From contig JACPHY010000005.1 of the NCBI GenBank assembly GCA_016188355.1, forward strand, positions 7,389 to 71,388: DNA of 64,000 bases. Reading direction: 5' to 3'. The position numbers and the translations under genes were made by a program. Of the stretch, positions 1-64,000 are shown piece by piece (position 1 is the stretch's first letter; every line of letters begins with the position of its first letter). Origin of the DNA: Candidatus Uhrbacteria bacterium (GTDB taxonomy: Bacteria; Patescibacteriota; Patescibacteriia; JACPHY01). The notes beneath the pieces were generated by a model. The model did no database searches. It saw only the letters and a list, made by a program, of their open reading frames with translations, and was not told the DNA's origin.

Positions 1-1
1 G

Positions 2-808
2 TACACGTTCTGGCTCATTCCTGCCTTTCTCTTCGCACTCCGCGACATCTGGAAACGAAACGACCGCACTCACGCGTTGCTCCTCCTGTGGTTTGCGGTG
101 GGGTTCATCGGATATTCGGCGGCGCGCACAAAATTTGATTGGTATCTCCTGCCCCTCTACCCGGCAGCCGCCATGAGCATTGCCGTATTCCTTCGTGCCG
201 CACGCATGGCCACACAGGATTGGCTGATCGGCGTAGGGCACCTGGCCGCACTCGCCGCATCCATTGCGTATTTCCCCGCACTCTTCCCCGATGGGTCGCG
301 AGCGGACGCCTGGATAGAACGCGCGTACGCACCATTGCTCCATCCGCTCGTTGCCGCGAGTGCAGCCGCCGCCATTTCCATCTGCTGCATCCATGTCGCC
401 CGCCATCGCTGGCCGCACCACCTGGAGCGTATCCTCATGACCATCACGCTCAGCACCGTACTCATCCCTGGCTTCGCCATTACGCTCCACCATCTCCGCG
501 CACGCGGCCCCGAACATCCGTTCGCCGATGTCGCGACGCGCATCGCAGGCACCCACGGCACCCTCGTGAGCTTCGGCCTCGAATACCAACAACAACCCGC
601 CGGGTACTACCTCCTCCGCAGTCGCCTCACGAACGATGTCCGAATCCTCGACGGCCAAAATGACGCTACCCGCACGCTCGCCATGCTCCGCGAACGATCG
701 CCCGCATTCCTCCTGACTCCTCGATCCTCCACGATCCCTCCGAGCATGCACGCCTCCATCGGCGATGCGGAATTATTCGGCGACTTCCTCTTGTGGCGCC
801 GTAAGTGA
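2..808 (+). CDS. ArnT/PMT-like (GT39/GT83) membrane glycosyltransferase, C-terminal part; 5' end lies outside the window
   Basis: The frame is open from nt 2 with no stop before the listed ORF 77..808. The YTFWLIPAFLF...LLLWFAVGFIGYSAARTKFDWYLLPLYPA motif is typical of ArnT-like polyprenyl-phosphate-sugar transferases. It is hydrophobic and multi-TM. Confidence 0.65.
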   Translation, partial: YTFWLIPAFLFALRDIWKRNDRTHALLLLWFAVGFIGYSAARTKFDWYLLPLYPAAAMSIAVFLRAARMATQDWLIGVGHLAALAASIAYFPALFPDGSRADAWIERAYAPLLHPLVAASAAAAISICCIHVARHRWPHHLERILMTITLSTVLIPGFAITLHHLRARGPEHPFADVATRIAGTHGTLVSFGLEYQQQPAGYYLLRSRLTNDVRILDGQNDATRTLAMLRERSPAFLLTPRSSTIPPSMHASIGDAELFGDFLLWRRK

Positions 809-1114
809 TCCTCGCGGCAATGCATGATGCCCGCGATAGTGAAACCAGAGATTCCGAAGGTAAATCAAAAATCCGAGACTGTTGCCCGCAATGAACACCG
901 GGTCGCGGCGCACCATTGAGTACAGGAGAATCAATGCGCCACCCACCAAGGAGAGCCACCAAAATGCGGCGGGAATCACCACCTTCCGCGCGCGCTCCGT
1001 CGCGATCCACTGCACGAAAAACCGTAAAAAAAACGTGAACTGCGCAAATAAGCCGAACCATACCCAAAAATCCCAACCGCGGACGTAGGTCCACATCCAT
1101 GCAATCCCGTTCAT
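773..1114 (-). CDS. small membrane protein with lipid-A-biosynthesis N-terminal (LAB_N) domain
   Basis: The 113-aa protein is Trp/Phe-rich with 3 TM segments (WDFWVWFGLFAQFTFFLRFFVQW). Its start overlaps the stop of GT2 upstream, and it converges on and overlaps the ArnT-like gene by ~36 nt. This is typical of GtrA/LAB_N partners of GT2 enzymes. Confidence 0.55.
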   Translation of the reverse strand: MNGIAWMWTYVRGWDFWVWFGLFAQFTFFLRFFVQWIATERARKVVIPAAFWWLSLVGGALILLYSMVRRDPVFIAGNSLGFLIYLRNLWFHYRGHHALPRGSLTAPQEEVAE

Positions 1115-2064
1115 AACTGCTTCTGTAGGACCTCTGCGATGGGCAACGGCGTTTCCCGCTCCCGCCCAAGGATGAGGAGATCCGCGAGAAATCCCGTGGT
1201 CACAACCTGAACCCCGAGGACCATGAGCAGCACCCCGAGCAACAGTAACGGACGGCCGCCGATCTGTTCTCCCGAAAACCAGAGCATGGCGAGAGAGAGG
1301 TTGATCACCATGCCGAGGAGCAACAGTACGCCCCCCACTGCACCAAAAAAATGCGCGGGGCGATTGCGGAATCGGAAGAGCAGCGCCACGGTGCCGAGAT
1401 CAAAGAGCCCGCGGAACATACGACGAAGCCCCGTGCGGCCGTACTTCGATGCGCCAAACTGCCGCGTGCGATGATGCACCGGCATCTCCGCCACCCGAAA
1501 TCCTTGCATGGCGGCAAGCGCGGGAATCATCCGATAGAGGTCACCGCGGAGCGGCAGTGCGTCCACTACCTCGCGACGCAACACACGGATGCCGCAGTTT
1601 TGATCATGGAGACGCACGCCGGAGAGCGATCCCAATGCCGCATTGAACAAACGTGAGGACCACACCTTCACGCGCGGATCATGACGGTTCACCTTCCAGC
1701 CGATCACGCAATCGTACTCCTGAAGCTTGGCGAACATCTTCGGGAGTTCGACGGGATCATCCTGGAGATCCGCATCCAGCGTCGCGAGCACCTCGCCGCG
1801 CGCAGTTCGGAAACCAGCTGCATAGGCAGTCGCCTTTCCAAAATTCCTTCGCAAGCGCACCCCAATGACCCGTGGATCCTGCTCCGCGAGCGCGCGCAGC
1901 ACTGCCCAGGAGCTATCCGTGGATCCATCATCAACCCAAACGAACTCCGTCGCAGCCGGTTCGCGCTCATCCAACGGAAACACCACCGCCAACTCCGCAT
2001 GGAGCTGCGTAAGCGATTCGGCTTCGTTATAGACCGGAATGATGATGGAGCGCATGGGGGGCAA
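1111..2064 (-). CDS. GT2 family polyprenyl-phosphate glycosyltransferase (DPM1/ArnC/GtrB-like)
   Basis: IIIPVYNEAESL...VDDGSTD...DADLQD GT-A motifs are present, with C-terminal TM helices. Confidence 0.85.
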   Translation of the reverse strand: MPPMRSIIIPVYNEAESLTQLHAELAVVFPLDEREPAATEFVWVDDGSTDSSWAVLRALAEQDPRVIGVRLRRNFGKATAYAAGFRTARGEVLATLDADLQDDPVELPKMFAKLQEYDCVIGWKVNRHDPRVKVWSSRLFNAALGSLSGVRLHDQNCGIRVLRREVVDALPLRGDLYRMIPALAAMQGFRVAEMPVHHRTRQFGASKYGRTGLRRMFRGLFDLGTVALLFRFRNRPAHFFGAVGGVLLLLGMVINLSLAMLWFSGEQIGGRPLLLLGVLLMVLGVQVVTTGFLADLLILGRERETPLPIAEVLQKQL

Positions 2065-2102
2065 TGGCTGTACCGTACCGGATTTCGCTTTCTATGGAAA
2101 AC

Positions 2103-2128
2103 GGCCACCCCCAATGTTGGGGGTGGCC
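2103..2128 (-). terminator. rho-independent terminator after the purine operon
   Basis: A 12-bp perfect stem GGCCACCCCCAA/TTGGGGGTGGCC with a 2-nt loop. It lies directly after the kinase stop (2141) on the minus strand and is followed by a T-rich tract on that strand. Confidence 0.7.
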
Positions 2129-2140
2129 GCAGATCATTCG

Positions 2141-2515
2141 TTACCGGAATCGATCGATGGACGCGATCGCCGCCGCGAGCACCTGCTCTGATGACGGCGC
2201 TGCGTCAATGACCGCGCACTGCTGCATCCCGATCCGCTCCGCGACCATGCGAAATCGTTCACGGTAGTACGTGAGGTCGGCCACGGTATGATACCGCTCG
2301 CTGAGGTCCTTCCCCGCCTGCATCAAGCGCGCTCGAGATACGTCCACCGGTGCATCCAGGATGAGGTAGTGCTCGCCCGCAATCGGCTGCAGCAGGAGAT
2401 CGTCCGTCATCTTGGTGGGAAGACCCCGATCCGCGACATCGTACCCGCGCGCACGGAGTGCTGCGACGAGCGTTGATTTTCCGGTGCCGTCATTCCCATC
2501 GACCACAATCTTCAT
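2141..2515 (-). CDS. small P-loop NTPase, nucleotide-kinase-like (124 aa)
   Basis: An internal start MKIVVDGNDGTGKST (Walker A) was chosen within ORF 2141..2701. Its ATG overlaps the rdgB stop (ATGA). HYLILDAP looks like a Walker B. Only the kinase core is present; substrate unknown. Confidence 0.5.
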   Translation of the reverse strand: MKIVVDGNDGTGKSTLVAALRARGYDVADRGLPTKMTDDLLLQPIAGEHYLILDAPVDVSRARLMQAGKDLSERYHTVADLTYYRERFRMVAERIGMQQCAVIDAAPSSEQVLAAAIASIDRFR

Positions 2516-3243
2516 CAGACACCCGTGCGCAATTGCTTCCCGAGCCACACCGTGAACTCCTGGAGCGCCTGCTTGCGGTGACTGAGGAGATTCTTCCGCA
2601 CGGAATCGATCTCTGCCCAGGTCTTCCCGAACGATCGCTCGCTCGCGAAGATGGGATCGTAGCCGAAGCCGTTCGTGCCCCGCGTCTCCGTGGTGATCCA
2701 TCCGCTCACCTCACCATGGAACCGCGCAACCATATTGCCATCGGTGTCCGCCACCACGAGAAGGATCACGAATTTCGCAGCGCGGTGGGCAGGGTCGATA
2801 TGCGACATGAGCTCGAGGACGCGCGCATTGTTCGCGGCGTCCATTGCTTCACGCGGCCGCTCGCTGGGACGATACGTTCGCACGCGCCGTCGTGACGCGT
2901 CGAGATCGTAGTCACTGAACCGCGCCGACCACGGCCCCGGCAACCCCCCGAGCGCCGGGATCACGATCCCCGAATCCTCGCTGATCGTCATCAGTTGCGC
3001 CGCACGAGTGGCAGCGTTCGCCTCCATCGAGGACAACCCGGAGCATTGGTACAGCTCACGCACGGTATTCCCGACATGGAGTCCGTACGCGCGCGCCTTG
3101 ATCGCCGCATTTTCCGCGAAGGTCGTCCCCGTCTCTTCGGGATCGATGGGGTCGGTGACCACGAGCGGAATTTGGAGCGGACCGAGCACGCTCGCAAGCT
3201 CCCGCACCTTGTACTGATTCGTCGTACCCAGATAGAACTTCAT
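2515..3243 (-). CDS. rdgB: RdgB/Ham1 non-canonical purine NTP pyrophosphatase (dITP/XTP)
   Basis: MKFYLGTTNQYKVRE...FGYDPIF...SFAE...KNLLSHR Ham1 motifs. The start was placed at the M directly after the upstream stop (3240). Confidence 0.85.
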   Translation of the reverse strand: MKFYLGTTNQYKVRELASVLGPLQIPLVVTDPIDPEETGTTFAENAAIKARAYGLHVGNTVRELYQCSGLSSMEANAATRAAQLMTISEDSGIVIPALGGLPGPWSARFSDYDLDASRRRVRTYRPSERPREAMDAANNARVLELMSHIDPAHRAAKFVILLVVADTDGNMVARFHGEVSGWITTETRGTNGFGYDPIFASERSFGKTWAEIDSVRKNLLSHRKQALQEFTVWLGKQLRTGV

Positions 3244-4250
3244 CGCACACCTCCGGACATCAGCGAGGCCAGCAGATTCCACTTCCGAACGACATCATCG
3301 CTGCTCCCTCCGGATCGCCAGACATCTTTGTCGAGCATGCCGAGATCGAGGTGCCGGAAACGTCCACAGTCCGGGGAGAGTTCGCCATACACGAGCCCGC
3401 CGTCCTCCGCGATGAACATGCAGAGATCGTAGAACACGATGTCCTTGGTGGCGAGAAACTCCGCGATCGTCTTCGCCGCGAGGAACGCCGTCCGCCGCGC
3501 CTTCGCCACATCGATGAACCAATCCGCGATTTGGTCGGGAAGCATCTGGTCCGCGACTCGGCTGGCCCACGGCAGGAGCTGCTGCCAGTACGCGCGGTCG
3601 CGGACCGCATTGATCCGTTTCTCCGTCGCATTCGCCCCTTCCAGCGCATCCACGATTTGTACGGTCACCTGTTCTCCGCGCTTCTGATCCCTGAGCGGAT
3701 TCCGCCAGTCGAACCGGACGACCATTTCCGGAAATGCGCCTTCCGCGGTGATTGGCATGCCCGCGTAGAACGGATGACTCTCGCGCACGCGCGTGTCCGC
3801 GAGCCCGATGCACCCATGCTTCGTGGTTCCCGTGAGGAACTGCTTCACGATGATCTCGATGGGCGGCGCCTTCGGAAGCGCCGCGATCGCTGCGGTGTCG
3901 AGATCCGGCGGGACGAAGGCGGGAAGTCCATACTTCCGAAACTCCGCCGCATGCGGCATGACGAGATCCGCGAGCACCCATTGGTCCGTCACCTCGCGAT
4001 ACGCGTGACGGATGCCCACCGCACGAAGCACGTCCACGAAGATGGACGATGCCCACAGCCGCGGCACCTCGGATCCCGGGACCTGCGCGCAACGGTTTTC
4101 GGTGAATGAGTAGATCGACGGCAGGAATTTGATGACCACCTGCCCATTCCCGAGATACCGTACCTCCTTACTCTCGCCCCGGATCACCAAGGGGAGCCCC
4201 TGGAAATCCGCTTCGGTGAAGCCCCGAAACCATCCGTCGGTCGACACCAT
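3240..4250 (-). CDS. purC: SAICAR synthetase family protein (PurC-like, long form with insertion)
   Basis: RGESKEVRYL (GKAK-like), IVKQFLTGTTKH and IVFYDLCMFIAEDGGLVYGELSPDCGRF are collinear with PurC motifs. A GGAGGG SD lies between the purA stop and its ATG. Confidence 0.65.
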   Translation of the reverse strand: MVSTDGWFRGFTEADFQGLPLVIRGESKEVRYLGNGQVVIKFLPSIYSFTENRCAQVPGSEVPRLWASSIFVDVLRAVGIRHAYREVTDQWVLADLVMPHAAEFRKYGLPAFVPPDLDTAAIAALPKAPPIEIIVKQFLTGTTKHGCIGLADTRVRESHPFYAGMPITAEGAFPEMVVRFDWRNPLRDQKRGEQVTVQIVDALEGANATEKRINAVRDRAYWQQLLPWASRVADQMLPDQIADWFIDVAKARRTAFLAAKTIAEFLATKDIVFYDLCMFIAEDGGLVYGELSPDCGRFRHLDLGMLDKDVWRSGGSSDDVVRKWNLLASLMSGGVR

Positions 4251-4259
4251 GCGTCCCTC

Positions 4260-5561
4260 CTACGGCACGATCGTGCACGGAATGAATGCGTCCCGATCCG
4301 CACCGATGCCGATACCGGAAACGGGTACCCCCGCGCTCTTTGCGATGTGCTCGAGATAGCGCACTGCGGTATCCGGAAGCGCATCGATCGTCCGCGCCTC
4401 GGTCACGTCACCCTCCCACCCCGCATGCGCACGCAGGTGGGGTCGCGCGCCCCGAAGCACCGTACCCGTGAGCGCGCCTGGATTCGTCTCCACGACGCCG
4501 TCGAACACGTATCCATCGCACGTGGCGAGCGCACCGAAGTTGGAGAGGACATCGAGTTTCGTCACGACGAGTTCCGTCACGCCACCCACGCGACAGGCGT
4601 GTCGCAGCGCAACGGTGTCGAGCCAGCCGCAACGACGCGGCCGCCCGGTCGTCGTGCCGTACTCGTGGCCGCGCTCCCGCAACTGCTCACCCAGCACATC
4701 GGCCAGCTCGGTCGGAAACGGACCTCCCCCCACGCGCGTTGCATATGCCTTCGTCACGCCGACGACGCGCTCGAACTGATACACCCCGAAGGACATGCTC
4801 ACGCCCGCGGCAGTGCAGGAGGACGACGTCGTATACGGACGCGATCCGTGATACGTGTCGAGGAGCACACCCTGCGCTCCCTCGAACACCACCTCCGCAT
4901 CATGATCGATGAGACCCCACACCATCTTTCGGGTGTCCTGGAGGTACGGTGCGAATCGTTTCCCGTGCTCCGCACACCACGCGATCGTCGCATCGAGCGA
5001 ATAGGGGTCGAGCTCCATGTCGGGTACCGTCGCGGGTCCCCCATGCTGGCGAGCGATCGCGCAGAGCTCCGCGAAGTACCCACCTTCGGTAAGTACCGCG
5101 CGGATATCCGCCGGTACCCGGAGGTCGCCCAGACTGAGGCTGCGTCGCAACCAGAAATCGCTCGCCGCAGGACCGATGCCGCGCTTCGTCGTACCGATTG
5201 CATTCCCTCCGGCCGACGTTTCCCGCGCCGCATCGATGATGCGGTGGATCGGGAGCACGATCGGCGCGGAGTGATCGAGGAATACCTTCGCCCCACATCG
5301 TTCCGCGATCGCGAGCTCCGCCGCACCCACATCGCAATCGAAGAGGACGCCCGGACCCACGAAGTTCTCCATCCCCGCACGAACGATGCCGCTCGGGAGG
5401 AGATGGAGCGCCGTCTTCTGGCCGCCCACCACAAGGGTATGTCCCGCATTCGCGCCGCCCTGGTATCGAACGACCGCCTGCGCGGTGGCCGCGTATCGAT
5501 CGACGACCTTTCCTTTTCCTTCATCGCCCCACTGCGCGCCGACCACGACCGTTGTTCCCAT
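4260..5561 (-). CDS. purA: adenylosuccinate synthetase
   Basis: N-terminal VVVGAQWGDEGKGK...GGANAGHT...TTKRGIGP motifs; 433 aa. Confidence 0.92.
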   Translation of the reverse strand: MGTTVVVGAQWGDEGKGKVVDRYAATAQAVVRYQGGANAGHTLVVGGQKTALHLLPSGIVRAGMENFVGPGVLFDCDVGAAELAIAERCGAKVFLDHSAPIVLPIHRIIDAARETSAGGNAIGTTKRGIGPAASDFWLRRSLSLGDLRVPADIRAVLTEGGYFAELCAIARQHGGPATVPDMELDPYSLDATIAWCAEHGKRFAPYLQDTRKMVWGLIDHDAEVVFEGAQGVLLDTYHGSRPYTTSSSCTAAGVSMSFGVYQFERVVGVTKAYATRVGGGPFPTELADVLGEQLRERGHEYGTTTGRPRRCGWLDTVALRHACRVGGVTELVVTKLDVLSNFGALATCDGYVFDGVVETNPGALTGTVLRGARPHLRAHAGWEGDVTEARTIDALPDTAVRYLEHIAKSAGVPVSGIGIGADRDAFIPCTIVP

Positions 5562-5564
5562 GAT

Positions 5565-6710
5565 TCAATGCCCCTTGTTCTGGTGATTCCCTTCCGTGAG
5601 GAAGGTACGGAGAATGGTGTCATGCGAACCCACGAAACGATCAGGGGATCCCACTGCATCCATGAGCAACGCTCGGGAAACGATCGCCGCATGGCCCTCA
5701 CGCGTTACTCCCCACCGCTGCACGGTGGACGCGATATGCGCGAACGTGCACTCGGGAATCTCCGCATGAAATACGTGACTCGCATACATGCCGGGATACT
5801 GTCGCCCTTCGAGCGCGAAGGAGCGCCACGGCTGGAGACGCTCCTCGATGGCCGCAACCACGCTCCTATCCGCAAGCTCCTCCCGGAGTTCGCGGCAAAG
5901 CGCGGGCCGCGGAAGCTCACTCGCATCCACCGAACCTCCGAAGCAGCAGTATCGCCCCCGACATGCCGCGACGGGATGATTCTCCCCCTTCACCTGCACG
6001 AGGAACTGGTCGCCGCTCCAAATGATCGCTACCGCTCCTACTGCTCCACATGCCGCCGCTGCGCGCTGCACCACCGTATCCGGATGCGCAACGTGCAGTT
6101 GCGCCAGCAGCGCGCTCATCGGCATGAGGTGTGCGGGGTCTTCGAGCGCCGCGCGGTTCGTCACGAGGAGCGTCGAACTGGCGAGGAGACGATCAATGAT
6201 TGTGAGTCCGTTGGCCGCGATGGTCGCGCCTGTTTCCACGCAATCGAGCACCAGATCCGCGATGCCGGGTGCGTATGCCTCGGTCGCTCCACGCGTCGAC
6301 AGGATGATGTGCGCGAGTCCGCGATCAAACGCCCACCGCGACGCAATCCCCTCGTATTCCGTAGCGATGACGAGCGGGCGCGGCGGCAGATGCGCGAGGA
6401 GATCACTCCCCTGCGCTGCTGCAACCACGAGCTCCACCGGGTTCGTCCCGAAGTCAAAGAGCGGCACCACAGAATCGTATGCCGCATCCTCCACGCAATC
6501 CCGCCCCGTCACGCCAAGCACCGAAAACCCATGCGCCACAAGCTGTGGAATCGCACGCGCCTTGAACAGCGTCGCCGTCCATGCAGGATCGCTCACCTGG
6601 AGATGGAGCGATCGCGGATTGGATTGCTGGAACTGTATCCCTGCATTCGCCAGCACTTCCCGTACGCCTTCGAAGAGTCGCCCCTTCGGGAGCGCCAATG
6701 ATACGGCCAT
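5565..6710 (-). CDS. hisG: ATP phosphoribosyltransferase (short HisG) fused to a C-terminal Nudix hydrolase domain
   Basis: N-terminus LALPKGRL...DLVLDCVETGATIAANGL matches the HisG core. The C-terminal ~160 aa carries a Nudix box GGSVDASELPRPALCRELREELAD. A 3-nt gap separates it from purA. Confidence 0.7.
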   Translation of the reverse strand: MAVSLALPKGRLFEGVREVLANAGIQFQQSNPRSLHLQVSDPAWTATLFKARAIPQLVAHGFSVLGVTGRDCVEDAAYDSVVPLFDFGTNPVELVVAAAQGSDLLAHLPPRPLVIATEYEGIASRWAFDRGLAHIILSTRGATEAYAPGIADLVLDCVETGATIAANGLTIIDRLLASSTLLVTNRAALEDPAHLMPMSALLAQLHVAHPDTVVQRAAAACGAVGAVAIIWSGDQFLVQVKGENHPVAACRGRYCCFGGSVDASELPRPALCRELREELADRSVVAAIEERLQPWRSFALEGRQYPGMYASHVFHAEIPECTFAHIASTVQRWGVTREGHAAIVSRALLMDAVGSPDRFVGSHDTILRTFLTEGNHQNKGH

Positions 6711-6778
6711 CTGCTTCCCTCATTTCTCCCATGAATTAGGAACGAACAGCAGCGCCGCGGGAATCGCAACGCATCCGA

Positions 6779-6808
6779 ACTGTACGCAATACAAACAAAT
6801 ATGTCAAT
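6779..6808 (-). promoter_or_regulatory. candidate sigma70 promoter of the hisG-Nudix/pur operon (minus strand: TTGACA-N18-TACAGT)
   Basis: On the minus strand the sequence reads cTATTGACAtatttgtttgtattgcgTACAGT, about 70 nt upstream of the ATG at 6710. Confidence 0.4.
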
Positions 6809-6861
6809 AGAGCGTACATTTTGTACGATTGACCCAATAGCAGCACCGCGTCATCCGCAGC

Positions 6862-7968
6862 TCAGGAGCGATCTGACCATGTTCGATCGATCCGAATACC
6901 CATGCGCTCCATATCCGCGAGGAGCGGCTCAGGATCCACGAAATTCCCCATGGCGAACAGTCCCGATTGATGCTGCGCGAGGTACTGGCGAATGCACGCA
7001 ATCACCGGGATCGCGGTGAACGCGAACGGATCCGCATGCTCTGCCCGAATCCGAAGACGACGTGCCCGACCCTGCACTTGTCCTTCCGCGTCGACGAGAA
7101 ACACGATGCCGGGAGCTCCGCGCAGGAATCGATTCGCACAACGAACGAACCATCGAGCAAAGGTGCGGCGCCCCCATCCAGGACGAATGCGATACGCGAT
7201 CATCGCGATGGGCATGAGTGCCATGAGCAGAAGATCGGTCGGCCCCCCGAATCCACCAACGACCGTCATCACCTTACGGAGACCAAGCGATTCGGGAACC
7301 GTGCGAAGCTCGGGCATGTCGATGGGATAGCATCGCTGCGTTCCGAATGGCGCACCAAAATCCACGAGATGCGCATCGCGGTACGTCGACGCGCGCCAAT
7401 GCCCATCCGCAAAAATTTCTGGAAGTCCTGCCGCGAGCATGTCCACAATCTCCACCGCAGACTCTTCCGTACGGAATCGCGCACGCATGGCCATGGCTAC
7501 CACCGCGGCATCATATCGGTCGAAGGAGGATGCAGCAGCACGCACGAATGCGGCCGGCAAACCCGGATGGAATCCCGCCTGCACAATGAAACATCGGCCC
7601 GCGTCACGCACCTCCGCTGCACGCGAGGCGAGTACATGCTGCGTGCTGCAATCCACATAATCCACGCCCATGCGGATACACGCGTCGGCAAGTCGAGGAA
7701 TCGCGGCGGTCGCCGTGGTGACCTGCACCACCAATGTGTAGCCACGCAGCACCGGGTCGAGATCATCATGGGCGAGGTCGACCACACACCCCGCCACCCG
7801 ATCCGACGCAAAAGCACGAAGCTGCGCCACCATCGCGGCCACTCGTTCCTGCGAACGGCCCGCAACCGTCACCCGCACATTCGTCTCGCGGAGTAGCAAC
7901 TCCGCAATGAGTGCGCCAACGCCACCCGTACCGCCCACCACCAGGCACCGAGGAACCGATGTCTCCAT
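6862..7968 (-). CDS. saccharopine dehydrogenase-like NAD(P)-binding protein
   Basis: N-terminal Rossmann CLVVGGTGGVGALIAELLL and overall Sacchrp_dh-like layout. Confidence 0.7.
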   Translation of the reverse strand: METSVPRCLVVGGTGGVGALIAELLLRETNVRVTVAGRSQERVAAMVAQLRAFASDRVAGCVVDLAHDDLDPVLRGYTLVVQVTTATAAIPRLADACIRMGVDYVDCSTQHVLASRAAEVRDAGRCFIVQAGFHPGLPAAFVRAAASSFDRYDAAVVAMAMRARFRTEESAVEIVDMLAAGLPEIFADGHWRASTYRDAHLVDFGAPFGTQRCYPIDMPELRTVPESLGLRKVMTVVGGFGGPTDLLLMALMPIAMIAYRIRPGWGRRTFARWFVRCANRFLRGAPGIVFLVDAEGQVQGRARRLRIRAEHADPFAFTAIPVIACIRQYLAQHQSGLFAMGNFVDPEPLLADMERMGIRIDRTWSDRS

Positions 7969-8169
7969 ATATCCCCACCATAAAGGAAATACCCGCCCTC
8001 TTCGAGAAGGGGGGCACTAAAACCTCCGGCCACTCTCCCGCGATGCTACCTGCTACCGTAGCTGCGCTTTCCCGATGCCCACACTATCTCCAAGAGCATA
8101 CCGGAGGAACACCATGCCCGTTTCCCCATGCAATACGAGCCGCCGCCGAGTGTTTCGTTACAAAAAATT

Positions 8170-8196
8170 CGTCCGTCCTCACGAAGAGGACGGACG
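8170..8196 (-). terminator. rho-independent terminator
   Basis: CGTCCGTCCTC-acgaa-GAGGACGGACG, followed by T-run on the minus strand; just downstream of the gene ending at 8202. Confidence 0.65.
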
Positions 8197-8201
8197 ATGC
8201 G

Positions 8202-8780
8202 TCATGGAGCTACGGGAACGGGCATCGCAGGGGCAGGCGTCGGTGGATCGTCGGGTGCCGCGTGCCAGTCGAAGCAGTCGGCCCAGGCGATCAATGCGAC
8301 ATGATCGATGATGACATCGCCATCCGCCGTGAACTTCCCCACACACGGGAGCGCCAGCTCATGCTTCTGCAGCGCACCAATGATCCGCCGCAGCATGGGG
8401 CGGTCGAGACTGCCTCCCATGCGCTCGACGATCACCATCTCCGCATGCCCATCGCATTTCGGAATACGTACGCGATCTGTGGTGAGCGGGCCGGGAATGC
8501 CATGCGCTCGCCAGAGCTGCGCACCCAACCATTCCGTGTAGCCGACGATGCCTGCATGCACCGTTGCTTCCAATTCATGTCGGTGGGACACACGGAGCAG
8601 CTCGGGATCCAAGGAGTCCGGATAGGTTTGGAGATCCGCATCCGTCCGCAGCTGCACCAGCAGTGCACCGAATGCGGAGGGACACAACTCCGACAGCTGC
8701 CGCACGAGTGCAAATTGTTCTTTCCTCAGCGCCTGCAAGAGACGACCACGATAATCGACGCCAGAATCATTGGGCTTCAT
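8202..8780 (-). CDS. hypothetical protein
   Basis: Listed ORF 8202..8981 would overlap the rpoC 3' end and its terminator. The internal start MKPNDSG has a GGAGGAG SD, so 8780 is preferred. No family recognised. Confidence 0.4.
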   Translation of the reverse strand: MKPNDSGVDYRGRLLQALRKEQFALVRQLSELCPSAFGALLVQLRTDADLQTYPDSLDPELLRVSHRHELEATVHAGIVGYTEWLGAQLWRAHGIPGPLTTDRVRIPKCDGHAEMVIVERMGGSLDRPMLRRIIGALQKHELALPCVGKFTADGDVIIDHVALIAWADCFDWHAAPDDPPTPAPAMPVPVAP

Positions 8781-8927
8781 CTTCTCCTCCATTTCACCAA
8801 TGCGCGAACGGGCAACCGTCGGAACCGTACCAAAAGTCCCATACGAAGTCAAGATGCCCATTCGCGAAAGACTAGACAAAACGGACCTCTCTACGAGGTT
8901 CGGCATCTTCCATTGCTCCGCAATACC

Positions 8928-8959
8928 ACAACACCCCGACCATGTGGTCAGGGTGTTGT
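8928..8959 (-). terminator. rho-independent terminator after rpoC
   Basis: Hairpin ACAACACCC-cGACCAtgTGGTCa-GGGTGTTGT lies 16 nt after the rpoC stop on the minus strand, followed by T-rich sequence. Confidence 0.6.
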
Positions 8960-8974
8960 ACGAGCTGCCTTCGG

Positions 8975-20021: not shown

Positions 20022-20321
20022 ATGGTCACATTGATAGGATCGATTCTGATCCTCACGATCGCACTGGATGCGATTGGGAGCATGCTCGGATTCAAGGGAT
20101 TCCATGTCACGCGTGGGGTCCTCGTGGGCGGCCTCCATCTGCTCCGCTCGGGATTGCAGTGGCTCATCCGCGGCACGGGCGCAGTGCTCCAGGAGCTCGG
20201 CGGACTCATCGCCGGCCCGGGCACTGGAACGCGCGGTGCCATCGGACGGCTCACCGCCGGATTCGGACGCGTACTCACCACCGCGGGGAGCGGAGGAGGC
20301 CGACGGAATGGGCATCGATAA
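20022..20321 (+). CDS. small membrane protein (99 aa), Gly-rich C-terminus
   Basis: Internal start MVTLIGSILILTIALDAIG. It overlaps the next gene by 14 nt. Confidence 0.4.
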   Translation: MVTLIGSILILTIALDAIGSMLGFKGFHVTRGVLVGGLHLLRSGLQWLIRGTGAVLQELGGLIAGPGTGTRGAIGRLTAGFGRVLTTAGSGGGRRNGHR

Positions 20322-20619
20322 CCGGCCGAGCGAACGCGTCTCGATCCTGGAGGCGATCAACGCAATCCTCGGATCGCTCGTCTTCCTCTTCTTCGTGTGG
20401 TGCGTCGTCATCGACGCGCTCGCATGGATGGGCGGCGAACGACGGCGGTTCCTCACGACGACACTTCTGTTCGGTTCACGTCGCGAGCGCGCCGCACTGT
20501 TCGGACGGCTCCTCGTCGGCTTCTCGATCGGCCTCGCGAAAGGCATCATCATGATGCCGGTGGAAGCGACGAAGGCGGCCATACGCCGCATCCGCAGCAA
20601 CCGCTCCGATGAGACGTAG
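20308..20619 (+). CDS. small membrane protein (103 aa)
   Basis: GGAGGAGG SD 8 nt before ATG; TM helix LGSLVFLFFVWCVVIDALAWM. Confidence 0.45.
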   Translation: MGIDNRPSERVSILEAINAILGSLVFLFFVWCVVIDALAWMGGERRRFLTTTLLFGSRRERAALFGRLLVGFSIGLAKGIIMMPVEATKAAIRRIRSNRSDET

Positions 20620-20737
20620 CGCGATCGCACACCCCCCCGACCACCCGGTCGGGGGAACTTCTTTGTTGGCATCCCTTGACATTCGCATGGCCCTATGATG
20701 TACTTGGGGCACCTCAGCGCAAAGGAGGATTTCTATC

Positions 20738-21028
20738 GTGACCTTTTCTCCTGAGTTTCTCGAGGGCCGAACGGCGCATTTGCGTCGAAAGCAGGAAAAC
20801 ACCACTCGACGGCTCGCCGGTGAACTACCGGAGCAACATCGCACCTACAAAATCGAACGACTCTTGCCGGCCGTAGCGGAAGCGCTCACGCGCATTTCGA
20901 TGGGAACCTACGGCATCTGCATCGAATGTGAGACACCCATTCCGGAAAAGCGACTCCTCAAAATCCCAGAGGCTACCCGCTGCGCGCCGTGTCAGACGGA
21001 GGTCGAACAGGATGCACGAACGCACTGA
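20738..21028 (+). CDS. DksA/TraR family C4 zinc-finger protein
   Basis: AAGGAGGA SD and a GTG start. The C4 finger is CIECETPIPEKRLLKIPEATRCAPCQ. Confidence 0.75.
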   Translation: MTFSPEFLEGRTAHLRRKQENTTRRLAGELPEQHRTYKIERLLPAVAEALTRISMGTYGICIECETPIPEKRLLKIPEATRCAPCQTEVEQDARTH

Positions 21029-21335
21029 GGCAGCACGACGACACGCAGATGCGATCTGGGAGGCGGGAATCCTGCGCGTCCATCGTTTTGTCGCAAGCGG
21101 GATGATCCCGCCGACCGATACATGCCCGGAAGCCGAGATCTGGTCCGCAACCGTGCGCGCAATCATCGCATATAGCAATGATCGCAATCTGCTCGCGCGC
21201 TGGGACCGCGCAAGCCTCGAACAACGCTACGCCATGTTCGAGGGCAGGAAACTGGGGTACGACCATTTCATCGCATGCTACAACGCGGAGGTATGGGCAA
21301 TGGTCGGTCAGGCGCTACAGTCCACCCGGCAATGA
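21012..21335 (+). CDS. hypothetical protein (107 aa)
   Basis: Its ATG overlaps the traR-like stop; no family recognised. Confidence 0.35.
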   Translation: MHERTEAARRHADAIWEAGILRVHRFVASGMIPPTDTCPEAEIWSATVRAIIAYSNDRNLLARWDRASLEQRYAMFEGRKLGYDHFIACYNAEVWAMVGQALQSTRQ

Positions 21336-21393
21336 ACAATGCACCACTCCCAAGCAGCCATCCAATCGTGCTCCCAATGACTCATGCGGGAAC

Positions 21394-22140
21394 TCAGCCA
21401 ACTCGGCTGGGTTCATTTTCGTGATGCGCAAAAACGAATAACCGCGATATGTGCAGCATCTCCTGTAGCTGTTCGGTCGAGGTCATCTCGGATTCCGGAA
21501 ATGCATGACGCGGCAGTCGCAAAATCACGAAACGCAATCGCTCGCGCGGCACGTTGCCACTGACCATACGCACATACGCACGATCGGCACCTCGATAATG
21601 CACATACGATCCATCGGGAACGGGCGCGACGCGCATGTCTGCTGGTGGAAGAAATCCCACAATGAACTGCTCCGCACCGGAATACACTTTTCCAAAACCA
21701 CGACCAAATGGAATGCGTAAACCTTCTGCGCCGGTCCCCAATAATGCCGCATTCGGATACGGATCTCCCCCGTGTGCGGATGGGTCAAAACGAATGCGCA
21801 GATCGAGACCGCGCTCCAATACGCGCGGCAACATCTGCAAATTCTCGCGCCGTACCACGAGTCCAGGATACTGACGCGCCTCAGCGAGAATGCGCTTGCT
21901 ATATTCCAGATCCAGATGCGCTCCCACGCGATCAAAAAACCGTACATGTGCAGCGAAATGCTCCCGCTTGCGATGTTCATCCGCATGCTCTGCCTGTACA
22001 TCCTGCTCAAACGCACGAATTTCCTCTTCAAACGATACCGGCTGCGCAACCGCACACCCCGGCACATGACCACGCTCGAGCGGCTGGTCACAGTACGCGC
22101 AGGACGGAATCTCCAAACGTGGTCGGAATGTTTCTAACAT
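21394..22140 (-). CDS. hypothetical protein with N-terminal CxxC...H...C zinc-binding motif
   Basis: 248 aa with CAYCDQPLERGHVPGCA near the N-terminus. It converges on the previous gene; family unknown. Confidence 0.4.
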   Translation of the reverse strand: MLETFRPRLEIPSCAYCDQPLERGHVPGCAVAQPVSFEEEIRAFEQDVQAEHADEHRKREHFAAHVRFFDRVGAHLDLEYSKRILAEARQYPGLVVRRENLQMLPRVLERGLDLRIRFDPSAHGGDPYPNAALLGTGAEGLRIPFGRGFGKVYSGAEQFIVGFLPPADMRVAPVPDGSYVHYRGADRAYVRMVSGNVPRERLRFVILRLPRHAFPESEMTSTEQLQEMLHISRLFVFAHHENEPSRVG

Positions 22141-22257
22141 ACGGGGTCACCGGAAGGTCACGCTCGCATCGTACCGCAATCGAAGACGTCGTCACTACCT
22201 CGCCCGCTGAACAATCGACGTGTACACTACATATCGTGGGAGCAGCAGCACCATCGT

Positions 22258-24552
22258 TTGCACATGCCTCGGAAGCACGCCCCCAAACCCCATCGCGGCA
22301 GTCGACCGGAAGATCGGCCCATGTTGAGTCCGGAAACGCGCCACAGTATTATCGTGGTCGCGCTGTTTGCTTGTGGCGCTGTGGGCGTCCTGGCGTTCGC
22401 GGGTGGCGCGGGACGAGCGGGTGTGGTCATCGCCGATGCGTTGCGTGCGCTGTTTGGGCTAGCCGCATACCTCGTGCCGCTCGTCCTCCTCATCCTCGCA
22501 TCCATGCTGGTCCGAGAAGACCGGCCACAATTCTCCGTACTCCAGATTATTGGACTCTCGCTGACCGCGGCCAGCATCACGGGGCTACTCCACTTGGAAC
22601 TCCATGCGAACGCCACTACGACCAGTGACCTCGCGCGCGGCGGCGGCTATCTCGGCGCTGCGCTCGCCATGCCGCTCGCGTCCCTTTTTGGCCCGGTCGC
22701 TACCGGCGTCCTCCTCATTTGCGGCGCACTCATCGGCTGTTTCTTGGGATTCCATCTCTCGTTTGATCATCTCCGCGCTGCCTACCGCACGATTGCCCAT
22801 GTGCTCCGCAGTGCGCACCTCGCGATCCTCGCATTTCGCTATCGCACTCCACGAACCACGCAAACGGACGCTCCCATGGCGGCGACCTTTACGGAACGGC
22901 CCGTGGATGTCGCGGAGCGAGCAGCGACCGAATCCGAGGAAGAGGAACCGGAGGCTGATGCGCCAGCATCCAGCCCCTCTGCCACTTCGGATACTGCCGC
23001 CGCGCCCGCCGCCGCATCCGCAGCGGACGCGCTCGCCGCGCCCGCGCGAAAACGCCCCCGACGACCACGCATCGAAATTCCCCTCACCCTCCTTTCGAAT
23101 GAAATTGGTAAGCCCATGAGCGGTGACGTCCGTGCGGGTCAAGAAATCATTCGGCGCACGCTCGAGCAATTCCGCATCAACGTGGAAATGGGTGACATCC
23201 GCGTGGGTCCCACGGTAACCCAGTACTCGCTTCGTCCCGCGGAAGGCGTAAAACTTTCTCGCATTACGGCGCTCCAAAATGATCTCGCGCTCGCGCTCGC
23301 CGCGCATCCGATTCGTATTGAAGCGCCGATCCCGGGAAAATCGCTCGTCGGCGTGGAGGTCCCGAACCAACGCGTTGCGGTAGTACGGCTCCGCGAAATC
23401 TTCGAATCCGAGGCATTCCAAAAACGTTCCTCCAACCTCACTGTGGCGCTCGGTAAGGATGTAGCAGGAGCGGTTTGGACGGCAGACATTACGCGCATGC
23501 CGCACTGCCTCGTCGCGGGATCCACCGGCAGCGGAAAATCCGTCATGCTGAATGCCATGATCATTTCGCTCCTCGTCCAGAATGGACCCGATGATCTCCG
23601 CCTCCTCCTCGTCGACCCGAAGCGCGTCGAATTCCCGGTGTACAACGGCATTCCCCATCTCCTCACGCCCGTCATCACGGATGTGAAGAAGACGGTGCAG
23701 GCGCTCAAGTGGGCGCTCGCGGAAATGGATCGCCGATTCGAACTGCTCGCGGGAGCTAAAAAACGCGACTTGGGTTCCTACAACGCCACACGGCGCGATG
23801 AAGCCGATCGCTTGCCCTACCTCGTTATCGTGATCGATGAACTCGCCGATCTCATGGCCGTGGCCGCCAATGAAGTAGAGGCATCCATCATTCGGCTAGC
23901 GCAAATGGCGCGCGCGGTGGGTATTCATCTCATCGTTGCCACACAGCGGCCATCGGTCGATGTCATCACGGGGCTCATCAAGGCAAACATTACCGCACGC
24001 ATCGCCTTTGCCGTGGCCTCCTCCATTGATTCCCGCACGATTCTCGATCAAGTGGGCGCAGAACGACTCCTCGGCCGCGGCGACATGCTCTTCACCTCGG
24101 CCGAACTCAGCAAACCCAAGCGACTCCAGGGCGCATTCGTCGCGGATCAGGAAATTCAACGCATCGTCGAACATCTCCGCGAGCACAGCATGCCAGTCGA
24201 TGGGGGCGACGCGCTCGACGAATCGCCCATCGTGGTCTTTACCGAACGCGGGAGTAGCGATGGTCTCGATGATGACGACGCCGACGATCTCCTCCCCGAG
24301 GCGAAGGAGGTGCTCCTCCAAGCCGGCAAGGGATCCGCCTCACTCCTCCAGCGGCGTCTCAAAGTAGGTTACGCTCGTGCTGCGCGCATCCTCGACATCC
24401 TCGAGCGCCAGGGATTCATCGGCCCCGCCGATGGCGCGAAACCGAGAGAGGTACTGGGAGGCGGTCCGCCGTCCACCGCCCACGGCCTCACCCCAGACCA
24501 GGAGGATGGGGAAATGGGGGAGGAAGAGGAAAATGATGATAGGATGAAATAA
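22258..24552 (+). CDS. ftsK: DNA translocase FtsK/SpoIIIE
   Basis: N-terminal TM segments, a Pro/Ala-rich linker, the C-terminal motor (GSTGSGKS Walker A...VIDELADLM...ATQRPSV) and a gamma domain. The true start may be at 22321 (MLSPETR). Confidence 0.9.
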   Translation: MHMPRKHAPKPHRGSRPEDRPMLSPETRHSIIVVALFACGAVGVLAFAGGAGRAGVVIADALRALFGLAAYLVPLVLLILASMLVREDRPQFSVLQIIGLSLTAASITGLLHLELHANATTTSDLARGGGYLGAALAMPLASLFGPVATGVLLICGALIGCFLGFHLSFDHLRAAYRTIAHVLRSAHLAILAFRYRTPRTTQTDAPMAATFTERPVDVAERAATESEEEEPEADAPASSPSATSDTAAAPAAASAADALAAPARKRPRRPRIEIPLTLLSNEIGKPMSGDVRAGQEIIRRTLEQFRINVEMGDIRVGPTVTQYSLRPAEGVKLSRITALQNDLALALAAHPIRIEAPIPGKSLVGVEVPNQRVAVVRLREIFESEAFQKRSSNLTVALGKDVAGAVWTADITRMPHCLVAGSTGSGKSVMLNAMIISLLVQNGPDDLRLLLVDPKRVEFPVYNGIPHLLTPVITDVKKTVQALKWALAEMDRRFELLAGAKKRDLGSYNATRRDEADRLPYLVIVIDELADLMAVAANEVEASIIRLAQMARAVGIHLIVATQRPSVDVITGLIKANITARIAFAVASSIDSRTILDQVGAERLLGRGDMLFTSAELSKPKRLQGAFVADQEIQRIVEHLREHSMPVDGGDALDESPIVVFTERGSSDGLDDDDADDLLPEAKEVLLQAGKGSASLLQRRLKVGYARAARILDILERQGFIGPADGAKPREVLGGGPPSTAHGLTPDQEDGEMGEEEENDDRMK

Positions 24553-24622
24553 TTCTCTTTTTGTGCTCCAACCCTCCCTCTTTCACGATTATCCGAGCCG
24601 CATTCGTCGCGTCCTCATCGCC

Positions 24623-24946
24623 ATGACGCTGCTCATGGTGCTGGGCGTGGTCGGGCATCGCATTTCTACCATCATCGCTCCGCCCCCACTCGTCATCCGC
24701 ACGCCAGAGGATAAAGCGTCGACGGCGAGTCGCATGGTGACCATTGTCGGCACCACCGCACCCGGCGCCCTGCTCACCGTGAATGGCGCCGCCATCACCC
24801 CGGACGGCTCTGGATCCTTCTCGACCGATGTGGTGCTCGTCCCCGGCGCCAACACCATCGACATCACCGCTCGCCGACGCCATAGCCGCTCCGCCAAAAT
24901 CCAGCGCCTCATCTACGTCCACGCCGCGAACGCGCCGCTCGCGTAG
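24623..24946 (+). CDS. small exported protein with Ig-like beta-sandwich motif
   Basis: Internal start [11 protein letters not shown] (signal/TM), then [37 protein letters not shown], typical of bacterial Ig-like domains. Confidence 0.4.
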
Positions 24947-25040
24947 GACGCAACCCCCTCTCCGCCACGGGCGACTCCACAGCGCCCGTGGCTTTGGTAT
25001 GGTGGCACCATTCGAACCCTTTGCGTTCTTGTCTTCCGTT

Positions 25041-26129
25041 ATGCCAAAAGCCAATCCACAGGATGCGCGCTCGTCTGCTGCGTGGGATGCGGTCGCACAA
25101 ATTAAGGAGCGGTTCGGCGATGGCGCCATCATGCGCCTCGGAGAGGCAAAAAAGATGGAGGTGGAATCGCTTTCCACGCAATGCCTCTCCCTCGACCTCG
25201 CGCTCGGCATTGGCGGAGTCCCCCGCGGTCGCATCATCGAAATCTACGGACCGGAATCCTCCGGAAAAACGACCCTCGCGCTCCATGTGGCTGCGGAGGC
25301 GCAGCGTCAAGGCGGCATTGTTGCCTTCGTGGACGCAGAGCATGCACTCGATCCCGAATACGCCGCAAAACTCGGCGTCAAGATCGACGAACTCCTCATC
25401 TCGCAGCCGGATTCCGGCGAGCAGGCGCTCGATATCGTCGAAACGCTCGTGCGCTCTGCGGGCATCGATGTCATCATCATCGACTCCGTTGCTGCGCTGG
25501 TTCCCAAGGCAGAAATCGAAGGAGAAATGGGCGATCAGCACATGGGCCTCCAAGCGCGCCTCATGAGCCAGGCGCTCCGCAAACTCACGGCCCTCATTTC
25601 GAAAACGCGCACCTGCTGCATCTTCCTCAACCAAACCCGCATGAAGATCGGTATCATGTTCGGGAATCCCGAAACGACGACCGGCGGCAATGCGCTCAAA
25701 TTCTATTCCTCCATTCGCATTGAGGTGCGCCGCGCGGCACAGATCAAGCTTGGCGAAAAAGTGATCGGCAACATCGTCAAAGCGCAGATCAAAAAGAATA
25801 AGGTCGCTCCCCCCTTCCGTGCATGTGAATTCGAAATCATGTACAACGAGGGCATTTCCGTTGCAGGTGATCTCATTGAGCTCGGGGTCGCAGAGCAAGT
25901 CTTGGAAAAACGCGGCAACTCCTACGCATTTGGGGAGATAAAACTTGGCATGGGGCGCGAACAGGCACGCGCATTCCTCCGCGAGCAACCAAAGCTCATG
26001 CAGGAACTCCGCGCAGCGATTACGAAGTCCATTGAAGCTCGAGAGCGGGCCGAGCGTCCCGCCGTACGTGCGGCCGTGCCCGCGGCCCCCACAGAGGAAC
26101 TCGACCCCGCCCTCGCAGAGGTCGCATGA
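25041..26129 (+). CDS. recA: recombinase RecA
   Basis: [17 protein letters not shown]...[13 protein letters not shown]...[11 protein letters not shown]. Start chosen at MPKANPQ (363 aa); the upstream in-frame ATG at 24999 is less likely. Confidence 0.95.
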
Positions 26130-26704
26130 GCGTGGCGCACGCCCCCTCCGATGCAGCACTCATTGAAGCACACCGCCGAGGCGATGCGGGCGCATTTCGC
26201 GTGCTCGTCGACCGCCACATGACCGCAACGTATCGCTGCGCGTACGCGGTGGTCCACGATACCGCGGCAGCCGAAGACGTGACGCAGGAGACGTTCGTGA
26301 AGGCATGGCGCCATTGCGCCGCATTCGACACACGACGCCCGTTCCGCGCGTGGCTCCTCCAGATTGCCCGGAATACCGCAATCGATTGGATACGCACCCA
26401 TCGAGAAATCCCACTTGCCGCATTTCCCGAATCCACCCATCTCCTGGATGCATCCATCCATTCCCGCGATACTCCTGCGCCACTCACCATCCTGGAACAA
26501 CGGGAAGCGGCGCAAGAGGTACGCAACATCGTGCACCGACTCACCGCCGGCGTACGCCGCATCCTAGAACTCCACTATCGCCACGGACACACGTTCCGAG
26601 AAATCGCCACGGCGCTCCGCAAACCACTTCACACCGTCAAAAGTCAGCACCGCCGCGCAATCGCACAACTGAGAACAAAAATGACGAATCCATCGACCAC
26701 ATGA
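26126..26704 (+). CDS. ECF (sigma-70 family) RNA polymerase sigma factor
   Basis: Sigma region 2 ([18 protein letters not shown]) and region 4 ([26 protein letters not shown]). Its ATG overlaps the recA TGA (ATGA). Confidence 0.85.
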
Positions 26705-26752
26705 ACCACCGGCATGCACCAATGCATGCCGGTGGTTCGTAGAAGGAGTGAT

Positions 26753-27145
26753 ATGCCGATGCGCCAGGATCCCCCGCCGCGACCGCGCCCCCAGCTTCGC
26801 TTGGCGATTCATACGCGCCTTGCCGCAGAGGAACGGCGAGCGACGCGGAGACAACTCGCCTGGTCGATCACCCTCGCCAGCGCTGCGGCAATAACCTGTG
26901 TTCCGCTCGTGCGCAACCTGCATCAGGAATCCATCCGATCAGGATTTGCCCCGCTCCTCATCCTCCTCATCTCCGACCCCGATATCATCCTGGCGTACGG
27001 ACACGATGTCGCGCTCGCCGCCGCAGAACTCCTGCCGAGCGTACCATTCGCACTCACCCTGGCCATGGCAACCATCTCAAGCATGTGCATCCACCGCACG
27101 CTGCATGCCTGGATCCGCCTGCGCCATCGATATGGAATTTCGTAA
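26753..27145 (+). CDS. putative anti-sigma factor / membrane protein
   Basis: AAGGAG SD. A basic N-terminus is followed by TM helices; the position immediately after the ECF sigma supports an anti-sigma role. Confidence 0.45.
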   Translation: MPMRQDPPPRPRPQLRLAIHTRLAAEERRATRRQLAWSITLASAAAITCVPLVRNLHQESIRSGFAPLLILLISDPDIILAYGHDVALAAAELLPSVPFALTLAMATISSMCIHRTLHAWIRLRHRYGIS

Positions 27146-27620
27146 CCCCCTCTCCTCCCCACTCTTCCGTGGGATCGGATACGGCCTCGGCGCCGCAGCG
27201 CTCGCCGCGCTCCTCTTCGCATTCGGCGTCCACGTCGGATACCGGAAGGCCGCGTTCGCGTCCCGATGGACAGAACGCTACGAGCGAAACTTCATGGGAC
27301 CACACCCAAAGACGCTGCGGGGCCGATTTCCTCCCTCCGCTATGGGGAGTGCGCATGGCACCTTTGGACGTATTACCACTATCGCACTGCCCGAATTGAC
27401 GATCAGTAGCGATCGACTCGAACAACTCGTGGTCACTGATGCACGCACGACGGTGCGCCAATTCCAACACACCCGCACTCCCGCGGATCTCCGGGTGGAC
27501 GACGCCGTTGCGGTCATTGGCGCACCCGACGCCGATGGACGCATCCATGCAAAATTCATCCGCATACTCCCCGCGTGGCCGACCATCGCTCCGGATGGTC
27601 GATATTCTCCCTCCCCATGA
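27132..27620 (+). CDS. membrane protein (162 aa)
   Basis: Internal start MEFRNPL; TM helix GIGYGLGAAALAALLFAFGV; coupled to flanking genes. Confidence 0.4.
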   Translation: MEFRNPLSSPLFRGIGYGLGAAALAALLFAFGVHVGYRKAAFASRWTERYERNFMGPHPKTLRGRFPPSAMGSAHGTFGRITTIALPELTISSDRLEQLVVTDARTTVRQFQHTRTPADLRVDDAVAVIGAPDADGRIHAKFIRILPAWPTIAPDGRYSPSP

Positions 27621-29404
27621 ACCCCAGCACTCGACGCCATCTCCGCCGCAGTATCACGATCCTTATCATCTGCGCGATAGGCGCAGGGGGCGCATTCGCT
27701 TGGTACCGCACCACCCATCAATCGCCGCAGCCCGTGCGGTACGTGCTCACACCCGTGCACCGCGGCACCATCACCGTTGCCGTGCGCGGGAGCGGCCAAG
27801 TGGCTCCCGTACAACAGCTCGACGTACGACCGAAACTCGCCAGCACCGTCCGCGCACTCCTTATGCGGGAAGGGCAACTCGTGCGCGCGGGACAGCCCCT
27901 CCTCACCCTGGATACTCGCGATCTCACCAAAACCATTCGTGATGCGGAAACCAATCTCGAGAGCGCACGCCTCGCCCTCGAAAAAATCAAACGACCACCT
28001 GATGCAGTCACGCTCCTCGATGCGGAACATGCGCGCGATGAGGCGCAGGAAGCGGAGACGCGCACCGCGTCCGATCTCCAAAAAGCATACGTGGATGCAT
28101 TCACGGCCATCGCCAATGCGTTCCTCGACCTTCCCGCGATCATGACTGGACTCCAGGACACGCTCTACAGCAATGCCGCCGGGTCGCCGCAATGGCACCT
28201 CGATGCGTACACCGATGCCATGTCGCCCTACGAACCACGCGCAATCCAATATCGGAACGATGTCGATACGAAATATCAAGCCGCACGACGCGCATATGAG
28301 GCAGCATTTGCGGAATACAAAACCACCGAACCATCGGCAAGCACCGCGGCCATCGCCAAGCTCCTCACGAATACCACGACCACCGTCACCGCAATCACCG
28401 ATGCCATCAAATCGGCGAACAACCTCATCCAACTCTCCCAAGATCGCCGCACCGAACGACACCTCACACCGATCGCCACATCGAGCGCCCATCTCGCTGC
28501 ACTGAACAGCTCCACCGGGAAGCTCTACACCCACTCCACCAATCTTCGTGCGGCCGCCACGGCTATTACGAACGCGCAGCGCGCGATCGTGACCGCACAG
28601 CGCACCACTGCATCACGCGCGGCAACACTCGCAAAGCTCCACGCCGGCCCAGATGCGCTCGATATCCGTACTCAGGAACTCGTCATCCGCCAGCGCGAGC
28701 AGGTGCTCCGCGATGCGCGCGATGCGCTTGCTGATGCATCGGTACTGGCGCCCATGGACGGCATGATCGTCGAGATCCCCGTGCGTATTTCCGATACCGT
28801 AAATTCCGCAACGACCATCGCGACCATGATCGCGGTGCAGCGCATTGCCACCATTACCGTGAACGAAGTCGATGTCGCCAAACTCCGCGTCGATCAACCC
28901 GCGACGCTCACGTTCGATGCCATTACCGATCTCACCATCAGCGGACGCGTCGCGCGCATCGATACGCTCGGCACCACCACCCAAGGCGTCGTCGGCTACG
29001 GCGTGGACCTGGCACTGGACACCACCGACGAGCGTGTACGTCCGGGCATGAGCGTGAGTGCCGCGATTATCACCGACGCACACACCGACATCCTCCAGCT
29101 CCCGAATGCCGCGATACAGGTCCAGGGCGATCGCGCCACCGTATCCATCCTCGAGGACATGCGCCGAGGCACGCCAAATCCCGCCGGGGTACCCGCTCGC
29201 GCTGCACCACAACGCATTCCGGTGACCATCGGTCTCACCAATGACGACATGACGGAAATTCAGGACGGTCTCCAGGAAGGCGATCTCGTCGTCACGCAAA
29301 CGATCGACCCGAACACCACACGTACAACGAATCGCACCGCGACTCCGGCAAACAATGGCCTTCGCCTCTTCGGCGCTCCTACCGGTGGCGCCCGTATCCG
29401 ATAA
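27617..29404 (+). CDS. HlyD-family periplasmic adaptor (membrane fusion protein)
   Basis: An N-terminal TM is followed by a long coiled-coil hairpin, then lipoyl and beta-barrel regions (VLAPMDGMIVEIPV). Confidence 0.8.
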   Translation: MNPSTRRHLRRSITILIICAIGAGGAFAWYRTTHQSPQPVRYVLTPVHRGTITVAVRGSGQVAPVQQLDVRPKLASTVRALLMREGQLVRAGQPLLTLDTRDLTKTIRDAETNLESARLALEKIKRPPDAVTLLDAEHARDEAQEAETRTASDLQKAYVDAFTAIANAFLDLPAIMTGLQDTLYSNAAGSPQWHLDAYTDAMSPYEPRAIQYRNDVDTKYQAARRAYEAAFAEYKTTEPSASTAAIAKLLTNTTTTVTAITDAIKSANNLIQLSQDRRTERHLTPIATSSAHLAALNSSTGKLYTHSTNLRAAATAITNAQRAIVTAQRTTASRAATLAKLHAGPDALDIRTQELVIRQREQVLRDARDALADASVLAPMDGMIVEIPVRISDTVNSATTIATMIAVQRIATITVNEVDVAKLRVDQPATLTFDAITDLTISGRVARIDTLGTTTQGVVGYGVDLALDTTDERVRPGMSVSAAIITDAHTDILQLPNAAIQVQGDRATVSILEDMRRGTPNPAGVPARAAPQRIPVTIGLTNDDMTEIQDGLQEGDLVVTQTIDPNTTRTTNRTATPANNGLRLFGAPTGGARIR

Positions 29405-29408
29405 TTGC

Positions 29409-30134
29409 ATGATCGAACTGCGCGAGATTGAAAAACGATACCCTACGGGTGATACCGAGACCGTAGTGCTCCGCGATGTCTCCTTCCGAATTGATGCAGG
29501 AGAATTCGTCGCCATCATGGGACCATCCGGGTCAGGAAAATCGACGCTCATGCATATCCTGGGACTCCTCGACGCTCCCTCGCATGGCACCTATCTCCTC
29601 GAAGGAACCGATGTTGCCGCACTCCCTGAGGACGAACGCGCCGCGATCCGAAGTCGCCGCATTGGATTCGTCTTCCAGGCATTCAACCTCCTCCCCCGCG
29701 CCACCGTTTTCCGAAACGTGGCACTTCCCCTCGTGTACGCGGGCATGGCGCGACGCGTTCGGCGCGCGCACATCGAACGCGCGCTCACCGCCGCAGGATT
29801 ACCCGCCGATCGCTGGCAGCACCGATCGAATCAACTCTCCGGTGGACAGATGCAACGCGTCGCCATTGCGCGTGCGCTCGTGAATGACCCCGCACTGCTC
29901 CTTGCGGACGAACCCACGGGCAACCTCGATACCGCTACGGGCGAGGTGGTACTCGAAACGTTCCAACGACTCCACCAGGAAGCACACCGCACCATCGTGC
30001 TCATTACGCACGAGCAGTACGTTGCGGAACACGCACAACGAATCCTCCACATTCGCGATGGAGCGATTCGCGAAGACATCCGTAATCACGCGCCGCGTAT
30101 CGCGCGTATCACCTCCCCCCATGCGCATCCTTGA
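29409..30134 (+). CDS. ABC transporter ATP-binding protein (MacB/LolD-type)
   Basis: [35 protein letters not shown]. Confidence 0.9.
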
Positions 30135-31344
30135 TCTCCTCGACGAAGTTCGTTTCGCCGTCACTGCGAACAAAGCACGATCCGGGCTCACCATCCTCGG
30201 CATCGTCATTGGCATTGGCTCCGTCATTGCGCTCGTCGCAGTGGGCGCGGGAGCACAGCGATCCATTGAGGCGAACATTCAATCCATTGGATCAAACCTC
30301 CTCCTCGTACTTCCGGGAGCGCAGCGTCGCGGCGGGTTCAGTGTGAGTACCGGTCGCGGCTCCGCTACCACGCTTACGAGCGCCGATGCCGACGCCATTG
30401 CCCTGACGATCGGTGCCGCACACACCGTCGCACCCGACGCGAGTCGCCGCTATCAAGTCACTGCGCGGGGCACCAACACCAACACCCAAATCGTGGGCAC
30501 CGTTCCCGCATACGCGCGTACCCGAAATATCATCATCCAAGACGGCGCCTTTCTCACCGATGCCCACATCCGCAGTGTCGGACATGTCGCCGTCATCGGA
30601 CCCACGACGCGCGACGACCTCTTTGGGCCCGATGCTCCAGCCCTCGGCCAGCGTATTCGGGTGAACCGAATCGAATTCACGGTAATCGGCGTCACGCAAC
30701 CCAAGGGCGGCACCGGATTCACCAACCAGGATGACGTCATCTACATTCCCCTCCCGACCGCGCAACGATTCCTATCCGGGGATTCCGCCATCTCCACCAT
30801 CAGCATCGCCGCCGCGGATCCCGCATCGATGCCAATGCTCCAGGAAACGGTCACCACGCTCCTCCTCGATCGTCACCACATTCGCGATCCGCAACTCGCC
30901 GATTTCAGCGTCCTCAATCAGGCCGATCTCGTGGCGACCGCCGCCGCCGCAACCTCCACGCTCACCCTCCTCCTGGGTGCAATTGCCGGCATCTCGCTCA
31001 TCGTGGGCGGCATCGGCATTATGAACATGATGCTCACCACCGTTACCGAGCGCACGCGGGAAATTGGTCTTCGGAAGGCGATCGGTGCAACCCGACGCGA
31101 CATCCGCACGCAGTTCCTCCTCGAAGCGATGACGCTCACCATCATCGGCGGCGGCATTGGCATTGCAAGCGGCTGGGGCGCCGCGTCGGCCATCAGCGCA
31201 TTCTCCGGCATCACCACCGCAGTGTCCGGGCAATCCATCGCACTCGCCTTTGGTGTCGCCGCAGCCATCGGCATCTGCTTCGGCTACTACCCCGCATGGC
31301 GTGCCGCACGACTCCATCCCATTGAAGCACTTCGCTACGAGTAA
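30121..31344 (+). CDS. ABC transporter permease, FtsX/MacB family
   Basis: N-terminal TM, a periplasmic domain and a C-terminal FtsX 3-TM bundle (GIGIMNMMLTTVTERTREIGLRKAIGA). Confidence 0.85.
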   Translation: MRILDLLDEVRFAVTANKARSGLTILGIVIGIGSVIALVAVGAGAQRSIEANIQSIGSNLLLVLPGAQRRGGFSVSTGRGSATTLTSADADAIALTIGAAHTVAPDASRRYQVTARGTNTNTQIVGTVPAYARTRNIIIQDGAFLTDAHIRSVGHVAVIGPTTRDDLFGPDAPALGQRIRVNRIEFTVIGVTQPKGGTGFTNQDDVIYIPLPTAQRFLSGDSAISTISIAAADPASMPMLQETVTTLLLDRHHIRDPQLADFSVLNQADLVATAAAATSTLTLLLGAIAGISLIVGGIGIMNMMLTTVTERTREIGLRKAIGATRRDIRTQFLLEAMTLTIIGGGIGIASGWGAASAISAFSGITTAVSGQSIALAFGVAAAIGICFGYYPAWRAARLHPIEALRYE

Positions 31345-31354
31345 TCACCCTCCT

Positions 31355-31810
31355 ATGCGCACTACCTTAATTGCCGTGTTCGTCACCGCAATACTTGCGG
31401 GCGGTGGAGCCTTCTATGGCGGCATGCGATATGAACGCGCGCAGTCACCCGCACCAACGGAACGCGATGCGCGCATGAACAACAACGAATCCGGACGACG
31501 CATGTTTGGCGGCGGATTCGCTGGAGGCGGTAGTCGTGGCAACGGGGGAAATGGGGGCAGCGATGTGGTTGCTGGTGAGATCCTCGTTATGGACGATACC
31601 CATCTCACGGTCAAGCTACGCGATGGTGGATCGCGCATCGTATTTCTTCCCGCCACCACGCCGATCACGAAGACCGCCGCTGGCTCGACCAAGGATCTCA
31701 CGCAGGGCATCACCATCTTCGCGAGCGGTACCGCAAACCCGGACGGCAGCTTCGTGGCGCAATCCATCCAAATCCGCCCCGCCGCTCGTGCGGGCGCACC
31801 AACTCCTTGA
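31355..31810 (+). CDS. DUF5666-like periplasmic protein
   Basis: A signal/TM segment, a G-rich linker, and then a VVAGEILVMDDTHLTVKLRDGGSRIVFL beta motif. This is common downstream of MacAB-type pumps. Confidence 0.45.
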   Translation: MRTTLIAVFVTAILAGGGAFYGGMRYERAQSPAPTERDARMNNNESGRRMFGGGFAGGGSRGNGGNGGSDVVAGEILVMDDTHLTVKLRDGGSRIVFLPATTPITKTAAGSTKDLTQGITIFASGTANPDGSFVAQSIQIRPAARAGAPTP

Positions 31811-32172
31811 CGCTGCGGCGTTGCCGACGTATGGTGCTCCTGCGCTGTGCATATGGACCGTCACATCAGCGCAGAAGGACTCGTCATGGGCATATCGCGT
31901 CGCGTCGTGCGGCTCGGCCGCATCCGAACGCAAACCAGAGCTGCGGCGTCGCTCACTGCCGATGCAGTGCGCGTGGGAGGGGGCACCGCCATCACCGCCG
32001 GACCGCAACGTGTGCTCGCACGGCTGCCGGACCAAACCCCCATCGCGATCACCATCTCTCCTCCGATCGATGCGGTCGCCGAGGCGCGCAATCGATATCT
32101 CGAGCGAGGCGATCCCGTTCCCGCATACCTCCTCGAGGAACCCGATGACCCATGACACCGCGAAGCAGGCCA

Positions 32173-33420
32173 TCATCCAATGGCCTGCTGTACTTTTTGC
32201 ACGAGCTCCGGAGTGGGATGCTCGAAATGCGCGACTGTTTCCAGAATGTCGCGCGCGACAGCGCAGAACCGCTTCTGGAGATCGAGCATGCGCGTCACAT
32301 CAGGACGATCATCCATCGAGAGCACCCCAAACCGACGAAGCGTGGTGACATCCGTGTGACGTTCAAGATACTGCACGGAAAGACGCTTTCCTTTTTCACT
32401 GCTCCTCCCGATCTGCGCTGCCGGCGTGAGCGCGAGCATCGCATCCCGATTGGATTCCGGAAGACTACACGCAATCGCCGCCACAATTTTTTTACGGAGC
32501 ACCGGAAGCCGACGACGGAATTCCGTCAGATGTGCATTACGCTCAGCACGGAACGCATCATGGAGATCGCCGAACGGTACCACCACAAGCACCGCCGAAG
32601 CATCCCGCGCCCGCTCTTGGCCACTTGCGATCACCGCATCATTATATTCCGTACGGTAGGCATCTTCGGACAAGCTCTTGATATTGAGCCGGAAGAGCGT
32701 GTCCCCAGTCACAAGATGCGCATCCACACCAAACGCCATGTCATCTCGCGGCAAGCTATGTGCAATATCAATGCAGTGGTCACGCTGCTGGAGACGTGCC
32801 AACCGCCGAATGAGCCAGATGAGTTGATATTCTGCGCGCCTCCCACCTTCCGTGATGTCGGCAATGGCATCCGCCAATCGACGCTCCACCTCCTCCTGCG
32901 CCGCAGTACGTATCTCCGCCACCGGTTCACGCGTGGCACGGCGCGCAAGAATATCAAACGCGAGGAGTCGCGCATCCATGGAGGAAACTCGCTGACCCGT
33001 CCACCGCTCACGATCTGCACGATCATATCCCTCTAGCGCCGCTCGCTCCGCCTCTGCAAGCGCTGTTGCTTTTCCAAATGACGCAACTGCCGCCCGAAAA
33101 ACATCCGACGTCAACTGCAACACGGTGCGCCCCGCTGCGGTCTCGGATCGCGCGAGATCACGGCGAAATGCTGCCAACAATCCATTCGCGTCCTCATGTG
33201 CACGCACCGCCTCAAAAAAATCTGCAGGACCTGGCGACTTCCCCTGCGCACGCGCAAGCGATCGGAGATCTTCCGCACGACGATGCAGGTCTGCGGATCG
33301 CATGGACGAATACAAGCAATCTCGCTCAAACCCGTCAACGACCGACTCGTATGTTTCCCGATCGCGACCCCCCTCGACCGACCGCACGCCCCCGCGTTCA
33401 GAAAATCCCATAAAAATCAT
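32173..33420 (-). CDS. hypothetical protein
   Basis: More protein-like composition than ORF 32152..33036 on the opposite strand; no family recognised and the start is uncertain. Confidence 0.35.
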   Translation of the reverse strand: MIFMGFSERGGVRSVEGGRDRETYESVVDGFERDCLYSSMRSADLHRRAEDLRSLARAQGKSPGPADFFEAVRAHEDANGLLAAFRRDLARSETAAGRTVLQLTSDVFRAAVASFGKATALAEAERAALEGYDRADRERWTGQRVSSMDARLLAFDILARRATREPVAEIRTAAQEEVERRLADAIADITEGGRRAEYQLIWLIRRLARLQQRDHCIDIAHSLPRDDMAFGVDAHLVTGDTLFRLNIKSLSEDAYRTEYNDAVIASGQERARDASAVLVVVPFGDLHDAFRAERNAHLTEFRRRLPVLRKKIVAAIACSLPESNRDAMLALTPAAQIGRSSEKGKRLSVQYLERHTDVTTLRRFGVLSMDDRPDVTRMLDLQKRFCAVARDILETVAHFEHPTPELVQKVQQAIG

Positions 33421-33564
33421 GGATCACCCATTATATCTGCCATCGTACACGCACCAACACTCACAGAGAAGCCAAAAAAACAGGCGCTCGTGGAACCCCG
33501 CGATGCGAGCATGTTTGTGGAACTGCCCCTTGACGCCTACGCGCCATTCTGCTACGACAGAGCC

Positions 33565-34086
33565 ATGTCACCATGCACCTTCACACGGGATCCGAACGGC
33601 CAGATCGTTCAACTCGAACAATTTCTCATCCTCTCCCCCGGACGAGAGAACGGCATGGACATGATGTTCGGCGGCGAGGTCCTCAAAGCAATCGATGAAA
33701 TTTCCGGAAGCCTCGCCACGCTCTTCATTGCCCGCGAAGGACTCCGTGCCGTGCATGTCGGCGAGGAGGTGTTCTTCCACAAGCCCATCCGCAGCGGCGA
33801 ATGCGCACACGTGGTCGCACGCGTGGCCCTGAGCACGGATAAAATCGTCTGCGCGCACGTGGTGGTGCGCGGCGGCAATCCCGAAACACCCGACGCCTTC
33901 GACCTCCGCTACGAAGGATTCGGGCTCTGCGCCGTCATCGACCGTACACGCACGCTCGTACGTGACCTCACGCCATACACGAGCACCGATGCACGGCTCG
34001 TGGCCATCGCGCAACGCGTGGTCGAATTCCAGCGCAACACGCGCCGCGCGCTCCTCGAGTACGCGACGACACCCGCAACCACCTAG
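33565..34086 (+). CDS. acyl-CoA thioesterase (hotdog fold)
   Basis: MDMMFGGEVLKAIDEISGSLATLF...AHVVARVALSTDKIVCAHVVV is typical of YciA/Acot-type thioesterases. Confidence 0.65.
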   Translation: MSPCTFTRDPNGQIVQLEQFLILSPGRENGMDMMFGGEVLKAIDEISGSLATLFIAREGLRAVHVGEEVFFHKPIRSGECAHVVARVALSTDKIVCAHVVVRGGNPETPDAFDLRYEGFGLCAVIDRTRTLVRDLTPYTSTDARLVAIAQRVVEFQRNTRRALLEYATTPATT

Positions 34087-34141
34087 CCCCCAGCACACCC
34101 ACCCCACCCGGGGTGGGTGTCTCTTTTTGCATCGCCGCTCC

Positions 34142-34636
34142 ATGGAACTCGCGACACCGCAACCAGCACATTGCTTGACGTACCCCGAGGACCATGATTC
34201 ACTCATGCGGGGGAAAGGAGGGCTGCCGGTGCACGTCCCATCGCATCATGCCTGTGCGCGATTGGCATGGAATGACGAACTCCGTGCCTACCTCGAACAA
34301 CGCTGCGCTCCCGAACGGCTCACGAACGAACGTGTGCGCGTTCGCACCCTACTCCGTACACACAACGCGCGCAGACTCTTTGAAGCGGAATGGATGGTCT
34401 GGCTCAACTACTTTCGCTGGTGCGTCGATCAGCCGAGCATGTTCCTCTACGACCCGCTCTGCATTGATCGATCGGCCATCGACATCCACGCAACCCTCGC
34501 CTGCGCCGAGCCGGGGAAATGGCCGCAGCTGCAGGCCATCGCCGACGGCATCGTCGCCATCGCCAATACCACGCGACCGCTCCGCATTGCCATGGGCATG
34601 GCGCCACAACCGGAGGTCCCCATTGCAACCGCCTGA
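34142..34636 (+). CDS. hypothetical protein (164 aa)
   Basis: Internal start MELATPQ; no family recognised. Confidence 0.35.
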   Translation: MELATPQPAHCLTYPEDHDSLMRGKGGLPVHVPSHHACARLAWNDELRAYLEQRCAPERLTNERVRVRTLLRTHNARRLFEAEWMVWLNYFRWCVDQPSMFLYDPLCIDRSAIDIHATLACAEPGKWPQLQAIADGIVAIANTTRPLRIAMGMAPQPEVPIATA

Positions 34637-34696
34637 ACTCGCACGCCGACGCCCTTGCGCATGATGCGCAAGGGCGCTTTTCTGCGTCTCTCAAAT

Positions 34697-35620
34697 TCAG
34701 GGAATCCGGCGGAGGCGCTCATCAATCTTCACCTGCATCGCCACGAACCAATCTCCCCGATGCTCGAGATAATCGACATTGGGACGTTGCGGCTGCGCAC
34801 GCAATGCATCGCGCGTCTTCCCGAGGAGTGTGATCCAGGACTGCCGCAGCACCCACGCACGGCGGCCATCTTCATCCTGGGGAATCTGATCGGGGTCGAC
34901 GGGTGCATCAAAGTCGATGAAATACGCTGCGTTCCCCTGCCGCGGATGTTCCAGTACCACAAAATTATGGAACACGATCACATGGTACCCATGGAATCCT
35001 TCGTGCTCCCGATTCACAAAACCAAACAGCGCGCCTTCTTGTTGTTCTAAAAATTCCAAACGGTGCGGATCCACTGCCGGCGGTGTCCGTGGATTCCCCG
35101 GCATCGCCCCTCCTGCAGGATCCGGCCGCTCCCCCGGAGGGAGGAGATCCAGTCCCACATGAATCCAAAAATGGAGCTTCAGCCGCTCGAATCCGTTGTA
35201 CACGACACGCAGCACGTCTTCTTTTCGGACGCCGTGCGGAAAATCTCGCGGCAGCGTCCCCATGAATACCCCATCGTCGCGGAGCGTGAGCGTTTCATGC
35301 CGCTCCCGTCCCCCAACCGCGTAGTAGGGAATGATCTGCAGCGCGCGTGTCGTCGCACGATGCTCGCCCATAGGGAGCACGGTAATCGAAGTCACTTCGG
35401 GCAGGTCACCCGGGAAGCTCACCGGGGCGACGAGCGGTAACTTTCCCCGAAGCACGCGATCGAATTGTTCTGCGAGCCGCTGTTGCTCCGTCTGTTCCGG
35501 CACCGTACCTAGCACCCGCTGTTCCAGTGATGGCATACCAATGTGCATTATTCGTGCGCATGCTTGCATTATGCCCCAGCAAACAACCTCATGAAGACTG
35601 CCGTCGCCTCCACGAAGCAC
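34697..35620 (-). CDS. hypothetical protein
   Basis: It lies directly after the TrmB-family gene; family unknown. Confidence 0.35.
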   Translation of the reverse strand: MLRGGDGSLHEVVCWGIMQACARIMHIGMPSLEQRVLGTVPEQTEQQRLAEQFDRVLRGKLPLVAPVSFPGDLPEVTSITVLPMGEHRATTRALQIIPYYAVGGRERHETLTLRDDGVFMGTLPRDFPHGVRKEDVLRVVYNGFERLKLHFWIHVGLDLLPPGERPDPAGGAMPGNPRTPPAVDPHRLEFLEQQEGALFGFVNREHEGFHGYHVIVFHNFVVLEHPRQGNAAYFIDFDAPVDPDQIPQDEDGRRAWVLRQSWITLLGKTRDALRAQPQRPNVDYLEHRGDWFVAMQVKIDERLRRIP

Positions 35621-35626
35621 CCATCC

Positions 35627-36409
35627 TCAACGCTCTTTCGCCGCGCTCCACAACCCTTCGAACATCCGCACGAAATTTTCTGCGAGGTGCGCATTGACCA
35701 TCTTAATGCCGATGAGGTTGCCTGCTTCGAATGAGAGAATCGCGGTCGTGTCTCCTAAGATGTAGAGCGCGAATTTCTCGACTGCAGATCCCTCACGCAA
35801 GTAGCGAAACTCCAAACCGTCACGCGTTGCGTAAAACGGTGCTTTACTGCGCTCAACGGACGAGGGATTCACGAGCATTCTCGTGCGCACGTCTTTTTCC
35901 GTTTTCCAACGACGTACTCGATCCTGCCATTCCTCTTCCCATGAGAACGACCACACCTCCTCCCAAATGAACTCATCACGGAGCACGTACATGATGGCGC
36001 CCGGACGTGCATCGCGGAGCATGGAGAGATAAATGCGCTTCAATCCCTCCACGCCCTCGAAGAACATCACCTGCGGTACATGGAGATCCTCGCGCCGCGT
36101 CGCCGCGAGATGCTGCACGAGGTCGCCGATGACGCGCTCCTTCCGCTCCAATTCCCGCCGCTCGGCGCGGATGTACTGCTCGAGCGCCTCTGGACCGGTG
36201 GCCACGAACTGCTTCACGTCGTTGCGGAAGGTCGTCGAGACCAATCCCTTCGCGGTGAGCGCCGCGAGCACCGTGTAGACCGAGGACCGTGAGAGTCCGA
36301 GCTTCTTCGCAATGAACGACGCCCCCACAGGTGCATGCTCGTAGAGGATCGCGAGTATTTTCGCTCCCTGTTCGCTTAATCCAAACGATTGGAGTTGCTG
36401 CTCGATCAT
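35627..36409 (-). CDS. TrmB-family transcriptional regulator
   Basis: N-terminal wHTH (LSEQGAKILAILYEHAPVGASFIAKKLGLSRSSVYTVLAAL) plus a C-terminal TrmB domain. Confidence 0.75.
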   Translation of the reverse strand: MIEQQLQSFGLSEQGAKILAILYEHAPVGASFIAKKLGLSRSSVYTVLAALTAKGLVSTTFRNDVKQFVATGPEALEQYIRAERRELERKERVIGDLVQHLAATRREDLHVPQVMFFEGVEGLKRIYLSMLRDARPGAIMYVLRDEFIWEEVWSFSWEEEWQDRVRRWKTEKDVRTRMLVNPSSVERSKAPFYATRDGLEFRYLREGSAVEKFALYILGDTTAILSFEAGNLIGIKMVNAHLAENFVRMFEGLWSAAKER

Positions 36410-36597
36410 AATCGGTGACGGGTGCGGGAGAGGCCGCTTTATGGGGCGAGATCCTTCGTCGGGGACTCCTCAGGATGGCGAAAAAATGAGAGCATGCACA
36501 GATTTCTTCCCTGTTGTCGTAACTGTACGACACATTGTACACAAAAGGCAAGCACCATACGATCGAGACAGCACGTTCCCAATCGAAAGGAGATAAC

Positions 36598-37332
36598 ATG
36601 CTCCGCATCCTCGTCACGGCGGGATCCACGGAAGTTCCCATCGATCGCGTACGCGCGATCACCAATATCTTCAAGGGGCGCACTGGGACGGAAATCGCGC
36701 TCGCCCTCGCAGATGCCTCACGCGAGACCGAAGTCACGCTCCTCACCTCGAACAAACCACTCGCGATCACCACCATCCCACTGCCGAGCAACTTCGATGC
36801 GAGGAGCTGGGAACGATATACCAACCTTCACGTCGAAGCGTACCGCACGTTCGATGAGTTGGCTGAGCGCCTGGAATGTGAGGTGACGCGCGGGGCATAC
36901 GACATCATCATCCACTCCGCCGCGGTGAGCGATTACCGCGTCGCTGCAGTGCACAAGAGAAATGCGCGCGGGGAGCTCGTGCCCGTTACTACCGCGGGCA
37001 AAATGAGCTCGCAGCACGAGCAGCTGTTCCTCGAGCTTGCGCAAACCCCGAAACTCGTCGAACGCATGCGTCGCGCGTGGAGATTCACCGGCATGCTCGT
37101 CCAGTTCAAACTCGAAGTCGGCTGTACCGACGACGAACTCCTCGCCCGAGCGCGTACCGCACTCGAACGATCTAATGGCGACCTCGTGGTCGCAAACTGT
37201 CTCGAATGGGCGCGCGACGCGGCATATCTCGTCGAGCGCAATGGCACGAGCACGCGCATTCCTCGATCCGAACTTGCGCGAACGCTCGTGGATCGATGCG
37301 GCGCGTATTCCCGAACGAAGCGCTCGCGCTGA
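36598..37332 (+). CDS. coaB: phosphopantothenate-cysteine ligase (CoaB, stand-alone)
   Basis: ILVTAGSTEVPIDRVRAITNIFKGRTG matches the CoaB core; AAGGAG SD. Confidence 0.8.
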   Translation: MLRILVTAGSTEVPIDRVRAITNIFKGRTGTEIALALADASRETEVTLLTSNKPLAITTIPLPSNFDARSWERYTNLHVEAYRTFDELAERLECEVTRGAYDIIIHSAAVSDYRVAAVHKRNARGELVPVTTAGKMSSQHEQLFLELAQTPKLVERMRRAWRFTGMLVQFKLEVGCTDDELLARARTALERSNGDLVVANCLEWARDAAYLVERNGTSTRIPRSELARTLVDRCGAYSRTKRSR

Positions 37333-37351
37333 GCGGCCAACGGAGGACATC

Positions 37352-38293
37352 ATGCATCGATACGGACTCCTCATCACGTCGTGCACCCATACCTGCACGG
37401 CGTGCGGGCGGACCTGGGAAGGTCGCTACGGACTCGAACTCAAGAACGACATTCCCACGCTCCCCGCCTGGGCACCACAGGACAGCTCCTGCATTGCCTG
37501 CGGACACACACCGGTGACCATCGCACTGCCCAATCCATTCCCACCGCTCAGTGATATCGCGGCAGAAACGCAAACACCGCAATCCGAACGCGCTGCACAC
37601 ATCGTGCTCGGCGTGACCGGGAGCGTGGCAGCGAAACGCACCCCACCGCTCGCACTGGAGCTGAGCAGATCCATCGGACGAGTCGATATCGTCGCCTCTG
37701 CGCGATCATTCACCTTCTGGGATCCACACACGCTCTCGACGGAACGACAGGCACAAAATCACGGCTACTCCTACCGCGTCTGGCGCGATGAGGATGAATG
37801 GGGCACCGGCCAGTACGAACGCGGTGCCATGATCCCACACATCACACTCCGCGAGTGGGGCGACGTCCTCTGCGTCGCGCCGTGCACCGCGAATACACTC
37901 GCGAAGATGGCGGCGGGCATCTGCGACACCCTGCTCACGAGCATCGTACGCGCGTGGCGACGGGATCGCCCGCTCGTCATCGCGCCCGCAATGAACACAC
38001 AGATGTGGGAGCATCCCGCCACCGCGGAGCACCTCGCGACGCTCCGGCGTTGGTACCCGAAATGCACGGTCGTGGATCCCGTCGTCAAGACACTCGCATG
38101 CGGCGAACACGGCGTCGGCGCCATGGCAGACATCGAAGACATCCGCTACCACGTGGCCGCTGCGCTGGATTGCGATCGGACGCGTGATCGCGACGCGGCA
38201 GCGTGCCTCGACGATTGGCATCGTCGGGTCCGCGATCGCGCATGCGATCTGCGAGCAGACGATGACGAATGGGCCGAACACGGCGGATGCTAG
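37352..38293 (+). CDS. coaC: phosphopantothenoylcysteine decarboxylase-like HFCD flavoprotein with Cys-rich N-terminal extension
   Basis: Flavoprotein core HIVLGVTGSVAAKRTPPLALEL...PAMNTQMWEHPAT. An ~85-aa N-terminal extension carries CTHTCTACG...CIACGH, and there is an acidic C-terminal tail. Confidence 0.75.
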   Translation: MHRYGLLITSCTHTCTACGRTWEGRYGLELKNDIPTLPAWAPQDSSCIACGHTPVTIALPNPFPPLSDIAAETQTPQSERAAHIVLGVTGSVAAKRTPPLALELSRSIGRVDIVASARSFTFWDPHTLSTERQAQNHGYSYRVWRDEDEWGTGQYERGAMIPHITLREWGDVLCVAPCTANTLAKMAAGICDTLLTSIVRAWRRDRPLVIAPAMNTQMWEHPATAEHLATLRRWYPKCTVVDPVVKTLACGEHGVGAMADIEDIRYHVAAALDCDRTRDRDAAACLDDWHRRVRDRACDLRADDDEWAEHGGC

Positions 38294-38323
38294 CACCTGT
38301 AACGAGACAAGGGAGGAGCACCC

Positions 38324-39253
38324 ATGCAGACGACCACGAAACGTTGGGAGGATGGCGGTTGCCTTCCCCTTCCCCTCGCGAGCATCTGGATCACCGGAGC
38401 CTGCCCGCTCCGCTGCCGCCACTGCTATGAAGCGAACAATCCATTTCGCGGACATCTCCCCACATCGGACGTGCTCCGCACGATGGATCGCCTCGCACCG
38501 TACGTGCAATCCATTTCGTTCATGGGCGGAGAACCGACGATCCATCCGGACATCGCGACCCTCTGCGCGCATGCCCACACGCTCGGGAAGTACACGCTCC
38601 TCGTCACGAGCGGCGTCCATCTCCCCGAACGCACGATCGCCACGCTCTGCGCGCACATCGATTGCGTGAAGATCGGCATGGATGGCGTGACGCCGGAGAC
38701 ACACGACGCAGTCCGTGGCGCGGGCAGCTTCGCGAAAGCGATGCAGACGTGGGCAGCGCTCCCCGCACTCGTCCCGACCATGTGCAAATTCACGGTGAAC
38801 GCGCAGAATGTGCACGAGCTGCCGCAGGTGGTTCCGTTCTATCGCGCACTCGGCGCCAAACGCGTCGTCCTCAATGGATGGCTCCCCATCGGCACCGGCG
38901 CCGAACCCTGGAACCGCACGTTCGCACTCACCGCTGAGCACGTGGCCACCGTGAATCGCTTCGTGCACGAGCACCTGAAACCGCGGTACCACGAATTTCC
39001 GGTCTCTCGGTCCTGCTCGCTCGATGCGGGATGTCGCGATCGCCCCGCGCGCATGTATTACGTCACCCGGACTGGCGCGGTCGCGCCCTGCATCTTCAGT
39101 GCGGCACATGCGATCGGCGACATCCGCGATCCCGCGACGGACGTTGCGGCGCTGCTCCAGGAATTGGATACCCACCGTATCGGCTGTCGCGCGTTGATTG
39201 CAGCGCGCCGCCATCACCCCGCATCACGCCTCACCATCGCCTGCGCACTCTGA
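38324..39253 (+). CDS. radical SAM protein with C-terminal SPASM/twitch-like Cys cluster
   Basis: CPLRCRHC (CxxxCxxC), resembling the PqqE motif. It has C-terminal Cys pairs (CSLDAGC...APCIF). Confidence 0.8.
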   Translation: MQTTTKRWEDGGCLPLPLASIWITGACPLRCRHCYEANNPFRGHLPTSDVLRTMDRLAPYVQSISFMGGEPTIHPDIATLCAHAHTLGKYTLLVTSGVHLPERTIATLCAHIDCVKIGMDGVTPETHDAVRGAGSFAKAMQTWAALPALVPTMCKFTVNAQNVHELPQVVPFYRALGAKRVVLNGWLPIGTGAEPWNRTFALTAEHVATVNRFVHEHLKPRYHEFPVSRSCSLDAGCRDRPARMYYVTRTGAVAPCIFSAAHAIGDIRDPATDVAALLQELDTHRIGCRALIAARRHHPASRLTIACAL

Positions 39254-39271
39254 TGCGCGAAAGGAAACATC

Positions 39272-40105
39272 ATGTGTACCGTCGCGCTCGCCTGGAATCC
39301 GGGGACGCTGGTCCCACTGCTCTGCATCGCGAACCGCGATGAGTTCTATGATCGTCCTTCCGCGCCACCGCGCATCCACCGGATCGATACGGATCTCCCC
39401 TGCATCGCACCGCAGGATCTCCGACGCGGCGGCACATGGATTGGCATGAATGCGGTGCGCATGTGCGCCGCGCTCACGAATCGCGACGGCGCACCGCCCG
39501 GCCTCGGGCGGCGATCGCGCGGACAACTTGTCCCATTCGCGCTCGCGCATCGATCGCCGCACATCGCCGTCGAAGTGCTTCGTGCGCTCGATCCTGCCGC
39601 GTTCCGCCCGTTCCACCTCGTACTCGCGAATCCGGAGGAAGCGTACCTCCTCTGGAGTGACGGCCGCACCATCAAGGAGCGCGCCATCACCCCAGGGACG
39701 CTCATCATCACCCAGCGGAGCCTCGGCGCCGCACCGGTGGATCGCGCAGTCGCCACGTACCTCGCACCCGTGCAGCGGTTTCATCCAAAACACGCGCAGG
39801 AGAAGGATCACCCGCAGGGCGATCTCTCCGATGCGCTCCTGCGCTCAATCGCCGCGCACGATCCCCATCACGTGTATGACGGTCCCTGCGTCCATGATGA
39901 CGATTACGGCACGCGATCGAGCGCGATGATCATCGTGCACCAGGACGGCGCGATGGAGTACCACTACACCGACGGACCGCCCTGCAATGCGCCGTGGCAG
40001 AGCATCCCGCATGCCGTCGGCGCCACGCGAGAACATTGGTGGCAGACGATCGCCGCAGCTCCGCACGCAATCACCGATCCCTGGGCACTGGATGTGCTTC
40101 CGTAA
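39272..40105 (+). CDS. NRDE family (TANGO2-like) protein
   Basis: MCTVALAW...ANRDEFYDRP N-terminal signature. Confidence 0.75.
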   Translation: MCTVALAWNPGTLVPLLCIANRDEFYDRPSAPPRIHRIDTDLPCIAPQDLRRGGTWIGMNAVRMCAALTNRDGAPPGLGRRSRGQLVPFALAHRSPHIAVEVLRALDPAAFRPFHLVLANPEEAYLLWSDGRTIKERAITPGTLIITQRSLGAAPVDRAVATYLAPVQRFHPKHAQEKDHPQGDLSDALLRSIAAHDPHHVYDGPCVHDDDYGTRSSAMIIVHQDGAMEYHYTDGPPCNAPWQSIPHAVGATREHWWQTIAAAPHAITDPWALDVLP

Positions 40106-40110
40106 CAAAG

Positions 40111-40139
40111 ATCCCGATGGCCGCTCTGGCCATCGGGAT
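40111..40139. terminator. bidirectional rho-independent terminator
   Basis: Perfect 12-bp stem ATCCCGATGGCC-gctct-GGCCATCGGGAT flanked by A-rich and T-rich sequence, between convergent genes. Confidence 0.7.
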
Positions 40140-40254
40140 TTCTCTCGTCTCACGTCATTGCGCCAGAGCCCATTCGTCACGGATCGCGAATGAGCGCAGC
40201 CATCTGCTCAATTGCATGTCTTCGCATATGCTGTATTGCGTAGTCGGCATTCCG

Positions 40255-41124
40255 TCATGCAACCCGCACCGGATCCGGCGGTCGCACCCATTGAATACGC
40301 GTCATGATCCCTCGGGAGCGCCGATCTTCTCCCCCGAATGGAAGCTCGTGCGTGAACATGTACACACCTGGTCGCACCTGCACGCGAAACGCCGAGCATT
40401 GCTCCACATCCGCGCATCCGCGTCGCATGAACTCATCGCCATCCACCATAGCGCACCAATGCTCACTTGTTATCGATCCCCGCACCAGCTCATCCGCGGG
40501 AAACACACTTCGATCCGTCGTCACATCATGCCAGGGGAACCCAACGACCAGTGCACCCCCTGTACCACGATAGAGGCTCGGATACGTATCCCCCACGAAC
40601 ACAGACGCGCATCCCACCTCCGCCATCGCATGCGATGTGCGCACGCAACCTGCTGGGGTCGTGCAATCGTAGGACGCACTGATCTGAAATGCGGGCCGAA
40701 AATGCTCTCCAACCATAAGCACACCGGACGGCACGTTGAGCACGAACACACACGGAGCTCCTGCCGATCCATGTGGACGCGGGCACGGCGATGTCGCCAC
40801 GATACCGCATCGATCAAATTGCCAATCCACACATGCGCCACACGCAACACATGGATAGAGAGAACGCGGCAACACGATGGATGATGCCTCCTGATCTGGA
40901 GTAGCCAATGCTCGTTCCAATGCATCGAGGTACATGGGGGTCACCAGTCCTTCTTGTGCAAGGTACAAGTTTGGCACTATCCATCGCATCGCCATCCAAT
41001 GTCCACGCGGATGCACGGGATAACGAAGGAGCGTGTGGCTCAATTCGCCTAATCGTGCGGGTATCCGTTGCTCGGCCCCATCTCCTGAGACACCGGCAGG
41101 AAACGGTAATGATCGATCATGCAT
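40255..41124 (-). CDS. hypothetical Cys-rich protein
   Basis: 289 aa, CVACGACVDWQFDRCG; unknown family. Confidence 0.35.
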   Translation of the reverse strand: MHDRSLPFPAGVSGDGAEQRIPARLGELSHTLLRYPVHPRGHWMAMRWIVPNLYLAQEGLVTPMYLDALERALATPDQEASSIVLPRSLYPCVACGACVDWQFDRCGIVATSPCPRPHGSAGAPCVFVLNVPSGVLMVGEHFRPAFQISASYDCTTPAGCVRTSHAMAEVGCASVFVGDTYPSLYRGTGGALVVGFPWHDVTTDRSVFPADELVRGSITSEHWCAMVDGDEFMRRGCADVEQCSAFRVQVRPGVYMFTHELPFGGEDRRSRGIMTRIQWVRPPDPVRVA

Positions 41125-41298
41125 CGTTCAGCCTCTCTAGGTCATCGCAATAGACAAGTCGCCCACCCCACGTTGGCCTGTGCGGTGGCATGAGCCAGGA
41201 CACGTGTCACATCTCCACACGAGAATGCCCGTCGCCGATTCATGGAACCGAAGCGAAGACAGCGTACGACGTGATGATATCATGCGACATTTGGTCGT

Positions 41299-42054
41299 TC
41301 ACCCCTCCATCCCACGGAAGAGCACACTGCCAATACCAACACATACCACCGCGAGCACGCTGAGGAGCAGGAGATCCCATCCGATCCCGAAGGACGCGCT
41401 ATGGGTGAGTAGCCCACGCATCGCATCCACGCCATACGCGAGCGGATTTGCACGTACGACTACCGCGAGTGCACGGGGGATGCCATCCACCGGGAACAGC
41501 GCACCGGAAAGGAAGAAGAGTGGCATGATGAGGAAGTTCACGATGAGCGGGAATGCCTGCATGTCCCGCATACGGATGGCAATTGCCGTTCCGAGTGCGG
41601 TGAAGAGGATCGCGATGAGCGCCATCGGAATGAGCACGAGCGGCACAAGCAACCATGACGCGGGCCGGAATCCCACGAGAAGTGTGAGCGCCGTCACGAG
41701 GACCCCCTGAAATACGGCAACCGTTGCGCCACCGAGCGTCCGCCCAATCATGATCGCCGTCCGCGGCACCGGAGCCACGAGCGTCTCCTTCAAAAATCCA
41801 AATTGCCGATCCCAGATGAGATCGATCCCGGAGAACATCGCGGTGAAGAGGACGCTCATCGCAATGACCCCCGGACCCAAAAATTCGAGATATGCGCCAC
41901 GACCTGCTTGTGCGTACACGGGACCAAATCCAAATCCCAGTGCCACGAGGAACAGGAGCGGCTGCCCGAGCGACCCGATGATCCGCGCACGGGATCGTAT
42001 ATTCCGTTTCACCTGACGGAGCCAGAGAATGGCAATCGTGCGGAGTGCGTTCAT
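41299..42054 (-). CDS. ABC-2 type transporter permease
   Basis: 6 TM segments; ABC-2 family pattern. Confidence 0.75.
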   Translation of the reverse strand: MNALRTIAILWLRQVKRNIRSRARIIGSLGQPLLFLVALGFGFGPVYAQAGRGAYLEFLGPGVIAMSVLFTAMFSGIDLIWDRQFGFLKETLVAPVPRTAIMIGRTLGGATVAVFQGVLVTALTLLVGFRPASWLLVPLVLIPMALIAILFTALGTAIAIRMRDMQAFPLIVNFLIMPLFFLSGALFPVDGIPRALAVVVRANPLAYGVDAMRGLLTHSASFGIGWDLLLLSVLAVVCVGIGSVLFRGMEG

Positions 42055-42073
42055 ACCGTCATCAGTGTATCCG

Positions 42074-42868
42074 TTATCGACCAGTCCACGCGCGGCGATG
42101 CTGTCGGATACGATCGAGACCCGAGGCCTCCTCGGAGCGAATACCCGTTCCGGTCAGCTTGAGGAATGCATCTTCCAGTGTGGCCGCGCCCGCCTTCGCT
42201 TTGATGCCTGCCGGAGAATCCATCGCCACGATCTTCCCGTGATCAATGATCGCGAGTCGTGTCGCGGCGCGGTCCGCCTCCTCCATGTAGTGCGTGGTGA
42301 AAAAAATCGTCATGCCCTCCGTTTTGTTGAGGCTCGCAATGTACGACCACATGTGGTTGCGCGTCTGCGGGTCGAGGCCGAGCGTCGGTTCATCCAAAAA
42401 GAGGATGGCTGGATGATGGAGAAGTCCACGCGCAATTTCCAAACGACGTTTCATCCCGCCGGAAAATGTTCTCACGAATGCATCCCGGCGATCCGCAAGG
42501 TCCACCAACGCAAGGAGCTCAGCCATGCGCTGGCGGCGCGTTGCGCGCGGGACGCCATAGAGCACCCCGTGCACCTCCAAATTCTCCCACGCGGTAAGCT
42601 CATCATCGACACTCGGATCCTGGAACACGATACCAAATGACCGGCGCACCGCATCGGGTTCTCGGACCGGATCATGGCCATTGATCGTGATGGCGCCGGA
42701 GGTTGGGAGAAGGAGTGTCGTGAGCATTTTGACGGTCGTCGTTTTTCCGGCGCCGTTCGGACCGAGAAACGCGAACACCTCACCCGACTCCACGGTAAAT
42801 GACACATCATTGACCGCAATGAAATCCCCAAATCGTTTCGTGCAGTGCGCCATGTGAATCATGGACAT
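42074..42868 (-). CDS. ABC transporter ATP-binding protein
   Basis: GPNGAGKTT, LSGGMKRRLEIARGL, LFLDEPTLGLD. Internal start MSMIHMAH chosen. Confidence 0.9.
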   Translation of the reverse strand: MSMIHMAHCTKRFGDFIAVNDVSFTVESGEVFAFLGPNGAGKTTTVKMLTTLLLPTSGAITINGHDPVREPDAVRRSFGIVFQDPSVDDELTAWENLEVHGVLYGVPRATRRQRMAELLALVDLADRRDAFVRTFSGGMKRRLEIARGLLHHPAILFLDEPTLGLDPQTRNHMWSYIASLNKTEGMTIFFTTHYMEEADRAATRLAIIDHGKIVAMDSPAGIKAKAGAATLEDAFLKLTGTGIRSEEASGLDRIRQHRRAWTGR

Positions 42869-42869
42869 A

Positions 42870-43343
42870 CTAGGGCCTTGCGAATGCGACGAGCTCCGGC
42901 TGCACGAGCTCTGCGTATGCAGTGTATGGCATGAGGATGGAGTGCACGTGACTGCCCGGATTAAATGCAATCATCTGCTGCGCGGCGAGCGATGGGTCCA
43001 CGACCATAGGCATGCCGAGCATGCTACCGAATGGCGGCACGGAACCAATCGTACACCCCGTCTGCGCCTGCACTTCCTCCGGTGTCGCGAGCGCCACTTT
43101 CTTCGCACCAAGATGCGCGCGCAATTTTTCGAAATCCGCCTGCTTCGCCGCAGAGAGCACCGCGAGGAGGTATCGAGATTGATCCACATGCAACACGAGG
43201 GACTTCGCCCCCTGCGCGAGCGCCACCCCCCGAACATCCGCCGCCTCCTGACTCGTGTACACCGGCGCATGCGCTCTGCAGTCGTACGGTACGGCTGCGT
43301 GATCCAGGAGTGAGCGGATCTGATCAAATACCGATTGCGACAT
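42870..43343 (-). CDS. YbaK/ProX-type aminoacyl-tRNA deacylase
   Basis: 157 aa; VYTSQEAADVRGVALAQGAKSLVL...GCTIGSVPPFG. Confidence 0.75.
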   Translation of the reverse strand: MSQSVFDQIRSLLDHAAVPYDCRAHAPVYTSQEAADVRGVALAQGAKSLVLHVDQSRYLLAVLSAAKQADFEKLRAHLGAKKVALATPEEVQAQTGCTIGSVPPFGSMLGMPMVVDPSLAAQQMIAFNPGSHVHSILMPYTAYAELVQPELVAFARP

Positions 43344-43405
43344 AGGATAGTCGCCAGTATGACAAATGCAGCTCCCCGAGTCCAGATCGGGCTCGGGGAG
43401 AACGC

Positions 43406-44023
43406 TCAGAGCAGGTATCCGTGCTCGCGGAGGAGCAACCGTCCTTCCTGTACCCGCTGACGCACCATGTCGTGCATCGCGGACGGAATGCCGATGTTCG
43501 GGATGTGCTCGAACGAAGTAATGGATTCGATCGGGGGCGGGGCGAGTTTTCGCATCTCAGCGACCAACTCCCGCATCCAGGGCCGCTTATGCAGCGGATT
43601 CCGTTCCGCCACCTCGAGCACCGCATCGAAGGAATGCGTACCGCCCTGATATGCGCGCGGCTCCAACAATGAACAGATCGCATCCACCGCACCGAGCTTC
43701 ATATCCTCCGGCGTGGCATCCGGATTCGGATCGTTCCATTTGCGATGGTGGTACTGACACCGATGCCGTTCGAGCGATGACCGCACGAACCTCGTGAAAT
43801 GCTCGGGAGACCGATCACGCTGCTAGACCGCAAAGCCGCTCGCCACCTGCCATTCGAACTTATTGCCAGTCCCCACAATATCGTGTGGCCGCTCGGGATC
43901 ATGCGCGCCCAAACCGAGCTCGCGGAGGTAATATTCCACCCGATACACATGCTGCACCGTATGCAACATCCACCACCGCAGCTCATCCACGGTCGGCAAA
44001 AGCACCAATACCTCTTCGGACAT
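43406..44023 (-). pseudogene. ORF interrupted by a single in-frame TAG (43823-43825); putative His-rich metal-dependent hydrolase-like protein
   Basis: ORFs 43823..44023 and 43406..43786 are in the same frame. They are separated only by TAG plus 12 sense codons, and conceptual translation is continuous (...QVASGFAV*QRDRSPEHFTRFVRSSLERH...). Confidence 0.45.
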
Positions 44024-44161
44024 GTCATGCTCCTCTCGGGCGCAGCCACCCTGCAGCAGATGGCGCCTCGGGCAGCATAATCATCATCCCCTCGCGTGTC
44101 CAGCATGCGATAAAATTCGAGCACCGGCTCCCTCGTAAGGGGCCGGTGCCTGGCAGCGCGA

Positions 44162-44287
44162 CTACTTGTTGCCCGTCGCCTGGGGCTGCTGGGGCCTGGG
44201 GGCCGGCGGCGGCTGCGAAGCCGGCCGCAGGATGGTGACCACACCACCAGGTCCGATCGTGTACGCTCCGTTGTAGGTCTTCTTCAT
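44162..44287 (-). CDS. 41-aa peptide with Pro/Gln-rich tail (MKKTYNGAYTIGPGGVVTILRPASQPPPAPRPQQPQATGNK)
   Basis: GAGGAGGG SD sits 7 nt before the ATG, which overlaps the TGA of the upstream small gene (ATGA). Too short for the ORF track. Confidence 0.35.
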   Translation of the reverse strand: MKKTYNGAYTIGPGGVVTILRPASQPPPAPRPQQPQATGNK

Positions 44288-44520
44288 CACGCGTTCCCTC
44301 CTCTGTTGTTGCTCGTGCGCGCGAGCTCGATGCCTTTCGCGAGCGCTCGGGCCGCGGTCTCGATGGCCCTCTGCTCGTCTCGGGGAATGCGCACCTCGAG
44401 GGTGCAGTTCCGTTCCCGGAAGAACCAGTGCTGGACCCGCTGGCCCATTTCCTGGACTTCTCCACTACAGATGGCTCCGAGCTCAGTCAGCCCGGCGCCC
44501 ATGAGATCAATCACCCCCAT
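44287..44520 (-). CDS. small protein (77 aa), hypothetical
   Basis: Strong AAGGAGGTGA SD; an AT-rich promoter region lies upstream. The overlapping 146-aa ORF was rejected. Confidence 0.5.
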   Translation of the reverse strand: MGVIDLMGAGLTELGAICSGEVQEMGQRVQHWFFRERNCTLEVRIPRDEQRAIETAARALAKGIELARTSNNRGGNA

Positions 44521-44664
44521 GACTCACCTCCTTCGTTGCCGCTGAATGAGCGAAACATATATGTATACCATGAATACTCAGTTTTTGTCAATACTACCAA
44601 ACACTTTTACGACAAAAGTCGCTAAAATAAGATAGAAAATATGCACTCCGCACAAATACAAAAA

Positions 44665-44698
44665 CCAACACCCACTCCGTTTCCGGAGTGGGTGTTGG
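44665..44698 (-). terminator. rho-independent terminator after the RRM gene
   Basis: 15-bp stem CCAACACCCACTCCG-tttc-CGGAGTGGGTGTTGG, followed by T-rich sequence on the minus strand. Confidence 0.7.
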
Positions 44699-44711
44699 GA
44701 ACAATCGCTCT

Positions 44712-45011
44712 TTAGTAACGATCGTTGCCACCGCCGAAGTCGCGCCGGGGGGCGCGCTCTTCCTTGGGGCGCGCGACGTTCACCCGAAGAGGGCGACCGC
44801 CGAGGTCCTTTCCATCCCACATGGAGATGGCGGCCTGTGCGTCCTCGTCCCGATCGTATTCGACGAAGCCGAATCCGCGGGAACGACCGGTGAACTTATC
44901 CATGACGACCTGTGCCGAGATGAGCGAGGATCCGGACTGCGCGAACGCATCCCGAAGTTCCTCATCATTCGTGGTGTAGGACAAGTTTCCGATGTACAAC
45001 CGAGTTGCCAT
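44712..45011 (-). CDS. RRM-domain RNA-binding protein
   Basis: RNP2 LYIGNLSY and RNP1 RGFGFVEY; RGG-like C-terminal tail. Start placed at MATRLYIG. Confidence 0.85.
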   Translation of the reverse strand: MATRLYIGNLSYTTNDEELRDAFAQSGSSLISAQVVMDKFTGRSRGFGFVEYDRDEDAQAAISMWDGKDLGGRPLRVNVARPKEERAPRRDFGGGNDRY

Positions 45012-45223
45012 AGCAAGGGCTGAAACTTCCGAGTAGGGCGACCTTCTCGCCAAGGCCCTAACGCTCCAACCCTTGGACCTTACGGTCTCGGGGAAGCCGG
45101 TACCAAACGAGACACCTACCTCACAGCACCATCATACACGATTTCTGGAAAAAGGCAAGGGGGGATGAAGGAGAATGACTATACAAGGCCAAAAACCATT
45201 TCCATTGACTGTGGCGCACGCCC

Positions 45224-46462
45224 TCACTCATTTCTCAATGCCTCCATGGGACTCATCGCGGCTGCTTTACGAGCGGGAGCGAGGCCAAATACCACGCCAA
45301 GCACCCCCGAAACACCCACGCCGAGCACGACAGCGGAAATCGGGAAGGTGAATGCCCAATTCGGGGAAACCGTTGCACGGAAAATGACCGCCGCAAGGAA
45401 TGCCAACGATGCACCGATCGCAACTCCCATGATCCCGCCCACTGCCGTCAGCGTCACTGATTCGAACAAAAATTGCCCAAGGATATCACGCCGTCGTGCA
45501 CCGAGCGCCTTCCGCAGTCCAATCTCCCGTGTCCGTTCCGCCACCGCAACGAGCATAATGTTCATGATGCCGATGCCACCAACCACCAGCGAAATCGCCG
45601 CAATGGAAGTGAGGAGCACAGTGAGGATGGTGCTGATGATTCCGATGCGCTGCACGATGTCCACCTGCGTCATCACGTGGAAATCATCCTTCTCGGGGTC
45701 ACTGATACGATGCAATTCGCGCAACGTGATCTCCACATCTCGCTTCACGCGTGGTACGACCTGCTCCGAAACTGCGCGCACCAATATTGCGTGAACGTGG
45801 GTAATGCCGAGGAGATATTCCTGCGCGGTGGAATACGGAACGAGCACCATGTGATCCACCGGCACAATGCCCGACTCCCCCTTTCGCTCGAGCACCCCGA
45901 CCACGCGGAAGGAAACGTTCTTCATGCGAATCCGCTGCCCGATCGGGTCTTGCTGTCCGAAGAGCTGCTCCCGTACGTCATCACCGATGATCGCGACCGC
46001 GGCGCGCCGTCGCACATCGTCCTCCGTGAGCGGCACACCGGACGCGAGCGTGAGGCGCAGCACCTCCAGAATGGCAGGCCCCGCTCCCCGCAGCTGCACG
46101 CGGTACGTTTCATTACCAAACGCCGCGGTCGTCACCTGTGCCACGAGCGGCACCACATCCGTGACACCCGGTACCCGTGCCGCATCAGCAAGCGCGGCGA
46201 GGTCACGCTCTTTCAGTGAATCCGTAAATACTTCCACGAAATCCGATGGTCCCTTCGGTTCGCGCCCCGGCTCAATAATGATGGTCTCCGCGCCAAACCC
46301 GCGCACCTGATCGAGAATCAGGTCCTGCGCGCCGCGTCCTACCGCCATCACGAGCATGATGGCGGTAATACCAATCACGATTCCGAGAATCGTGAGGAGC
46401 GAGCGCACCGTATTCGCGCGAAGCGCATGGATCGCCGCGATGAACTGGTGCCGAAGGCGCAT
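45224..46462 (-). CDS. ABC transporter permease, FtsX/MacB family
   Basis: N-terminal TM, a periplasmic domain, and a C-terminal FtsX bundle (GIGIMNIMLVAVAERTREIGLRKALGA). Paralogous to 30121..31344. Confidence 0.85.
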   Translation of the reverse strand: MRLRHQFIAAIHALRANTVRSLLTILGIVIGITAIMLVMAVGRGAQDLILDQVRGFGAETIIIEPGREPKGPSDFVEVFTDSLKERDLAALADAARVPGVTDVVPLVAQVTTAAFGNETYRVQLRGAGPAILEVLRLTLASGVPLTEDDVRRRAAVAIIGDDVREQLFGQQDPIGQRIRMKNVSFRVVGVLERKGESGIVPVDHMVLVPYSTAQEYLLGITHVHAILVRAVSEQVVPRVKRDVEITLRELHRISDPEKDDFHVMTQVDIVQRIGIISTILTVLLTSIAAISLVVGGIGIMNIMLVAVAERTREIGLRKALGARRRDILGQFLFESVTLTAVGGIMGVAIGASLAFLAAVIFRATVSPNWAFTFPISAVVLGVGVSGVLGVVFGLAPARKAAAMSPMEALRNE

Positions 46463-46474
46463 AACAACGTTCCG

Positions 46475-47197
46475 CTACTTCGTAAATTGGTCGGCGCGCC
46501 GAGACTGGGCGAGACGCTCGTCGCGCTCGAGGCGCCCATCACGAAACGCGAGCACCCGCTCCGCATGCTCCGCGGTGGCCGTTTCGTGCGTGATCAAAAT
46601 AATGGTATGCCCCTGTTCGGCGTGCAATTCCCGCAGTAGCAGCATCACCGCACGTCCGGAAACCGAGTCTAAATTACCCGTGGGCTCATCCGCAAAGAGT
46701 ACCTTCGGATCGAGCACGAGCGCACGGGCAATCGCTGCGCGCTGCTGTTCCCCACCGGAAAGCTGTGCAGGCGTGTGATGCAGTCGATGCCCCAACCCCA
46801 CGCGGGTCAACGCGCGCTCGGCGCGTGATCGCCATTCGCGTTCCGGGAGTTGCGAATACCGCAACGGCAAACACACATTCTCGAGCACCGTAGTCCGCGG
46901 CAGGAGATTGAACGCTTGAAACACGAATCCCATGGTTTGATTGCGCAGCTGCGCAAGCTCGTCATCCGAAAAGGAATCCGCATGACGCCCATCAAACCGA
47001 TAGCTGCCGCCCGTCGGGCGATCGAGGAATCCGAGGATATGGAGGAGCGTGGATTTTCCCGAACCGGACGGTCCCATGATCGCCACGAATTCGCCCGCCG
47101 CAATTTGAAAAGATACCCCCCGCAACGCAGGAGTCTGCGCATCGTCCGTTCCGTATGTCTTCTGGAGATGATCCACCTCAATGAGTGCCATACTCAC
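46475..47197 (-). CDS. ABC transporter ATP-binding protein (MacB/LolD-type)
   Basis: [40 protein letters not shown]. Confidence 0.9.
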   Translation of the reverse strand: MSMALIEVDHLQKTYGTDDAQTPALRGVSFQIAAGEFVAIMGPSGSGKSTLLHILGFLDRPTGGSYRFDGRHADSFSDDELAQLRNQTMGFVFQAFNLLPRTTVLENVCLPLRYSQLPEREWRSRAERALTRVGLGHRLHHTPAQLSGGEQQRAAIARALVLDPKVLFADEPTGNLDSVSGRAVMLLLRELHAEQGHTIILITHETATAEHAERVLAFRDGRLERDERLAQSRRADQFTK

Positions 47198-48840
47198 TCC
47201 GCATCCCGAATGACGAGATCGCCCTCACGCAATCCATCCAACAGCTCCACCATCCCATCAGATCCCCGCAGCCCAAGCCGCACAGGAACGGTGACCGGAT
47301 ATCCATTGCGCAGCACGCGAACGGTCGCCTGCCCTTCTCGGGTGGCGATCGTACGCACCGGAATCGCGAGCACGTCATTTCGCTGCCCAGTGACGATGGT
47401 AATGTTCGCGGTCATGCCCATACGAACTCGCTCGGCACCCGCGGTGAAGGCAAGCGTCGCACGATAGGTAGGCACGCCCTGCACGACAACGGCCGCGGGA
47501 TCAACCGCGGTCACTACCGCCTCGAGCTCCACCTCATTCCCAAACGCATCAAACGTCGCTTGCGCGGGTGCACCAATCTGGAGATCGGCAAGATCAACCT
47601 CGGGGATATTCGCTTCGAGGTGGGGCGGGTTGTTGGAAATGATCGTCACCAACGATACTCCGGGCGATGCGATAGCGCCCACTTTCGCATCCTGCACGGT
47701 CACCACACCATCAAATGGTGCGCGGAGCGTCGATTGCGCGAGGAGCGCCTCCACCTCGGTGACATCTGCCAGCGCAACCGCAATGCGCGCCTGTTGCCGC
47801 TCGATCTGCTCGCGCGTGGCGCCCGCACGCGCGACCCGCCAACGCGCTTCTGCGGTCGCGAGCGCATTCTGTCGAATAGTCACCTCCGAGGACGCCGACG
47901 CCAGTACCTGTTCATTCCCCGCTCGCTGCGTGACGATGGCCTGACGCAGATCATCCACATTCGAGCGCACGGTGTTCACATTGGCGCGCGCGCTATTCAC
48001 GCTCGCCTGATAGGTCGCAATCGTGGTCGGCGCAATGTCCGTCGCATGATTCACTGCCACAATCAGACGATCGAGAAATGCGCTCATCACGTCGAGCCGA
48101 CGCATCGCATCAAGGAGCGCACCGTCCCACACGGCGAATCCGTTCATAGGGGCGAGCTTGCTCGCCCATACGGTGAGCTCACCCTCCGTGGCACGCCTCC
48201 CCTGCTCTGCATCGATGGCTGCCTGTGGCTCTGCCGTACGAAACGTGAGTTTCGGATTTTGGGTAGCGTCATTGAGAAACAGGACATCGGTCTGCTTGCG
48301 AATCGCATCATCCGCAGTGGTGTACGCGTTGCGGAGGATGTTCGGCACATCCTCATACCGATCCGCCAACTCCGCGCCCACCTTCCGATCGACGGACGAT
48401 CGCGAAATTTGTGCGTCTGCGAGTGCGCGGCGCGCGTTTTCGACTTCCGCTTCTGCCGCACGCACATCTTCCGAGCGCGGTCCCCGACGAAGCTCCGCTA
48501 GTGCTGCCCGTTCTCCCGCTACCGCGGCGCGGCGCTGCGCGAGTCGTGCGCGCAGATCGAGCTCGCTCAAAATCAAGAGCGGCTGCCCGGCAGTCACCAA
48601 ACTTCCTACTGCCACCCGCGCCTCCGCAATACGCCCGGTACCTTCAAATGCCAGCGCGACCTCTGCGGCTGGCTTCACCGTTCCCGTCACCACCACCTCA
48701 CGCGCTAAATCACGCCGCGTCACCGGCACGGTCGCGTACGTTGGCGCAGCATTTCGGGAACGCACCACGAAGGCCGCGATTCCGCCGCCCACAAGAACGC
48801 ACGTCAACAACAATATCCAGCGAAAACGTGGGAAACGCAT
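47194..48840 (-). CDS. HlyD-family periplasmic adaptor
   Basis: N-terminal TM (MRFPRFRWILLLTCVLVGGGIAAFVV), a long coiled coil, and C-terminal beta domains. Confidence 0.8.
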   Translation of the reverse strand: MRFPRFRWILLLTCVLVGGGIAAFVVRSRNAAPTYATVPVTRRDLAREVVVTGTVKPAAEVALAFEGTGRIAEARVAVGSLVTAGQPLLILSELDLRARLAQRRAAVAGERAALAELRRGPRSEDVRAAEAEVENARRALADAQISRSSVDRKVGAELADRYEDVPNILRNAYTTADDAIRKQTDVLFLNDATQNPKLTFRTAEPQAAIDAEQGRRATEGELTVWASKLAPMNGFAVWDGALLDAMRRLDVMSAFLDRLIVAVNHATDIAPTTIATYQASVNSARANVNTVRSNVDDLRQAIVTQRAGNEQVLASASSEVTIRQNALATAEARWRVARAGATREQIERQQARIAVALADVTEVEALLAQSTLRAPFDGVVTVQDAKVGAIASPGVSLVTIISNNPPHLEANIPEVDLADLQIGAPAQATFDAFGNEVELEAVVTAVDPAAVVVQGVPTYRATLAFTAGAERVRMGMTANITIVTGQRNDVLAIPVRTIATREGQATVRVLRNGYPVTVPVRLGLRGSDGMVELLDGLREGDLVIRDAE

Positions 48841-48921
48841 AGAAGACGCCACCGTAGCACTCGATCCCTCCAATGACAAGGGTACGAAAATCCCCTCCCA
48901 CCGAGGTGGGAGGGGAACTGC

Positions 48922-49968
48922 TCAGGGCAGCCGCCGCATCTGCCAATGGATCGTTCCGCCGTGGCGGAACGGAACGACGCCGCCGCACTCCTCGGGGACC
49001 ACCCAATCGGTGCACGTGCACTCAATGCATCCGGTGTTGCGCTCGAGGCCGTAGAACTGCGCACCGAAACGCGAGGTGAAGTCCTCGAGACGTTCGAGCA
49101 CCTGATCCTCCTCGAATATCTCCACGAGCGTCTCTATGGCGACCGGCGCGGAGAACACCCCCGCCGCACATCCCGCGCCCTCCTTCATTGCACGCGGATG
49201 CGGCGCACTATCGGATCCGAAGAAGAATCGTGGATCGCCGCTCGTCATCATTTGCCGAACTGCGCGCCGATCCGCTTCTTCTTTCGCAATCGGTTTGCAA
49301 TAGAGATGCGCATCGCAAATATCGCCGAACACGTTGAACACCTGCGCCCGCGTGATGCATGCATGGTGCACGGTGATCGATGCGGCAACCGTTTTCGGCA
49401 GCGATGCAACGCACGCGACCGCCGCAGCGGTCGAGATGTGCTCGAAGACGATCCGAAGCCGCGGAAACTCGAACGCAAGGCGCTGGAGCGTCGGCAGAAA
49501 TGCCTCCTCCGCAAGCGCCGCGTTGATACCGGGCACCTCGCCGTGCACGCAGAGCACCATGCCGGACTCTTCCATCTGCCGGAGCACCGGACCAAGCGCG
49601 AAGATGTCCCGGACGCCCGCATCCGAGTTGGTGGTCACCCCGAGCGGATAGTACTTCGCTGCGACGACTCCCGCACGATGCGCCTCCTCGATGTCCAACG
49701 GCGTGGTTGCATCCGTGAGGAACAGCGTGAGGAGCGCGGTGAATGGCTCCGACAGTCCCTGCTCGACGCGCGCCTGCCGAATTGCTTCGGCGTATCGTTC
49801 CGCATCCTCCGCCGTACGCACTTCGCGCGGCTTGAGGTTCGGCATGGCGAGCACGCGCGCGAACTGCCGCACATAGTACGGCAACACCGCGCCGAGCAGT
49901 GCTCCATTCCGGAGATGCGTATGGAAACAATCCGGCGCCCGAATGGTGAATGATGGGGTCATGATCAC
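48922..49968 (-). CDS. pyrC: dihydroorotase (E. coli PyrC type)
   Basis: DCFHTHLRNG...VMPNL...FEHISTA...FFGSDSAPH is collinear with class II dihydroorotase. Confidence 0.9.
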   Translation of the reverse strand: MIMTPSFTIRAPDCFHTHLRNGALLGAVLPYYVRQFARVLAMPNLKPREVRTAEDAERYAEAIRQARVEQGLSEPFTALLTLFLTDATTPLDIEEAHRAGVVAAKYYPLGVTTNSDAGVRDIFALGPVLRQMEESGMVLCVHGEVPGINAALAEEAFLPTLQRLAFEFPRLRIVFEHISTAAAVACVASLPKTVAASITVHHACITRAQVFNVFGDICDAHLYCKPIAKEEADRRAVRQMMTSGDPRFFFGSDSAPHPRAMKEGAGCAAGVFSAPVAIETLVEIFEEDQVLERLEDFTSRFGAQFYGLERNTGCIECTCTDWVVPEECGGVVPFRHGGTIHWQMRRLP

Positions 49969-51041
49969 ACCTCCTTCACGGTATCCGCTGCCGCGCGTGC
50001 TGCGGGAGTGCGGCGCGGCTCAGGATTGACATTGCTCCGTGCTGCAGCCCGCACCTGCGCAGCAAAAGAACATTTCCCCGCGGCGTACGTAATGGTCGAC
50101 TGCACACGCCACGGCCGCAACATGGCGATCGATCCCAGCGCGACGGAATCTGCACCTGCATCGACGAGCACGTCCACATCTCGCGGGGCGAGAATGCCAC
50201 CACCCGCGTGGATGGGTTTCGTGATGCCCACCGCTCGCGCATCCCGCACCCACTCCGCCACGAGGGGCAGGAGCGGGCGACCGGACAAGCCGCCATCGGC
50301 CGGGATGCCGCGCGCCCGGAGCGGCGACTGTGTGGATCCGAAGAGCCGCAACCAAGGAATCCGATCCGGCAACCGCCCCCAGGGAATCGTGTTCGACGCG
50401 CACAGTGCATCACATGCCGGATGCTCCGCGACGCGCGCCGCATGCGCGACGGGAAACTCCACACTGAGCTTCGGCACGAGCGGCACGCCGAGCACTCCGA
50501 CCACATCCAACACGTCATGGATTTCCGTCACGAGCGCTTCCCATTCCTCGGACCGGTGCTCCACATTTGGACAGGAGAAGTTCAACTGGATTCCGACCGA
50601 CGCGCGCAGTCCGGATTGATGGCGCTGGAACATGGTCACCAGCCCCCGGTACTCTGCCGCACGTTCCGTGCGTGTTGCGCCCACCGCCATCCAGGATAGA
50701 AAGAACGGCGATGTCCGACGAAACCACACCCCGCGCTCGCACAGCGCCTCGAAGCCGATATTCGTGAGCCCCACCGCATTGAGCACCACACCCGTCAACG
50801 GTCGGATCGCCACGCAATCTGGAAAGAGCTGCAGCGGTGCGAGCGTCTGCGGATGCGACGGCATGTTGCCGGCTCGCGGTTCGAGCGTCACCGTTTTCGC
50901 CACGAACGTCATGCCCGAGAAATCGAACCCAGGAACGAGCCGGAGCCACCGATGAAACGGCCACCCCTCTCCATGAAACCCCTGCACTCCGGACGCCCCC
51001 CACACCTGCCCGAAGTCGATGCCACGCAGCACCGTCATCAC
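49965..51041 (-). CDS. pyrD: dihydroorotate dehydrogenase family protein (class 1-like, Cys active site)
   Basis: AKTVTLEPRAGN...LNAVGLTNIG...NFSCPNV. Its stop overlaps the pyrC start (ATGA). Confidence 0.75.
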   Translation of the reverse strand: MMTVLRGIDFGQVWGASGVQGFHGEGWPFHRWLRLVPGFDFSGMTFVAKTVTLEPRAGNMPSHPQTLAPLQLFPDCVAIRPLTGVVLNAVGLTNIGFEALCERGVWFRRTSPFFLSWMAVGATRTERAAEYRGLVTMFQRHQSGLRASVGIQLNFSCPNVEHRSEEWEALVTEIHDVLDVVGVLGVPLVPKLSVEFPVAHAARVAEHPACDALCASNTIPWGRLPDRIPWLRLFGSTQSPLRARGIPADGGLSGRPLLPLVAEWVRDARAVGITKPIHAGGGILAPRDVDVLVDAGADSVALGSIAMLRPWRVQSTITYAAGKCSFAAQVRAAARSNVNPEPRRTPAARAAADTVKEV

Positions 51042-51212
51042 ATGCCTCCTCTTGTTCTTGTGAAAGAATCACGCCCCAAAAGGGACGCACCGGAAGCGTA
51101 GCAAAGGCACACGGATTGTCACGAATACCGCACCCCAAATCCTCCATGGGCATTCCCTCCACCAAAAACCCCATGCTACGCTATTCGCAACCCTCATCAT
51201 CATGTTCCCCAT

Positions 51213-60308: not shown

Positions 60309-60398
60309 CAAACGTAGCAAGGGCGCATGGAGTCTGTCAATGGACCGGAATGCGCAACCACCACACCCTTGACGCGCACCGCGGTCGTTTGCTACGTT
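60309..60398. promoter_or_regulatory. divergent control region: inverted copies of CAAACGTAGCAAG overlapping a TTGACG-N18-TACGTT promoter
   Basis: Copy 1 is cCAAACGTAGCAAGGGCGC (60309-60326). Copy 2 is the reverse complement GTTTGCTACGTTGcgagcgc (60377-60396) and overlaps the -10 of the plus-strand promoter for the gene at 60493. Confidence 0.5.
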
Positions 60399-60492
60399 GC
60401 GAGCGCTCGTTCTCAATCTTGATGCCCCCTACCGTCCACCCACCCCGACGCCGGACGCGCTGCGTCCCGCGATCAAGCAAAGGAGAGCCACC

Positions 60493-61602
60493 GTGCACGA
60501 TTCCCAATCTCATCGCACCTACGCCTGCATCAGTCCCACGGGAGCGGTCCGCATCGGATCCGACCCCGTACCCACCGAGGGCACCTCCAATATCCTGCTC
60601 ACCATCGAAACCGCACATGCGGGGACTCCCACACCGGAGCAGCGCGCCGCGGTACAGCGCACGATGTCCTGGACTCTCACCCATGCCCTCGCAGGGATCG
60701 GCAACGCGCGCGGGTTGGACATTCCCGATGACACGGTCGTCACCGTACGCACGGCGGATACCGCACAAGGACCGGGCGCACAATTCCTGGCCTGTTACCG
60801 CGGCATGCATACGGATGGATTTCACATCCTCGATCGCCTCGGCAATGATGGCCAGCGCGCGCTCTCGCTCCTCCGACCGTCCGCGATCGATCAGATCCAC
60901 GCGCACACGGGAAGACACGGGATCCTCGACCTCGCGATCCTCGAGGCGGAGTCCGGAGAGCTCACCGTCGACGCATTCACCGCCCTCGCCGCGCATGCCG
61001 ATGAGGCGTTCGTTGCGGCTATCGCCGCACGCACGCTCGAGCTCGAACCCGTCCCCACTGCGCTCGCACTTGCCGCGCTGTCCCACATCTCGGATGCACC
61101 GATCCTCGAGCGATGCCGGCAACACCCCAATCCCGTCATTCGCCGCATCGCACTCACCCGATGCACGAATGTGGAAGAGCTCGTTGCGCAACTCTGTGCC
61201 ATCAACCGGACTGAGGCGTTCGAAAGCGACGGCGCAGCGATACTGCAACAGCTCCAGGCGATCAACCCATTGGCGATCATCCGCTTCCTCGTCCGAGTAC
61301 GGCCGCATTGGGAATCCCCGTTCTTCAATGGAGCGGATTGGCAGAGAAATGCGTCCATGTTCTACCTCGACCTCATCCGGCCGCTCCCACCGGAGCAGTG
61401 CATCGATATCGTGCGGTTCGCCAAGAACGAACGGGTGCTCACCGCCGCGCTCTACCATCTCCATACGCATCCCGAACTCATCGAGCAGCTCCTGCAGCGG
61501 AACGATCTCGACACCGAGCTCCGCAGGACCGTCGTGCTCGCGTTCGAACGATTCAATGCACCCCCAACGCCAATCGGCGGCGCGACCGTAACCGCTCCCT
61601 AA
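60493..61602 (+). CDS. hypothetical protein with C-terminal HEAT/PBS-lyase-like repeats
   Basis: AAGGAGAG SD and a GTG start. Repeats include HPNPVIRRIALTRCTNVEEL. The ORF on the opposite strand (60337..61620) was rejected as G/R/E-rich. Confidence 0.55.
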   Translation: MHDSQSHRTYACISPTGAVRIGSDPVPTEGTSNILLTIETAHAGTPTPEQRAAVQRTMSWTLTHALAGIGNARGLDIPDDTVVTVRTADTAQGPGAQFLACYRGMHTDGFHILDRLGNDGQRALSLLRPSAIDQIHAHTGRHGILDLAILEAESGELTVDAFTALAAHADEAFVAAIAARTLELEPVPTALALAALSHISDAPILERCRQHPNPVIRRIALTRCTNVEELVAQLCAINRTEAFESDGAAILQQLQAINPLAIIRFLVRVRPHWESPFFNGADWQRNASMFYLDLIRPLPPEQCIDIVRFAKNERVLTAALYHLHTHPELIEQLLQRNDLDTELRRTVVLAFERFNAPPTPIGGATVTAP

Positions 61603-61608
61603 ACACCG

Positions 61609-61638
61609 CGCCCACCGCACGCATATGTGCGGTGGGCG
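61609..61638. terminator. bidirectional rho-independent terminator
   Basis: CGCCCACCGCAC-gcatat-GTGCGGTGGGCG followed by TTTTCTGTTATT; between convergent genes. Confidence 0.75.
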
Positions 61639-61673
61639 TTTTCTGTTATTGCTTCGAACTCATGACCCGGCCA

Positions 61674-62024
61674 CTATGCTGCTCGCACGAGTCCCTGCAG
61701 CACCGTGTGCACGATCGCCAAGATGATCGCGAACACTATTGCCCACCAAAATCCGGAAACGCTAAACCCGGGTACCACCGCGCTGGCCAAAAGAATGAGC
61801 AGCGCGTTGAGTGCGAAGGTAAAGAGACCAAACGTGAGGACATTCAAAGGCAGGGTGAGCACGAGGAGCACCGGACGCACGAACGCATTCAAGAGACCAA
61901 TCACCAACGCGGTCCCCAGCGCCGCAAATGCACCGGAAACCCGGACACCTGGCAACACATACGCCGAAACCCCCACCGCGATCGCCATGATGATCCACTG
62001 TGTCAGGAGACGCATATATTGCAA
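61674..62024 (-). CDS. DUF360 / phage holin family IV-like membrane protein
   Basis: 116 aa, 4 TM; MQYMRLLTQWIIMAIAVGVSAYVLPGV...LLNAFVRPVLLVLTLPLNVLTFGLF matches the DUF360 pattern. Confidence 0.7.
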   Translation of the reverse strand: MQYMRLLTQWIIMAIAVGVSAYVLPGVRVSGAFAALGTALVIGLLNAFVRPVLLVLTLPLNVLTFGLFTFALNALLILLASAVVPGFSVSGFWWAIVFAIILAIVHTVLQGLVRAA

Positions 62025-62045
62025 AAAAGAATACCTAAATAGTAT

Positions 62046-62783
62046 TTACGCACGTTCTGGGGGCACAGTTGCATGAGGAGATGCCGCATCGGTTCCCAAC
62101 GCACATTCGAGCGCAGTAATCGTCAGGGGTCGCCAGGAACCTGGAGGGAGATCGCCGGGGAGCAGGAGGCCGCCCATGCGAATACGTCGGAGGCAGGTAA
62201 TGGGCACCCCGATCGCGGCGAACATCTTCCGCACCTCGTGTTTCTTCCCCTCGCGCACGGTCACATGCACGACCCCGCGGTGTATGGCAACGGCAACCGG
62301 GACCACACGCTCTCCCCCGATGCGCACGCCACGCCGCAAAGCGGCAAGCTGGGGTCCGGTCAATCGCTGCGCCGGGGTCACCGCATATTCCTTCTCAATG
62401 CCGTACCGAGGATGCGTCAATGCGAGCGTCCGGTCGCCATCATTCGTAAAGAGGAGCAGCCCCTCCGATTCTGTATCTAATCGTCCCACCGGCCACACCG
62501 CCGTCCGGAGCGCGGGCGGCAGGAGATCGTACACCGTCTTTCGTCCTTCCGGGTCATGTCGCGTGGTCACATACCCCCGCGGCTTATGGAGGAGGATACA
62601 GGTACGCACCGCCGACGGACGGACGATCGCGCCATCAACCTGCACGGTGTCCGCCTCCGAATCCACCTGCATGCCCACGAGCGCCCGTGCGCCATTCACA
62701 AACACGCGGCCGCTCGCAATGAGCGCTTCCGCGTGTCGACGTGATGCAATTCCGGCGTGGCTCAAAAATTTCTGGATACGCAT
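62046..62783 (-). CDS. pseudouridine synthase, RsuA/RluB family
   Basis: S4 domain MRIQKFLSHAGIASRRHAEALI followed by GRLDTESEGLLLFTNDG catalytic Asp motif. Internal start chosen. Confidence 0.85.
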   Translation of the reverse strand: MRIQKFLSHAGIASRRHAEALIASGRVFVNGARALVGMQVDSEADTVQVDGAIVRPSAVRTCILLHKPRGYVTTRHDPEGRKTVYDLLPPALRTAVWPVGRLDTESEGLLLFTNDGDRTLALTHPRYGIEKEYAVTPAQRLTGPQLAALRRGVRIGGERVVPVAVAIHRGVVHVTVREGKKHEVRKMFAAIGVPITCLRRIRMGGLLLPGDLPPGSWRPLTITALECALGTDAASPHATVPPERA

Positions 62784-62878
62784 GCGGACCCAGCATAGCG
62801 GATGCGCCCACGGAAGACAACTCCTCAAAAAACGAACAGCGGTCCGGGGGTACCGGACCGCTCTGCGATGGCGGGCGC

Positions 62879-63091
62879 CTAGCCGTAGTCTGGGATGTCG
62901 TGGTGCGCATGTCCGTCCGCACACCGGAACAGACGGGGGACTCCGCCGGGCGTGGTCGGTTTCCCGCACTTCGGGCACTTGCGCGGCAAGCGCATCACGT
63001 ACACACCCATTGCCGTGATCGCGACCGCTGTCAGCAGCATGATGCCGTAACCGAACCACTGCCCCACAACCTGATGCGTCATCGGATACAT
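62879..63091 (-). CDS. small membrane protein with C-terminal zinc ribbon (70 aa)
   Basis: GGAGGGAGG SD; TM helix GYGIMLLTAVAITAMGVYV, then CPKCGKP...CADGHAHHD. Confidence 0.45.
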   Translation of the reverse strand: MYPMTHQVVGQWFGYGIMLLTAVAITAMGVYVMRLPRKCPKCGKPTTPGGVPRLFRCADGHAHHDIPDYG

Positions 63092-63228
63092 CCTCCCTCC
63101 GGGTATTTTTCCGGAACAAAACAACACGCGACGCCCAGTGCATCGCATTATCCATGCTATCAAAAATTTTGCTGTCCGTCAATAAAAAAGAGGCGCCGCG
63201 ATGCATGGTGCATAACGGCGCCCATTCG

Positions 63229-63990
63229 TTACTCCGGATCGAACTGCCGCAAATCCTTCCCGATCTCCGCCTGCTGCCCCCACGTCAGCCGATCCCAGAA
63301 CCCGCACTCCGCCGTGGTGAGACGCGGCCCTTGCCGGTATGCCGGCAGCACGCGCATCCGGATCGTGTGCACCCACTCGAAGGGGAAGCACCAGGATTTC
63401 GACGGACGCTTCTCCTGCACCATCCGCAGCGCCTGCCGCGTGCCTCCCGTCGGCACAAACCAGAACACCGCGTCACCCACCGCAGCCGCCACCCGACCAT
63501 CGAGCCAGACGTCGAGCTCCGCTTGCGTCACCGACGGTTGCTGGTATCGTCGCGATCGCCGCCACGGTCGCGGCCGCTCCCGAAGGATACCATCCGCATC
63601 CACCAAGCATCGATCGTACGTTCGATGCAGGTCCTGCTCCGGCGCGACTTCCCCCAACAAATGTCGGTGCACCACCTGATGGCTCACGAGCGTCCGATCG
63701 TCGAACCGTTGGCGAATCTCCCGATACACCTCCGACCACGAACGACCCACACGCGACGTGAGATACCGCCACACCGGACGAAGTTTTTTCGTGTGCCGAT
63801 CCCACACATCCGTCCTCCGCTTCACCGCGGGAACCGATTGCTCCCAGTACACCTCCGGATCGCGGAGGCACTGCTGCGCGAACGCGCGTCCCTGACGCCG
63901 GATCCACGCATTCTGCCGTTTTCGCGCGCAACGGTACTCTTCCGTATTCCCTCCCTCGAGCACCGTCCGCGCGAGATGTTTCGTCGCCAT
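63229..63990 (-). CDS. hypothetical basic Trp-rich protein (253 aa)
   Basis: A perfect AGGAGG SD 4 nt before ATG (63990); unknown family. Confidence 0.5.
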   Translation of the reverse strand: MATKHLARTVLEGGNTEEYRCARKRQNAWIRRQGRAFAQQCLRDPEVYWEQSVPAVKRRTDVWDRHTKKLRPVWRYLTSRVGRSWSEVYREIRQRFDDRTLVSHQVVHRHLLGEVAPEQDLHRTYDRCLVDADGILRERPRPWRRSRRYQQPSVTQAELDVWLDGRVAAAVGDAVFWFVPTGGTRQALRMVQEKRPSKSWCFPFEWVHTIRMRVLPAYRQGPRLTTAECGFWDRLTWGQQAEIGKDLRQFDPE

Positions 63991-64000
63991 GACACCTCCT

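What the first reader, a model, noticed from the sequence alone, without database searches (positions are those of the whole stretch)
2141..6710. HisG-Nudix fusion heading a tightly coupled purA - purC-like - rdgB - mini P-loop kinase operon
- Five minus-strand genes with 0-9 nt spacings or ATGA overlaps share one promoter (TTGACA-N18-TACAGT near 6780-6808) and one strong terminator (2103-2128).
- The first gene fuses a short-form ATP phosphoribosyltransferase (LALPKGRL...DCVETGATIAANGL) to a Nudix hydrolase (GGSVDASELPRPALCRELREEL). No other histidine-pathway gene is nearby.
- A Nudix domain could replace HisE (PR-ATP pyrophosphohydrolase). It could also define a different ATP/PRPP-derived nucleotide pathway linked to IMP-to-AMP conversion, ITP/XTP sanitation and a 124-aa kinase of unknown substrate.
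- The PurC-like enzyme is a long (336-aa) variant.
Basis: partly seen in the sequence, partly recalled or inferred. Interest (0 to 1): 0.55.

Follow-up and report, generated by a model that had tools for sequence, protein, structure and literature searches.

The report
Truncated histidine-pathway nucleotide module in Uhrbacteria
The five genes form a real operon. It is a local variant of a widespread, uncharacterised module in tiny symbiotic and predatory microbes that seems to divert the first steps of histidine synthesis (ATP + PRPP) into an unknown purine-like nucleotide, as coformycin and pentostatin producers do.

Summary
Five tightly packed minus-strand genes (6710..2141) end in a strong hairpin. 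They encode a HisG(short)-Nudix fusion, a canonical PurA, a SAICAR-synthetase-fold protein, a Ham1/RdgB-type protein and a 124-aa P-loop protein. The window comes from a Candidatus Uhrbacteria (CPR) genome.

The new result is comparative. The PurC-like protein defines a highly conserved family that Pfam and NCBIfam do not recognise. In CPR, DPANN, Myxococcota, Bdellovibrionota, Oligoflexia, Planctomycetia and Acidobacteriota it sits next to a special Ham1 paralog, a truncated thymidylate-kinase-like protein and a short HisG. It often also sits next to a HisA-HisI-HisE tri-domain protein, and in CPR next to PurA. It is never next to HisH/F/B/C/D or PurB. Several of these proteins occur as fusions (miniK-HisG, PurCL-Ham1-miniK, PurCL-HisG).

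The PurC-like family has lost the PurC residues for aspartate and Mg-ATP but keeps the ribotide-binding residues. The best reading is a branch off the early histidine pathway at or near PRFAR, the same logic as CofB/PenC. The product is unknown.

The HisG-Nudix fusion is rare: one representative cluster among 1.84 billion, plus one independent case. It plausibly supplies the HisE step. HisI and HisA are absent from the 64 kb, and the rest of the genome could not be checked.

The parts
6779..6807 (-). Sigma-70-like promoter candidate, TTGACA-N17-TACAGT, about 70 nt upstream of the first start codon
   Evidence: 10 of 12 matches, but 1 site found against 1.4 expected by chance. Position is suggestive only.
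6111..6710 (-). HisG domain (short form, residues 1 to about 200) of the 381-aa fusion. The PRPP loop DCVETGATIAANGL is intact and there is no HisG_C regulatory domain.
   Evidence: PF01634 E 7.6e-28; TIGR00070 132 bits against 75.8. PDB ATP-PRTs at E 2.8e-22.
5565..6062 (-). Nudix domain (residues about 217-373, plus tail and stop) fused to HisG. The Nudix box G-x5-E-x7-RELREEL is intact.
   Evidence: PF00293 21.1 bits, equal to the cutoff; stand-alone homologs of about 160 aa at 35-42% identity, E to 5e-24, one with PF00293; no curated Nudix subfamily; the weak best matches are NTP pyrophosphatases (NudI, MutT).
4260..5561 (-). purA, adenylosuccinate synthetase, canonical motifs
   Evidence: PF00709 E 2.4e-129; NF002223 424 bits against 402. 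The PurZ model reaches only 101 bits against a cutoff of 300.
3240..4250 (-). PurC-like protein (PurCL): SAICAR-synthetase fold and member of an uncharacterised family. Motifs GESKEVRY, RFDWRNP, YDLC, SPDCGRFRH, LDKDVWR. The helical insertion at about residues 187-230 is specific to a subclade.
   Evidence: no family hit; pLDDT 89.3; PurC structures, TM 0.81 on target.
2515..3243 (-). Module-specific Ham1/RdgB-type NTP pyrophosphatase paralog (242 aa). Catalytic motifs are kept and it carries two insertions.
   Evidence: (PF01725 E 9e-43; TIGR00042 146.3 bits against 145.35).
2141..2515 (-). miniK: 124-aa P-loop protein (GNDGTGKST). It is a thymidylate-kinase-like core plus LID without the NMP-binding subdomain.
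   Evidence: only weak dTMP-kinase hits; pLDDT 96.6; TMPKs: TM 0.75 on the query, 0.49 on the target.
2098..2128 (-). Intrinsic-terminator-like hairpin GGCCACCCCC/GGGGGUGGCC followed by GUUUU
   Evidence: sequence.: -29.4 kcal/mol, z -5.7, 0 of 200 shuffles fold as well.
6862..7968 (-). Upstream neighbour: 368-aa NAD(P)-Rossmann protein (saccharopine-dehydrogenase-like). Probably not part of the module.
   Evidence: PF03435 E 1.2e-15. It is not found next to the module in any related locus.

Best explanation
Shown:
- The five genes are one compact operon in a Candidatus Uhrbacteria genome.
- They are a lineage-specific version of a conserved gene module. Its core is a short HisG, a PurC-fold protein (PurCL), a special Ham1 paralog and a truncated thymidylate-kinase-like P-loop protein (miniK, or a full-size 'K190' form).
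- Many genomes add a HisA-HisI-HisE tri-domain protein to this core. CPR genomes often add PurA.

Inferred with fair support: the module is not histidine synthesis. It is a branch off the early histidine pathway.
- HisG joins ATP (or dATP) and PRPP.
- A pyrophosphatase removes PPi and pulls this unfavourable step. That is the HisE domain where present, and here most plausibly the fused Nudix, with Ham1 as the alternative.
- HisI and HisA would convert the product to PRFAR.
- PurCL, not HisFH, then consumes PRFAR or a neighbouring intermediate. PurCL keeps PurC's ribotide-binding residues but lacks the aspartate and Mg-ATP residues.

Hypothesis:
- PurCL works like CofB/PenC of coformycin and pentostatin biosynthesis, which cyclise PRFAR into a ring-expanded (1,3-diazepine) IMP-like nucleotide.
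- PurA (with a PurB elsewhere), miniK and Ham1 would then treat this IMP-like product as their housekeeping relatives treat IMP, AMP and ITP. PurA would aminate it, miniK would phosphorylate it, and Ham1 would destroy the unwanted 6-oxo-type triphosphate.
- miniK lacks an acceptor-binding subdomain and is repeatedly fused to HisG or to PurCL-Ham1, so it probably works docked on a partner.

In this window HisI and HisA are not encoded in cis. They must be elsewhere in the genome, or this variant stops at or uses an earlier intermediate.
For: Operon and domains.

PurCL is a PurC homolog by profile (E 2.4e-10) and by fold (pLDDT 89, PurC structures first). It forms its own family of at least 433 clusters at 90% identity, with mean identity 50%.

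Active-site comparison:
- The residues equivalent to human PAICS Lys191/Glu193/Asp207 (E. coli K177/E179/D191) are Cys, Phe or absent, and Gly or absent in all 58 members examined.
- The equivalents of E97, D212, R215, K228 and R232 are kept.

Synteny in 58 species-representative genomes plus 8 other loci:
- Among 21 core-family loci with at least 3 kb on both sides: Ham1 in 18, a kinase in 16, HisG in 13, HisA+HisI in 8, PurA in 4.
- The commonest full order is [PurA]-HisAIE-HisG-PurCL-Ham1-miniK.
- Distant PurCL members in Woesearchaeota again sit beside HisG and HisAIE.

The tri-domain protein is HisA (not HisF) plus HisI plus HisE by NCBIfam. The HisIE model scores above cutoff in three of the four fusions tested, and the HisA models match best but below their cutoffs. 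The same tri-domain architecture serves in complete his operons of Vampirovibrionales.

No IGPD, HisH, HisF, HisD, HisC or PurB lies next to the module in any locus.

Fusions:
- miniK-HisG in at least 10 clusters.
- PurCL-Ham1-miniK as single ORFs of 660-681 aa, PurCL-Ham1, miniK-Ham1 and PurCL-HisG.

The module Ham1 is a distinct paralog.

Literature:
- HisG-homolog plus SAICAR-synthetase-homolog pairs are the signature of pentostatin, coformycin and adechlorin clusters, whose early steps overlap histidine synthesis (PMC12648386; PMC13055916; PMC11592144).
- Fungal Cns3 is a nucleoside-kinase-HisG fusion (PMC8719641).
- CofB chemistry (PRFAR to 8-ketocoformycin-5'-phosphate, with no chemical need for ATP) is from my own knowledge of Ren et al. 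2020, PNAS 117:10265. That paper is not held in the library.
Against: - This window, like some other loci, has no HisI or HisA in cis or anywhere in 64 kb. The pathway to PRFAR is therefore incomplete as far as can be seen.
- No reductase of the PenB/CofA type and no transporter is conserved with the module. Coformycin itself is therefore not predicted.
- Orthology of PurCL with CofB/PenC could not be tested because no sequences were obtainable. No Actinomycetota turned up in the pattern scan.
- Saccharibacteria carry kinase-PurCL-Ham1 without a nearby HisG.
- Loss of the Mg-ATP site is inferred from alignment only. An invariant Glu (E290) sits next to the missing Asp.
- Retention of the module in about 1-Mb genomes suggests core metabolism rather than a secondary metabolite.
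Confidence: 0.5

Rival explanations
1. Purine interconversion shunt in primary metabolism. The module converts adenine nucleotides to IMP (or AICAR) in organisms that live on scavenged nucleotides. The route would be ATP + PRPP to PRFAR or ProFAR. PurCL would then close the ring between the carboxamide N and the formimino C, or hydrolyse to FAICAR or AICAR, releasing IMP and an amino-sugar phosphate. Ham1 (ITP to IMP), PurA (IMP to AMP) and the kinase all sit around the same IMP hub.
For: - Ham1, PurA and an NMP-kinase-like protein are all IMP/AMP-level enzymes and are canonical in sequence.
- The module is retained in very small CPR and DPANN genomes and in predators that feed on prey nucleic acids.
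- A PfkB (adenosine/ribose kinase family) gene overlaps the HisAIE gene in one Myxococcales locus.
- No tailoring enzymes or exporters are nearby.
Against: - The route is very costly (PRPP plus two PPi per deamination) compared with simple deaminases.
- The HisA step would be unnecessary for this chemistry, yet HisA is always present with HisI.
- Making IMP from ATP and turning it back into AMP in one operon is a futile cycle.
- Myxococcota and Acidobacteriota already have full purine and histidine pathways yet keep dedicated copies.
Confidence: 0.2
2. Split ATP-dependent ligase. PurCL has lost its own ATP site, and the P-loop protein (miniK/K190) supplies phosphoryl transfer. Together they would activate a carboxylate or carboxamide on an aminoimidazole-type ribotide and join it to an amine. 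The product would be a SAICAR-like conjugate rather than a ring-expanded base.
For: - PurCL paired with a TMPK-like kinase is the most persistent association. It is kept even in distant, BGC-like loci with two PurCL copies, a radical-SAM enzyme or an acyltransferase.
- PurCL-Ham1-miniK fusions exist.
- miniK lacks an acceptor-binding subdomain.
- PurCL keeps the K228/R232 equivalents, which bind aspartate carboxylates in PurC.
Against: - There is no precedent for a trans-acting P-loop kinase serving a PurC fold.
- miniK is fused to HisG at least as often as to PurCL.
- The Lys191 equivalent, which binds aspartate, is lost.
Confidence: 0.15
3. Histidine biosynthesis with a non-orthologous HisE. 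The HisG-Nudix fusion would be the first two steps of an ordinary histidine pathway whose other genes lie elsewhere. The neighbouring purine genes would be unrelated housekeeping genes that happen to share an operon.
For: - The HisG domain passes the equivalog model, and a Nudix can chemically do the HisE reaction.
- The rest of the genome was not available.
Against: - The same HisG subfamily is linked to PurCL, Ham1 and miniK across eight or more phyla and fused to them, but never to HisH/F/B/C/D.
- CPR bacteria generally lack amino-acid biosynthesis (general knowledge).
- PurCL and the Ham1 are not housekeeping orthologs.
Confidence: 0.05

Closest known systems
Coformycin, pentostatin and adechlorin biosynthetic clusters of Actinomycetota (PenA/AdeC = HisG homolog; PenC/CofB/AdeA = SAICAR-synthetase homolog; AdeK = HisA homolog; PenB/CofA = SDR)
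   Same: - A HisG homolog is combined with a SAICAR-synthetase-fold enzyme.
- Dedicated copies of early histidine enzymes are present (HisA, and here also HisI and HisE in sister loci).
- No later histidine enzymes are present, so a PRFAR-level branch point is implied.
   Different: - No conserved short-chain reductase.
- Extra obligatory partners: a Ham1 paralog and a truncated TMPK-like protein, with PurA in CPR.
- The PurC-like protein is so divergent that Pfam misses it.
- The hosts are CPR, DPANN and predatory bacteria, not actinomycetes.
- Common descent with CofB/PenC is untested, and the product is unknown.
Cordyceps militaris Cns3 (N-terminal nucleoside kinase + C-terminal HisG, needed for pentostatin)
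   Same: The domain order, P-loop nucleoside/nucleotide kinase followed by HisG, matches the miniK-HisG fusions of this module.
   Different: In this window the two are separate genes at opposite ends of the operon. miniK is only 124 aa and lacks an acceptor-binding subdomain. Homology of the kinase parts was not tested.
Early histidine pathway (HisG, HisE, HisI, HisA)
   Same: The HisG domain passes the equivalog model. Sister loci carry a HisA-HisI-HisE protein of the same architecture as in complete his operons.
   Different: No HisZ, HisH, HisF, HisB, HisC or HisD lies in cis in any of the loci. Here HisE is replaced, at best, by a fused Nudix, and HisI and HisA are missing from the window.
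Canonical PurC (SAICAR synthetase), RdgB/ITPA and thymidylate kinase
   Same: The folds and several motifs are shared.
   Different: - PurCL lacks the aspartate and Mg-ATP residues.
- The Ham1 is a separate paralog with insertions.
- The kinase lacks the NMP-binding subdomain and the DRx motif.

Membership tests
Histidine biosynthesis operon | ATP phosphoribosyltransferase HisG | tested here: met
   TIGR00070 132 bits against a cutoff of 75.8. PRPP loop intact.
Histidine biosynthesis operon | HisE, HisI and HisA encoded | tested here: not met
   None in the 64-kb window (best E 0.25). They are present as a tri-domain gene in 8 of 21 well-flanked sister loci.
Histidine biosynthesis operon | Late enzymes HisH/HisF, HisB, HisC, HisD | tested here: not met
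   phmmer and tblastn with Vampirovibrionales seeds found none in the window or beside the module in 58 loci.
Coformycin/pentostatin-type pathway | HisG homolog together with a SAICAR-synthetase-fold enzyme | tested here: met
   A PurCL-HisG fusion occurs in L063.
Coformycin/pentostatin-type pathway | NAD(P)H reductase of the PenB/CofA (SDR) type in the cluster | tested here: not met
   A Rossmann protein lies upstream in this window. It is separated by the promoter-like site, and no reductase recurs in related loci.
Coformycin/pentostatin-type pathway | PurC-like enzyme orthologous to CofB/PenC/AdeA and acting on PRFAR | not testable with these tools
   No CofB or PenC sequence could be obtained. 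The PNAS paper is not held. No Actinomycetota appeared in the motif scan.
SAICAR synthetase (PurC) | Passes PF01259 or the NCBIfam PurC models | tested here: not met
   No hit. Only a family profile reaches PurC structures, at E 2.4e-10.
SAICAR synthetase (PurC) | Active-site Lys/Glu/Asp for aspartate and Mg-ATP (E. coli K177, E179, D191) | tested here: not met
   Cys, Phe-or-gap and Gly-or-gap in all members. Residue roles are from PMC9376930 and my own knowledge of the E. coli structure.
RdgB/Ham1 non-canonical NTP pyrophosphatase | Family model and catalytic motifs (TxNxxK, EETG, DSG, FGYDP, SHR) | tested here: met
   PF01725 E 9e-43. TIGR00042 146.3 bits against 145.35, so borderline. Motifs are present.
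RdgB/Ham1 non-canonical NTP pyrophosphatase | Housekeeping ortholog (single copy, ordinary length) | tested here: inconclusive
   It forms a distinct clade with insertions of about 22 and about 25 aa. L009 has a second, ordinary Ham1. No second copy lies in this window.
Thymidylate kinase | Full NMP-kinase architecture with NMP-binding subdomain; passes TIGR00041 | tested here: not met
   23 bits against a cutoff of 83. The model covers only half of TMPK structures (TM on target 0.49). The central region of about 70 aa is absent.
Nudix hydrolase | Nudix box GX5EX7REUXEEXGU and PF00293 | tested here: met
   The box is intact except the final G to A. PF00293 scores exactly at the cutoff. Homologs carry PF00293.
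Adenylosuccinate synthetase (PurA) | Equivalog model and GTP/IMP motifs | tested here: met
   NF002223 424 bits against 402. Motifs GDEGKGK, NAGHT, TTGRPRRCGW and TKLD are present.

The most novel reading that the evidence does not exclude
CPR and DPANN episymbionts and predatory bacteria (Myxococcota, Bdellovibrionota, Oligoflexia) share a compact pathway. It turns ATP + PRPP, through PRFAR and a CofB-like PurC-fold cyclase, into a ring-expanded purine nucleotide. A dedicated PurA, mini-kinase and Ham1 set then processes that nucleotide in parallel with IMP, AMP, ADP and ITP handling. The end product would be a coformycin-like deaminase inhibitor or an ATP-analogue antimetabolite used on hosts or prey.
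Probability: 0.25. Interest if true: 0.9.

Novelty: new variant of a known kind. Interest (0 to 1): 0.68.

Why it matters
CPR and DPANN organisms are thought to lack histidine and purine synthesis. Even so, many keep HisG, HisA-I-E and a PurC-fold enzyme in one highly conserved module, at 50-60% identity across phyla.

If the module makes a coformycin-type or other purine-derived nucleotide, three things follow:
- Nucleoside-antibiotic-like chemistry would extend far beyond actinomycetes.
- There would be a concrete candidate for a molecule acting between episymbionts or predators and their hosts.
- Four uncharacterised protein families would gain functions: PurCL, the Ham1 paralog, the truncated kinase and the HisG-Nudix fusion.

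If the module is instead a purine interconversion shunt, it fills a gap in models of nucleotide salvage in reduced genomes. Either outcome can be tested directly with recombinant proteins and PRFAR.

Tried and rejected
- The upstream Rossmann (saccharopine-dehydrogenase-like) gene was considered as a PenB/CofA analogue. It is rejected as a conserved member because it is absent from all related loci.
- The genome was searched for HisA-I-E using the closest Uhrbacteria fusion as query. No hit among the top 120 is attributable to this MAG. The 78%-identical hit belongs to another assembly. This is inconclusive, not evidence of absence.
- Long HisG fusions from the exhaustive search (409-993 aa) turned out to be ordinary his-pathway fusions with HisD, HisF/H, HisZ, IGPD or HisC. 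They are not informative for this module.
- Stand-alone relatives of the Nudix domain carry almost no source names. The one context retrieved is unrelated to the module.
- The Nudix domains of P0142 and P0143 show no BLAST similarity to the window's Nudix, so these are independent fusions, not one family.
- PurZ (2-aminoadenine) was considered for PurA and rejected: 101 bits against a cutoff of 300.
It was redone with permitted fusion proteins.
- The afdb50 fold library was unavailable.
- The Ren et al. 2020 and Du et al. 2023 papers are not held.
- Single-linkage clustering of neighbouring ORFs found no further recurrent family beyond those named. Several apparent clusters were antisense artefacts of high-GC DNA.

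Full report
**What is in the window.**

The minus strand between 6710 and 2141 carries five ORFs with almost no spacing.
- A 381-aa HisG-Nudix fusion (6710..5565).
- After 3 nt, purA (5561..4260).
- After 9 nt, a 336-aa protein (4250..3240).
- With an ATGA overlap, a Ham1-type gene (3243..2515, 242 aa).
- With a one-base TGATG overlap, a 124-aa P-loop protein (2515..2141).

Gene calls on two independent assemblies of the same organism give the same four downstream lengths.

A TTGACA-N17-TACAGT site lies at 6807..6779. One such site is what chance gives in this region, so it is only a candidate promoter. Directly after the last stop codon is a 13-bp G+C-rich hairpin followed by GUUUU (-29.4 kcal/mol, z -5.7).

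The best database match names the organism as Candidatus Uhrbacteria, a member of the Patescibacteria/CPR. The rest of the window holds rpoB/rpoC, ftsK, recA, efflux transporters, PyrC- and PyrD-like genes and several unknowns. It holds no histidine gene.

**The individual proteins.**

*HisG-Nudix.*
- The HisG domain is a short-form ATP phosphoribosyltransferase that passes NCBI's equivalog model (132 bits against 75.8) and has the PRPP loop.
- The C-terminal 170 residues score exactly at Pfam's NUDIX cutoff, and the Nudix box is intact.
- Stand-alone relatives of about 160 aa exist at 35-42% identity. The domain belongs to no curated Nudix subfamily. The weak best matches are nucleoside-triphosphate pyrophosphatases.

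*PurA.* It is canonical (424 bits against 402).

*Ham1.*
- It keeps all ITPase motifs.
- It belongs to a separate clade with a roughly 22-aa insertion shared by all module copies and a further roughly 25-aa insertion in the Uhrbacteria type.
- A related Uhrbacteria locus has an ordinary Ham1 8 kb away from its module copy.

*The 124-aa protein (miniK).*
- It gives a very confident model (pLDDT 96.6).
- Its closest structures are thymidylate kinases, then adenylate and UMP/CMP kinases, but it covers only about half of them.
- By sequence it keeps the P-loop, the LID region and the C-terminal helices of a thymidylate kinase. It lacks the central roughly 70 residues that bind the phosphoryl acceptor (my reading of the alignment to E. 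coli Tmk, recalled from memory, and).

**The PurC-like protein (PurCL).**
- It has no Pfam or NCBIfam hit.
- A search of 5.8 billion proteins found 433 clusters, mostly about 290 aa and mostly from Patescibacteria.
- Thirty-six diverse members are on average 50% identical, with 69 invariant positions.
- The extra length of the window's protein is an insertion of about 40 residues, predicted helical, shared only with its nearest relatives.
- A family profile finds archaeal PurC structures at E 2.4e-10.
- An AlphaFold model (pLDDT 89.3) matches only SAICAR synthetases at the top of a PDB fold search (TM 0.81 on the target).

The active site differs.
- A quantum-chemical study of human PAICS lists the active-site residues (PMC9376930). 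Lys191 helps bind aspartate, Glu193 and Asp207 line the ATP side, Glu97 and Asp137 hold the Mg ions at the CAIR carboxylate, and Asp212/Arg215 and Lys228/Arg232 hold the ribotide and aspartate.
- In the HMM alignment to P. horikoshii PurC, the equivalents of Lys191, Glu193 and Asp207 are Cys277, Phe279 and Gly289.
- In a 59-sequence alignment and in hmmalign with E. coli PurC, Lys177 aligns with Cys, and Glu179 and Asp191 have no counterpart at all.
- The equivalents of Glu97 (E132), Asp212 (D294), Arg215 (R297), Lys228 (K308) and Arg232 (R312) are invariant.
- An invariant Glu290 remains next to the missing Asp, so loss of ATP chemistry is an inference and not a demonstration.

**Comparative genomics.**

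A pattern scan of one genome per GTDB species, using two family motifs, gave 58 loci. Eight more loci came from protein look-ups.

The family occurs in these groups:
- Uhr-, Falkow-, Vogel-, Saccharibacteria, Paceibacterota and Peribacteria;
- Woesearchaeota;
- Polyangiaceae, Myxococcales and Sandaracinaceae;
- Bdellovibrionota and Oligoflexia;
- Planctomycetia;
- Acidobacteriota;
- a Herpetosiphon MAG.

More distant members (25-31% identity) occur in Bradyrhizobium, Devosia, a Nostocales strain and Anaeromicropila.

I extracted all ORFs and labelled them with phmmer, using the window's proteins and two recurrent neighbour families as seeds. The commonest complete order is [PurA]-HisA·HisI·HisE-HisG-PurCL-Ham1-miniK. 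It appears, for example, in L017 (Parcubacteria), L019 (Saccharibacteria), L028 and L009 (Uhrbacteria), and L021/L022 (Polyangiaceae and an unclassified bacterium). L024 and L025 (Myxococcales) carry the same genes in a different order. L054, L059, L061 and L063 (three of them Woesearchaeota) have PurCL-HisG-HisAIE.

Among 21 core-family loci with at least 3 kb on both sides:

| Neighbour | Loci (of 21) |
|---|---|
| Ham1 | 18 |
| A kinase | 16 |
| HisG | 13 |
| HisA+HisI | 8 |
| PurA | 4 |

The tri-domain protein is HisA (TIGR00007 is the best-scoring model, far above HisF but below its own cutoff) plus HisI plus HisE. The HisIE model scores above cutoff in three of the four fusions tested. 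The same architecture is used in complete his operons of Vampirovibrionales, so it is a working histidine enzyme that has been recruited.

Seeds for IGPD, HisH, HisF, HisD, HisC/HisB and E. coli PurB find nothing beside the module. The only hits are an unrelated normal his operon in L052 and a HisH-like amidotransferase in L057.

Gene fusions tie the parts together:
- miniK-HisG in at least ten 50%-identity clusters;
- PurCL-Ham1-miniK as one ORF in a Bdellovibrionota and a Polyangiaceae genome;
- PurCL-Ham1, miniK-Ham1 and PurCL-HisG.

**What this implies.**

Where the module is complete it encodes exactly the steps from ATP + PRPP to PRFAR and nothing beyond, plus a PurC-fold enzyme. PurC binds an aminoimidazole-carboxylate ribotide, and PRFAR contains an aminoimidazole-carboxamide ribotide. 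The simplest reading is that PurCL takes PRFAR (or ProFAR or PR-AMP) in place of imidazole-glycerol-phosphate synthase.

This is the logic of the only characterised HisG-homolog plus SAICAR-synthetase-homolog pairs.
- The pentostatin, coformycin and adechlorin clusters have early steps that overlap histidine synthesis. One of them even carries its own HisA homolog (PMC12648386; PMC13055916; PMC11592144).
- From my own knowledge of Ren et al. 2020 (not held here), CofB cyclises PRFAR to 8-ketocoformycin-5'-phosphate. It releases ammonia and 4-phosphoerythronate, and ATP acts only as an activator. That fits an enzyme family without a catalytic Mg-ATP site.
- The fungal pentostatin enzyme Cns3 is a nucleoside-kinase-HisG fusion (PMC8719641), the same domain order as the miniK-HisG fusions.

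**What does not fit the coformycin model.**
- No reductase or exporter is conserved with the module.
- The extra partners Ham1, miniK and PurA have no counterpart in the pen or cof clusters.
- Saccharibacteria have kinase-PurCL-Ham1 without a nearby HisG.
- The module is kept in genomes of about 1 Mb.

One way to account for the extra partners is that the PurCL product is an IMP-like (6-oxo-type) nucleotide handled in parallel with normal purines:
- PurA (plus a PurB elsewhere) would aminate it;
- the kinase would phosphorylate the amino form;
- Ham1 would destroy the triphosphate of the oxo form.

This is speculation.

The main rival is that PurCL simply regenerates IMP or AICAR, making the module an expensive adenine-to-hypoxanthine shunt for organisms that live on scavenged nucleotides. 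A second rival is that PurCL and the P-loop protein form a split ligase. This is suggested by how persistently that pair occurs, even in distant, biosynthetic-cluster-like loci with MFS transporters, radical-SAM enzymes or acyltransferases.

**The window's own variant.**

Here HisG is fused to a Nudix domain and there is no HisA-I-E gene in the operon or anywhere in 64 kb.

An exhaustive HMMER search of 1.84 billion representatives found only one cluster that matches both halves of the fusion. The word-based search found one other HisG-Nudix protein (P0142, Nudix E 4.5e-11) and one with a degenerate Nudix-like tail (P0143). Their Nudix parts share no detectable similarity with the window's, so the fusion arose more than once.

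All three fusion loci lack a HisA-I-E gene in the flanks available, which are short upstream for L007 and L008. The HisG reaction is thermodynamically unfavourable and is normally pulled by HisE (established enzymology). The module's Ham1 could also do this job, and nothing here distinguishes the two.

Whether HisI and HisA exist elsewhere in this genome could not be determined. A search with the closest Uhrbacteria HisA-I-E returned no hit attributable to this MAG among the best 120, but an ortholog below about 55% identity would have been missed. Several Falkowbacteria and other loci also lack the gene in cis while having a PurCL 50-60% identical to those that have it. This argues for the same substrate and therefore for HisI and HisA in trans.

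**Verdict.**

The larger point is that the operon belongs to a widespread, tightly conserved and apparently undescribed module that couples the first histidine steps to a PurC-fold enzyme. I found no description of it in the searchable literature.

I rate it a new variant of a known kind, namely the histidine-pathway-branching nucleoside pathways. I have moderate confidence in the branch-point model and low confidence in any specific product.

Noticed in passing
window 51691-54747 (-) and 57281-60379 (-): Two large paralogous proteins (1018 and 1032 aa, 32% identical over about 1000 residues, E 9e-121). The one scanned (51691-54747) has no Pfam hit. Function unknown.
   Followed up: partly
window 48922-49968 (-) and 49965-51041 (-): Overlapping genes for an amidohydrolase that looks like dihydroorotase (by eye) and a divergent dihydroorotate-dehydrogenase-like TIM barrel (PF01180 E 4e-12, with a weak His_biosynth hit). 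This looks like partial pyrimidine synthesis in a CPR genome.
   Followed up: partly
L065 4150-8630 and L066 3155-10995: A variant module in an Uhrbacteria and a Peribacteria genome. It has HisIE (or MazG-MazG-HisI), HisG, HisA and a second, much more canonical SAICAR_synt protein (PF01259 E 1e-24 to 1e-30). It also has an FmdA/AmdA-type amidase (fused to PurCL in L066), and L066 additionally has a long PurA and a full-size kinase. This suggests extra chemistry at the carboxamide.
   Followed up: partly
L013 7890-9935; L014 7962-9944; L063 883-2502; L032 7971-; L029 7-: Single-ORF fusions: PurCL-Ham1-miniK (681 and 660 aa), PurCL-HisG (539 aa), PurCL-Ham1 (460 aa) and miniK-Ham1 (369 aa).
   Followed up: partly
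L068 4414-11537; L069 3116-11534: Vampirovibrionales-type genomes have complete his operons that use the same HisA-HisI-HisE tri-domain protein (55-58% identical to the CPR copies) and a HisC-HisB(N) fusion. This is a likely evolutionary source of the module's tri-domain gene.
   Followed up: partly
L048, L053, L062 and Bradyrhizobium loci L044-L051: Distant PurCL relatives (25-31% identity, same D-x-C signature) sit in biosynthetic-cluster-like contexts. L053 has two PurCL copies, an MFS transporter, an acyltransferase-family protein and a TMPK-like kinase; L048 has a radical-SAM enzyme and a TMPK-like kinase; L062 has a HIT-like protein. Some hosts are cultured strains that could be tested.
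   Followed up: partly
L025 2935-4041: In a Myxococcales genome a PfkB-family (adenosine/ribose kinase type) gene overlaps the start of the module's HisA-I-E gene by 4 nt.
   Followed up: no
L004 3330-9224: A 1.5-Mb metagenomic contig carries two PurA genes flanking the module: PurA-miniK, divergent from HisG-PurCL-Ham1-PurA.
   Followed up: no
window 4347-6701 (+), 17349-19418 (-) and others: Long antisense or Arg-rich ORFs (up to 784 aa) opposite real genes. They are artefacts of about 62% G+C and should not be taken for genes.
   Followed up: yes
one search hits P0148-P0176 (465-484 aa): Chloroflexi-type proteins made of two tandem HisG domains. They are unrelated to the module.
   Followed up: partly
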